From positions 56,544,001-56,608,000 of the forward strand of contig NW_026262679.1 of assembly GCF_021869535.1 (NCBI RefSeq): DNA of 64,000 nucleotides. Direction: 5' to 3'. Made by a program: the position numbers and the translations under genes. Source of the stretch: Mytilus californianus (taxonomy: Eukaryota). The notes under the pieces were generated by a model, which was not told where the DNA came from, searched no databases, and saw only the letters and a list, made by a program, of their open reading frames with translations. This document shows, piece by piece, positions 1 to 64,000 of the stretch; within the stretch, counting starts at the first letter, position 1, and every line of letters begins with the position of its first letter.

Positions 1-1448
1 TCTCCTTTAAATCATCTGGGTCAAATGCTGCCAAACTCAATCTAAAGGATCGTTATGGTATCTAGTTTAAATGTTGTATCCGGAAATGTGATCCGTCAAC
101 AAAGATGGCCGCTGTTGCTAAACATAGAACATAGGGGTAACATGCAGTTGTTGGTTTGTATTTCAAGAACTAAGGCAGTTATAGCAAATCTGACAGTGTT
201 ATAATTAATCAGAAGGTCATGGTCTATCACCTGTGAACTGTTCAGAAAAATCGGACAATCCATTTTTGAGTTTTTGCCCCTGGAATATCAATTTTTAGTA
301 AATTTCAAAGTATTGGGTTATATCTCAAAACCTAAAGCAGTTAAAGCAATTTGACATGATAGGATTGACCAGCAGGTCAAGGATTATCTCCTGTGAAATT
401 TGCAGAAAAATCAAAATGCCCATTTTGGAGTTATTGTCCCTGAAAACTGTAACAGATAGAGAGATTTTTTTATTGTAAGAATGACCAGGAGAGTAATATT
501 TACAAATAAGTGCCCATTGAAAGACCAATTTTACTGATTTGCAAAAACTATAAAAGCTTAAAAGAAATTGTAAGAAGCAAAATAGTTCAGCAAAATAAGT
601 CAAAATGGCCTATTTTTTAACAGTAAGAATGACAAGAACAGTAATATCTACAAATAAGTCACCACGGACGAATTTTGAATTGACCTCTTACAGGAGAAAT
701 TGCCCTTGAAAGAATAATTTTACTGATATTTTTGCAGAAAATATAATACATAGAAGCAAAAACGGTCAGCAAAATAAGACAAGATGGACGAATCGTCAAT
801 TAGTCCTCATAGGAGTTATTGCCCTTGAAATACTCATTTTACTTATTTTTGCCTTTTTTTGGCAGAAAGTATGATAGATAGAGAGAAATTGTGTATTAAA
901 AATAAAATCTAAAAAAAAGAAGTCAACTGAACAACATTTGTAAATTGACCGCTTTTATGAGTTATCAATTCCCTGAAAGTTGGTTGTTATCAATTTTTTT
1001 TTTCATTTTTGCAGAAAGCATTTTTATAGAAAGAGAAGTTGTAAAAAGTAAAGATTATTTAACACACAGTAAGATCTACAAATAATTCATCATTGTCAAC
1101 TAATCCCTTTCAGAAATATTACCCTGGCAAGGTGATTTTTTTCTCCATTTTTTTTTACTTTTTGAACAAACTATAATAAATAATTAGATACTTTTAAAAG
1201 TAAAACTATTCAGCACAAGTTATACGATTTATTGCATTAAGTGACTTTTCTATCTCAAAAACTTCAATAGACAGGTATAAACTTTAAACAGTGAAAATAA
1301 CCATCTTTATAAGACCTACAAAAATGGCAGTTAAAAAGATCTGCAAATAAGCAAGTATTACAACTGATTGCAATTAAGGAACAAAATATATATCAAATTG
1401 GATATGTTTTACCAGGTGAGCGATTCAGTCTCTTGGGAACCCCTTGTT
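1..1448 (+). mobile_element. 3' part of a non-autonomous Helentron-type (HINE/pearl-like) element
   Basis: Ends caggtgagcgattcagtctcttgggaaccccttgtt (subterminal repeat, short hairpin, T-rich end); degenerate internal repeats built on gagttattgcccttgaa; same end motif inverted at 32481. Confidence 0.6.
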
Positions 1449-3094
1449 CTTGCTGCAATTCGTAAATTTTTAGATCGAATAGAACGAAATCTTTTTAAAT
1501 GTTTTTTTTCCACAAGTTCGTGTTCAGTACATGAACAATACAATGCAATATCTTATTAACGTTTCAACTTTTACAAACAAGTACAAAACACATGTTTTGA
1601 ATCAAATTACAAATATCTAAAAGCCATTCATATAGAATTACCAGAGACGATTATATCTACGTATATGTTTACAGTGACATTAACCCGTCTTCAATCCCCG
1701 CAATTATTACTCTAGTAAGACTGCATATTATTTAAACTTTCTCAATTTTATTGTTGTGTAATCTTAATTCTATGGCAACCTGTAAAATATTCTTAATAAT
1801 CTGTCCACTGATGGAAGTTGGATGTAGATGTCGAATGACAATACCCGACTTAATGAAAATTAAAACTGACGACAATGTTGGACTAATCGCTCTACCAGTC
1901 TTTCATGAGTAAGTTCCGCCAATGAGTTTGTTTTCTATAGGTCGGTGACCTGTCGTCTCGGCATCTTCGCCACTTTCCGCAAAACAATGTATTTAACAGG
2001 GCAAAAGTGCATATCATTAATTTCAATTGTATTTAGTTTATAAAATTTTGCAATTAATTTTTTTATGGGAAAATTGTTAATTAAAAATTGTAAGAACTAA
2101 CTCTGAGTCACACAAAGTGATTCGCTCTGTTGTCCCATTGCATATAATTGAAAATGGTGGTTTAGTTTAGTCTGCGATCTTAGAAGAAATTTTTACGAGT
2201 CGACCAACAATGAGATAGAAGAATTAATTACCCCTTTTCTTCTATGGACATAATCTGCGAGGATCCAATATTTGGGTGATAACATACTACTAATCTAAAT
2301 CTTTTTTAATACAACAAACATAAAAATGTATACGACGATATGTTCATTATAAAATATGAGACAACTTTCAACAAGAGAGAAAATGACGTAGTTCTAAGTT
2401 AGGAGCAATATAAATGTCACCGTACTGACTTCAGCAATTAGAAAAACCCACACCGCATAGCGAGCTATGAAAGGCCCTGACATTACAGATGAATAATACA
2501 CATGATGAAAAATTCCCAAATGAAATATTTTTTAAAATTTTGACTTAAAAGGCAAAAGTTTATCACATTTATTGTCTCAATCAGTTTATGCATGCGCTCA
2601 GCCTTCTACTTTCGTTTGCCGAATACACGAATTTGCATAAATTGATTGTTTATACTTTTTGCTTTATATTTCAGAAAAAAAGTTTGTTTTCATTTTCACG
2701 ATTGCTCGTATTTATGTCTTTTACACTAGTACGTTTTGTTTGTCGAACCACTTTGAAATGATAATATGTCTACCCATGATTCCATACCCACTTACCTATA
2801 AACGCCTTAACTCCGACTAAACTGACAGGAAACATAGTCACCCGAACCTATTGAAGAGCTGACGCATTTTTTTTCTAGTAATGACATATATTCGCATATA
2901 CGAATAAAGGGATTTGTGGTGTAATCGTGAAGAAGAAAATAACCTTTGCCCCCCCCCCCCCCCCAAATGAAAAAAAAATTTTAAAAAAAGACACCAGCTG
3001 AATCTTTAGTCATTATGTTGGATTGTGAACTATGTCAATACTGCACAAACAGATTAAACGTCCAGGTATTGATGCCTGACCTTGTAGGCGTTTG

Positions 3095-3425
3095 TAATTG
3101 TATATGCTGTATATGTTATGGAACATATATTGTATGTGTTTGTACATGTTGTATATGTTATGGAACATTTATTTTATGTGTGTGTACATTCTGTATATGA
3201 TATGTAACATATATTATATGTGTTGTTTGTACGTGCTGTATATGTTATGGAACATATATATTGTATGTGTTTGTACATGTTTGTATATGTTATGGAACAT
3301 ATATTGTATGTGTGTGTACATGCTGTATATGTTATGGAACAGATATTGTATGTGTGTGTATATGCTGTATATGTTATGGAACATATACTGTATGTGTGTG
3401 TACATGCTGTATATGTTATGGAATA
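3095..3425. repeat. 42-bp minisatellite, about 8 copies
   Basis: Unit tgtatatgttatggaacatatattgtatgtgtgtgtacatgc; ggaac/ggaat at 3336, 3378, 3420 gives period 42. Confidence 0.95.
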
Positions 3426-3475
3426 CAGTATTACATGATCAAACTACTTTGATTATATTTTCCTCAGTAATAGTA

Positions 3476-4620
3476 TAAAAATAAGGAGATGTGGTATGAT
3501 TGCCAATGAGACAACTATCCACCAAAGTTCAGATGAAGTGGATGTAAGCAATTATACGCAACCGTACGGCCTTCAACAATGATAAAAAAAACCATGCCGT
3601 ATAGTCGGCTATAAAAGGCCCTGACATGAAAAATATGAAACAATTGAATTGAGAAACCTAACGGCCTAACTTATAACAAAACAATTTACGAAAAACAAAA
3701 ATATGACAGACATGAAAAAACGACAACCACTGAACTACAGGGACAGGCACATACAGAATGTGGCGGGGTTAAACATGTTTGTGAGCGCTCAACCCTCCCC
3801 TAACATTTTACAGTGGTGTTACAGCACAACATAAGAACAAACTATAAAAATCAGTTGAAAAGGGCTTACTCATCAGATCGATACAAAGCAGAAAAAATTA
3901 AAAGGATGTGCTATTTATTCCGTTTGAAATAAGTTTTCTACAGGTACAGCCAAGATTGCAAACCAAATCTTTATATCTATGGAAGAATTTAGTAAAGGTA
4001 TAAAGTAATTTGTGGAAACGAAATCCCTGACTTAATGATTTACCAATAATACGCTCATTGGAATCCAAAACGTCACTACAGACACGGGCATAGCAAACGA
4101 GTTAGGATACATAAACACAATAAGACGATGCAAAAGGAACATCACCGTCCAAAAGAGGAAAATTAACAATAGGGAAAGAAAAATCATCTCTTTTGTCGTA
4201 AATCTTTGTGTAGAGTTTCTGGCAAAAAACTGAAATACCTAAATCTAGGAAAGGACAGTTATTGCTGTTACTATTTGATTTATTTAAAGTAAGTTCATTT
4301 GGGTAAATTTCGGCAGTATATTTAGAGAATTCTTGATTATTTAAAGAAAACATATCATCAAGATAACGGTAAGTGTTGTTGAATTGATTAATTACTATTT
4401 AGTAAATAGAATTTAGACGGGTCTTTACTGAGTTTTGCCATTAACTGTGATTCATAACAGTACTTGAATAAGTCTGATATTAAAAGGGGCACAATTGGTG
4501 CCCATAGGAATAACTACAACCTGTCAATAAGCTTTATGCCGAAACGTACATAAATGTTGTCAAGGAGAACATTTACGGCTTTAATCATCTCATCATACCA
4601 CCAGTAAGTATTTCTAACAT
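3476..4620 (-). mobile_element. Decayed Penelope-like retroelement: RT fragment plus internally deleted 3' trailer
   Basis: Minus frames give IPMGTNCAP, TYRYLDDMFSLNN, PFLDL, IYDKRDDFSFPIVNFP and KFFHRYKDL (about 3905-4600); trailer 3476-3900 matches 57964-58355. Confidence 0.88.
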
Positions 4621-4872
4621 ATTTACCTTTCTCATTTGAAAAAAAAAGGCTTTATGTGAATTGCAGCAAATAAATTTGCAATCAGATTTGTCAAACAAAC
4701 GACCATTAGGAGAAGAATTTGTATAAGTGACTTGTCACTTGTTTTCCACTCCATGTATTGTATTGATGTACGCATTTATTTATTTGTTTCTAAATAAAAT
4801 ATTGTTTACACTAAACGACCATTTGATTCAATAGGAAAAACTTTTGTTTGATGAGATAGTGTGGAAGTGTAG

Positions 4873-4931
4873 TATAAAGAGGGGAAAAGTCAAAACTGTC
4901 AACAGATTCAAAAGGACCATCAAAAGCACGT
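4873..4931 (+). promoter_or_regulatory. Candidate TATA box and short non-coding first exon of the coiled-coil gene
   Basis: TATAAA 4873-4878, TCA about 30 nt downstream (4908-4910), donor-like gtaatt at 4930; the ATG exon has an acceptor at 5360, so an upstream exon is required. Inference only. Confidence 0.3.
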
Positions 4932-5393
4932 AATTTATCTAAAACATCCAAAGAATTTTTTACGCTCCGAAAGTGGTAAATTCAACTATCTTCATATGTT
5001 TTATTACAAAAGTTAATGATAAGTTCTTTGATTAGTAGTTAAGGATATCGTTAAAAGCACTGAACGATAGGTAGTAGAACTCTTACTAGTGGCCGAGATG
5101 AAAGTATGTTTTACGGGTTTTTTTGTGGAGTTTAGGTAACCAATAATACATACATATTGATAGTATATCCGTATTTAAAAAGTTAATTTAAGCTTGATGT
5201 GAAGACTAGATATACATGCCTGCTCATAAAATGATTAATACACGTATTCATTGCACCGATACGATAACGATTGATAACAAAATGTTGTGTTCTTGTTTCG
5301 ATTCATGCACATATTATCATTGACAGAACTCCTAAAATATTTATATTTCTATCCCTACAGTTGATAATCGTCATTAGAAGATCTAGCAAAAAG

Positions 5394-5445
5394 ATGTCCG
5401 GAGAGAATGGTCAAGGTTCTGGGAATAACAGAAACGGGGATAATG
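5394..5445 (+). CDS. Coiled-coil gene coding exon 1 (MSGENGQGSGNNRNGDN)
   Basis: Acceptor ctacag ends at 5360, ATG 5394, donor G|gtaatg at 5446, phase 1. Confidence 0.8.
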
Positions 5446-8400
5446 GTAATGCATGCATCTTTACTTTATTTATCATGATAAAAATAATAAGATATAAAGC
5501 CAATGAGACAAATCTTCGCTAGATGATGTTAAGGTTAAGGACATATTTTACGTTCTCGTTAGATTTTAAATCACCTTAAAGTAAATTAATGTTCTTTTCA
5601 AGTTGATTCTAAAAGATTTTATTGGCACTCCGGCACAAACTGAGCGATAGATCTAGAGGACACAATAAATACATATTGATAGAAAAGTTAACAAATTGAA
5701 AAAAATAACAATATGGTAGATGAATTCGTGGTGAAATATTTTGGAATATATTTTGATCGTAATTAATGGATATCTCGATTTGTTATAAACAATATGAGAT
5801 GACGTGTTTCGCACAACGGACAATGCATGAGCATCTTGCTTATCTGCATGTCACGTCTAGATAATAAAAAAAAACAACCTGTAAAGTTCAGACACTATTG
5901 CATTAATGAGGCATCCAAATAATTATAATTATCAAATGTAAAAGATACTGATTTTTTATGACTATTCTCTGCATTTAAGTTGAACATATTTTGTATCCAT
6001 GATAGGACAAAATTCATTAAATTGGATGGCTTACTGTCATACGATCAGAAAGCCAGTTACCACATTATCCGGCATTACAATGTATGTAAAATCAACTTCT
6101 ATCGATAATTATACGGAAGTGATAAATGAAACCAATGTTGTCTTTGTTTGTTACGCGTAAATCAAAAAGTATTAATTGATGTGCCCAATGATACAATTTT
6201 AAACACTTATAGACAGTTCTCCACAGAACGACCCTGATACAGAAATTAGAAGAACGGAGGAATTAATTAAAGAAAAGGAGAAATCCATCGAAGGTCTTAA
6301 CGGTAAATTATTTTTATTCTTAAAAGTGCATTTACATGTACATATCATCATTCAACCTCATAACATTGCTATTCAGTTATGAATGAAATACAATTAACTC
6401 GGCCTGAAGTTCATACAATCCTACTGATTAACTACATGTATCAACTTTTGATGTTTAATGGTTTTGTACACAATTGTTTCTTATATTTTGTATTGCACAC
6501 CTTTCAAATATCCCCCACCCCTCAGAAAATTAAATGGTCACCCATTTAATTGAGAAAAAAAATACTGAAAATAAATCAATAGTTTTCACTCTTCATTCCC
6601 GGAACTTATTGTAGTTACTACACATATCATTAAATGATTACTGTAAACCAACTAATTTTCGCGAGCTATGTATTATCGCAACTTTTGCGGGTAGAAAAAT
6701 AACGCGATTTTAATCGTCGCGATTATGTCAAACTTGTATCTTTCCTTATTTGAATACATCAAGTAAATTTGAAAATCGCGAAACTAAATCGCCGCGTAGT
6801 GGTATAGAAAGGGCTCAACACGAAATATAGTATCCCCGAAAATAAGTTGGTTTATAGTACTCTGAATTTCCTTACAAGACAATCTATTATCTGTAAAAAT
6901 TAAAATAAGAACTACCGATATATACATGTGTCAATAACATTTGATTTTTTATTTTCTCCAGAAGACATAATAAAAGCTCATGAAAAATTGAGGACTGTTG
7001 AAGAAAGCACAATATCAAAACAGAAAGAATTTAAATCGTTATCAGGTAAGATAATACTACAATATGGAGATGTGGTATGATTGCCAATGAGACAATTATC
7101 CACTTAAGTTCAAATAAAGTGGATGTAAGCAGTTTTAGGCAACCGTACGGCCTTCAATAATGAAAATAACCCATACCGTAAAGTCGGCTATAAAAGGCCC
7201 CAACATGAAAAATATGAAACAATTCAGACGAGAAAACTAACGGCCTAATTCATAACAAAACAATTTACGAACAACAAATATGACAGACATGAACCAACAA
7301 TATCCACTGAACTACAGGCTCCTGACTTGGGACTGACGCATAAAGAATGTGGCTTGGTTAAACAAGCTCATTTATATATATTTTTTTTTGCCAAACCCTT
7401 TTGGCCATGGTGTTATCTACTTTTCTTCGACTTAATTTGATTTTTGATTTCACCTTGGTATCTTCTGTCTCTCTTTAAGATAGTGATACAAAGTTATAAA
7501 TTGCTTTACTCAAATAAAAGAAGAGGAACAGAAAAATTCTTCAACAATTATTGGTATATTGATGAGGATTACACCATTTTTATTGTCAAACGAAAATCAA
7601 TTGGTCTATTTTAGATTAACATTTTTTTCCAAATAAATGTAATTGCACGTGCTCAACATGACAACATTACAACAAGATATAATAATATTCAAAATGATTG
7701 CTCGTGTTAAACCTCTACCGAGAAAAGCAATACTATTTGTTTCTTCATAGTCTGCTTTAAACCCATTTTCCGTGATTTTTCATTCTGTATGTTTGTAAGG
7801 GGGGAGTGTATGAGAGGCATTTACATACTCTCCCATCGGTTAACATTTTGATTCATTACAATTTTACTATATTTTATAAATAAATGTGTATGTTTATCGT
7901 CTTTGTTTTCAGATAAGGTAAAAACACAAGAGAGTTCATTGAAGTCATGTAATGACCAATTAGTCAGTGCTAAAACAGTACTTACCCAAACCACTGAAAG
8001 ACACAAACGAGTAGCAGACGAGCTTGGTAACTGACGAAATTATTTATTTGATATACGAATCTTATGTTATGAATATTAAATCAGAATAATAGTTTTATGC
8101 TTTGATTTTAACATTCGGAGACCAACAAAAAAATAGAAGTTACAAATTTTGTCTTTCTTTTTTAACATCGCAGCGGTCCTGTTAAAGTTTCATTTTTCAT
8201 TCCAATGTTATGAATATTAAATCAGAATAATAGTTTTATGCTTTGATTTTAACATTCGGAGACCAACAAAAATATGGAAGTTACAAATTTTGTCTTTCTT
8301 TTTTAATATCGCAGCAGGTGGTCCTGTTAGAGTTTCATTTTTCATTCCAATGTTATGAATATTAAATCAGAATAAAAGTTTTATGCTTTGATTTTAACAT

Positions 8401-11400
8401 TCGGAGACCAACAAAAATATAGAAGTTACAAATTTTGTCTTTCTTTTTTAATATCGCAGCAGGCGGTCCTGTTAGAGTTTCATTTTTCATTCCAATATTA
8501 TGAATATTAAATCACAATAATAGTTTTATGCTTTGATTTTAACATTCGGAGACCAACAAAAATATAGAAGTTACAAATTTTGTCTTTCTTTTTTAATATC
8601 GCAGCAGGCGGTCCTGTTAGAGTTTCATTTTTCATTCCAATATTATGAATATCAAATCAGAATAATAGTTTTATGCTTTGATTTTAACATTCAGAGACCA
8701 ACAAAAATATGGAAGTTACAAATTTTGTCTTTCTTTTTTAACATCGCAGCGGTCCTGTTAGAGTTTCATTTTTCATTCCAATGTTATGAATATTAAATCA
8801 GAATAATAGTTTAATGCTTTGATTTTAACATTCAGAGACCAACAAAAATATAGAAGTTACAAATTTTGTCTCTTTTTTTTAATATCGCAGCAGGCCGTCC
8901 TGTTAGAGTTTCATTTTTCATTCCAATGTTATGAATATTAAATCAGAATAATAGTTTTATGCTTTGATTTTAACATTCGGAGACCAACAAAAATATAGAA
9001 GTTACAAATTTTGTCTTTCTTTTTTAATATCGCAGCAGGCGAAATGAAATCAATGTAAATAAATACAAAATACGTAAGAACTAGTAAATGTCTAATATAA
9101 GATCAATTTGAAGACATTTATTCTAAAATCAAAAGAAATAAAAGATTGAAAAGAATGGTGTTTCAAGTATATCAAAGTGTAGTCTTATTTGTTTGAGTTT
9201 ATTTTAGCACGATTAGACGAAACCCATTCTCTCAACAGACGTTTACAACAGATGTTGACCAAGGAGAACAAAACAAATGGCAAGTTTCTTTTGCATTAGT
9301 TTAACTCGGAATTTATTTCAAAATTTTCATTTCTTTCGGATTTTATCATTGAATTTCGGGCCTAAATTCTCTTCAACTTCGTACTTAATTTGACCTTTTA
9401 AACTTTTTTTATTTTTCGGGTGTCACTGGTGAGTCTTTTGTAGACGAAACACGCGTCTGGCGTTTAAAACTTTAAGCATGGCAAAACGTTGAATTTGTGT
9501 CATACAATTTCATACGTCCATAATTTGTTTTTGTAGAGACAAAGCAACAGGAGTTAAACGCACTAATTGTAAATAACACTTCAATAGAGGCAGATCGAAG
9601 ACAAAAAGAGGGTAATTATATTATTTGCATTCATATGATTGATAGAAATATTCTGTTTAAACGTTGAACAGGTCAGCAGATCAATAAGTGTTTGAAAGAA
9701 TTTTACGATTTCGATACGAAAAATATTTAGTATGGGATTATATGATATCCGAATCAATGGGATTACAAAAGTCAAGTGCATGTACCACCTACAGATTTCA
9801 CAAAGGCCATTATTGATTTAACAGGCCATTGATTTTCTGTTTAATTTGTTTTATAAACTTACTATATAGTTTCGGTTTCGACCAATGTTGAAGGCCGTTC
9901 ATTTACCTTTTTTTGTTTACAATCCCGTTACTTTATTTTGAGGTTGTTTTATTGGCAAGCATAGTAAAACTATTTTTATATTGGAACAATTATTTTATGC
10001 ATGATTTGCGTAATAGATCAATTTGTTCAATCAGGAGGACTGTTGCTTTGCCATTAAAAGTTGGTTATTCCTTAATTGGATGATATGTAAATGTGCGGAT
10101 TATTGATAAAGATCTCTGTCATTTATAACACTTAACTGATTGCTTGGTATTTTGCTGTGCAAATGAAATTTTTTTTTTTATGAATTTGGTGCATCCATAG
10201 AGGTTTTCTTTATTAGCCTTCATCAGGAACGCTTAAAAAAACATTAAGAAGGGGGTGTTTTACTATTTCGATAGCTACATGACCAAAAGGAACCTTTAGT
10301 TAAAATAAAATATGAAAACTAGCTAAGCTTAATTTTGCCTGAGGAAAACAGAACCTTAGTTTGTAAATAATTTATATTTGTTCCAACAGAAGTTTTAAAC
10401 ATTCGATTTTCAACTTTCAACATTCGTTACGTTTTCAACATTCAACATTCGATTTTCAACATTCAACATAAGAATCGTATATTTTAAATCACGCCATTTG
10501 TGAAGCAGTCACTACTGGGCTGATGATACCATCGATATAGCAATATACACCCAGTACAAGAAAAAAAAAATAACACAATTTAAAATCGAAGTTCTTTTCT
10601 GGGATTGCCTTCATCAGGAAGGATCAAAACCAACAATTATGAAAGTTAGGGATGTTTTAAATATTTTAGGTTCGATATGTCAAAAAAATTACCTTATCAG
10701 AATATCTTAAATCATATCAGGCCAACCTTGAGAGCTTGAACCTTAGTTTCTTAATAATTTCAAATTTTATCAACGAAAACTTTTATATATTCAATAAATC
10801 ACGTAAATCACGTAAATGGCGGACCACTGTCTTCTTGTCTAATGATACCATCGAGGACGAACAGACCACAAGTAACAATATCCAAACAGTGCAACCCCCC
10901 CCCCCCCCCCCCCCAAGTGCAAGAAAATAAAATTAATTTTATGCCTCAAATGCGTTTTTTTTTAATCAGGAACGCCCAAAATCAGAAAAAAAGAGGGAAA
11001 GCTGAGATTGTTTAAATAGTTGAGTAGTTAGACAATAGACACTGTATATAACCTAAAGGGATCCAAAACCTTCTATACTAAGATCACTATAAACTTTACT
11101 ACTTTTGATAAACAACTTTTTTTTTTTCTTTTTTTTTCTTTTTTTTTTTGCAAAATTTATGATAGATTTATACTTATATATATTAGCATGAATGCTATTT
11201 GTAATCTTCTGTTCATTTTTGTTTATTTGCAGAAAAGATAGCACAACTGACGATAGAATTGTGTCATGTTCGTGAGAGTCACGAGAAATATAAGAAACAA
11301 ATAGAAACTGCATTAGGTAATTTCACTTATAAGGCTCCTCGGTTTAGTCAAGCTAGATCTTAAATTCTTTATTAATTATTATGTTTTCTATGGAAATTAT

Positions 11401-14400
11401 GTAATGAAGAATGCCGTTTTACTCTTGTAGACTTCTCTCGCAACTCTTGGTAATATAAAAAGTACATAAATTGAACCTTCATAAACACAAATATAATCTT
11501 TTAATATCTTTGTAATCAAATCTTAGATTTAAAAAAAAGTATGGTTATTTGTAATTAAAAATCACTTTTTAAACAATATTTATTGTATGTCAAGAATTAC
11601 AAACTATTTACTTGTCACTTGAGCTTGAACCTAAGTTTCTTAATAATTTCAATTTTTTCCAACAGAAATGTTTAAGCAATGTATGTTTTAAAACGCGTTA
11701 GTGGCGAATCAGTCACTACTGGGCTAATGATACCCTCGAGTCCACACGTAGATGTATGAGATTTGACATTGTTTACTTTTTAAATGGTATAGAACAAAGT
11801 AAGACGATAATCATGCGCATCGACAGAATGATAATATACGATCACACGTTACTCATTTACACGCTGCGGGGCACACTGTGATGGCTCCCACCACTATCCT
11901 CTATGTGGAACGGGGACCCAATTATTTGCCCCATTGAAACGCATTGAAAATCGTAGTAAATAAATGGGGTGCTATTCAATTAATAATTTTGATAGCCACC
12001 TTGGGACTTCTGGTTCATGTTAGGCATTTGTTTTGAAGTTTCTAAGTACAATCTCAGTGCCTCATGACCGGCATTCCGTTGCAAAATTTTGTTTTGATTG
12101 ACAACAGGGTCAGTCCGTCTACTTCCGGGGAAGAATAAAGTCTAGAATTTAGGCAATTTACTCTATGTACTGACGCCAGATTACAGTTAAATCAATCAAA
12201 ATTTTTACAGAAATTCAAACTGGAAAGCCTACCCCTTCAAATAAATCTACATTCAGATACAGAACTTGTGTAATAATAACACTACACCATTTTAGATAAA
12301 AGTTATACATTTTTTTTTAAGAACTACATTCGTGGGTACCGGACTGGTTGCCGTAACTGGGATCCTATTCCATGTATTATTAGTATTCATTCGCTGAGTG
12401 TTTGAATAACTTTTCAATAGGTAATCTACAAAGCAAACTACAACTTCAAGAAAGAACCATCAAAATAAAGGAAGATGATGCCAAATCTAAAATGTTGCAG
12501 ATTAATAAGTTACAAGAAAATAAACAGCAGTTGGAAGGTAAATATAGGGGAAGGAGAGAGAGAGGGAGAATGCACATTTTAAAAGATGAGGGAATATTAT
12601 AATGCTAGTCCCGTTTCTAACACTACCTTAATATACACATCATAATGAAAGGGTAAGTTATGTATTCCAGGATCCAGGGTTCAAGGAAAGGAGAGGCGTA
12701 GATGACCATAATGGTAAAAATATTGTCAAGCATATTGAAATTCTTTTGACGGTAATGTATTCGAAAAACAACATTTGTTTTGTTATACTTATCCCTTCTT
12801 CATTTTACTCAAGAATATGTAACTTTTATTTTCGCGTTTTAACCCTTGTAGCACAAACGAACACTTTATTTCCATTAACCCACCATTTTCAGCGACATAC
12901 TTTCACCTTGAAAACAAAGTTGCGAACTAGCGCAATTTCTTCACCGCACTTGTAACCATGGGAGCTTATTCTTGCAGATACGCTGAGATGCGTTAATTTT
13001 GCATACACTATTTTGGATGAAGAGGCAAAGTTCGTTTATATATGCAGTATACTGGGATCATAAGCATGAATTAACTCACAAAATCTATGCTCACGATTTA
13101 GAGATAAAAACTTGCCGCCTTTAGTCTGGGTCGGCAATTTCCATGCTTTCTATATGGACTGTGATCTGACTTCACAACGCCCGATCACGTGATAATAAAA
13201 CGCCGTCAGACATCAGACCAATCTCGACTTACCTTCTTTTAGAAAGATTGGACGAAAAGGCTATTCTTGGGGTCCCACAGATAATATGCATGAATCAACT
13301 CCCAAGAATCTATGTACACGAAATGAAATAACGCATTGTTCAAAGTGAAACCAATTGGTGTTGAAGAGAATAAAGTGTATATGTGCTACAGATAATTAGT
13401 ACGTGATTAAAAATCCATATTCGTGGAATAAAATGAATATGAAATCTGATTTATCTACTTGAAAATGGACCTTTACAATTTAAAGATGATTTCATGTTTA
13501 GTGTATGGACTGCTCTTAGATGTCCCATGGCCCCAACACGTCCGCAAAAATGCTGTCAAACGTCAGAGCAATCTCGGACTAATTTTTTTGAAAGAAAACA
13601 ATAAAATGTATCCTGCATTCAATACGGAAAAGGCACTTTTACGCAATAAGCTTGAAAAAAACAGAAGACGGAGAAGCTAGAACCGTCAAAAATAAATTAT
13701 AGTTCTTAAAATATCACGAAAAACATATTATATTTCATATAACAATTGTCATATTGAATTATATAGGTCAAATACTACAGCTCACCATGGCTTTCAGACA
13801 GAAGGAAATGGATTTACAAAAAGAATCCTCAGAACATCAGCGTAAGTTTATTTAGTCTTTTTTAAACATTCAAATTTTGTTCAATGTGTACAAGTTGACG
13901 CTTTTGATGCTTGAGAATAAAAATATTATTTCAGAAATAATTACTAGGCATTTTTAGTATTTTTAATCCAGGTTTACTATATTCATTTATTAATTATACT
14001 TATTAATTTATACTTGTTCATTCACTTATTTATAAATTCAATGTTGTATTCCGCGCCTACGATAATAGGGGCATTATGTTTTCTGGTCTGTGCATCCGTC
14101 CGTTCGTCTTTTTGTCTCGTATTAGGTTAAAATTATGTTGAATTTAGTTTACCATGAGGTTTTAATCATTCCAACGTCAAACTTAGTACGCATACACCAA
14201 TAAGTTGTGAAATTGTTTGTACATCTTATCTTTATAGCGCCTGCCATTGACGGACATTGTATGCATAGCATTTATCCGTCCATCCGTCTGTCCGGGTTAG
14301 TCTAACAGTAATTCAAGTACTACTATAGTATATGCTTTAACAAATCCTAACCAAATCTGTAAATAATGTCGAGAGTTGTTTTAGACAAGCATTTCTTCGA

Positions 14401-17400
14401 TTTTTTGAATAGTCAAATTATTCGTTTCATAGTTAGAAATATGGGAGTTTCACCAAATTATATCAGTGTTTGTGATAGTATTACTTTCAATGTAGAAGTA
14501 AGCTGCTTTTTTTTTGAATTTATCGATATCCATATTAGTCATTCTATACTTAAGTTATGTCTCGCGACATTACCTTTCACGAACCCTATATCACACTTTT
14601 TTTTCATTCAATAATATCTAGTAAATCTACATTCATTGTCATCTGTTACTGATATGTGTACGGGCGTATCATGCGCTCTTGTCGCTCTTGTCGCAGCCTT
14701 TTTTCTTTTCATTAGTATTATCATTATTTACAGATATATAATCTTTATATTACATGTTCAATTTCAAAATGTCTCACATCTTCATTTAATATGTTTATCA
14801 TTTGTTATATAATTTCAGAAACACATTTACAGCTTTTACAACAATTTGAAGAAGGGATGCGGTTAAATTCCCAGTTAGAATCCAAGGAAAAGGAACTAGA
14901 AGTTTTGCAAGGTACACATATAGAAATTCAGTTCTGTAACCTGTAGTCAAGTATGCGACTGTTGTGTTGTATTACTATCACCTGCATTTTACTTGTCATT
15001 AGAAATACGACTGTTAAGGATGTACTTAAGTGAAATTAAAAAAAATCTAGAATTTAAAATTGATACTATAAGTCAGAAGAGCATTAGTTAAGGAACAAAA
15101 TAAGCTAAACATATTGATAGGTTATGGAGCTCCTTTTCGAGATATTTAATTTTTTTCAATGGCGAGAAAATGCTGGCTTAGACTATTACCTTACATTTGC
15201 ATTGGTATTATTTGGGTCTCAAATCGAAAAAAAAGAAATCTAGAATCTGCTTAAATTTTGGTAAATAAACCTTTTATGAGCTATTGAAGTCTTATATGAA
15301 AAGAAAAATGGGTGTTATGGGGCAAAATATTTTACCCTGTATCTTAGGAAAAAACCAGAGTCCGAACATCTGACAAACATTCCTAAACCAGACCTAAGAA
15401 CATCCTTAAACTAGTGAAACAGGGACTACTTACACATCTGGTTATCTTGATATACACATACTAGATACCAGGATTAAAATGTTGTACGCGTTTCTTCTAC
15501 AAAAGATTCATCAGTGACGCTCAAATCTAAGTTATACCTCGGTATTTGGCGAGAACTGTGCTACTAAATCTTTATTTTTTACTGTGGGTTGTAGACTTTT
15601 TGTTATGTATTTTCGACCTTTTTTCGCATTTTGTTCCTACTTTTTCAACGTTTTTGGTAATCGCAATACAATTTAAACGGTAATCACATTACCAAAACGA
15701 AAAGTTCACTTCGAAAATGTATTTACAAGACATCTAAAAATCATCCCTTTTTTGGACTTTATCCAGATGATCATTTCCCTATTAGAAAAGTTGACTTTTA
15801 TCAAATTAGAACAGTTTGACACACAAAAAAAAATTAAAAACTAAACCCGAAAGTACAGACAAAATCATATAAACCCCTAATCCCTCATTGTTATAATAGT
15901 TGATGACCTCGATTGACATTGAACATGACCTGCAAAATGTTCATACAAAATTCTTTAAAATGGTTACTAGACCTGTTGAACGTTGAAGTTCAGTATGAAC
16001 ATTTGCTAAGACAGTTTTTTCCTCTTATAGTTGATGTGTTTCCCTCGGTTTTAGTTTGTTTGTTACCAGGATTTGTTTTTGCTTAATCGAATTATGACTA
16101 TTGAACAACGGTATACTACTGTTGCCTTTATTTGGCTATTCTGATAATTTTAGGTATGTTTTATGTATGTTATTTGTTATATTTATATGTACGAAATATC
16201 TACTGTAGATGAGGTAGCAAAGGTTAATATTAAAGCAAGGGAACTTACTATAAAATATCATGAATTACCAGAGAAAGAAGTACAGTTTAGAAGGATAGAG
16301 GAAAGTAGCAATTATCTTCGAGGTAATTCTTTTTTCCTTTTATTTCAAATGCAACACCATGAACATATAACGTTTAGGAAAATTATGTTTACTTTTTTCC
16401 TCATTTTCATCAGTAGAAGAAGATGAAAAAGGGCTTTGCCAAACTTAAATTTTAAGACAAGTCTATTAGTCAATTCAAAATATTAGTGTTGTCAAAATAA
16501 AGCAACAATAATATGATATGATAGAAAAACGATAAATAAGAAATATATTGTAATTTGAAGTTGAAAGAAATTTTAAATCTTCATGGATTTAAACTTTCCC
16601 ATTTTCAATTCCAAATTAAAATGAACATAATACTTTATAAATTATATGCATCCGAAGCGTTTTTCTATATTTTCTCGTAAGTTGGGTTTCTGTACACGTT
16701 GTTGCATAAATTGAACAAAACGTTAATATGTTTTCATCTCTTATTAATTCAATATTATAAACATCTTTCAAGACATTTATCAATCTAAATTCAGTTACTG
16801 GTATACCCTTAAACATCAGTTGATATATAGGATTCAATTTGTGGTTATAATCGTTTTAATTCATTGCAGAAGAAAATGCTGAACTTCTGGAGCAAATTAA
16901 AGATGCTAAACGTTTGCAGTCACTAGTGTCAGGTCTCAGAGAACAAAATGAATCATATTTCAAGGATAAGGAATCATTCCGAGGTATATTATATTCATAT
17001 TTATATTACAAATTATTAGCAAATTTAAACTTTTATCCACATGCTGCTTATATTTTTTTATCTTCAAGTTTCAAAAGTTGTCTCCTTGGTTTCAGTTTTG
17101 CATTAATGGAAACATAATTTTAACTTCAACATTGCCGTTTTCGTCGTTATAAAGTTGTACTTTGGTTACGGGGTGAAAAAACACAACTAAATCTGATGAC
17201 TCACAACACGGAATGTATTTATGGATAGCCAGAAAAAAGTGTTAACTAATGGTCAAATCTCCTCCAACGACTATCAGAGAAACATTTTCTACTAATATAT
17301 ATCATTTGACCAGATATTTTCCCATTCTTAACAAAAAAATGTGAAAATAAGATAAAAGCCGCGTGTAATATCTGACTCGAAAATACAAAAATATTAAAAT

Positions 17401-20400
17401 TCTTTAATCTTATAAAAATTATGTTAGTTCTTTTGATAATTGTGTGGTTCAATAAGGACACAGTAGAAAATTAAGGAGTATGTGTTGTCATGTCACTGCA
17501 ATTTGACAAACTTGTTGAAATTGACATATTTGATCTTAAATAGCATTGAACCAAATTAAATACTAGCCAAGGATTAATCCAAATGGATATTTTACTCACA
17601 TTCCAATCTTTGCATAAGATATCTTGTAGCAAATACATGTATATTTACAAGTAAGGCCTGGGCTAAAAAAAGTAGCAAAACATGTATATTTTAGTAAGTC
17701 CTTGGCTCATAAAAAACAAAATTATTTACAACATTAAGTATTTCTTCAGTTTTGAAACAAGTCCACGTAGATTGAAACTTTCAAGCAATTTCGACAAAAT
17801 TTTAAATATAAATATATATACTAATATCTGACTAACTAATGTACAGAAAACACTAATTATGTAGGATACTGCAGTGTCGAATTCAAAAGGCAAAACAAGG
17901 ACTTCATTGTGCCTTCTCGTTTCAGATATATGAAATGGTCACGTCTTCTCGGTTGGATGGTAATCGAAATTCATCTGTGTGCCAAAATTAGCTACTTTTC
18001 ATTACAGACATAAGCATTCTGCTTTGTCCATTTTTTTATAATTTTACTGAATAGGTTGTATCTAATCAGAAGTTGTGCATCATAAAAGATTAGGTTCTAC
18101 TTGCTACTGTGCTTGATCTGTCGATGTCAGTGGGTTCCTTCGTAATATAAATTGATAGCCATTGTAAAATGACCATTGAAATTTTAAGCAAGATATCGAC
18201 ATTATATGGTCTTAGAAGAGTTACAGTTTTACGATCAAACCTAACTTATGTATGACAAATAAATAAATGTTATTATAGTTTCTATTTTTCTCTGTCATAC
18301 TGCTGATGTTTCAGAAAGAAATAAAGTTATGGAGGAAAAATACAGAGAAATTTTACAACAGTATGGTCAACAAATGGGAGAATCGCAAACTTTTATGGGA
18401 CAAAAAGTTAGTTTAAAGACACAACTTAAGCAGAAGAGTGGTAAGCAAAACTCAGGAATCCAATGCAATTCAGTATGGAATAAAATGGTAATCATTGTAT
18501 GCATTTATGTTTCTTCATTTTAAGGCTTTCATTACAGGATTTAGGGACATAAAAACTTGTCAAAATTTCCATGATTGTAATTTAATTCCTCTTTGATGAG
18601 TTTTGACAATCCCAGGGTCGATGCCTCTCTTGGTGGACGTTTCGTCACCGAGGGTATATTTACCAAGTAGTCAGCACTTTTATGCTCAGTACATGAAATA
18701 TCATTGATAAAAAATTGTGTTCATTTTCTGTAACTTTATTGTTAATGAAATGATGAAATATTTAAAACGCTAAGACTTTTTTACCCCCAAGGTAAAGATT
18801 GCTTCAGCTGTAATTGTCACATTTTTCGGTATTTCGGTGATTCATGCTCAGTAACTTCGTATTATTTGATTTGGCTTTGCAATTGACGAGTCGTCTGGCG
18901 TAACATATTATAAGCCTGGTATTTTGGATGAGTGTTTGATACGCTGGAAACGCGTTACTTCCTTATCAGTGGCACTCGATCTAGAACGATCGGAATGCTA
19001 AATAAGTTACGAATTTAAGAAGAATAATTGAAAACTAAAAGTCCTTAAAGACGTGTCAAATCGGACAATGGCCATCTATAGCTAGGGAAGAAAAACCTTT
19101 TTGTTTTAAATGATTTTCAAAATTTATAGATTTATTGAATTTTACGCTGTTGGTGAAATTTCATGTTAGCACATACGTTATGACTATTGGGCTGTTGACA
19201 TACGTTTGGTATAATCAGAGACATATATATGTGTATATATGTCTCTGGTATAATGAAGAAATTGAAAATAAGAAAATATATCGATTGTTTCTACTGCTTT
19301 ATGGTTTCTTGTTTAAAATAATTGGCACAGCTCATGTGCAGTCTGATTAAAATACAGATCCCGTGTCTAAGCTCTGTTAATTATAACATCAGCCAATGAA
19401 ATTTCAGCCTTCAAGTTTTGAAGGTGTGTATGAATTAGACAAAACCAGATGATCCCGAAATGTCTTTAGAACAGAAAAAAGATTAGGACGTTTTCAGATC
19501 CCTGTAAGCAAAGCTAAGACGCACAGGATCTGTATTCTAATCAGATTGAGCTCATGTTTTGCGATGATTAGAAGATCACAACTTTTGTAGTTGAGAATGT
19601 GATTTAAAGATTAGCTAAAAGTTTGATCGCAACGATTTTTTTTATCAGCAGTTAACAATTATTTATCATATGTGTCTTTTTTATACCAAATCTGTATAGT
19701 CATTCCTACCCATAATCCATTGTAGATGAAGTGAACGCTTTGGCCAACAAACTTAAAGAACTTTTTGGTAAGTACATTATTAATTTTCTGTACTCTATTT
19801 CGGTTCAAGACCATATACCGACACCACAATTAGTCGACATAAAATCAAATATTATCGTTGTTATAGATTTAATCCGATGAATGCGAAAGTATCCAGGTGC
19901 GGTCATATTACGTATGAAATAAAAAAAAGAATACTAATTTAATATTTCTGAATAGGAAAACTTGAGTTAATGTGGATTTCAATGTACAATCATTCATTTT
20001 TTCTCCCGAAGTTAAGGATCACAGTTTATTCTAATTTTGATTTATAATAAATATTGCTGAGGAACATAGTTTTAAACTAACCCAACATAACTGATAACAC
20101 AGTGGTCAAAAGATTAACAATCGACATTCCCCTTTACACTACATAAAATTGAGAATGGAAATGGGGATATGTCAAAGAGACAACAACCCGACCAAAGAGC
20201 AGACAACAGCCGAAGGCCACCAATGGGTCTTCAATGCAGCGAGAAAATCCCGCACCCAGAGGTGGTCCTCAGCTGGCCCCTGCCTAAAACTGTGTGCTAG
20301 TTCAGTGAAAATGGACGTCATAAACTCCAAAACATATAAATGAACTAAAATTAAAAAACATACTAGACTAACAAAGGCCAAGACACTCGGAAATCAAATT

Positions 20401-23400
20401 GGAACCAACTGTGCTTCTCCCCTTGCTCCATGTTTGTTAGTAGAATCACTATACATACATGGAATGTCCAGAAGAATAAAAAAGAGCGATCGTTATCCCT
20501 TAATTTCACGATTCGCTATGTAACTGATGATGTCCCTGTACTAAATAAAAGATTTATATCAAAATTGATACTATTCCAAGGCTTCTTGATTTGCTTTTTT
20601 GATGGCTGCTGCTTACAAGGAAGATATTTAACCGAGAGTTCCTAATGGTAAAATCGATGTCCTCTCTTCGGACGCTTACGGAGGATATCATCATTTGTTG
20701 ACCGTTATAAACATTTTGTGAAACATATGATCACGAATGAAACAAAACAAAATACACTTCGGACGTACCAAATTTATGAAGTGTTCTTTTCGTTGTATAT
20801 CACTGGGTCGGTACAACTGCTGGTAGACTAGTCCCCGAATGTATCATCATCTCCGTAATTAATGCTTCTTAAAGACATTACTTATAGCATAGCTTTCTTA
20901 AAATTTTCGTTGATAAATTTATGAATTATCTTAAGAATCTAAGATTTCTATTCCCTAAGAAAATATTTACCTATAGAAAAGCTCGATTTATGTTTTAGTT
21001 GTCTTTGGCTTTGAATTAGCTTTTCTTAGATAGCTATGTTTGTCTTTTGTCTTTATTGTAGTCATCTGTGTGTTCACGTGCTTCGTGCCAGTTTGATGAG
21101 TTTACCGAATTATCAACAATTCTTACAGTTTGTTCTTATGTTGTGTTGTTACACAACTGCCCCAGATAAGAGTGAAGGTTTGGTGCTCAAAAACATGTTT
21201 AACCCACCCACAAACAAATTTTATCATATCGGGAACTTTGATTGCCGACTTACGGTAAGGGGTTTTGCTCATTGTAGAAGGTCGTACGGTGATTTTGACT
21301 TTGGTTAATAGTTGTCTCATTGGAAATCATATCACCTCTCCTACTGTTACATTGTATATTGGCTATTCATTTTAGGTCTCTTTTCGGTCTTATATCTCCC
21401 GTATTAAGTAAATTTACATTCTTGGCTTTCAATTGTTTTGGATTCGGAATCCCTTATGAAGGTAATTCCTGAATAGATCTTCGGTTTCACCAAATTTTTA
21501 AAGTGATATTGTTTATTTTCCATCTTTCGAAGCCGCAGTCCTGAGTGTCATTCATAGATTGATATTTTATTGCATCATTGAATGTGACTTTTAACCGGAG
21601 TTAACTTGGCATAAGCTACTCGGCTGGCGCCATGAATGGAAATGCTTATGTTTTCGGGGTACGAGAGTTTAATCCCGGTTTTTTGGTTTAATAGCTTCAT
21701 GATACTTAATCTTAAGCTTTCTGTTCTGTGGACAATTTCCCCGCTCTTCTAAAGATTTGTTTTTGCTTTAACTATGATGTCGTCTGTTGTTTTCTGATTG
21801 ATGGTTTTGATTGTTTATTTTCTTTTAGTTTCCTATATAATATAATGTGTCGTAGATAGTGCAGAAAACCTTCCGTTTGTCATATTACAATCTCGTTTTC
21901 TGAATTTCTTGTTCATGACTTTCGGGACCACTGATAACGATTAATGTTTTCAATACATTTCGATTTGTACGGTGCACCAAGGTAGGTGTAACTAGTGAGA
22001 AAAACCTGCTTGCCTTTCCGTAATTCACCCAGATAAAGATTCATATTGCTCAATCTTTAATAGTAGATCAAAGGATAACAGGAATTCATAAAAAATATTT
22101 GATAGTACAACAAACTACAAACACACCAACGCCTGACGCCTCTGGACAAAAAAAAACGAACAAACTAAAACCAATAACAATTTTGTCAATATAAAGAACT
22201 ATAAATAACTGTCAAACAAGTGGGAGGTTTAGCTAGCTATAAAACCAGGTTTAACCTACCATTTTTTTTTTTTGGAAAATGGCTGTACCATGTCAGGAAT
22301 ATGGCAGCTGTTCCGTTGATTGATAGCGTTTGATTTTGTCGGTTTTTATGAACTTTCCCTTTTTGAATGTGCCTTAGAGTTCGGTATTTGTGTTATACTT
22401 TTTTGATACAGACACGGAATATTTACTTTCAAATGTTTTATGAACTAATTTTTGTCATTTATCTTTTGCCCATGTATAGTGTTGTCGTTCTTCTTGTGTA
22501 TTTACTTCAATTTTAATTACCTTGTTATTTGTTTGGTTTATATTTTCTTATAAAAATTCTTGTACAAAAAATAATCGCCTAGTAAACATACTTTTAATTT
22601 ACCTGATATACATTTCAAGGCAAAATCTAATTTTTCTAAGTTTCTGTTGATTTATTTAATAGGGAAAGTGCAATATCTAGAAACAGCTTTAACAGAGTCT
22701 CAAAGGGAATTATGGGAAGCAAGATCTCTTTTCCGTCCACAGACAGGTAGGCTTACACTATGTGTAAGGAGTTTATTTCTAATAATTAAAGATCATTCAG
22801 AAAACGATATTTTTAGTCCGTTGTTTGGTTGACTTTCTATCTAACGCCGCAGCTGTCTTTTGTGGTACTCTGACATAACGTTATGTGGTTTAACTTTTAT
22901 GCCCCACCTAGAGGGATTATGTTTTCGGTCTGTGCGTCCGTCCGTTCGTTCGTTCGTCCGTCTGTCCCTCTTCAGGTTAAAGTTTTTGGTAAAGGTAGAT
23001 TTTGATGAAGTTAAAGTCCAATCAACTTGAAACTAAGTACACATGTTACCTATGATATGATCTGTCTATGAGTTTTGACCGCAATTGCACGGTTCACTGA
23101 ACATAGAAAATGATAGTGCGAGTGTGGCATCCGTGTACTTAGACACGTTCTTTGTTACTTGATGATATTTTGTCTTTACATGTCAGATATGGTTTTGACA
23201 TTACTTAGATGTTTTGATATAACTCAAATATGGTATAGTCATTACTTAATGATATTTCAATATTACATGATATTGTTTCGTTTTGACTTGATATGGTTTT
23301 GTCATTACTTATAGTAATATGATTTCAACACTATTTAATGTGGTTTTGTCATTAGGCAATGTAGGTTAACGTATTGTTATTGTTTCATTGTATGATGTGG

Positions 23401-26400
23401 TTTTCTTATTTCGTAATGATGATTTGTCAATTCTATAAATGGCTTTAAGATTACGTAATAATGTTTCAAAATTTGACGATTTTACACTACATGATGTGTT
23501 CGTTCCAGTATTTGATGTGGTTATCACATTACTAGATGAGGTAAAACCACATAGACGCGTGAAAATTTTGGAAAAATAGTTCTATTTTAAAATCCGATTT
23601 CCAAGTCGTTTCTTTAATGAGGCTCGCGGATGAGTGTCGCTATCCATTGGGTTAAAGTTCAAATTAACGTTCGACGTACTGTTCAGAGTTTATATTTGAT
23701 ATGAAAAAAGTACTGAGGGGCATGCGTACATTATCGGGACCGGTACCCCATGGATGGATGACATATGTGCAACGCGGGAGACATTGGAACTATGGAAAAA
23801 TTACAAATACTAAAATCAATTACTATCTTGCCGAAAAGTTGAATGTTAGTAGGTCATTTCTTAAACAACTGATGTTCATGATTCTTTAAACGTCGACATT
23901 CCATAAACAATTTGATTTGTTCATACTACATCTTGCACTTGTGTAAGTTAAAACCGGATATTTGGAATACCGTACTGCGAGCAGCTAATCCAATATAAAA
24001 GGATTGCTTGTGCTTTTTAACTTAAAGACACATTTCATGTACCTTATTTACAAGGCCCTATTAAACAATTTGTATTAGGATTTGAATTTTCAAATATGTT
24101 GATCATGACTGGAGAGATATTGATTGTCGAAATGAGGATCTTGTGCGGTAAAATTAACGCCGTTATTATAATCGTAGTGTTTACTTAAGTCTTGTTATTT
24201 CTATATTTATATTATCATATCTTTAGAAATTGGATAAAATCATTATTTGTATCATATATGAATATGCACCAACTACATTTGAAGTTTGAGGATATTTTCA
24301 TATACATTTCATTAAATACGATTGTTTTACAGATATCAATCAACAAAATTTTCATTTAACAAAAATGTGTTTTACATTTAACATAACTCTGTTTTCCATT
24401 TAACAAAACTATGTTTTACACTTAACAAAACAATGTTTTACATTTAACTAAACTATGTTGCACATTTCAGTAACCGACACCTTTGGTAACTTGGGAAATT
24501 TGAATGCATATACGCATTCATACAATAGAACAATAGCACAAAATGATTCAGGTAGAGTAATGATAAGATGTATTATCAGCTATGACAAAATGAATTATTC
24601 CCTGATTAATGTTTTACTGAAGAGTCATTTTCAAAATGTCTTAAATTTTCATTATCGACTAATGTTCTTTAAGGTTGTTATTTCAATGTTTACGCTTATT
24701 GAATAATTATTGACTAATTATCAGTGCCGGAAGATACCCCAAAACGGCCATTATGAATGATTTTTTCTTGTTTTTATATTTAGTCTTTTTTTTTAAATTA
24801 ATAAAAAATAGAGTAACCAAATCTAATCATTTGCTGTTCGTTAAGCTTTATATATTCTATCATATATTCATTTTGATGAAATTCAATGCAAAATGTTAGA
24901 AATATGTAAAATATGCAATTATGGTTCAAATTTGTCTTCTGCATCAATGTATTGCGCTTAATAGCATATTGGTATTTTTGGGATTACCGATAAAACTTTA
25001 GGTATATTATTCAGCATCGTATATATTCAAAGTCCATCTGGTTCAACCTAATTTTTTTTAACTAATAAATTTGTGAAACAAATTTATAGTTACTGGTCAT
25101 ATCTATTACAATGTACATATTTATTAACTGATTGATTGATTTTTAACGCCACTTTTAGCACTTGACTCTATCTTGGTGGCCATTTTTTATTGGTGGGAGA
25201 AGCCGGTGAGAACCACCGACCTTCGACGGAAAAACTAACAATCCTATCAATAACAACAAGCAGCCATCACATAAACTTTTTGGCAAAGATAAAAACATAA
25301 TTTTTTAGGAGATTTCGATTGGAGAAGAAAGTACTAGTAGTTGGAAAAAAGATAGTTTAAAATTTTCTGAACTATGAATTGCAGATTTTCAAACTTTATT
25401 TCTTAGACAAAAATTAGGCAGTGTGTTGGTGGACGATATCTTAACAATTTAGTAGTAACGGTTAGGACAATTTCGAAAGTTATGCTTTTTCTGTATCAAT
25501 TATAAGACATAAACTTTTTTTCATTTTTCATATGTATAGGATATGCAGACCATTCCCTTAGTCATTCCATGGAAGGAAGAACGAACAATAATGGTAGGTA
25601 AATGTTTTCAAAACTTTCTCAAGTCTTAAACTGGAAAACAAAATGTCATTACATATTGAAATTTTTTTTCGACAAAAGTGATTATTGTGATAGTTTCCTG
25701 AATAAACTTTATAAGGAACACTTTTAGAAGAGAAATACCTAAAAGTTTAAATATTACGGTAGTCGACTGATTTGTTTTTAATATCTCAATAGTCATAGGG
25801 GTTCTTTTCACAAAACATATTACGACAAAAACTGATCGTAACTTATACTGAAATATTGATGACTTCCGAGTTATTTTGTTCACAAGATTTTGCGTGAAAT
25901 GAGTCGTAGCTAATTTGAATGAAAACAATTACAATATCATCAACTCCGAAAGGATTTAAATAAAAAATATCTACATTGAAAGCTAATATGGAACAATACC
26001 CTTAATTCAGCTAACAAGATCTTCAAATAACAACCTCAAGCGAAAAATAATAAGGGTTATTTTTCATTTACAATCACTGAGTCGTTGGCACTGCTGGTGG
26101 TCTTATTTCCCGAGAATATTGCCAATTTAGTAATCATAGTTTCTGTACTGACATAATGTATAACAACTGTTCTAAAATTCCTCTTGGAGAAATTATTCAA
26201 AAACTAAGCGGCCAATACCCACAAGAAAAGTTGACCTCAGCTAACTGTTTATGTCTCTTTCGTTCATATAGTTCCCAATGTTTCTTCGATTTAACATCTC
26301 TGGCTTTCAAATGTTTAGATTGATTGATTGATTGGTTTTTAACGCCACTTTCAACACTATTGCGGTCAGTTTTTATTGGTGGAGGAAGCCTGAGTGCCAG

Positions 26401-27235
26401 GAGAGAACCACCTACCTTCGGTAAGACAACTGACAACTCTAGTCAATTAAGATTAGAGTCGAGTGCACCTGCCCTGTGCGGGATTCGAACTCACAACCTC
26501 AGTGTTGACTGGCTAGTGATACAGTAGTTCGACTACTTTGACCACTCGGCCACCGATGACCATCAAATGTTAAGGTTTGTGTGTTCCTAATGAAGGTAAA
26601 TCCAGAAAGAGGCTTTGGACACACGACATTTATAAAGTGTTATTTTTATTACTTATGAAGGAGTTACAGCTTAATCTTTAGTATGATGATTTGATTACTA
26701 AAATCACACAATGAATATGTACAATTTAAAGCATACCAGTGCAGAAACAAATGTTATTGACCAGGTATCATCTGAATTATTACTCGAATTTATGATACCG
26801 ATTTCCTTGCAGACCTTATGTTCATGGTATAAAAGGTATAAAAAAAAATTCCAAACTGCAGGGCAAAATCAAAAGGGAAGTCCACAAAAACTGACAAAAC
26901 CAAACGCCATCAATATTATAACATTCGTTGGTCTTGCTGGATGTACATTTTGGGAGGAAACATATATAGTATTCGATGGGATTATCAGCAAAATGAATCT
27001 TAAGATGACAGACATAAGATGAAGCCAAATAAAAGTCGGTTATATTGTTGAGGTTATTTTGAGGTGTATTTCATTATAATTTCTTTATATAAGTTCTTTA
27101 CAAGACGACTCTTAAATCCAAGATAAATATTGCTTAAATATTAACTATTACATTCGCACACAAAAATAAGAGAAATCCAAAAATTGTTATCGTGCATAAC
27201 TGAATTGTCAATATTTTATTTCAGGTACACCTTGA
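5394..27235 (+). CDS. Multi-exon gene for an uncharacterised ~493-aa coiled-coil protein (short G/N-rich head, ~400-aa E/K/Q/L-rich rod, ~50-aa S/N/G-rich tail)
   Basis: Hand-spliced join(5394-5445,6213-6302,6962-7045,7913-8026,9208-9279,9537-9611,11233-11316,12421-12537,13767-13841,14819-14911,16209-16322,16870-16983,18315-18440,19726-19767,22663-22746,24471-24551,25540-25593,27225-27235) = 1482 nt, one open frame with no internal stop. Every exon has an AG acceptor and a GT donor (one GC). Starts MSGENGQGSGNNRNGDNDSSPQNDPDTEIRRTEELIKEKEKSIEGLNEDIIKAHEKL. The last two junctions are less certain. Confidence 0.85.
6213..6302 (+). CDS. Coiled-coil gene exon 2 (DSSPQNDPDTEIRRTEELIKEKEKSIEGLN)
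   Basis: ttatag| ... G|gtaaat, 90 nt, phase 1-1. Confidence 0.88.
6639..6859. mobile_element. MITE with TA target duplication (Tc1/mariner-type)
   Basis: TA-ctgtaaaccaactaattttcg ... cgaaaataagttggtttatag-TA, imperfect TIR of about 24 bp. Confidence 0.8.
6962..7045 (+). CDS. Coiled-coil gene exon 3 (EDIIKAHEKLRTVEESTISKQKEFKSLS)
   Basis: ttttctccag| ... CAG|gtaaga, 84 nt, phase 1-1. Confidence 0.9.
7065..7370 (-). mobile_element. PLE 3' trailer copy (family A) with the 3' half of the twister-like motif
   Basis: ggagatgtggtatgattgccaatgagacaa ... ggctcctgacttgggac, near-identical to 3476-3760. Confidence 0.85.
7913..8026 (+). CDS. Coiled-coil gene exon 4 (DKVKTQESSLKSCNDQLVSAKTVLTQTTERHKRVADEL)
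   Basis: tttgttttcag| ... G|gtaact, 114 nt, phase 1-1. Confidence 0.9.
8064..9041. repeat. 141/145-bp tandem repeat, about 7 highly similar copies, in intron 4
   Basis: catt(c)ggagacc/cattcagagacc anchors at 8112, 8253, 8398, 8543, 8688, 8829, 8974 (spacings 141,145,145,145,141,145). Confidence 0.95.
9208..9279 (+). CDS. Coiled-coil gene exon 5 (ARLDETHSLNRRLQQMLTKENKTN), GC donor
   Basis: tttattttag| ... ATG|gcaagt, 72 nt, phase 1-1. Confidence 0.8.
9420..9463 (+). ncRNA. Minimal type I hammerhead motif (family 1), core A6>G
   Basis: gtgtca CTGGTGA GTCT-tttgt-AGAC GAAA cacgcg TC tggcgt; stems I and II pair. Confidence 0.75.
9537..9611 (+). CDS. Coiled-coil gene exon 6 (ETKQQELNALIVNNTSIEADRRQKE)
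   Basis: tttttgtag| ... G|gtaatt, 75 nt, phase 1-1. Confidence 0.88.
10188..10234 (-). ncRNA. Hammerhead-like motif (family 2), degenerate
   Basis: Minus: gcgttc CTGATGA aggctaataa a GAAA acctcta t ggatgc. Confidence 0.5.
10586..10626 (-). ncRNA. Hammerhead-like motif (family 2), degenerate
   Basis: Minus: ccttc CTGATGA aggcaatccc a GAAA agaact TC gatttt; stem I decayed. Confidence 0.45.
11233..11316 (+). CDS. Coiled-coil gene exon 7 (EKIAQLTIELCHVRESHEKYKKQIETAL)
   Basis: tttatttgcag| ... AG|gtaatt, 84 nt, phase 1-1. Confidence 0.9.
12421..12537 (+). CDS. Coiled-coil gene exon 8 (GNLQSKLQLQERTIKIKEDDAKSKMLQINKLQENKQQLE)
   Basis: ttttcaatag| ... AAG|gtaaat, 117 nt, phase 1-1; matches the core of track ORF 12402-12602. 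Confidence 0.9.
13767..13841 (+). CDS. Coiled-coil gene exon 9 (GQILQLTMAFRQKEMDLQKESSEHQ)
   Basis: ttatatag| ... C|gtaagt, 75 nt, phase 1-1. Confidence 0.88.
14231..14700 (+). mobile_element. Non-autonomous Helentron-type element
   Basis: tttatagcgcctg start, (ccgt)-type microsatellite near the 5' end, cgggcgtat subterminal repeat then T-rich end; a second 5' fragment lies at about 14065-14200. Confidence 0.5.
14819..14911 (+). CDS. Coiled-coil gene exon 10 (QTHLQLLQQFEEGMRLNSQLESKEKELEVLQ)
   Basis: aatttcag| ... AAG|gtacac, 93 nt, phase 1-1. Confidence 0.9.
15014..15409. mobile_element. TTAA-flanked MITE (Kolobok-type RR..YY termini)
   Basis: TTAA-ggatgt ... acatcc-TTAA; same family as 33923-34321. 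Confidence 0.75.
15484..15522 (-). ncRNA. Hammerhead motif (family 1), 3' part deleted
   Basis: Minus: gagcgtca CTGATGA atcttttgtagaa GAAA cgcgta; cleavage triplet and stem I 3' strand lost. Confidence 0.55.
16209..16322 (+). CDS. Coiled-coil gene exon 11 (DEVAKVNIKARELTIKYHELPEKEVQFRRIEESSNYLR)
   Basis: tactgtag| ... GAG|gtaatt, 114 nt, phase 1-1. Confidence 0.88.
16870..16983 (+). CDS. Coiled-coil gene exon 12 (EENAELLEQIKDAKRLQSLVSGLREQNESYFKDKESFR)
   Basis: tcattgcag| ... GAG|gtatat, 114 nt, phase 1-1. Confidence 0.9.
18315..18440 (+). CDS. Coiled-coil gene exon 13 (ERNKVMEEKYREILQQYGQQMGESQTFMGQKVSLKTQLKQKS)
   Basis: gtttcag| ... G|gtaagc, 126 nt, phase 1-1. Confidence 0.9.
18610..18925 (+). 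mobile_element. Hammerhead-cassette repeat (family 1, retrozyme/pLTR-like) with the ribozyme core deleted
   Basis: ggtggacgtttcgtcaccgaggg...agtagtcagcactt ... gacgagtcgtctggcgt...aagcctggta, collinear with 29662-29948 reversed. Confidence 0.6.
19329..19558. mobile_element. MITE with ~40-bp imperfect TIRs and 10-bp TSD (Mutator-like)
   Basis: cagtctgattaaaatacagatcc (19339) versus ggatctgtattctaatcagattg (ends 19548); flanks agctcatgtg and agctcatgtt. Confidence 0.7.
19726..19767 (+). CDS. Coiled-coil gene exon 14 (DEVNALANKLKELF)
   Basis: cattgtag| ... G|gtaagt, 42 nt, phase 1-1. Confidence 0.85.
20143..20385 (-). mobile_element. Interspersed retroelement-trailer-like repeat (family D)
   Basis: ataaaattgagaatggaaatggggatatgtcaaagagacaacaacccgacc; second diverged copy at about 33675-33845. 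Confidence 0.65.
20395..20735 (+). mobile_element. Highly decayed Penelope-like RT fragment
   Basis: ggaaccaactgtgct (GTNCA), LNFTIRYV.DD, LLTRKIFNREF motifs with deletions. Confidence 0.6.
21445..21490 (+). ncRNA. Hammerhead-like motif (family 2), core mutated
   Basis: gaatcc CTTATGA aggtaattcc t GAAT agatct TC ggtttc. Confidence 0.4.
22203..22310 (+). ncRNA. Divergent twister-like motif (family C trailer)
   Basis: aagtggGAGGT...ggttTAAcctacc...gCTG TACCATGT CAGga; register not fully resolved. Confidence 0.35.
22663..22746 (+). CDS. Coiled-coil gene exon 15 (GKVQYLETALTESQRELWEARSLFRPQT)
   Basis: tttatttaatag| ... CAG|gtaggc, 84 nt, phase 1-1. Confidence 0.88.
22895..23156 (+). mobile_element. 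Short complete non-autonomous Helentron-type (pearl/HINE-like) element
   Basis: 5' ttttatgccccac; (ccgt/tcgt)n microsatellite; 3' gtggcat subterminal repeat, gtgt-acttag-acac hairpin, T-rich end. Confidence 0.75.
23157..23540 (-). repeat. Degenerate 21-bp tandem repeat
   Basis: Units such as gatatggttttgtcattactt; minus strand reads SNDKTIS-like heptapeptides with stops and frameshifts. Confidence 0.6.
24345..24460. repeat. Short ~23-bp tandem repeat just upstream of exon 16
   Basis: About 5 units of (t)gttttacatttaacaaaacta. Confidence 0.75.
24471..24551 (+). CDS. Coiled-coil gene exon 16 (VTDTFGNLGNLNAYTHSYNRTIAQNDS)
   Basis: cacatttcag| ... CAG|gtagag, 81 nt, phase 1-1. Confidence 0.75.
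25129..25255 (-). mobile_element. 5'-truncated SINE, same family as 26318-26556
   Basis: (gatt)n tail, ttaacgccactttt...ttttattggtgg...gagaaccaccgaccttcg. Confidence 0.75.
25540..25593 (+). CDS. Coiled-coil gene exon 17 (GYADHSLSHSMEGRTNNN)
   Basis: tatgtatag| ... G|gtaggt; a competing donor AG|gtaaat lies 4 nt downstream (25598). Confidence 0.7.
26318..26556 (-). mobile_element. Full-length tRNA-derived SINE with (AATC)n tail
   Basis: Minus: A box TGGCCGAGTGG, B box GTTCGAATCC, central ctcctggcactcaggcttcctccacc (V/Meta-domain-like), aatc tail. Confidence 0.88.
26581..26622 (+). ncRNA. Hammerhead-like motif (family 2), core G5>A
   Basis: gtgttc CTAATGA aggtaaatcc a GAAA gaggctt t ggacac; stem I pairs. 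Confidence 0.5.
27225..27235 (+). CDS. Coiled-coil gene probable terminal exon, coding part (GTP*)
   Basis: Acceptor attttatttcag ends at 27224; in phase 1 TGA at 27233-27235; AATAAA pair about 100 nt downstream. Confidence 0.55.
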
Positions 27236-27330
27236 AGATTTGATGGATTTGGAGTTGATAAGGGTCAAAGAATTTGAAATTTTATTCAAATATTATATCA
27301 AAATGGAAATTGATTTTATGATAATATTCT

Positions 27331-27343
27331 AATAAAAAATAAA
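27331..27343 (+). promoter_or_regulatory. Polyadenylation signals (AATAAA x2)
   Basis: AATAAA at 27331 and 27338, downstream of the predicted stop codon. Confidence 0.5.
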
Positions 27344-27442
27344 GTCGTACGTTATATATGTATATGCAAGTATCTTTTATTCTTTGTGACGTCAAAATAC
27401 TTTTTTCAAAGTGTAAAAATGATCGGAAATATTATAGGTATG

Positions 27443-28835
27443 TAAAAGAGAGGCCAAAGATACCAAATTAAAATTCAAACTCATAAGTCGAAAATAAACT
27501 GACAACGCCATGGCTAATAAAGAAAACACCAACAGACAAAACACAACAAAGAAAATCAAAGACTGAGCAACACAAACCCCACAACAAAACGGGGTGATCT
27601 CAGGGGCTCCGGAAGAGTGAGCAGATCCTGCTCCAAATGTGACACCCGTCGTGTTGCTCATGTTAGTGAAAACCTTGTGATAAGTCTAACTCGGTAGGTC
27701 ACATTCGAGGAAAAGGAGAGGGGATTGTAATTACAACAATTGGAACATATTCGTTGTCATCTGTGAAACAGATATGCCATAGCGGTCAACCATCTCGTGA
27801 TGACGTCCGTAAAATTTACGAAGGGATGATTTCAACTTCACCACTTGGAACTCTTGGTTCAATAGCTTCCTTGTGAGCAGCAACCCTCTATCAAGAAAAT
27901 TATGATAGGAAATACAAGTCCTGGAATATCGTATCAACTGGAAATTATGCAGGCGCTGCTGGAATTTCGCTACATTGAAATGGAAAGTTCACAATTGGGA
28001 AGCTGAAATCATCTCTTTTGTCTTAAGGTTTTGTTTTCAACCGACCCTCATTGTCAAGTTCTAGATATAAGTCAAGATATGAGGCAGACTTAACTGTATC
28101 TGATGTATACTTATTTCAAGTTCGATGGGATATATGCGTTCAGTATAGTCACCAAATTTTTAATTATCTAGCGAAAGAACATCATCTATATGGTGGAAAG
28201 TGAAGTTAAAGGATACTGCTAATTTTTTTTCTTTCTTCCTAAGAAGTTCCTGTATGAAGTCCGCCTCATATTTATGGCTAGAAGAGGAGCACAGTTGGTT
28301 CCCATGGGAATGCCGATTGTTTGTTGAAAAGAAATCAAGCATCTTGATAATGTCAGAGAAAATTTTGTTAGAATCAGAGTGATTTTTTTACAAAGTACGA
28401 TTTATCCCTCACTAAGACAAGATACGTGTATCTACGTTGGTCTTTCTTTTTTATGAAACAAAGTACGACCAACTCTTTCAATTTGTCTTTTAGTTTGGAA
28501 TGGGTAGTTTCACAACAACTTTGAAGTCCGGCTTTGATTACTGATAAAATTGAAGTTAATAATTTAGAAAGAGGTTTCGTGGAGCACTTTGAAGACCTAG
28601 CAATATAACGTTGTTTGTAAGGACACTTATGTAGTTTAGGTGTCCGATACAGTGAAAGAAGATCCAGTTCTTCATCTTTGGTTGAAATTCCAATGAAACA
28701 TAGAACAGACCTATGATTATCCAGGATTTTCTAATTGGTAAGTGTCGTGGGGTATATGTGGAGTTTCCAAGTGAATTGTCAATACCTAATTCATTTATTA
28801 AACAGTTTATGTAATGTGATTTACACACATAAAAT
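27443..28835 (-). mobile_element. 5'-truncated Penelope-like element (second family): RT remnant plus trailer
   Basis: VCKSHYINCLINELG, PMGTNCAP, YEADFIQELL, FNFTFHHIDDVLSL, KRDDFSFPIVNFP, IRYSRTC...RKFYGRHHEMVDRY; trailer 27443-27730 recurs at about 37750-37920, 38955-39110 and 48370-48530. Confidence 0.9.
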
Positions 28836-28990
28836 ACTATGTAGCAAAATTCCGGCAGCGCCTGCTTATGGAGAATATATCTCACAGTTGATAGGATATT
28901 CTAGGGTTTGCGTTTCTTATCGTGATTTCCCTGATATGGATTGCTGCTCAAAATGAATCTTATCAAATCAAGAGTTCCAAGTGAAGTTCA
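28836..28990 (+). mobile_element. Inverted PLE RT thumb fragment abutting the truncation point
   Basis: LCSKIPAAPAYGEYISQLIGYSRVC, homologous to 27850-27960 in the opposite orientation. Confidence 0.8.
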
Positions 28991-29180
28991 TAGCAGAAAA
29001 TCTTCTGTAGCAAATACCGACTTATATTTGACGCTGATAATAGAAAAAAGGGACATGGGGTATCCATTCATGACACAAAATCAGAACATGCACAGAAAAA
29101 ACACAAAATAAACATGTTTATGTTTGAATATTAGCAGCTTATTATAAAAACTCACCAAACATATCAGGTTATAATTAGTC

Positions 29181-29228
29181 ACGTCAGAGGCGCGTTTTGT
29201 CTGCACAAGACTCATCAATCGCGCTCGA
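29181..29228 (-). ncRNA. Hammerhead motif (family 1), degenerate
   Basis: Minus: gagcgcga TTGATGA GTCT-tgtgc-AGAC AAAA cgcgcc TC tgacgt. Confidence 0.55.
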
Positions 29229-29464
29229 ATCAAAAGAGTTAAGGGCAAAATCAAAATCGCAGTTGAAAAGCATTTAAAACCGAGTTTCGAATAAAGGCAA
29301 CAGTAGTATACCGCTATTCGAAATTCATAAATCGATTGAGAAAAAAACAAATCCGGGTTACAAACTAAAACTGAGGGAAACACATCAAATATAAGAGGAG
29401 AACATCAACACAACAGAAACACAACACTAAAAAGCAACACACACAGAAACGAACTATAATATAA

Positions 29465-29565
29465 CAATGGCCATTTTCCTGACTTGGTACAGGTCATTTT
29501 AAGAAGAAATAGTTGGTTGAACCTGGTTTTGTGGCTAGCCAAACCTCCCGCTTTTATGGCAATGT
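29465..29565 (-). ncRNA. Divergent twister-like motif (family C)
   Basis: Minus: gccat aaaa gcgg GAGGT ttggctagccac...ggttCAAccaact...CCTG TACCAAGT CAGG A aa atggc; ACC/GGT complementarity for T1. Confidence 0.4.
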
Positions 29566-29689
29566 TAAATATAACATTAAAATGACAAGATTACATGACA
29601 GGACTACAATACAAATAAATGGGAGAACATACAGAACAGAGACACACACAAATAATAGCTATCAAAAGGTACCACGCTTATAATTTAAT

Positions 29690-29735
29690 ACGCCAGACGC
29701 GCGTTTTGTCTACAAAAGACCCATCAGTGATGCTC
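29690..29735 (-). ncRNA. Hammerhead motif (family 1), core A9>G and G12>A
   Basis: Minus: gagcatca CTGATGG GTCT-tttgt-AGAC AAAA cgcgcg TC tggcgt. Confidence 0.65.
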
Positions 29736-30307
29736 AGATCAAAAAAGTTCGAAAGCCAAAACAAGTACATAGTTGAAGAGCATTGAGGACCAAAATTTCC
29801 AAAAAGTTGTGCCAAATACGGCTAAGGTTATATGCCTGGGATAAGAAAATCCTTAGTATTTAGAATAATTCATACTTTTACAAACAGTAAATTATAAAAA
29901 TGACTATATAATAGATATACATGTTAACACCGAAGTGGTGACTAACTACAGAATAAAAACGAATACGTAAAATAACCTAAATCAGCACATAAAAAAGGCA
30001 CAGCCGAACAACGTATTATATGTTAGCCGAAGAGATCGACGCACAATGTGACGTCACATATAAATTTCTATAAATTTCCTCCAAAAGTGAGAATTACAAT
30101 ATATTTGCCTTGGGTATAAAAATCTTAGTGTTTCGAATAATTTAATATTTTATAACAGAGAATTCAAAACTCTCGAAAAACGTACACGAAGCCAAATGCT
30201 CCCTGTGGTATTACTTCCTTGAATAATACATATTTCTGAATTCCAATCTGTGTACCAAAGTTGAACACTTGCATAAAAACTTTTATTAGTTAGGACACAT
30301 TCTATTA

Positions 30308-30960
30308 TTAAAGGGGCATTAGCTACGAGATATAAAAAAAAATATAAAACACGATCTTTTTTTGATCAATCATTAATGAAAGTGAATTGGTGGAATAAAA
30401 ATTCGCTATTAGCAGCCAGTTTGGTTTTATTTGTCAAAAGCTAAGCTAAGAAACATCGCTAATTCGACCTCATTGAATCCGTATTCATGTGACCTTCAAT
30501 TTAACTCCTTAGCTAGAGAGGTTACGCATAAACTATGCGTGTTCAGCTATTAAAAGGAAAAAAATGTCAAACCTTGAAAGTAACACAGGGGTAAATCATT
30601 TAGTTGACAGATTCGATCCACAAAAACTCATTCTTATACAGGTAAAAACGATGATTAACATATGTTTCAACCTATAACATTTCTTCAAACAGACATAGAA
30701 AAATCCAATTGCAACGTGTTCGCTATCTATTTATATGTATATTTATGTTTATATCGGGTTATACAGCCGTTGGCAGTTTTCGGAGGTCACCTCGGTGGTT
30801 AATTAGATAGCGTCTAGACTTAAATACACACGAAATGTTGATTCATATTATCGAGTCCATGCATCGTAAATTGTTTATTTTAGACTTTTTATGATTTGGA
30901 TATGCGTTTAAGTATATCATAAATCAAATATGAGGATTTTTACAGCTAATGCTCCTTTAA
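30308..30960. mobile_element. TTAA-flanked MITE (Kolobok-type)
   Basis: TTAA-aggggcattagct ... agctaatgctcct-TTAA, 12/13 TIR match. Confidence 0.8.
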
Positions 30961-31553
30961 AGAGTCATTTCTTTTTGCTTTATTTTGTTGAAAATAAAAG
31001 CCCAAAAATCAATTGCAAAATTTTCAAACAATAATTATTTCCCACTTACAATAATGGGCAATTGGCAAAATGGTTAACTATTTCTGTATTTTTTCTTCAT
31101 AGTCTGTTCACCCACAGTGTACGAATGCAGAGGTGGTCAAATGGTGTTAGGATTGATTGCAACTGACATATTTGAGATTTGAGGGGAATGATGATTTTTT
31201 TAAACTGAAATTTAACAAATGAGATATTTTTGAGAAATGGTGGACATAATGTCGACCAAATATTAAGTAAGGTATCGTTTTTCTAAGCACATTAGGTTGA
31301 CCTGGGCTTGAATGTAACAGCAGTTTTTTGAATACCAGTAGATCTAAAGTATAGTGTTGAGTATATAATGCAATATTGCAAACTACCCTGTATGACGCAA
31401 TTTATGAAAGTTATACTTGGGATATGATGTGGATCCTGTGCTATCAAAGGACAAAACATACTTCGACAGAAGAATGCAATATTAAGTTCAGATCTGGTAC
31501 GGCTTCGTGTCCCTTCAGTTTCTCCCTTGCTTTGTCTCTAACAATTTTGATTC

Positions 31554-31603
31554 GAGCGTCATGCTGAGTCTTGCGAAGCTAAGACAAAACGCGCGTCTGG
31601 CGT
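31554..31603 (+). ncRNA. Hammerhead motif (family 1), degenerate core
   Basis: gagcgtc ATGCTGA GTCTT-gcgaagct-AAGAC AAAA cgcgcg TC tggcgt. Confidence 0.5.
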
Positions 31604-31955
31604 ATAAAATTCTACAATATCTACATCAACCATAACATAGACATTGCTATTTAAATGCAACCCTATGGTAAATAACTTCTTATACTTTTTTAAAAATAGA
31701 TTTATACATGTATACAACAATAATGTCTCAGTTGTTACTTTATCGGTTTTTATACTACATGCTACAATGGAGCGGGAATATTTTATTTTTCTTACAATGA
31801 CAGTTTCAGTTTCTTTTTTTTTTGTTTTTTTTGTTAACCTTTTATTTTCCAATTAGACGCATACTAGCATTCTACAGTTAATGCGAAACACGCGTACATG
31901 CTCATATAACATAGACCTCAGTAATAAATTAAAACAATACTTTATACATTGTATT

Positions 31956-31998
31956 CGTCCGAGGAGCTTTTCTAGATTCAACTTCATCATGAACGCTC
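31956..31998 (-). ncRNA. Hammerhead-like motif (family 2), degenerate
   Basis: Minus: gagcgttc ATGATGA agttgaatct a GAAA agctcc TC ggacg. Confidence 0.45.
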
Positions 31999-32480
31999 AA
32001 AGCTGAATATTTGAAAGCCAATGGTATATAAGAACCAAAACAGATGAGGAGCTATATAACCAAAAAGGGTATAACTGATGATTAGCAGTGTTGTATTCAT
32101 AACGCAAAACTTTTATAGAAGAATTTTGAAATGTACGGTATCTGTGTTTTAATAACAGAAGACATGATTTTGCGGTCTTAGATCGTCATATGCACGTACC
32201 AGTTTGATCGTCTAATCCGTAAAACTAGCAATTGCGTGTTTATTCCCTATATTTGGATTCACATGACCGTCGTGTATTCATAGCAGGATATACGATCATG
32301 CACCCAATTAACGCACTCGATTAACTTTCTTTTGTCACTCAATCTGTGTATTCAAGATAGATTTACAAGATATGAACCTTGATAGTTAAGGACATACAAT
32401 GGAATTCTCACTATGGTGTTTAGATTTTTTTTTTAAAAGTGTGAAAGCCCCTCATTTTTACCCTTTGAATTCGAAAATTA

Positions 32481-33298
32481 AACTAGATCGGCGCTGAAGA
32501 GCATGTGTCGCTCATCTTCAACCATGGACACTCACCAACATTGTAGACTAGAATAAAAATCAGTTTTAGTTTCTCCGTATCTTCTAAAAAAATTTCTAAT
32601 TCAAAAAATGTTTTAAAATCATATTTTAAGGGCAATAACTCCTTTAAGAAGACAACTGACAATTTCATCTATGCTGACCTATTTGTAGATCTTGTCCTGC
32701 TGGTCATTATTGCTATTTTAAGTAGCTATCTACCTATTATAGTTTTCATGTTAATAGGCAAAAATGCAAAAAAAACTTGTCAAAAATCTTCTTTAAAGGG
32801 TAATTACTCTAATAAAAAGTCGACTGACGATTAAGTACGTGTTGTCTCATTTGCAAAACTTGCTGATCATTTTTGCTTTTAAAGTTTCTATGTATCTGTT
32901 ATAGTTTTCATGCTTATAGATAGGCAAAAATGGTCAACTCCGTCATTTTAGGGCAATCACCTCTCCTATAAGAAGTCGTCTGACAGTTTGATGCAAAATG
33001 GGCAGTGGGTAGACCTCAAAATTTTTAACGGTTCTGCCCCTGTCAGATTTTCTGAATCTATAGCAGTTTTCAATATAATAGACAAAACGTGCCACGTACC
33101 CCTATGTAATATTTTAAGCCATGTTTGCCATGCCAGTCATGTTGTTTGGTAGGGAAACATTGAACACATTTTTAAACTATATACTAGTACTCCTATGATG
33201 ATTGTGGCCAAGTTTGGTTAATTACAAAGGTACGATTTTTTGTAAAAAGCTAACGGACGACGGATGCCAAGTGATGAAAATAGCTCACCTGGCTAAAA
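32481..33298 (-). mobile_element. Non-autonomous Helentron-type element
   Basis: Left end resembles the reverse complement of 1413-1448 (tcgctca); right end acggacgacgga...agctcacctgg; internal aagggcaataact repeats. Confidence 0.55.
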
Positions 33299-33922
33299 GG
33301 TATTTTGAAGATATCCGATTAGGTTCTGTCATATTTCAGTATTCATTGCTTGATTTTTATCTTATATAGTTTTATTTGGGTTTTAACTGTCTTCCACTTT
33401 AAAGCAAAACTGCAAAAAATTGATGAAATAGATTCTTTTGAGATCTTTAAACAAATATTTAGCAATTGATAAAGGCCTTATCCAAACTCAATTTTGTTAG
33501 AAGAAAAGATTTCTATAAAACGATACTACTGTGTGTAAATATATCTTTTTTCTAAGACTTCGCTCAATTTTTTTAGTAACCAAACAAATGTGTTATTTTA
33601 CTGTTTTTGCAATTTTAGGGCCAAAATGATGGCTCTCTTTGAAATCAAGTCTAATCAGTTATTAGAATAGTGAAAGGAAACCGGGGGAATGTGTCAAAGA
33701 GACAACAACCCGACCTAAGATCAGAAAACAGTCTTAGGCAACAATTGGGTCCTCAATGTAGCGAGAAAGTCCCGCAACAGGAGGTGTACTTCAGTTTGCC
33801 CCTAAACAATAATGTATACTAGGTCAGCGAAATGGACGCCACACTAGATGATTTAAACACAACGCAGAACACTAGATGATTTAAGAAACTCGTGAAAGTG
33901 TTGTTTTATTACATTATAACGC

Positions 33923-34321
33923 TTAAGGATGTTCGCTACTCTGTTTTAAAATAACAAGCTTTTTAAAAGACTGTTATAAATTGATAGTATATAAATAATA
34001 GAACTAAAAAAGCAGAAAAAAAGAAGGGTCCGTGTACTTGTTTTCGAGGTATAAGCCATTGAAAATTTTGCCGGAAATGATTCTCTCTAGAGTATTCATA
34101 CACATAACATTGCCACCTTTTTTCTTTCAAAAACTATGAAAAAATAACAAGGACTTTATAAGATCTTCAAATATAGCTTTTTAAACTATGATATGTAATA
34201 AAATTATCAAAAGAAAAGTAGGAGTTATCTGGCAAAATTTGCAATGGTAGTAGATGGAAAAAACCAGAGGATTCCGAATATCTGACAAAAAGTAAAAAAC
34301 AAGAGGAGCGAACATCCTTAA
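33923..34321. mobile_element. TTAA-flanked MITE (Kolobok-type)
   Basis: Perfect 15-bp inverted ends ttaaggatgttcgct / agcgaacatccttaa. Confidence 0.85.
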
Positions 34322-37300
34322 ACCACACATAAGTTAAAATCAATCTTAAGCCAAAACAGCAGAAAGGATGAAGTCAAAAATTTAATTATTTAGTTGTTAA
34401 ACTATAATCTCCTCCCAAAATGACAATGTTCATATTATGATTGCTTAATCGTCATTTACATGGTAAAGTTCACAGCAATAACATATCATTTTAAAATATA
34501 ATTATGTGGACAGAATTTAGAGAAATTGCAATTGCATTTTGTCGCCACTTTTTATGTACATCTAAAAGTCTATTGCTCAATTCCTGAATATTAAATTGAT
34601 TGTTTCTAGAAGCATCATGCAAGATATTTTTTTTTTCGATTGTGAAATGCAGTCAGCCTAATTGTGTATACTTTAATAGAAAAACAAAGGGGGTATGTAT
34701 CCATGACACAAAATCAGTACATGCACAGCACAAAACAAACAAAAAGCAAAGGAACAGCGCTTTTATCGCAGTTCTTCATCTCAAAGTCACATTTAGCAAA
34801 ACAACTCTCATATCACTGAACCAGTTTGAGCGGAATATTTTGCAAATATGATTCGGGTAGACTTGGAAAGATGTAACACCACAAAACCGGGCCCGGTCAA
34901 AAAGAACATACTGGAAAGAAGTACATATTTAAAACAAAATAATTCCTACGCATAGTTGTAAATATAAAACTAGTATGTAGAACATGTTTTAGTAGTCTAG
35001 AAAGGTGAAGGACTGGTGATCCTTGTAGAACAAATTTTGACTGATAATTTTAAATAATACAAACATGTATGAATTAATCTAAAAGGAGGGCATATATTGA
35101 CCGTTCCTCAGATAAGAAGTACCTGATTTGGGTATATTCAAAGCTCCGGTAACAAGTACGATCTGATGTGTAAATAATGGTCGACTAAATTTCCTAATTA
35201 CGGGTGTGCTCATCTAACCTGTCTATTTAAGGTCAAAGCTCTGATAATGTGTTATCCTTTGTACAGAAAACTTAAATAACAAATATGATATAAAATTTCA
35301 AACTAGTCACTGAACCAAAACGCGTTACATAATATAATGAATATGTTATTTTTTAAGATAAATTATTTAAATGATCTTGAAGATGGCCTTATGACTTATG
35401 ACTTATAATGTCGTGTATATGACTTGAAACTTGTAAATTTTTATCTTAATTGACTGTCGCAAGTTTGTTATCATTCAATATGTCGAGATAACTAATTACA
35501 AGATAAACGATAAATTCATTTTAAACGGAATGCTTAAAATAGAGTAAAGGAAAGAAGAAATACAAACACAACCCTTACCATATTTTCCATTCAATAAAAA
35601 ATCAGACTGACAGATTTGAAGATTTTCTAGGATAGGCAAAACAATTCCACCAAAGTAAAGTTAAGTGTATCATTTCCAAGTTCCACATGTTTAACAAACA
35701 ATTCAAATTGACAAAAATTCTTCTTAATATTTTATAATAATAAAAATATATGATATTTTATTCAATAAAATATCAAGCATATGAGTTAATACAATACTCA
35801 ATATATACGAAACATATGCATAAAGACAATATTAACACATACTTTGTAAAATATAATGGAATTTTATGAGTGTAGTATCCTTAAGTGCATGGAAAAAATT
35901 TGCTGATATTTTATCAGGGATAACCCATGAAAGCTCTATAGCTTGTTTCCAATGGGGTCCCTCATGTAAACGGCTTATAGTTTCGACATACAAAAAATGA
36001 TATCACACAAATTAATATGACATAAAAACTTCATATAAAAATAATTTAAATAAAAAATAAGTTTAATAATATAAAAAGAAGTCTGATGAAGCCGCACTAT
36101 TATATTTTAACAATATTAACGGTATGTTGGGTCACTGAGACACCAACACAACAACACGGTGACCACCCATAAAAACACCATCAAAACACAAGTTGTACAG
36201 AGAATGAAGTTTTGAAAGGGTTAGGACATAAAGGATCGTAAGAATGTGACGAACACGCAGATTAAATACAAAGTAGATTAATTTTCAGAAAATATACAAT
36301 TTATCATTTGTACAGAAAAAATATCTTTTAACGTACAATTAATCATGTCGTAGATTATATAATTTTTAATTAAATAACTAATCATTGTCAACAATTCTAA
36401 TGCTAAGGATTTCTATAAAATGTACAATGATAAGTTGTATATTTTCTGAAAATCGACTTTTTGTTTATATGTTCAGGCAAAATAAACGATTCATTTTAGA
36501 GATATAACCCGTAAAGGTAAGCACGATAGATTATCAACTAACTAATCTTTTAATTATTCATTTTCAATACAGTTACTAATTTAAAATTAATATAGTGGAT
36601 GGGGTGTTTAGACCGTACACATAAAAAGGCAGAAATTGTTTTATGGTGGGTTTTTTTTCGGCTAGCCATCGCATTTGTAAGATTGTTATTCCAGAGATTC
36701 GTTTTGAAATAGGAATCATACGTTTAAATTGCTGCAATTCCAAATAAGTAAGTGCAAGTGCTTTAAAACTGCTAGACTACAAGTATACCATCCGCACAAA
36801 TAAGTGCTTTTATGCTTGAAAATGTATATCATTCATTTTATATTGTAAATATTCAATTTCTAAATTATCTAATTGACCTAAAGCTAAGGCGGCTATTTAC
36901 TACCCTGAGACGGTTTGGGTATAATGTGCATGCCACTTGGTTTTGCTTTCCTAGACATCGGACTTTTTGTCTCCACTAAACCGCAAAAAGAATTCTTCGA
37001 AAATAGTTGTTTTGCACAGCCGCATATGTTTTTACATTATGCCGCTTAATCAGTTGAGCTGCTAATTGTGTGTCAGTCTACCAAAAATGTATAACTATCA
37101 ACTCAGTAGCCAGCATGTTGGTACCGGAGTGACTAATATGATTTATTTCAATGGCGGCCATATCAGTCTATGAAAACCCTTTCAATGATTAAAACTAAGG
37201 TAAAAATTCTCATAGAGGCAAAGTTGCATTTGTTTTCTCTGGTCTTGTTTAGTTTTGAAATCATGAAAAACTGCAAGCGTTTAATGCTTTAGGCTTCCGA

Positions 37301-38044
37301 TAAATTTTGGTCTTGCATTTCTCCGGACGAAACATGGTTGAGGTGCACTGAAGTTGATACGTTTACTAACATGTGTCGTAATTTTTTAGTTCGGCCAAAA
37401 CATAAAAGTATGTTTGTTTTCTAAACTTCAATAATTGTAAAGAAAATTTAGATCTTTTGATTAACCGCTGGTTGTGCGTAAAAAGGACTTCTTTTTCTTG
37501 ACCCTTACACAAGTAAACAAAATTTAAAGGGTAGTTTTTTCCTGAAATCGATATGTGAGTGGTTAAAAATTTTCCGGTTAATACGTCAAACTCGTTGTTG
37601 GTGGCGACAAAAATGGCCGACATGTAATCGACTTATACATGCGGAAATAAAGCAGTACCAAAACCTTTGAAATCTTCCTCAAGGACCATTGATGTTTAAA
37701 TTTTGCAACAAAAAGAAGTTTTTAGTGGTAAGTGATTTTTTTTAATTTTTCTTTTCAAAATGAAGTAAAGTCAAGCACCCCCAGTTTTTGGTGGGTTTCG
37801 TGTTGCTTAGTCTTTAGTTTTCTATGTTGTGTCATCTGTACTATTATTTGTCTGATTGTCTTTTTATTTTTGGCCATGGCGTTGTCAGTTTGTTTTCGAT
37901 CTATGAGTCTTTCGTCCCTCTTTTTCAAGCAACTACAGGTTATCTAAGGCTAAAATAACACTATAAATTTGGTGTTCCCAGAAGTGTTTTTCTAATTAAC
38001 ATTCATTAGGAACGGTCATTCAAAGATCTTAGACCGACAATTAT

Positions 38045-38716
38045 TGTCCCCCGCGTGACGCGTTGCGGGGGATATGAAAATACCGGGCGTCCGTCCGTCT
38101 GTCCCGTCCGTCCGTGTGTCCGTCCGTCCGGTCTTGTTAGCGCTCTCACAGGTACAATTCTTGTCAAATTTTTATAAAACTTATGCTATAGGTTAATATC
38201 AACAATATCTCGGACAAGTTATATAATGGTGGCCGATCGACTTATTTTAAAAGAGTTATTCCCCTTGGAAATATTAAATTTATGGAAAATGGCCTCGTTA
38301 GCGCTCTCAAGGGGGACAATTCTTGCCAGATTTTTAACAAACTTATACTATAGGTTAATATTAACAATATCTCGGACAAGTTCTATAATGGTGGCCGGTC
38401 GACTTTTTGTAAAAGAGTTATGCCCCTTGGAAATATTTAATTGATGGAAAATGGCCTCGTTAGCGCTGTCACGGGTACAAATCTTGCCAGATTTTTCTAA
38501 ATCTTATACTATAATAGGTTAATATCAGCAATATCTCGGACTCGTTCAATAATGATGGCCGATCGACTTTTTTAAAAGAGCTATGCCCCTTGGAAATATC
38601 AAATTTATAGAAAATTGCCTCGTTAGCGCTACAAAAAAAGTGTTTTATTTAGTTATTGCCCTTGTACCTTGGATAGATAAAATATGTGCAACGCGGGGGA
38701 CATTGGAACTCTGTTC
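38045..38716 (+). mobile_element. Complete Helentron-type element carrying ~162-bp satellite-like repeats
   Basis: Subterminal tgtcccccgcgt / acgcgggggaca, 5' inverted repeat, (ccgt)n microsatellite, ttagcgct anchors at 38137, 38298, 38460, 38623; 3' end remnant of the family at about 23761-23795. Confidence 0.85.
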
Positions 38717-38776
38717 TTTTATGTATTTTGTTTTTCTCTTGTATATGTTAGGATTTTGTGTCTGGAAACGATCTAC

Positions 38777-39640
38777 ATATCACTTCTTTAAGATGGAATT
38801 TTTTACTGCAAAAAATGTTCTACTTAAGTTATGTACATTACTAGAATAAGATTGTTAACATTTGATAAATTTATGAACAATAGTTAGGAGGAGATACCTA
38901 AAAGTTCGACTGTTGTGGAATATCTATGTAAAGAATTACCACAGATATGTTTCAAAAGAGAGGCAAAAGATACCAAAGGGATATTCAAACTCATAAGTCG
39001 AAAATAAACTCACAACACCATGGCTTAAAAAGAAAAAGACAAACAGACAAACAATAGTGTCCAAAACACAACTAAAGACTGAGCAACATGAACCTCACCA
39101 AAAACTGTCATAACCACATTACCGATTGAGAATAATCACCAGATTTCTACTTAACATAAGCAACATGATGGGTTCCTCTAATGGATCAGGATCTTCTTAT
39201 CTTTACAGAGCATCAAAGATCACCCCTAAATTTGTTTAGTGTGGTTCGTGTTGCACAGTCGATAGTTTTCTATGCAGTTACCTCAAATTACTTAAAACCG
39301 TTTCTAAATTCTTCCATAGATACGAATATTTGGTTTGAAAGTTTGGATGTACTTGTAGAAGACTTGTTACAAACGGGATAGCACATTCTCATTTTTACGG
39401 TGATATTGCTTATCTAAGACGTAAATTTAGACACGATCAATCCTTTAAATAGGCTTATTCTAAAAGGTTATCAATTCAACACTGTAATCAGACCTTTGAT
39501 CGGTATAAATGTTGATTTTGTTATCAGTAAATTAAAATGAAATTAAATATTAATGTTTATACACTTACATGTATGTACATTTATGGTTCTACCATTTTTT
39601 TAAACCTACATTTTGGCATTGTACAAGATCATGTTTTTTT
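38777..39640 (+). repeat. Segmental duplication, copy 1 of a mosaic block (partner 48188-49055)
   Basis: Collinear over about 860 bp including identical TE-fragment junctions. Confidence 0.9.
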
Positions 39641-40075
39641 CTCTCGACTGTTAATGACGTCTTTCACTAAATCCATTGGATGTTGGATGTGTACTGATTG
39701 ATATTTTAGTCTTAGACACATGATTTTTTATTAATTGTTATTGGCTTTCAGTAACTGCGAGTACTCGCAGGTCTGTACTTTGTGTCTTTTGAGTTTTGTT
39801 AGGGTTTTTTATATGCTCTGTATCAATCTGATGAGTTAAGCCCTTTTCGACTGATTTTTATAGTGTATTATTATGTTGTTCTGTTACACACCTCTGCCAC
39901 AGATTAGGGACGGGAGGGGGTTGTTAGGGGAAGGGGTGGGTTGGCGCCAGGAAACATATTTAACCCCCCACCACCACCCCACCCCACCCCCCCCCCCCCC
40001 ACCCCCCCCCCCCCCCCACATTCTGTATGTGCCTGTTCCAAGTCAGGAGCCTGTAATTCAGTGGTTGTAGTTATG
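39260..40075 (+). mobile_element. PLE family A 3' end: RT C-terminus, trailer, twister-like motif with poly-C expansion
   Basis: KFFHRY...GIAHSHFYGD...LILKGYQFN, then trailer collinear with 56100-56730 and 57964-58100. Confidence 0.8.
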
Positions 40076-40789
40076 GACAGTATGGCAAACAAGCAATTGT
40101 TTAAATATCCACATTGGATTTTTCAAATTCCTATTTGTACCAAATTAAATCTTGTTCTATAGCCTTTATATATGTTTATGAAACTAAAGCTTTTTCTAGA
40201 AACGTTATTGTAGGTTTGAAATTTAGTTTAATTTTTAGATTTCCGTTTCATTTTCAATATGGACAGTGCAACCGCAGCAAAAAGTACACCGTTTGTTTGT
40301 GTAATGATTTTTACAGGTCCGGCTTATTTTACGGAATATCATATTTAGAAAGTGTTAAATAATGAGTTTAAATACCCCTTCATTTTCCAGAAAATACGTG
40401 TTTGTTTGTGGAACAATCAGGTCATTCGATGTAGCGTGCATTTTTTATACTGACATATTAAATATTAAATAAATTTTCAACATAAATTACAACATCACAT
40501 TTAAATCCACGTTTTTAGACATTTAGCGACTTTGCATTTTTTATTATTCGTAAACCAAACAATGAAAATGTAAGTCATTGGTTGAATATTGTATTGTGCA
40601 CTTTTGAAATGGTATCAACTATCAGATTATGTAATTGCGAATTGTACAAACAATATAAAAGGACGACCATTCGATTAAGGGGAGTGGGTTAGGGTGGCTG
40701 GAAAATTTTGAAAATGAATATTGTAGTCCCCATATGCATTAAGATTGAAATATATAATCTGACCATAACCAACAATAATGCACTTTCAA

Positions 40790-41660
40790 GGTACTACAAT
40801 CTGTCGATACCTATAATTTGGCATTGCACAATGTCATGTTTTTCTCTGACTGTTAATGACGTCTTTACAATAAATCCATTGGATGTTGGATGTGTACTGA
40901 TTGATATTTAATCTTAGATACAAGATTTTTTTTTTATTTAGCTGTAAAGTACTCTCAGATCTGCACTTTGTGTTTTTTGTTGTTGTTTGGGATGTATAAA
41001 TGCTCTGCCACGTCCGGTCTTCTCTTTTTTTTTTCCTTTTTAGATGTTTTTTTCTGCTTTGTATCGATCTGATAAGTTAAACCCTTTTCAACTGTTTTTT
41101 TTATATTTTGTTCTTATGGTGTGATGTAACACCACTGTCCCAGGTTAGGGAAGGGACTGAGCGCTAACAAACATGACTTTTGATTACTGTGAATACTTTT
41201 ATTTTCATGGGCAAATTTCGTTGTTTTGGCAAAGTCCGCATAAATTCCTTGGAAAATTTGTAATTCGTTTAACATTTAAATTAGTGGTTCCCCTGTACCC
41301 ACGAAATCCACGAAAATTGGTATCCAACGAATAATATTGAATCCACAGTAACTCCGCCACATTCTTTAAATATGTGCCTGTCCCATGTCAGGAGCCTGTA
41401 GTTCAGTGGTTGTCGTTGGTTCATGTCTGTCATATTTGTTTTTCGTAAATTGTTTTATTATGAATTAGGCCGTTAGTTTTCTCAATTGAACTGTTTCATA
41501 TTTTAATGTCGAGGCCTTTTAAAACCGACTATACGGTATGGGTTTTTCTCATTGTTGAAGGCCGTACGGTTGCCTATAATTGCTAACATGTACTTCATTT
41601 GAACTAAGTGGATAGTTGTCTCATTGGCAATCATACCACATTTCCTTATTTTTATATGAC
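40790..41660 (+). mobile_element. PLE family A 3' trailer interrupted by a MITE
   Basis: Collinear with 56415-56730 plus 57964-58355. Confidence 0.85.
41185..41350. mobile_element. MITE with TA target duplication
   Basis: TA-ctgtgaat ... atccacag-TA; flanks rejoin into the trailer sequence t-TA-actccgccac. Confidence 0.8.
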
Positions 41661-43149
41661 AATAAATATTCTGGCCTAAATATATTCAAAATGTTCAATA
41701 TATAATGGGAGGTTAATGTGAAGTATCTGTTAAATGTCTAGCTACCTAATAATATCATTTTGTTGAATGTGGCAAAAAAAATCACTATTTTTTTTTTATA
41801 ATTTGTTTACAATGACATGATAATTAATCATATATGTGTTTTCATTTATTTTATAGAGAAATTTTCTACTTAAAATTGTGAGTTTCTCGGGATCAGAGAA
41901 TTTCTGGAAAAATTCTGAAAGAAAATTTCAACTATTTATGAAATATTTTTTAGCTTTTATCAAATTTCACAGATTCTAATTGACATCAATTAATCAATGC
42001 ATCAGTGGATATTCATAAAATATTTCATGAGACTTTTCACCCGATTTCTGAATTCCTTCCAGAGTCATATTTGACTTGTTTAAAGACAATTCAAATATCG
42101 ACTTTGAATGTCTAGGCATAATGCAAGATTATAAAATAAAAAATCTTCGCAAAATAAATTTATTAAAAGTCTTGGCTAATTTATTACAAATATATCCATG
42201 GTATTAACGTTTAACTTTTTAGGAATGAAAATATTTCGGTCATTGAAATCTGAGACATCAAAACAAACACGTGCACATCGCACCAACTGAGATGATTATC
42301 TTTATTCAAGCAAACAAATCACTAACAAGGAACGCAAGGAAATTTATCAATACAAAAGTATATTTTGTTGTGGAAGTTCAGCATGCTGAAGATCATGAAA
42401 AAAAAAATGTTCGTCATTATTTGAAAAAAATGTAATGTTTTGAATTCGACAAATTTTAATGATTCAAAGGAAATGTCTTCTTGTTCTTGTCTTTCTACAT
42501 TTTTGTCCGTAGGTCAAAAATAGATTTTAACTTATGACCAAAACACGTCTCATAGTAGTATGATAAAAATATTTTAGCTTTTAATCGTCTCGTTTTAAGT
42601 CATATCCTGTATTTACCTTTTCTAAATATAACAAAATAGGTGCCTAGTATCATCATAATACCTTTTTTTTTAATTTGACAAATTTTGATGATTCAAAGGA
42701 AATGTCTTCTTGTACTTGTTATTCTACATTTTTTGTCCATAGTTCCTGCAAAAAAAGATTTTAACTTATGACCAAAACATGTCTAATAGTAGTAGTATAA
42801 ATACATGTTAGCCTTTAATCGTCTCGTTTTAAGATATATCCTGTATTTACCTTTTCTAAATATAACAAAATATGTGCTTTAGAATCATTATAATACCAAT
42901 TTGAACTACAAATCAAGAAAAATTTTAGGGGTGAATGTTTTGAGAATATTTATAGTATGCTGTATGTGGTGCAAGATCCAAAGTGAACAAAGTTATCATG
43001 TAGATTATTTCATTTATTCACTACATTTTTCGGTTTGGTGTTCTTTATGATTTGATAATTTGAGTTGCATGATCATTAGTTTAAAACACATCACAAAGTT
43101 TAATTAATACTTTATTAAGCACATATTTTACCCATAAGAGGGTTAAAGG

Positions 43150-43860
43150 CATAATGACAATTACATGTATAAACAACAATATAATGATGACATTTGTATT
43201 TACATGAAAATAAAATAAAATATTAAACACAACAAATGACCTCAAGTGTCCTCAGTTCCATAGACTGTTTGATAAAGGATCATAAAGATTTCACTAGCTG
43301 ACTAGTACAATGTAGTTGAAATTTAGAACATATTTCGTTTTATTATCAGAAAAACCTTTGTATTGGTTTTATTTTCGTTTGAAAAAGACATATCTTAAAT
43401 CATTATTTATTTTACAATAATTTAATTGTGGATGTGAATTGTGAATTTGGATGGCTAAAAGTGTTTTGTCTATCAGTTCATAGACATAATTTTGTCATGT
43501 GACCTTGACGTTACCAGCGTTTTTTCATGATTTACTTCTTAATAAAATAATGGAATTTAAAATTAAATATTACAGTCATTCCTTAATAAAAGAAAGAAAT
43601 GGGATTGATCATCCGGAATTTTGCAAAGCCTTTCAGGGCGTGGAATATTTTTATATCTTCCAGTTTCAATAGCGAGGGAATGATCACTAATTCTAAATTC
43701 TAAATTAGCATATTAGTTTCCTTGTATTAAGATTAGGGTATGTCAATATTTTGTAAAACGTGCTTTTTGGTACAAAATGACTTGAAAAGGCAACATAAAA
43801 ATCGCAGGGAAATACAAAGGGTTAAAACATAACCGCATAAAGCATCAAAATGAAAAAAAA
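43150..43860 (-). mobile_element. CR1/L2-type non-LTR element C-terminal remnant
   Basis: Paralogous to 51940-52460 (RISDHSLAIETGRY ... LC..C..DD..HF). Confidence 0.7.
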
Positions 43861-45313
43861 AGAGATGGAGTATGTTTCACAATAAGACAACTATCCACCA
43901 GAATATAAATGACGTGGAAGTCAGCAACTACAAATTATACATGATTGAGTCGTAATAGTTTGTAATGCTCAATCTTAAGTTTTCTGTGTTTTGTTTATTA
44001 TTGTTGTTCGTTTCTGCGTTGTTTTTACTTTGGACATGAAGATTTCTGCTTAATTGGACTTGTGGTTTTAGATGGTTTAAGATTGCCAACTTGTTAATTC
44101 TCATTATAGCTATTAATATAAACTTGAACGCAACTATGCTTAATTCGATACAAACTAACATTGATATTTGTAATGAAATTCTCCAAGTCGAAAAACGTAC
44201 ATTTTATTATAATACTAATATCAGACAAGGTTTGCAAATATTTCAAAGTCAATTTTGGATAATTAGATTTCTAGACGTGATCCTGATCCTTCTCGAAATT
44301 CGCTAGTAAATGTTTCGTTAAAATTATGAAACCTATCTGCATCAGTTTATTGTATGCTTGCATTTCTGTGTTTAAGCTGAACTTAGCATATTTTGTATTG
44401 GTTATGATGTAATAGTATTTGAAGAAAATTGATCCAAAATATTACGCAAATGTGAAAACAAACAACGTGGAACACAAACATACAAGGTTTTTCCTTATTC
44501 AAAAACATCATCATCCATCACAATTAAACTGTCCCACTTATGTGTTTATCATTTATCTTTAGACATGTAGTTATCGAAAAGGATCAATAACTGTGACCCG
44601 TGTATCTATGAAGGATACACATTTTCAGAAAACTTAATGTCGATAAGACAGTATTTCATTTTATGTATTATGTTCAATTTAAACCGGTATATGTCTCCGT
44701 AGAAATGTAAATAAATCGTATGCTTGAGTTAATCTGACGCTTTTAATCTTTATAGAAATAAGGCAATTGACTAACCAATAAACTAGGTCAAATGTATTTT
44801 ATTTTGGAGACTAAGTTTTAAGTTAAACTACTTCATAGAATTCATGAAAATACCCCTTTCTATCACTAAAACAACTGCCCTTAACAGTTTTATTGTCCGT
44901 AACATTAAATTCTTCCGTTTACACAATATACCGAATTAACAACTCGTTCAACTAGCAAGTAAAGTATTTTCTGGAAATCAAAGGCCTGGTTGATTTATAA
45001 TCTTAATATAATCAAGATTTTCCATTTTCTTGGACATGAAAAAAAAACCACCCGTATTAACGCCAAAATGCGTTTTGGATTTTAATTTTTTTAATCCTTT
45101 ATTTTTCTTTCGTTTCAAGAAAATTACCAATCAATAATTTAGAAAGATCAGATTTTAAACCGCCTACAAAGTCTTTCATAATTACTAATATATTATTAAT
45201 ATGTAATAAGAAACTGTTTACAGTATAGATCACAGGGTGACGAACCCAAAACTTATTGAACGTTTCTTGACGATTATATATTTGCCATAACCTTCGAACA
45301 GATTTGAAAGTAT

Positions 45314-45347
45314 GATTGATTGATTGTTGGTTGCTTAACGTCCAACG
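45314..45347 (-). mobile_element. 34-bp retroposon 3' tip with (AATC)n tail and 9-bp TSD
   Basis: tgaaagtat at 45305-45313 and 45348-45356; absent from the paralogous site near 59855. Confidence 0.8.
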
Positions 45348-45939
45348 TGAAAGTATTGTGGGGTATCTATGGATAACTGTTTCAATGGTGTACACGTCGA
45401 ATTTATATAAAAAAAAGTACTAAAACATAAAAACAGAAACGCCCCCTCGAAAAAATTATATACTAAGTGTCACATATTGATCTATAATAAAATTACAAAA
45501 CAACATCATGAAAAAAGTATCAATACCCAGCTGCAAAAGACTTATGATACACTGTATATACAAATAAAAACTATGATAATAATACTAAGGGAAAATATTT
45601 TTTACAAAAATGCATAGTCATGTTTTACATCATTTAAAATGTTCATATGATTATAAAGTATCTATTTGTGAACTCTTCAAAATAATAATAATCTTGAACT
45701 TAATAATACAAATCAACGATAAAACAAGAATTATCATTAAAGTTTACACGTTTACCTAACAATAAAATTATTTTCATTTACCTGTGTTTAAAGTTATTGC
45801 AAATGGCTGATATTTTTGTTCGAGCATATTGTTTTTCTTTAATTGTTTAACATTATATACCGATATAACATGTTACTTTTATTATTCTTCCCTTAGTTTA
45901 TTTATTTTGTATTTACATTGTATCATAGGTCAAATTTAT

Positions 45940-46392
45940 TTGTTCAGTGTATGTTCAATGGTGTTAATATGTCCTTTGATTGAGCAAAGCTATTTCAGTT
46001 GATATATTATAGTGTGTCTTTCTATGTTGTGATGTTACACTATTGTTTCAGAAAAAGGGTGAAGGTTTGGTACCATTAAAACGTTTAAACCCGCTGCATT
46101 TGTTTGTACCTGTCCTAAGTCAGGAATCTGATGTTCAGTAGATGTCGTTTGTTGATGTGGTTCATAAGTGTTTCTCGTTTCTCGTTTTTTATATAGATAA
46201 GACCGTTGTTTTTCCCGTTTGAATGGTTTTACACTAGTAATTTTTGGGGCCCTTTATAGCTTACTGTTCGGTGTGAGCTAAGGCTCAGTGTTGAAGACCG
46301 TACTGTGACCTATAATGGTTTACTTTTATAAATTTTTACTTGGATGGAGAGCTGTCTCATTGGCACTCATACCACATCTTCTTATATCTAAT
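45940..46392 (+). mobile_element. Retroelement 3' trailer, family B
   Basis: Same layout as the family A trailer and ends gtctcattggcactcataccacatctt; a 3' tip copy lies at 51785-51840. Confidence 0.75.
46040..46141 (+). ncRNA. Type-P5-like twister ribozyme candidate, core intact
   Basis: P5 ctattg/cagtag and tcaga/tctga; P2 GGGT/ACCC; GAAGG; U-A-A 46086-46088; GC; P3 TGCA/TGTA; P4 CCTG/CAGG; L4 TCCTAAGT; T1 CCT/AGG; no canonical P1. Confidence 0.72.
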
Positions 46393-47409
46393 TCGTTTAA
46401 AAACATCACTAGGGTAAAGGTTACGTAAAAATTCAGTAAGCTTACGTTAACTTCAAAAGTCGATAAGAGAGATTTACATTGTAAAAAAAAATTACTAAAG
46501 CAATACAATAAGTTCTAATTATGCTATGAACAATTTTACGTCTCATAAAACATTTATGGAGTATGTGAGCTAAAAGTGGTTGGGTTTCATTACATTTCAT
46601 TATAGATGTAAATTTGTGTACCGTTGTAAACATTTCAAAACTATCTATTAACCGTTTAGCATTTTGTAATAGTTAAAATCGAATGTCAGAATAGAGCAGA
46701 CAGTTCATCATGAAGTGTATTTCATTTTCTACAGTTTAATTGTCACACAAATTACAAAATCGTTCATTCAAAAGGTATCTGGTGTCTGAAGTATCGTCTC
46801 GTTTCAATAACCACTTCTAAAGAGTGACATTGTTCGTCTTACGGAACGTGGGATGTTACGCTGTATATATTGTTATGTTTTAACATTTCTTTGTATAAGC
46901 GATAAATTCGTAATTATATTCCATTTGCTTGATTTTTGTCATTAAAAAGTTCAGATTGAAATTCACCATTATCTCGAATTGTCAGTTTGTCTTTAATTGG
47001 ATATACTGCTGATTTTAATGACATTTGATAGATTTTATAAAACCAATCACTTGCTTGTGCCATCCTTTCCGACGTCTTCAGGCCCGGTCCGACACCGTTG
47101 TAATTAGTCTGTCATCGTCTATGCGTTTCAACCTACATAATAGACGAATGCATGACAGTTTTTTTTTGTTGAAACATGTAATTAGTCCCAAATCGCCACG
47201 CACTGCTGAGTTTGATGTTCGTTTTCCTACAGCTAGAAATAATTTTCATGCTTTGTTTTGAACGTTGTAAATCACACCATATTGTCTTGTTCCCCATATA
47301 CCACTTCCATAGAAGAAGAAAGGCTAAATTTGAATTCATACAACTTAAAGAAAACACGATGAGTCATACATTCACTACTTATAAATTTTCCGTATAGGAC
47401 GCCTAGTGC

Positions 47410-48170
47410 ACGAATAGCCTACTTGGCCAATTCCCGAACAGCTTTGTTCATTTTCAAATGTTCATCCAGCCAAAAGCCGAGGTACTTGTATGAATCAGCG
47501 CATCCGATGTTGGTATTAGAGCACGAAGATAAGTAGTTACTACGGCCAATTGAAGGGTTTCTAAAATGGACAACTTGCGTTAAGCCAGCATTAATATGAA
47601 GTTTCCATTCATTACACCAAGAACCACGTCTAATATTCGTTGTAGTTTCGAATGCCGTACGCATGTCCACAAAGCAAACGAAAGTTGAGAGTCTCGCTAT
47701 TTTACGGTCATTGATAATGGTGTGTAATGTATACATATGTTCCTCACAGCTATTTTTTCCCCTGAACCCGTTCTGTTCATCGCAGAAAATATTATAATCA
47801 TCTAGCCATGCTGAAATTCTTGCGTTTAAAACATAGCAGTAAATTTTACTCGGAACAGAAATAAGTGTTATTTCTCGGTAATTGAGAGGGTTGTTACCCG
47901 TGTCTGATGCACTTTTTAAATTAGGATTAATTATTCCTTTTGTCCATTGATCCGGGACTATAACAAGTTCGAAGCAACCATTGCATATTATGTGCAAAAG
48001 GTCTAATGCTGTTTGTTTTTTTCAGAACTTCAGCAGGAATTTCATCAAAACCGTATTCGTTGAAATCAGTTTTAGGTTTTATTTTTTGAAGTTTATTATC
48101 CATTTCATCCTTCAACAATACACAAAATTCGTCAAATGCTGATTGAACGTTGTTTCGACGTTGATTGCAT
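47410..48170 (-). mobile_element. CR1/L2-type RT remnant with internal deletion
   Basis: GFDEIPAE, PLNYREITLISVPSKIY, EQNGFRG, FVDMRTAF then directly W.L.IN...YKYLG; the YADD region is missing. Confidence 0.88.
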
Positions 48171-48187
48171 TTTAAAAATCAAATTCA

Positions 48188-49055
48188 ATATCACTTCTTT
48201 AAGATGGAATTTTTACAGCAAAAAATGTTCTACTTAAGTTATGTATGTTATCAAAATTAGATTGTTAACATTTAATAAATTTATGAACAGTAGTTAGGAA
48301 GGGATACCTAAAAATTCGTCTGTTGTAGAATATCTATGTAAAAAATGACAACAGATATGTTGCAAAAGAGAGGCGAAAGTTACCAAAGGGATATTCAAAC
48401 TCATAAGTCAAAAATAAACTCACAACACCATGGCTTAAAAAGAAAAAAACAAACAGAAAAACAACAGTGCACAAAACACAACATAGAAAACTAGAGACTG
48501 AGCAACACGAACCCCACCAAAAACTGTCATAACCACATTACCGATTGAGAATAATCACCAGATTTATACTTAACATGAACAACATGATGGGTTCCACTAA
48601 TGGCTCAGGATTTTCTTATCTTTACAGAGCATCAGAGATCACACCTAAATTTGTTTGGTGTGGTTTGTGTTGCACAGTCGTTAGTTTTCTATGCAGTTAT
48701 CTCAAATGATTTCAACCTTTACTAAATTCTTCAATAGATACGAATATTTGGTTTGGACGTTTGGCTGTACTTGCAGAAGACTTATTACAAACGGAATAGC
48801 GGTGATATTGCTTATCTAAGACGTAAATAATAAATACGATCCAGATCAATTTATTGATCCTTTAAATAGACTTATTCTAAAAGGTTACCAATTCAACACT
48901 GTAATCAGATCTTTGAATATTATTTTATCGGTTAGATGTTGATTTTGCTATCAGTAGATTAAAACCAAAATAAATGTCAATGTTATACACTTACATGTAT
49001 GTACATTTACGGTTCTACAATATTGCTATACCTACATTTTGGCATTGTACAAGAT
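48188..49055 (+). repeat. Segmental duplication, copy 2 of the 38777-39640 block
   Basis: Direct alignment by eye. Confidence 0.9.
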
Positions 49056-49709
49056 CATGTTATTCTTCGATTGATTATTCCTTATCTAAAATTATATGAC
49101 AAAACATGAAGGTTTCTTTCTATTTAATTAATATTTGGTCTGTCTTAATATATTATTCACGATCAAGTTAAAGTATTTCAACACAAACAACTTGCCACAA
49201 TAGCTTTGATCTTTAAGCTTTTGATCTCTTATTTTCATAATATAGAATACAGAGTGAACTAAATGGTGTCTTCCTCCTATTCCCACTTTTTAAAAATCAC
49301 TATTCCTTCTAATCTCACATGCAAATAACAATATATGTTTTGATAAATATTTTGTTTTTATATCAATTAAGGTTAATTAAAAATTCACCTGAGATTTACC
49401 TGTATTTTTTAAAAGAAAACATATTTCATACACTGTTTAAGTATAATATTATTTAAAAACAAATTAAAAAAATTAATACACTGTTTATTTGTAATATGTT
49501 TTTTTTTTCTTCAAAAAAAATACTTAAAAATAAAGAATTTGTAAACTTTAAAAATTGTCATCGGAACAAATAAATTGATGATAGATAATATTATTACAAA
49601 ATATAATCCTAAAATGTGAAATAAAAGTATACTATAACAATAACATTACTTGGACCAATAATCAAAGATGTGAAATAATGGGTGAAAACTGTTCATTTTA
49701 CTTAAAACC

Positions 49710-50630
49710 TTGTATACAGTGGGTTTAAGTTCCATGTTAAGAACAAAAGGGGCCAAAGAATTCGAACTTACTGGAAGTGTTCCACCGCAAACTGTCCTGC
49801 CACCATCAATATTCTGAACAACATACCGATCAAAGTCTCAGCAAACCACAACCATAGTTTTGACCACATGCAGCCGAAGGTAGATGATGTCATCCAGAGA
49901 ATGAAAGTTCGCTGCACAGATGAGCTGACATTAATTCCAACTATTTACGAAAAAGAATTAGTAAAACTCAGAAACGACGACTGGAACGAAGACACACAAG
50001 AACTTGTAGAGAACATTCCAACTTTCCCATCTTGCAAGAATTCCATGTACAACAAACGCAAGAGGAACCTACTAGTTTTACTAAAAACTGTTGATGAAAT
50101 CTACATAGATGGTATTTGGTCACGTACTGCCAAGTTGACCCATTCCTGCTAACAGACGACAACACAGTTGGGCGTATGCTAATTTTCAGTACTCAAAAGA
50201 ATCTAACACACTTAGCAGCTTTAGATATCATATATGGTGATGGTACATTTTACTCCTGTCCGAGAATATTCTTCCAACTTTACACATGATTGGCGGTGCG
50301 ATGCATCCACTGGTACACAGTTTACTTCCAGCCAAGAGCGAACTAGTATATACAAGGTTCCTGACTTTACTCAAAGATGTATGCCACCAACACAAACTAC
50401 AAATTCAGCCTACCACTATCTTCCTGGACTATGAAGTCGCCATCCGAAATGCAGCATATTCTGTATTTCCTGGCATTAACGCAAAAAGCTGTTTTTTAAA
50501 TGCCCTAACAGACATAGATCAGATTTATACTAACATCAACTTCACACCCTTTACAGACTATATAACAACATACTGGGTCGAATAGAGCATTCACCTTTAG
50601 AACCATTACACAGCACAGGGACTAAGAAAT
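49710..50630 (+). pseudogene. Decayed FLYWCH-MULE (Mutator-like) transposase
   Basis: YWKCSTANCPATI...NHNH (FLYWCH), IYGDGTFYSCP.IFFQLYT, PLVHSLLP.KSE.VY, IFLDYEVAIRNAA..VFP; frameshifts and an internal deletion. Confidence 0.85.
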
Positions 50631-50800
50631 TTAATTATACTACATCTATGATAATAAGCAGCGTTTGATACTTTTATATAAGCTTAAAGACTCAAGCTAC
50701 TATAAATCAAAAGCTCTCAGATAATAAAATGTTTATTTTTATTCAAAATCGCAACATTGTAATCAATAATACATTATTATGGAAAATATAAACAAAAATA

Positions 50801-51125
50801 TGAGCGTTCACAAGCGTGTTTAAACCCGCCACATTCTTTATGTGCCTGTCCCAAGTCAGGAGCCTGTAGTTCAGTGGTTGTCATTTGTTTATGTCTGTCA
50901 TATTTGTTTTTCGTAAATTGTTTTGTTATAAATTAGGCAGACAGTTTTCTCAATTGAATTGTTTCATATTTTTCATGTCGGCACCTTTTATAGCCGACTA
51001 TACGGTATGGGGTTTTCTCATGGTTGAAGGCCTTACGGTTGCCTATAATTGCTTACATTCACTTCATTTGAACTTTGGTGGTTAGTTATCTCATTTGCAA
51101 TCATAACACATCTCCTTATTTTTAT
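50801..51125 (+). mobile_element. PLE family A trailer, 5'-truncated, intact 3' half of the twister-like motif
   Basis: gttTAA ACCC GC CACAT-tcttt-ATGTG CCTG TCCCAAGT CAGG A gcctg. Confidence 0.85.
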
Positions 51126-51939
51126 AAAATTAAAATTTGTATCGTCTTTTAAAATCTTGTGACTATTTAAAGAAAAATAATATGAAAAACCAAATATTGA
51201 AAAAAAAAATATGTTTGGTTAATATTTTACAATAAATCTTTAAAAAAAATACCCCTTTTGACAATATTTTAGTTAAGAACTGAGACAGGTTCAATATGCC
51301 AGTCCTTTAGAGGACCCCCTTACCCCTAATGTTGTTTTAGTCTAATTATCAAATGTTGGAGAAACGTGAACACACCAATCAAGGAAAGGAAGGAAATTTA
51401 ACACTACCAAAGTATATTTTGACGTGAAAGTTCAGCATGCTAAAGACCATGAACGCCAAATATTAGTCATTGTTTGGAAAAAAAATGTAATTTTTGAATT
51501 TGACAAATTTTAATGGTTGTAAGAAAATATTCATTGTTGTCATTGTCTTTCTACATTTTTGTCCATAGGTCCTAGAAAAGTACTTATGACCAACACATGT
51601 CTCATAGTAGTATGATTATATACTGTAGCCTTTAATCGTCTCGTTTTAAGATATATTCTGTATTTACCTTTTCTAAATATAACAAAATAGGTGCCTTAGA
51701 ATCACCAAATGTTAGTCATTGTTTGAAAAAAATATATATATATAATTTTTGAATTTGACAAATTTAAATGGTTCAAAGGAAATTGTAACTTGGATGGAGA
51801 GTTGTCTCATTGGCACTCATACCACATCTTCCTATATCTACCTCATGGTAATTTGAGTTGCGTGATCATTAGTTTAAAAACACATCGCAGTATTTGATTA
51901 ATACTTTATTAAGCACAAGTTACACCCATGAGAGGGCCA

Positions 51940-52460
51940 AAGGCATTATAACAAATTCATGTATAAACAACAATATAATGATGACATTTGCATTTACAGT
52001 TCAAAGATGATAGACAGTTTGATAAAGGATCCTAAAGATTTCACTTGCTGACTAGTAGTTGGATTTAGAATATATTTTATTTTATTATCAGAAAAATCTT
52101 TGTATTGGGTTTTCAAATCGTTAAAAAAGACATGTCTTAAATCATTATCTATTTTACATAATAACAAGAAATGGGATTCATCATCCAGAACTTTGCACTT
52201 ATTACAAAGCCTTTGGGGGCGCGGAATGTTTTTATATCTTCCAGTTTCAATAGCGATGGAATGATCACTAATTCTAAATTTGCATGTAAGTTTTCTTGTA
52301 TTAAGGTCAATATTTCTGCACTTTTGTAATTTAATGAAATATATTTCAGTCCGCATAAAACGTGCATTTTAATACAAAATGACTTTAAAGGCAACGTAAA
52401 AATCTCAGAAAAATGCAAAGGGTTAAAACATAACCACAAAAAGCATCAAAGTAAAAACAA
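51940..52460 (-). mobile_element. CR1/L2-type non-LTR element C-terminal remnant
   Basis: Track ORF 51994-52356: CKFRISDHSIAIETGRYKNIPRPQRLCNKCKVLDDESHFLLLC. Confidence 0.85.
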
Positions 52461-53754
52461 GTTGATGTAGCATGATTCACAATGAGACAACTATGTATAT
52501 GTTAGATAATGCTTGGTCATGTTTTATGAAGATTTGAAGCTCACTTAAAGTGTTAGCATGGTTAGTAAAAGGGATGTAAATCATATTTGATGGTCATTTC
52601 AACAGATCGAATAGAATAGCAATGAGATAGTTTTGTGATAACAAAAAAGGATAAATCATTAAAAAAAATGGAGTATTCTTCTGCTTCAGGTACAATTCAA
52701 TACTTATAATTTATATATAAGATTCCTTCATTTTAAAAAGCACACAATGTTATATAAATCAGCTTTTCTAAAATTGTATAATTTTCAATAATGACAAAAT
52801 TTCATTAATTACAATTGTTTCAACATCAGATGCCTACCTTTTTTTATTGATGAATGTAGTGTTTATTTTTCAAAAATTCCTTTGATTGTTTTACCAACAG
52901 TCATTGTTTCTTAAAAAGAAATTGATTTTAATGTCTCGTTTAATAATTAGATTGAATATTATTTTACCTACACCTTTGCCCCCTTTTCAATTTTTTTTTT
53001 TTTATGTACCATTATATAACCGTAAACGTTTACATTGTTGAAATCTCAACTTAAAATGCTTTTATAGTTCGATTCCCCTGTTTTCATTTGCAATAAACAG
53101 ACAAAATGATTTTTGTTTTCTTTTGCTGTTTTCCTATAGAAATTGCCTCGGGGAATTGTTCAGTTCGTTAGTGCAGTTTTAAGAGTTCACTTTCGTAATT
53201 AATCTACAATGAAAAGTCATTCATGTATAGCATTTTATAGTGCCTGACAAGCATGTGCTATGAAAATTAAAAGGACAAAAACTGATTTTCCTTTAAACGA
53301 GAAGGGGTGAGTATGTTCTAGCCACCAGAATTCAAATGATTTTGAAGTCCGCAACTACAAATTATACATGATTGAGTCGTAATAGTTCGTAATGCTCAAT
53401 CTAAAGTTTTTTGTGTATTGTTTATTATTGTTGTTCGTCTCTACGTCGTGTCTTTTTTGGGCAAGGTGATTTATGTTTAATTGGACTTGTGGTTTGAGAT
53501 GGTTTAAGATTGCCACCTTGTCAATTCTTATTAGCTATTAATTTAAAATTGAACGCTACTATTTTCAATTCGATATAAACTAACATTGATATCTGTAATG
53601 CTCCAAGTCGAAAAACGTGCATTTTATATAATACTAATATCAGATCAGAATTGCAAATATTTCAAAGTCAATTTTAGATAGGTTGATATTTAGACATGGA
53701 TCCTGATCCCGCTATAGATTCGCTAGTAAATGTTCGGTACTTTATCTACATTAA

Positions 53755-53857
53755 AACACAGAAATGAAAGCATATAATAAACTGATGCAGATAGGTTTTC
53801 ATTATAAATAAAAAAACCTATCTGCATCAGTTTATTGTATGCTTTCATTTTTGTGTT
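53755..53857 (+). other. 45-bp-arm inverted repeat (hairpin), 13-nt loop
   Basis: Arms 53755-53799 and 53813-53857; 43 Watson-Crick pairs plus 2 G-U on the + strand. Confidence 0.95.
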
Positions 53858-56734
53858 CAAGTTGAACTCAGTATATTTCATATTTATTATGATGTAAAAG
53901 TATTTGAAGAAAAATGATGAAAAAGATTACGCAAATGTTAAAACAAACGGTTGAACACAATCATACAAGGTTTTTCCTTATTCAAAACCCTAATCATCCA
54001 TCAGTTAAACTGTCCCACTTTATGTGTTCATCCTTTATCTTTAGATTTGTAAATATCGAAAAGGAAAAATAAGTGTGACACGTGTATCTATGAAGGATAC
54101 ACATTTTCAGAAAACTTAATGTCGATAAGACAGTATTTCAATTTAACTATTTTATTCAATTTAAACCGGTATATGTCCGCGTAGAAACCGCAATATAATA
54201 ACTAACCAATAAACTATGAAAATTCACCTTTCTATAACAACATCAACTGTCCTTAACAGCTTTATTGTCCTGTTATTTAATACATTAGATAAGTCCGTTT
54301 ACACAATATATCGAATCAATAAATCGGTAAACTAGCAAGTAAAGTATTTTCTGGAAGTCAAAGGCCTGGTTAATTAATAATATTAAATAGGATTTTCAAT
54401 TTCTCTGGACATAAACAAACACATGTATTAACGTTAACGAGCATATTGCATTATTTTTTAAATCTTTTAATTTACTTTTGTTTTTAAGAAAATTGTCGAA
54501 CTTCTATTATGTGTTTGTTATTGTGTAAATGAATTACGCGATAGTTTTAATATATCATTCATTGTAATGATTTGCAAATGCTGAATTCAAAATTTAAGAG
54601 TAGTGCATGTCAAAACTTCAGTGTTTTCTTTTTTATTATAATGATCAATTATCATGAACAAATTACAATAGCTCATTTTATCCGCCATTTTATATTCCTA
54701 TTCATTTTGATTATTTGTACACCAAACAGAGAAAAATGATTAAGTCATTGGTAAAATGTCTGTTAAGGACGCTGTTGATCAATTGCAAAATTGTTGGCAC
54801 ATTTGAAATTTCATCACAAATCAGATTCTGTAATTACAAATTTAGTAGGCGTATGAAGCACGGTGTCACGTTTCGGTGATGTTATCCAATAGCAAATGCA
54901 TGGGTTATTCATCATCTTAAAGTATATTACAAAACATGAAGTTTTCTTTTTATTTACGTTGTCTAAATATAATTCATAATTCACCTTGATCTAAAACAAA
55001 TAGACATTTCCTGAAAACATTGTTTTCGAATAGAAATTGAAGGTATATGTATAAGTTTAATTGTATATAATCTTCAGGGTAGAACTTCAGATTTCTGAAT
55101 AAAATACCGATGTTTTTACACAGCCTACTGCTTGTGTACTGACGTAAAAATTGTCTAAGATCTGATGCTTTCGTACTAATTCTAAATCATACGTTTCAGA
55201 TATTTCATTTAGCTAAAACCTGTATCTCCTTTAATTTATTCAAACGCGAACAAGTAGGACACATATCAGTGTGGATAGTATGTTTAGATGTCTGACAGTG
55301 TATTCTGATAAAAGTGTTTTCAATGTAATTTTTTCTATCTTTTACTGTGTTATTTAAAGTGCTTTAATCTCCCTTTAACTATTTTTGTTGTATGGATGCT
55401 CCTTCAATATGTATTGCTTGTACTGACAGTTTTAATCATCTTACATTACAGTTCATATGTAGATGTGAGTTGTCTGTTTACACATCTTTATTTCACAAAG
55501 AAAGCATTTGCATAGTAATGAACTGAGCTCAATGCAAAGCACTTTAATAATACATTTAGATAGAGACCTCAATCCAGTAACACACGGTTCTTTATTATCT
55601 CGGCCCTTCATTACCACCGGTAACATTCATGTCAAACTACATGGAACTGAGGTCCTGAAAAAGACATGTCAATTAATTGTAATATGTGTACCTTGGATAA
55701 AACTTGTACAAAGATGTCATTTAAATATTCAGTACCCAGCAAGTAGTTGTCGCTTCAATGAAAAGAGAGAGGGAGGAGTTTTGATAATTTTGTCCTGACT
55801 TTTCCGTTTTCAGAAGCAGAAGCTAATCTGTTAGTATTGAGTCAAATTGTGGTGACAGTAAGAAACTCAAACAATGCCTAGTAATTCCTCACATTAACTA
55901 AAACGTGCCAGTTTTATGTAATGCAATCCAAACTATCCTGTACCTTCAAAAGATGAGATGATGAGATACAATACTTTTAAACTTCAATTAATTCAGACAA
56001 ATCGCTATGTCCGTGTCTGTTATGACGTTTTTGATTTTAACGAACGTAATCTATGTAGTCAGGAAAATTATTAAGCCAGGGATTTCGTTACCACAAATTA
56101 CTTAAAACCTTTACTAAATTCTTACATAGATATAAAGATTTGGTTTTGAAGTTTGATTGTACCTGTAGAAAACTTATTTCAAACGGGATAGCACATCCTC
56201 ATTTTTACGGAGATGTTGTTTACCGTGCCCGGAAATTTAAAAACGATCCTGGTAAACTTAACGATCCTTTAAATAAACTTATTCTAAAAGGTTACCAATG
56301 CAACACAGTAATTAGATCTTTGAATATTGTTTTTATTGGTATTAATATTGATTTTGTTATCAGTAAATTAAAAGCAAACTAAAGATTATTGTTATATACA
56401 TATGCACATTCATGGATCTACAATCTGTCGATACCTGTATCTTGGCATTGCACAATGTCATGTTTTTCTCTGACTGTTTATGACGTCTTTAACTAAATCC
56501 ATTGGATGTTGGATGTGAACTGATTGATAATTTAGTCTTAGATGCATGATTTTTTTATTAGTTGTTAGTGGCTTTGAACTAGCTGTAAGTAACTGCGAGT
56601 ACTCTCAGATCTGTACTTAGTGTCTTTTTGTTGTTTGGATATACAAGTACCCAGCCACGTCCACTCTGTGTTTTTGTTAGATGTATTTCTATTTGTATCC
56701 ATCTGATGAGTTAAGCCTTTTTCAACTGATTTTT

Positions 56735-57963
56735 GTCGAGCCTGCGACTTTTGTCGCAGAAAGCTTGACATAGGGAATGTGATCCGGCGGCGGCGGCGGC
56801 GGCAACGGCGGCGGCGGCGGCGGCAACGGCGGCGGCGGCGTTAGCTAACTTCTTACAAGCTTTATATTTTAGAAGGTGTTAAACCTGGATGCTTCATACT
56901 TTTTATATAGATGCCTTATGTTACGAAGTTTCCGTCTGTCACATGTCCATTGTCCTTGACCTCATTTTCATGGTTCAGTTACTACTTGAAAAAAAAGTTA
57001 AGATTTTTTGTAATGTTAATTTCTCTCTTATTATGAGTAATAGGATAACTATATTTGGTATGTGCGTACCTTGCAAGGTCCTCATGCCCGTCAGACAGTT
57101 TTCACTTGACCTCGACCTCATTTGATGGATCAGTGAACAAGGTTAAGTTTTGGTGATCAAGTCCATATCTCAGATACTATAAGCAATAGGTCTAGTATAT
57201 TCGGTGTATGGAAGGACTGTAAGGTGTACATGTCCAACTGGCAGGTGTCATTTGACCTTGACCTCATTTTTCATGGTTCAGTGGTTATAGTTAAGTTTTT
57301 GTGTTTTGGCCTGTTTTTCTTATACTGTATGCAATAGGTCTACTATATTTGGTGTATGGAATGATTGTAAGGTGTACATGTCTAGCTAGCAGGTGTCATC
57401 TGACCTTGACTTCATTTTCATGGTTCAGTGGTCAAAGTTAAGTTTTTGAGTTTTGGTCTTTTTTTCTAATACTATATGCAATAGGTCAACTATATTTGGT
57501 GTATGGAAATATTTTATGATGTACATGTCAGTCTCATTGGTTTTATTTGACCTTGACCTCATTTTCACGGTTCATTGCTCAGTGTTAAATTTTTGTGTTT
57601 TGGTCTGTTTTTCTTAAACAATAAGCAATAGGTCAACTATGTTTGTTGTATGCAAGGATTGTCAGCTGTACATGTCTGCCTGCCGTGGTTCATCTGACCT
57701 TGACCTCATTTTCATAGTTCATTGGTCAATGTTTAGTTTTCTTAGTTGAGAAACTTTAAGCAATAGGTCAACTATATTTAGTGTATTGAATGATTGTAAG
57801 GTGTACATGTATTTCTTGTTCGGTTTATATGACCTTGACCTCATTTTCTTAGATCATGTTAAGTTTTTGTGATAGTTGTAGTAAAGTTTTATATTTAGGA
57901 CTATCATCATAATATCAATGATTAGTAAAGAAGGCGGGACATTTCAGCGTGTGCACTCTTGTT
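56735..57963 (+). mobile_element. Complete Helentron-type element with (GGC)n microsatellite and ~148-bp internal repeats
   Basis: tgtcgagcct / aggcgggaca subterminal repeats, gcgacttttgtcgc 5' hairpin, about 7 gaccttgacctcattttc units, inserted in a T run without TSD. Confidence 0.88.
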
Positions 57964-57991
57964 ATAGTTCGTTCTTATGTTGTACTGTTAC

Positions 57992-58099
57992 ACCACTGTC
58001 CCAGGTTAGGGGAGGATTGGGATCCCGCTAACATGTTTGACCCCGCCACATTCTGTATGTATGTGCCTGTCCCAAGTCAGGAGCCTGTAATTCAGTGGT
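57992..58099 (+). ncRNA. Type-P5-like twister motif (family A), A>G at the scissile position
   Basis: P5 accactg/cagtggt and caggt/gcctg; A GGG GAGGA; T-G-A 58038-58040; CCCC GC; P3 CACAT/ATGTG; P4 CCTG/CAGG; L4 TCCCAAGT. Confidence 0.68.
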
Positions 58100-59329
58100 T
58101 GTCGTTTGTTGCTGTGTTACATATTTGTTTTTCATTTATTTTTTTTTGTTCATAAATTAGGCCGTTAGTTTTCTCGTTTGAATTGTTTTACATTTGTCAT
58201 TTCGGGGTCTTTTATAGCTGACTATGCGGTATTGGCTTTGCTCATTGTTGAAGGCCGTACGGTGACCTATATAGTTGTTAATCTCTGTGTCATTTGGTCT
58301 CTTGTGAAAAGTTGTCTCATTGGCAATCATACCACATCTTTATTTTCATATAAAATAGGATAGGATATACGGTACTGTTAGCCATACTGTTATAATTTAT
58401 CTGAAAATAGCGAGTCATGTTACATTGACATATCTGATCAATTATGGCAATATTTTTGTCATCATAAGTTATTGTTTTTAGTATTATCTTTAACATTATT
58501 ATGGTTTTGTGTAATTAATGTACATATTCCCCTAGCAAGATCTAAAAAATATCAAATTGAATTCAATGACCACACCGAATTTTTTTGACAATTTAATCAA
58601 TAAAATTGAACCACTTAGTAAATCTTAATTTTGTATTGATGAAGAATTTGTTTGTTAAAAGTTGGATCTCGGTTTAAATAATATTGTTTGAATTTCAAGA
58701 TTACTGCTTTGGACACTATCAGTGTTTTCTAAATTTTAATGAGTTATATTGCGCAATAACACCGTTTGTTTGATCAAATTTAATTAACATGATAACTAAA
58801 ACGGTATTTGTAGCATTTCTGGTCATTTTTTTTTCGACTGGAAATCAGGAAGGACGCATGTTACAGAAAAATAGCCGTATCCGATATGACTTTGCATTTC
58901 AATTAAAACTTAGAAAAAGCAAAATGAAAATTCAAAGTTATATTGTATAGGACAAATTAAATTTCCTATTATATTTTTGATGAAACATTTGTCTAATAAA
59001 CTCATACATTTTTGTAACTTGACAGTAACAATATCCTTTCTACTATCCACAAGAACTACAAATGATAAAAAGAAGTAACAAAAACATCAGTTCAACGATA
59101 ATAGCCTAAATTATATGTAGGATTATGTGTTTCGTCTCAAGGCCTTTAACAAAATAAGTTTTCAATTAAAAAACTTCCGCCCACCATGAGTCAGTAAATA
59201 TTCTTTTTGAAATAAAGGTGTATAACTAGTATACTATGTTCGCGTGGAAACCGCGATGTTTTTACATATAAATAGATAGTATGCTTGAACTTATCAGACG
59301 CTTTCATTCTATATAGAGATAACAAATAA

Positions 59330-59960
59330 ATGTCAAATGTAGTGAATTTTATTTTAAATCATTTGAAGACTATGATAAAAGTGAAACTAGTTCATAGAAT
59401 TCCTGAAAATTCTCCTTTCTATAACAACAACCACTGCCCTTAACGCGTCATTCAGTACATTAGATCTATAAGTCTGCTTACACATATACAAAATCAAGAA
59501 ATCAATCAACTAGCAAGTAAAGTATTTTCTGGAAGTCAATGGCCTGGTTTATTCAGATCATCAATCTAAACAGAATTTTCAATTTTCCTGGACATTTACA
59601 AACGCATGTATTTAGGTCAACATGCATATTGCATTATTTTTTAAAATCTATTATTTTACTTTCGTTTTTAAGAAAATTGTCAAACTTTTATTATTATGTT
59701 AGGTCATATTCTAAACCGCCTACCAAGTCTTTCATAATTTAGCGTTATATTATGTAATGTATACAATATTATGAATGTAGATCATGGTGACAAACACAAA
59801 CTTATTGAACCTTTCTTGACGGTTATATGTTTGCCATAACCTTAGAACAGATTTGAAAGTGTATGTGGAGTATCTATGGATAACTGTTTCAATGACGTAT
59901 TCGTCAAATTCCCTACATTCTTGTTATATTAAAAAAGTACTACAACTAAAAACAGAAAGT
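59330..59960. repeat. Segmental duplication block C (third partial copy)
   Basis: Collinear with 44800-45440 and 54200-54520. Confidence 0.85.
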
Positions 59961-59984
59961 TCAAAATTGAGAACAAATAGATCA

Positions 59985-60525
59985 TTCTACTTGCCAACAT
60001 ATATGGATTCTTGGCAGCAATAAAGTTTATCGACAGGTTGTAGGCATTTCAATGCCACCAATTGCGCGCCTTAGCAGACGTGTCCGTGTTTGTTATGGGT
60101 CACAGTTTATGACCAATCTCAGTGAAGATCCGTCAAAATTGCATACATTGATAATTTTATAAACACTTACCGCTTCCTTATGACATTTTTGATTTGAATT
60201 ATCAAACATTTCTAACTTTACGGCGGATATTTACTCAATGGAACTAATTTGAAATAAATCTAATACTAACAGCAATAATTGTTCTTTTTTCTAGATTAAG
60301 ATATGTTCAGTTTGTTCACATGGGCAACTATATATACGAATTTACTATAAAAGGGACGATTTGTCATTCCCTATTGTAAAGTTTCCACTTTTGGACGGTG
60401 TTAAGCATTTGACCTAAATAAATTATCAAGTCAGGGATTTCGTTTCCACATATTAAGTAGAGCTTTTACTAAATTATTTCATAGACACAAATGTTTGATT
60501 TATAAGTTTGGCTGTACCTGCCATT
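59985..60525 (+). mobile_element. Decayed PLE family A RT fragment
   Basis: RQVVGI, NTYRFL.DIF, CSFLD, KRDDLSFPIVKFPLLDG, SQGFRFH. Confidence 0.8.
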
Positions 60526-60924
60526 TTATTTAAGGAATGACTGTAATTTTTTTTCTGTCTATGAAGAAATAACATCTAAAATGTGGTGCACACTGAATAA
60601 CCCGCGTAGTCATTTCTTATAATTTAATTCTAAATTCCATTTTAAACCGGAGTAAACCTTGAAAAAACGTTGATGACGACACGGTCACATGACAAAATTA
60701 TGTCTATGAGCTGATAAACAAAACAACGTCAGCCAATCAGAAGACGCGTTACATCCAAAATTAAATTATAGAAACTTATCCTTAAAGGTTCTTGATTTAA
60801 CACCGTGGGTTAAATTTTTGAATATTTTTTTTAGCGGTACTATTACTGATTTAGTTTTTAAACAATAAAACTGAACTAAATATGTGGTGCTGTATATGTA
60901 CGGTTATATTAAGTTCTTATGATA

Positions 60925-61049
60925 CTGATTTTTTTAGTTTGTTCTTATGTTATGCTGTTACACCACTGCCCAAGGAAAGGGGTGGGTTGGACGGTCATTA
61001 ACACATATTTAAACCCAAAACAATTTAAATGTGCCAGTCCCAAGTCAGG
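60925..61049 (+). mobile_element. PLE trailer fragment with a degenerate twister-like motif
   Basis: accactg...aggggtggg...tTAAACCC...gtgccag TCCCAAGT CAGG. Confidence 0.55.
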
Positions 61050-62544
61050 GAAACAAGTACAAGTGAAAACTCGTATTATGTCAACTCGTACTACTAAAGG
61101 TCTATTCGTACCACTGCAAAGTCGTAACGATTCAACCGCACACATCGTCAACTCTTATCATTAACATGATGAAATAAAGTGTATAAAATACGAATGTCTT
61201 ATGAATCATTTTTGCTACATCTTTATAATAAATAAATAAAATTGAAATGGATTTTCGTGAATTTTCGTGAATTTCTTAACTAGCATAGACATGGCTAATT
61301 GAATTGTTTAAAACATCAACTTTTGTTTCTATGGGTGTTACCTTCTCGTAGATATTGAAAAAGTACGTTTAATCGCATTACACGAAGTATTTTTAAGTGC
61401 ATAGGAATGATCATCTACTCATCTCTGCAGTATAATTGCTGGATGCTATTCTATTTCTATTTTAAAAGCATAAAATCACTTTGAATGTATATATAGATAT
61501 GTCTATGTGTAGATATATAAATATAATGTCGATATTGTGGACCGTCAAAAATAAATAACTAAATTTGTGTTTCGTTTCCATGCCTTCTAATGAAAATACA
61601 ATTAACCTTCGTTATCCAATTAGTCAAGAAACAATCCACTACAAATTGGATATATAAGTCAGGAGCCTTGTAATTCAGTGGTTGCTTTCTACTATATTTA
61701 TTTTTCGTGTATTGTTTTGTCATAAAACAAGCCTTTGGATTTTTTTTAAATTTAGACATGTCGAGGCCTTTTATACATGAATATACGGTATGTATTTGCA
61801 CATTGTGGAATGCCGTACGTTGACCTCTTTTTGGTAGCTTGCATTTCATTTGGAATATGTTGGATAGTTGTGTCATTGACAATCATATCTCATTTCTATA
61901 TTTTACATTAAAACTTTTTACTGTATTTTGCAGAAGTAATCACCATAAACTCCCTTATGTCTTTTCTATATGCATTTGCAACAACATTATACTATTTCGA
62001 TTTTTGAAAGAATCAGAATCTATTTTACTTAGTTAGTATATTCTTTACACGTCAATTTAATAGTGCCGATTTTAGTGAACATAACATATATTCCGTGAAG
62101 TACCATCATCAGGTACATTTCAACCCTGACATCCCACATGTTTGAAGCCATATACAGAAAAATTCTTTTATAATGACATAAACATATATAACTGCAAAAA
62201 TTTTGAGGTCTACTTTGCCTGTTTGAGGTGCAACCTTTAATTAATTTTAATACAGTGATTCATCCCTAAGAATATAATTGGCGAAGTCAAGTTTTTGTAA
62301 GCACGTTTGTTATATGTAGTTTTGAGAAAAAACATAAGCAATCAGAAAATCAATTAGTTCATGATAGTATTGATTAACACTGTTATTAGATTACTGATCA
62401 TCAAAATGTGACAAACTGTATCATGTATATGTGAGACAACTTAAAAAAAACTTACAAAAGGTACAGGTTCTTTATACACGTTTTCCCCTTAACCTTTGAT
62501 CTTTTTTATGTATAATTAAGACTACAGTAATCAAAATAAAGTGA

Positions 62545-63060
62545 AGGAATCCATAAACTCCAAAAGGAGTGTGACTTGGTACGTTTTCAGGGTAAGCGTC
62601 TCCTGCTATGCATGCATAACACTTCATGTGATTTTAGTATCTAAAAATCGGAGACCACGAAAAGATGTCATTAGTGAGTTTAGACACCGACACATCGTAT
62701 TTGTCAACCAATTCGTGATGATGACCAAAAACTTTTGTAGTATTAATCTAAGTCGTTCTTTCTCATACCTCTGTTGGAGCAGTTTTTGTGTAAGAGCACA
62801 ACCCTGTTAATGAAGTACGTGTATTGTCAACACGCACAAGTTAAATGTATTGCCTGCGATATGTCATTGCTGAGAAATGGGTTGACAATTGGTAGTTGAA
62901 ATCATAACGTTTGTCGTATGTGCCAGTTTGGAGTGGTCCATCTATGTAAATATAAAAGAAAATATCAAGATATGAAGCAGACCTTGTGTAAATGATTTTA
63001 CACCCATTGTTATATGTAAAGTTAAAATGTGATAGTGGTTTTTCAGTCTATTTGGATGGC
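62545..63060 (-). mobile_element. Decayed Penelope-like RT C-terminal fragment
   Basis: SASYLDI, TYDKRYDFN, LLTQKLLQQRYEKERL, FGHHHELVDKYDVSVS. Confidence 0.8.
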
Positions 63061-63894
63061 TTAATCAGTGTGGTAGTAAAAATTGTACATTTCATTGTAT
63101 GTATTAATGTTTCACTCTAATAGATTATACGTACATTCATTTCATCCTTGTGTACAACAAATCACATTACAATATGTGGCAGAGCTTTGATTTGGTTGCT
63201 CAATAACTCTGCTGAAAAATTGATATTTTTTAAAAACTGATTTAACTAAATGCTGGTAAGCCTCTTTTATATTCATGAATATCCAATCTAGAACCTCATA
63301 AAAAATCATCAATGAATGATTCATACTTACTATCACACATGTTGGCTTTATAATCAAATTAACATACTACCGAACCGTCAGTACATTTGAGTTTCTGAGA
63401 ACTTTTTGAAAAAAATCAGTCGTTACAGACCTAGAGGAGAAGAATGAGTAAAGAAGAGGACCGAATCAATATTTTTTTCAGTTTGATGTACATTTAGTTC
63501 CTTTATTCAAAAGCTTTCTCGAACCTGTCGCTGGGCATCACTCCAGCGAATGTCTGTTCAATCACTAGGATTTGCATGCCGTTAAAGTCACCAAGTATGT
63601 GATCTGATTTTAGATAAAGGAACTAAATGTACATCATCCAAACGGCATCAATAAGAAATGCTAGCAGTTTTATTTTACACTCATTTTGACAATTTGGGAT
63701 GTATATATACACAGTCGCGTCTACTGAGTATTGAGCTTTTTTTTATTTTATGATGTTCAAGATTTGGGATTAAATCAGTAGACCAAAACTTACCTGTAAT
63801 ATTGAGCTATTTTACACATACAATTAGTATTGTTAAAATTATTGACACTGACGAAGGCTATTTTTTACACATACAATTAGTATGGTTCAAATCA

Positions 63895-63946
63895 TTGACA
63901 CTGACGAAGGCTATTTGTTAATTTGTTAAGCCGAAATATTTGTCAA
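63895..63946 (+). ncRNA. Minimal type I hammerhead candidate (family 3) with an extra A after A9
   Basis: TTGACA CTGACGA A GGCT-16 nt-AGCC GAAA TA T T TGTCAA; 6-bp stem I, 4-bp stem II. Confidence 0.6.
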
Positions 63947-64000
63947 CACGATTTTATAACATCATCCTCGTATATTACCATCTTTCTATTAGGACCGTTG

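What the first reader, a model, noticed from the sequence alone, without database searches (positions are those of the whole stretch)
46040..46141. Intact-looking permuted (type-P5) twister ribozyme in a retroelement 3' trailer
Seen: the segment folds as P5 (ctattg 46040-45 / cagtag 46136-41; tcaga / tctga), P2 (GGGT 46057-60 / ACCC 46089-92), GAAGG 46061-65, U-A-A 46086-88, GC 46093-94, P3 (TGCA/TGTA), P4 (CCTG/CAGG) and loop TCCTAAGT. Pseudoknot T1 is CCT:AGG and T2 is GC:GT. Established: this is the twister consensus (UAA-P2-GC-P3-P4-UCCCAAGC loop ... GAGGG) opened at P5; the matching general base (G46061) and general acid (A46087) are both present. Against the family A copy at 57992-58099 the stems change compensatorily: P3 closing pair T-A vs C-G, P5 caga/tctg vs cagg/cctg and ctattg/cagtag vs ccactg/cagtgg, P2 A-T vs C-G, T1 T-A vs C-G. 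Inference: self-cleavage between 46086 and 46087. Caveat: there is no canonical P1, only a side hairpin and a palindrome, although P1-less mini-twisters are known to cleave. The comparison with published twisters is from memory.
Basis: partly seen in the sequence, partly recalled or inferred. Interest (0 to 1): 0.9.

Follow-up and report, generated by a model that had tools for sequence, protein, structure and literature searches.

The report
Twister ribozyme fold in retroelement tail
The flagged 102 bases have the full fold of a circularly permuted twister self-cutting RNA, kept by compensating mutations, in the tail of a very abundant Penelope-like jumping gene of a mollusc, a group published as lacking ribozymes; cutting itself is not shown.

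Summary
Window 46040-46141 (+) folds as a type-P5 (circularly permuted) twister: P5, P2, P3, P4, both pseudoknots, U-A-A at 46086-88 and GAAGG at 46061-65.

It is not a chance look-alike. The exact core pattern occurs 6383 times in this 1.65 Gb genome against 0 for the reversed control. On 16 copies from several lineages and two other assemblies, 24 of 30 pairs, including T1 and T2, change on both sides (shuffles 13.0 ± 1.9).

Rfam does not detect this copy. A sister lineage matches the whole Twister-P5 model, but below threshold (23 bits, E 0.004).

The copy is a 650-bp, 5'-truncated 3' tail of a retroelement whose ORF ends in a Penelope-like RT. It is probably Naiad clade, which is published as lacking hammerheads. 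Homologous elements elsewhere carry SECIS, then this motif, then a partial tandem repeat.

P1 is non-canonical. Two perfect palindromes (46068-75, 46079-86) lie between GAAGG and the cleavage site, which hints at action as a dimer, as in Penelope hammerheads.

Self-cleavage is untested, and RNA-seq showed no pile-up of ends at 46086/46087.

The scan had already reached the same reading on other DNA of this genome.

The parts
45745..46390 (+). 5'-truncated 3' tail (about 650 bp) of a retroelement, family 'C46'. It has a sharp 3' end (...CTTCTTATATCTA) and no poly(A).
   Evidence: Of 29 other loci, 23 end within 46387-46394 and 17 exactly at 46390. Their 5' ends are staggered, and many extend further upstream than this copy. 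There are at least 754 near-identical candidates in the genome.
46040..46052 (+). P5, 5' strands: P5b ctattg 46040-45 and P5a tcaga 46048-52.
   Evidence: P5 pairs covary across lineages. Lineage D has a 9-bp P5 of entirely different sequence.
46053..46060 (+). L2 3' strand AAAA (46053-56), then P2 3' strand GGGT (46057-60).
   Evidence: The canonical equivalent is (G/A)UAAA followed by GGAG.
46061..46065 (+). L1 3' strand GAAGG (canonical GAGGG). Positions 46063-65 form pseudoknot T1 with 46114-16.
   Evidence: The G-to-A change at 46063 is matched by a C-to-U change at 46116. In the 95-row alignment this T1 pair is G-C 39 times and A-U 17 times.
46068..46075 (+). Palindrome X, TGGTACCA. It is a P1-like hairpin or dimerisation helix directly after L1.
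   Evidence: A perfect palindrome stands at this place in nearly all lineages, with different sequences. RNAcofold pairs X with X in a domain-swapped dimer.
46079..46086 (+). Palindrome Y, AAACGTTT. It ends at the U that precedes the predicted scissile bond.
   Evidence: Other lineages have AACATGTT, AAACATGTTT, AAACTAGTTT or AAACCGGTTT here.
46086..46094 (+). L1 5' strand U-A-A (46086-88), with predicted cleavage between 46086 and 46087. Then P2 5' strand ACCC (46089-92) and L2 GC (46093-94, pseudoknot T2).
   Evidence: Same order as Rfam Twister-P5 and the table in PMC8501958. Cleavage itself is inferred, not shown.
46095..46108 (+). P3 hairpin: TGCA, loop tttgtt, TGTA. Position 46107 is T where the family consensus has C, giving one G.U pair.
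   Evidence: and the table of other letters. All four P3 pairs show changes on both sides.
46109..46124 (+). P4 (CCTG with CAGG) and loop L4 TCCTAAGT (canonical GUCCCAAGC).
   Evidence: In other assemblies P4 becomes AUCG/CGAU and ACCG/CGGU. A partial Rfam twister-P1 hit covers the same part of copy A.
46127..46141 (+). P5, 3' strands: tctga 46127-31 and cagtag 46136-41.
57993..58099 (+). Family A copy of the same motif. This copy reads U-G-A where the family consensus has U-A-A, so it is probably inactive.
   Evidence: At least 1503 candidates at 97-99% identity.
56083..56382 (+). Broken C-terminal end of the retroelement ORF that precedes the family A tail.
   Evidence: 945 protein relatives. 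These include RT fragments with PKLHK, IPMG and YLDD motifs. The ESM Atlas places them with HTH_animal/RVT_1/GIY-YIG clusters.
29461..29567 (-). Decayed copy of lineage E. It has L1 GAGGU with loop UACCAAGU, so the third T1 pair is U-A.
   Evidence: The same pairing of variants occurs in window 22206-22311, L032 and L049.

Best explanation
Window 46040-46141 (+) is a near-consensus copy of a type-P5, circularly permuted twister-class ribozyme. The motif is built into the 3' UTR of a very abundant Penelope-like retroelement, probably of the Naiad clade.

Shown:
- The RNA fold (P5, P2, P3, P4, T1, T2) has been kept by selection across sublineages and across assemblies.
- The core nucleotides stand where twisters have them.

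Inferred:
- Transcripts that carry the motif cut themselves between U46086 and A46087.
- Cutting would use the twister mechanism, leaving a 2',3'-cyclic phosphate and a 5'-OH.
- Cutting may need two copies to pair through the two palindromes that replace a canonical P1. That could occur in the partial tandem (pLTR) transcripts typical of these elements, as proposed for Penelope hammerheads.

This particular copy is a promoter-less, 5'-truncated tail. It would act only if transcribed by read-through.

My confidence in the fold and its homology to twister is about 0.85. My confidence in catalysis is about 0.5. The figure of 0.55 given for this explanation covers the whole statement.
For: Core order and sequence:
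- They match canonical twister-P1 copies of this same genome (72 bits, above the cut-off of 67.2).
- They match the published domain table.
- Rfam Twister-P5 aligns sister lineage D over the whole model 1-58 in the same register (23 bits, E 0.0039).

Covariation on 95 copies:
- 87.8% of cells are paired, against 74.9% in shuffles.
- The covariation score is 0.347, against 0.152 in shuffles (0 of 500 reach it) and at most 0.063 with partners slid.

Covariation on 16 rows balanced by lineage and assembly:
- 24 of 30 pairs change on both sides (shuffles 13.0 ± 1.9).
- The score is 0.50, against 0.18 in shuffles.

Pseudoknots, which were not part of the aligning model, also covary:
- T1 is G-C, A-U (C46) or U-A (lineage E).
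- T2 is G.U, A-U or U.G, and G-C in the canonical type-P1 twisters.

Other assemblies: elements with a homologous RT keep the motif after the ORF, with a different P4, P3 and P5a.

Strand: G.U pairs and the weak fold of the opposite strand fix the + strand as the RNA strand.

Palindromes X and Y persist with changing sequence.

Cofold dimers are 8 to 17 kcal/mol better than two monomers.

Penelope hammerheads with a palindromic helix III are proposed to act as dimers (PMC4209133).
Against: - No Rfam twister hit for this copy, even at E up to 10. Twister-P5 found nothing genome-wide, though only 79 of about 36,000 candidates were scored.
- P1 is not adjacent to the cleavage site. P1-less twisters are reported to cut only inefficiently (PMC8501958, citing Kosutic 2015).
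- The third T1 pair is mismatched in abundant lineages: A.C in family A and U.U in L073 and L075.
- RNA-seq shows low depth on both strands and no place where molecules begin or end at 46086/46087.
- Inserted copies run 300 nt past the motif to a sharp 3' end, so the template RNAs were not cut there.
- Family B spread to at least 2180 candidate copies without the 5' half of the motif.
- Fold stability is not above shuffles.
Confidence: 0.55

Rival explanations
1. The motif descends from a twister and keeps its fold, but it no longer cuts. The structured RNA serves another role in the 3' UTR, such as recognition by the element's reverse transcriptase, packaging or dimerisation of the RNA.
For: - Templates of inserted copies extend past the motif uncut.
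- No read ends pile up at the site.
- P1 is displaced and a T1 pair is mismatched in abundant lineages.
- Rfam scores are below threshold.
- Retroelement RTs often recognise 3' UTR structures (general knowledge).
Against: The unpaired catalytic-core letters (U-A-A, the G-A of L1, GC, the A-A-G of L4) are kept in all healthy lineages and in the other assemblies. A mere protein-binding scaffold need not keep exactly the twister active-site letters.
Confidence: 0.3
2. Whatever the family does, this copy is an inert relic. It is a 5'-truncated tail without a promoter that merely carries the sequence.
For: - The copy starts at 45745, well inside the element.
- No ORF of 100 aa or more lies between 42500 and 46500.
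- Read depth is low and comes from both strands.
Against: It differs from the family consensus in the core only by one G.U pair in P3, so it would still fold if transcribed. This statement is compatible with the best explanation rather than opposed to it.
Confidence: 0.7
3. The resemblance to twister is a chance property of a repeat, and the apparent covariation only reflects the relatedness of the copies.
For: - Copies are related, so shuffle controls overstate significance, as the tool's own caveat says.
- The alignment was fitted to the nested helices.
- Thermodynamic z-scores are weak.
Against: - The slid-partner controls, which keep relatedness, collapse (at most 0.076 against 0.50).
- The pseudoknots were not in the aligning model, yet they covary.
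- P4, P3 and P5 are rebuilt with other letters in other assemblies.
- An independent curated model (RF02684) aligns lineage D end to end.
- Canonical twisters exist in the same genome.
Confidence: 0.03

Closest known systems
Type-P5 twister ribozyme (Rfam RF02684; Roth et al. 2014)
   Same: The order of parts is the same: P2 3' strand, GAGGG, P1 region, UAA, P2, GC, P3, P4 with a GUCCCAAGY loop, and an open P5. Both pseudoknots can form. Lineage D aligns to the full Rfam model.
   Different: - Scores are below Rfam's gathering threshold, and this copy is not detected at all.
- P1 is a short palindromic hairpin, separated from the cleavage site by a second palindrome of 8-10 nt.
- L1 reads GAAGG and L4 reads UCCUAAGU, which is a compensated T1 pair.
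- T2 has G.U.
- The host is an animal retroelement.
Twister variants at the 5' end of Perere-3 (RTE) non-LTR retrotransposons of Schistosoma mansoni (PMC8501958)
   Same: It is a twister-class ribozyme embedded in a retrotransposon, with a weak or variable P1 and a very high copy number.
   Different: Those are type P1 and lie at the 5' end, where cleavage defines the 5' end of the element's RNA. This motif is type P5 and lies about 300 nt from the 3' end of a Penelope-like element. Inserted copies do not begin or end at its cleavage site.
Minimal hammerhead ribozymes in the pLTRs of Penelope-like elements (PMC4209133; Lunse et al. 2017)
   Same: - The genomic niche is the same: the terminal region or pseudo-LTR of a PLE.
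- There are many fast-evolving sublineages full of compensatory changes.
- The closing helix is destabilised and palindromic, which suggests action as a dimer in tandem transcripts.
   Different: It belongs to a different ribozyme class (twister, not hammerhead). Naiad PLEs were reported to lack canonical hammerheads (PMC8557442), and no paper in the library links twister with Naiad.

Membership tests
Twister ribozyme, type P5 (RF02684) | L1 5' strand U-A-A, holding the scissile U-A, directly before P2. | tested here: met
   T-A-A at 46086-88 followed by ACCC. The family consensus agrees.
Twister ribozyme, type P5 (RF02684) | P2 helix of 4 bp, followed on the 5' strand by GC and on the 3' strand by GAGGG. 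| tested here: met
   GGGU pairs with ACCC, giving 4 standard pairs. GC stands at 46093-94. L1 reads GAAGG, one letter off and compensated in T1.
Twister ribozyme, type P5 (RF02684) | P4 hairpin with loop GUCCCAAGC, forming pseudoknot T1 with L1 and T2 with GC. | tested here: met
   The loop is UCCUAAGU. T1 has 3 standard pairs. T2 has G.U plus C-G. Both pseudoknots covary across lineages.
Twister ribozyme, type P5 (RF02684) | P1 helix ending next to the cleavage site. | tested here: not met
   Only a 2-4 bp palindromic hairpin (46068-75) follows L1. A second palindrome (46079-86) lies between it and the U-A step.
Twister ribozyme, type P5 (RF02684) | Score at or above Rfam's gathering threshold (37.6 bits). 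| tested here: not met
   There is no hit for this copy at E up to 10. Sister lineage D reaches 23.0 bits, E 0.0039.
Twister ribozyme, type P5 (RF02684) | Open ends in P5, that is, the circular permutation. | tested here: met
   P5 strands flank the core. P5 is rebuilt with other letters in lineages D and E and in L073 and L075.
Twister ribozyme, type P5 (RF02684) | Site-specific, Mg-dependent self-cleavage. | not testable with these tools
   RNA-seq raw reads show no excess of ends at 46086/46087, but depth is only 4-17 and the reads are mostly 90-95% alike.
Penelope-like element, Naiad clade | PLE-type reverse transcriptase at the C-terminal end of the ORF, with no EN domain after it. | tested here: inconclusive
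   - The ORF tail upstream of the motif has relatives with PKLHK, IPMG and YLDD motifs and a VPADKAANN (DKG-like) motif.
- The Atlas neighbours carry HTH_animal, RVT_1 and GIY-YIG.
- Pfam gives no hit that passes its threshold.
Penelope-like element, Naiad clade | N-terminal GIY-YIG endonuclease with a CxC linker. | tested here: inconclusive
   It was not seen. All copies and proteins I could read are 5'-truncated or chimeric.
Penelope-like element, Naiad clade | Partial tandem (pseudo-LTR) arrangement, 5' truncation, no poly(A), very high copy number in bivalves, and selenoprotein-coding with SECIS in clams. | tested here: met
   - L073 has the ORF, then SECIS (39 bits, above 35), then the motif, then a truncated second copy with SECIS and the motif.
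- There is a 5'-truncation gradient and a sharp 3' end here.
- There are thousands of copies.
Penelope-like element, Naiad clade | No canonical hammerhead. | tested here: met
   No Rfam family reaches its gathering score anywhere in the 64-kb window. Only a half core, CTGATGAG, stands at 56703-10, like the 'HHR_half_core' noted in PMC8557442.

The most novel reading that the evidence does not exclude
Naiad Penelope-like elements, published as the ribozyme-less clade, do carry a ribozyme. It would be a type-P5 twister whose P1 has been replaced by two palindromes, so that it cuts only when two copies pair. The two copies could be tandem pLTRs or two separate RNAs. This would be the first dimer-dependent twister, and a case of one ribozyme class replacing another in the same niche of a retroelement.
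Probability: 0.4. Interest if true: 0.8.

Novelty: new variant of a known kind. Interest (0 to 1): 0.65.

Why it matters
All other Penelope-like clades carry hammerheads whose role is still unclear. Naiads dominate bivalve genomes and were described as having none.

A conserved twister in the same position would mean that a self-cleaving RNA is needed in that niche whatever its class. It would extend twister biology from RTE 5' ends to PLE 3' ends.

It would also offer a natural twister with a split or palindromic P1, in which to test regulation by dimerisation.

Finally, it shows that the curated Rfam models miss tens of thousands of twister-fold copies in a single animal genome.

Tried and rejected
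Rfam:
- The gathering scan of the whole window found nothing.
- The E-value scan around the motif gave only chance microRNA and histone hits.
- A genome-wide Twister-P5 search found nothing, but it scored few of its candidates.

tRNA-derived SINE idea (GTTCAGTGG resembles an A box): ARAGORN finds no tRNA and there is no B box. Rejected.

Copies beginning at the cleavage site: family B starts 20 nt upstream, inside palindrome X, and C46 5' ends are scattered. This gives no support for 5' processing at the site.

RNA-seq: no ends pile up. The dip in depth over 46064-46115 cannot be interpreted, because most reads are 90-95% alike and only partly laid.

Divergence of core versus flanks: the core looks less diverged, but the loci were picked by similarity to the core, so the comparison is biased. 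I set it aside.

Pfam on the ORF tail and on longer relatives gave no usable domain. The 253-aa ORF in L045 and L056 looks like flanking host sequence, not part of the element.

Contigs encoding P0099 and P0001 were too short to show context. L076 had no motif.

The papers by Roth 2014, Ren 2014 and Kosutic 2015 are not held. Which G is the general base, and how active P1-less twisters are, therefore rest on PMC8501958 and on memory.

Full report
**Observation.**
- P5 has two parts: 46040-45 with 46136-41, and 46048-52 with 46127-31.
- An A-rich L2 strand lies at 46053-56.
- P2 is GGGU 46057-60 with ACCC 46089-92.
- L1 is GAAGG at 46061-65 and U-A-A at 46086-88.
- GC stands at 46093-94.
- P3 is 46095-98 with 46105-08.
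- P4 is 46109-12 with 46121-24, closing the loop UCCUAAGU at 46113-20.
- T1 (46063-65 with 46114-16) and T2 (46093-94 with 46119-20) can both form.

An unconstrained MFE fold gives the same four nested helices. Its energy is not unusual (z -1.6). The opposite strand folds no better than shuffles.

**Is it a twister?** Rfam finds nothing at gathering level in the window. It finds no twister around this copy even at E up to 10. Copy A gives only a partial type-P1 hit over P3-P4 (17.4 bits, E 0.4).

Three independent references nevertheless put the motif in the twister class.
- This genome holds canonical type-P1 twisters above Rfam's cut-off (72 bits against 67.2). They read P1, UAA, CUCC, GC, P3, P4 with loop GUCCCAAGC, AUAAA, GGAG, GAGGG, P1.
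- The published domain table gives the same blocks (PMC8501958).
- Rfam's Twister-P5 model aligns a sister lineage (D, L030:902-969, minus strand) over its whole length 1-58. The alignment reads GGGG, GAGGG, 22 nt, UAA, CCCC, GC, P3, P4. It scores 23.0 bits with E 0.0039, below the gathering score of 37.6.

The flagged copy has the same blocks in the same order. It has three pair-preserving differences, which explains why the model misses it.

**A family, not a single sequence.** The loop motif occurs 8 times in the window, against 0.01 expected.
- The flagged copy belongs to family C46, with at least 754 candidates and best copies 97-99% identical.
- Copy A at 57993-58099 belongs to a second family, with at least 1503 candidates.
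- The exact C46 core pattern occurs 6383 times in the genome, against 0 for the reversed control.

Further lineages turned up by chance inside the fetched loci and the window.
- Lineage D has GGGG and GAGGG, a 9-bp P5 of unrelated sequence, and a GCA/UGC P3.
- Lineage E has L1 GAGGU with loop UACCAAGU, and L2 reads AC.
- Several copies are decayed.

The window's C46 copy equals its family consensus in the core, except for one G.U pair in P3 (46107 T where the consensus has C). The window's copy A reads U-G-A where its family consensus has U-A-A. That copy has therefore lost the cleavage-site adenine.

**Covariation.** I built a covariance model (R1) from six copies, using only the nested helices. 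I used it to align 95 matches.

With T1 and T2 added by hand, one search gives:
- 87.8% of cells paired, against 74.9% in shuffles.
- A covariation score of 0.347, against 0.152 in shuffles (0 of 500 reach it).
- A score of at most 0.063 when the partners are slid.

A smaller set of 16 rows, balanced over lineages and including two other assemblies, gives:
- 89.7% of cells paired.
- 24 of 30 pairs with changes on both sides (shuffles 13.0 ± 1.9).
- A score of 0.50, against 0.18 in shuffles and at most 0.076 when slid.

The pseudoknots were not in the aligning model, yet they vary coherently.
- The first T1 pair is G-C, or A-U in C46.
- The third T1 pair is G-C, or U-A in lineage E. It is mismatched in family A (A.C) and in L073 and L075 (U.U).
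- The first T2 pair is G.U here, A-U in lineage E, U.G in L075, and G-C in the canonical type-P1 twisters.

Two caveats apply. Cells are not independent events, and the nested helices were fitted by the model.

**Context.** Twenty-three of the 29 other C46 loci end within 46387-46394, and 17 of them end exactly at 46390. Their 5' ends are staggered, and depth falls steadily going upstream. That is the signature of target-primed reverse transcription with 5' truncation.

In longer copies, an ORF ends about 0.8 kb upstream of the motif (L048). The window has a broken version at 56083-56382.
- This ORF tail has 945 relatives.
- The longer relatives carry RT motifs PKLHK, IPMG and YLDD, and a DKG-like VPADKAANN.
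- Their Atlas neighbours carry HTH_animal, RVT_1 and GIY-YIG, which is the Penelope-like set.

In another assembly (L073), the homologous gene is followed by a series of features:
- a SECIS element (39 bits, above the threshold of 35);
- the twister-like motif (R1 49.9 bits, E 5e-13);
- a 5'-truncated second copy, again with SECIS and the motif, which is a pseudo-LTR arrangement.

L074, L077 and L075 carry the motif too. Their P4 is rebuilt as AUCG/CGAU or ACCG/CGGU.

Several features fit the Naiad clade as described in PMC8557442:
- the RT lies at the C-terminal end of the ORF;
- SECIS occurs in clam-like elements;
- copies form partial tandems;
- copy numbers are huge in a mollusc;
- there is only a half hammerhead core (CTGATGAG at 56703-10).

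That paper states that Naiads lack canonical hammerheads. I could not see the N-terminal GIY-YIG domain, because every copy I could read is truncated. Clade membership is therefore probable, not proven.

No paper in the library links twister with Naiad. None of the 12 papers that mention both twister and Penelope-like elements appears from its title or abstract to report such a link. I searched three of them for these terms and found none.

**P1 and the palindromes.** Two perfect palindromes lie between L1 and the U-A step: TGGTACCA at 46068-75 and AAACGTTT at 46079-86. The same two places hold palindromes in nearly all lineages, but with other letters:
- GGGATCCC with AACATGTT;
- TTGAGATCTCAA with AAACATGTTT;
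- TGAGCGCTCA;
- GGCGCC with AAACTAGTTT;
- TGGCTAGCCA;
- AGGTACCT and ATGGCCAT, each with AAACCGGTTT.

The central bases stay self-complementary as well. This points to an intermolecular duplex rather than a hairpin.

RNAcofold predicts domain-swapped homodimers that are 8-17 kcal/mol better than two monomers. This is expected for any palindrome, so it shows plausibility only.

Penelope hammerheads have a short, palindromic helix III and are thought to work as dimers in tandem transcripts (PMC4209133). By analogy, I infer that this twister may need two copies. This step is inference.

**What argues against activity.**
- P1 is not adjacent to the site, and P1-less twisters are reported to cut poorly.
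- Inserted copies extend 300 nt beyond the motif, so the template RNAs were uncut there.
- Family B spread to at least 2180 candidates with only the 3' half of the motif.
- Raw RNA-seq reads give low depth on both strands and no pile-up of ends at 46086/46087.

**Verdict.** The reading as a type-P5 twister fold in a retroelement 3' tail is supported. Self-cleavage remains to be shown.

Earlier notes of this scan on other DNA of the same genome reach the same reading. I had reached it from my own calls before reading them, and they do not count as independent evidence.

Noticed in passing
L031-L040 (for example G000:C97:2459714-2459772): Canonical type-P1 twisters (RF03160, up to 72 bits, above the cut-off) sit in another dispersed repeat of this genome. 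62 were scored out of a very large candidate set. Their host element was not identified.
   Followed up: partly
window 50801-51130, 7303-7410 (-), 41308-41410: Family B (at least 2180 candidates, 92-95% identity) begins inside palindrome X, 20 nt before the U-A-A. It lacks the P2'/GAGGG half, so it is a half-twister that still amplified.
   Followed up: partly
window 56737-57959: The family A tail is split by a 1.2-kb insertion. The insertion holds a (CGG)n microsatellite (56785-56840) and about five copies of a 147-bp tandem repeat (57107-57848). About five other loci share the same insertion.
   Followed up: partly
window 56703-56710: CTGATGAG, the first half of a hammerhead core, stands in the conserved 3' UTR upstream of the twister. 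No GAAA half lies nearby. It resembles the 'HHR_half_core' cases mentioned for Naiads in PMC8557442.
   Followed up: no
window 39965-40017: In one copy, the stretch from P1 to P2 is replaced by a long C-rich tract of about 50 nt.
   Followed up: no
L073 7174-7241 and 8019-8086: SECIS elements (39 and 34.5 bits) lie directly after the RT ORF of the homologous element in another assembly. This fits the selenoprotein-coding Naiads of clams.
   Followed up: partly
window 58037-58039: The window's family A copy reads T-G-A where its family consensus has T-A-A, so the cleavage-site adenine is lost.
   Followed up: yes
I confirmed only the decayed twister-like copy of lineage E at 29461-29567 (-), not the hammerheads.
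   Followed up: partly
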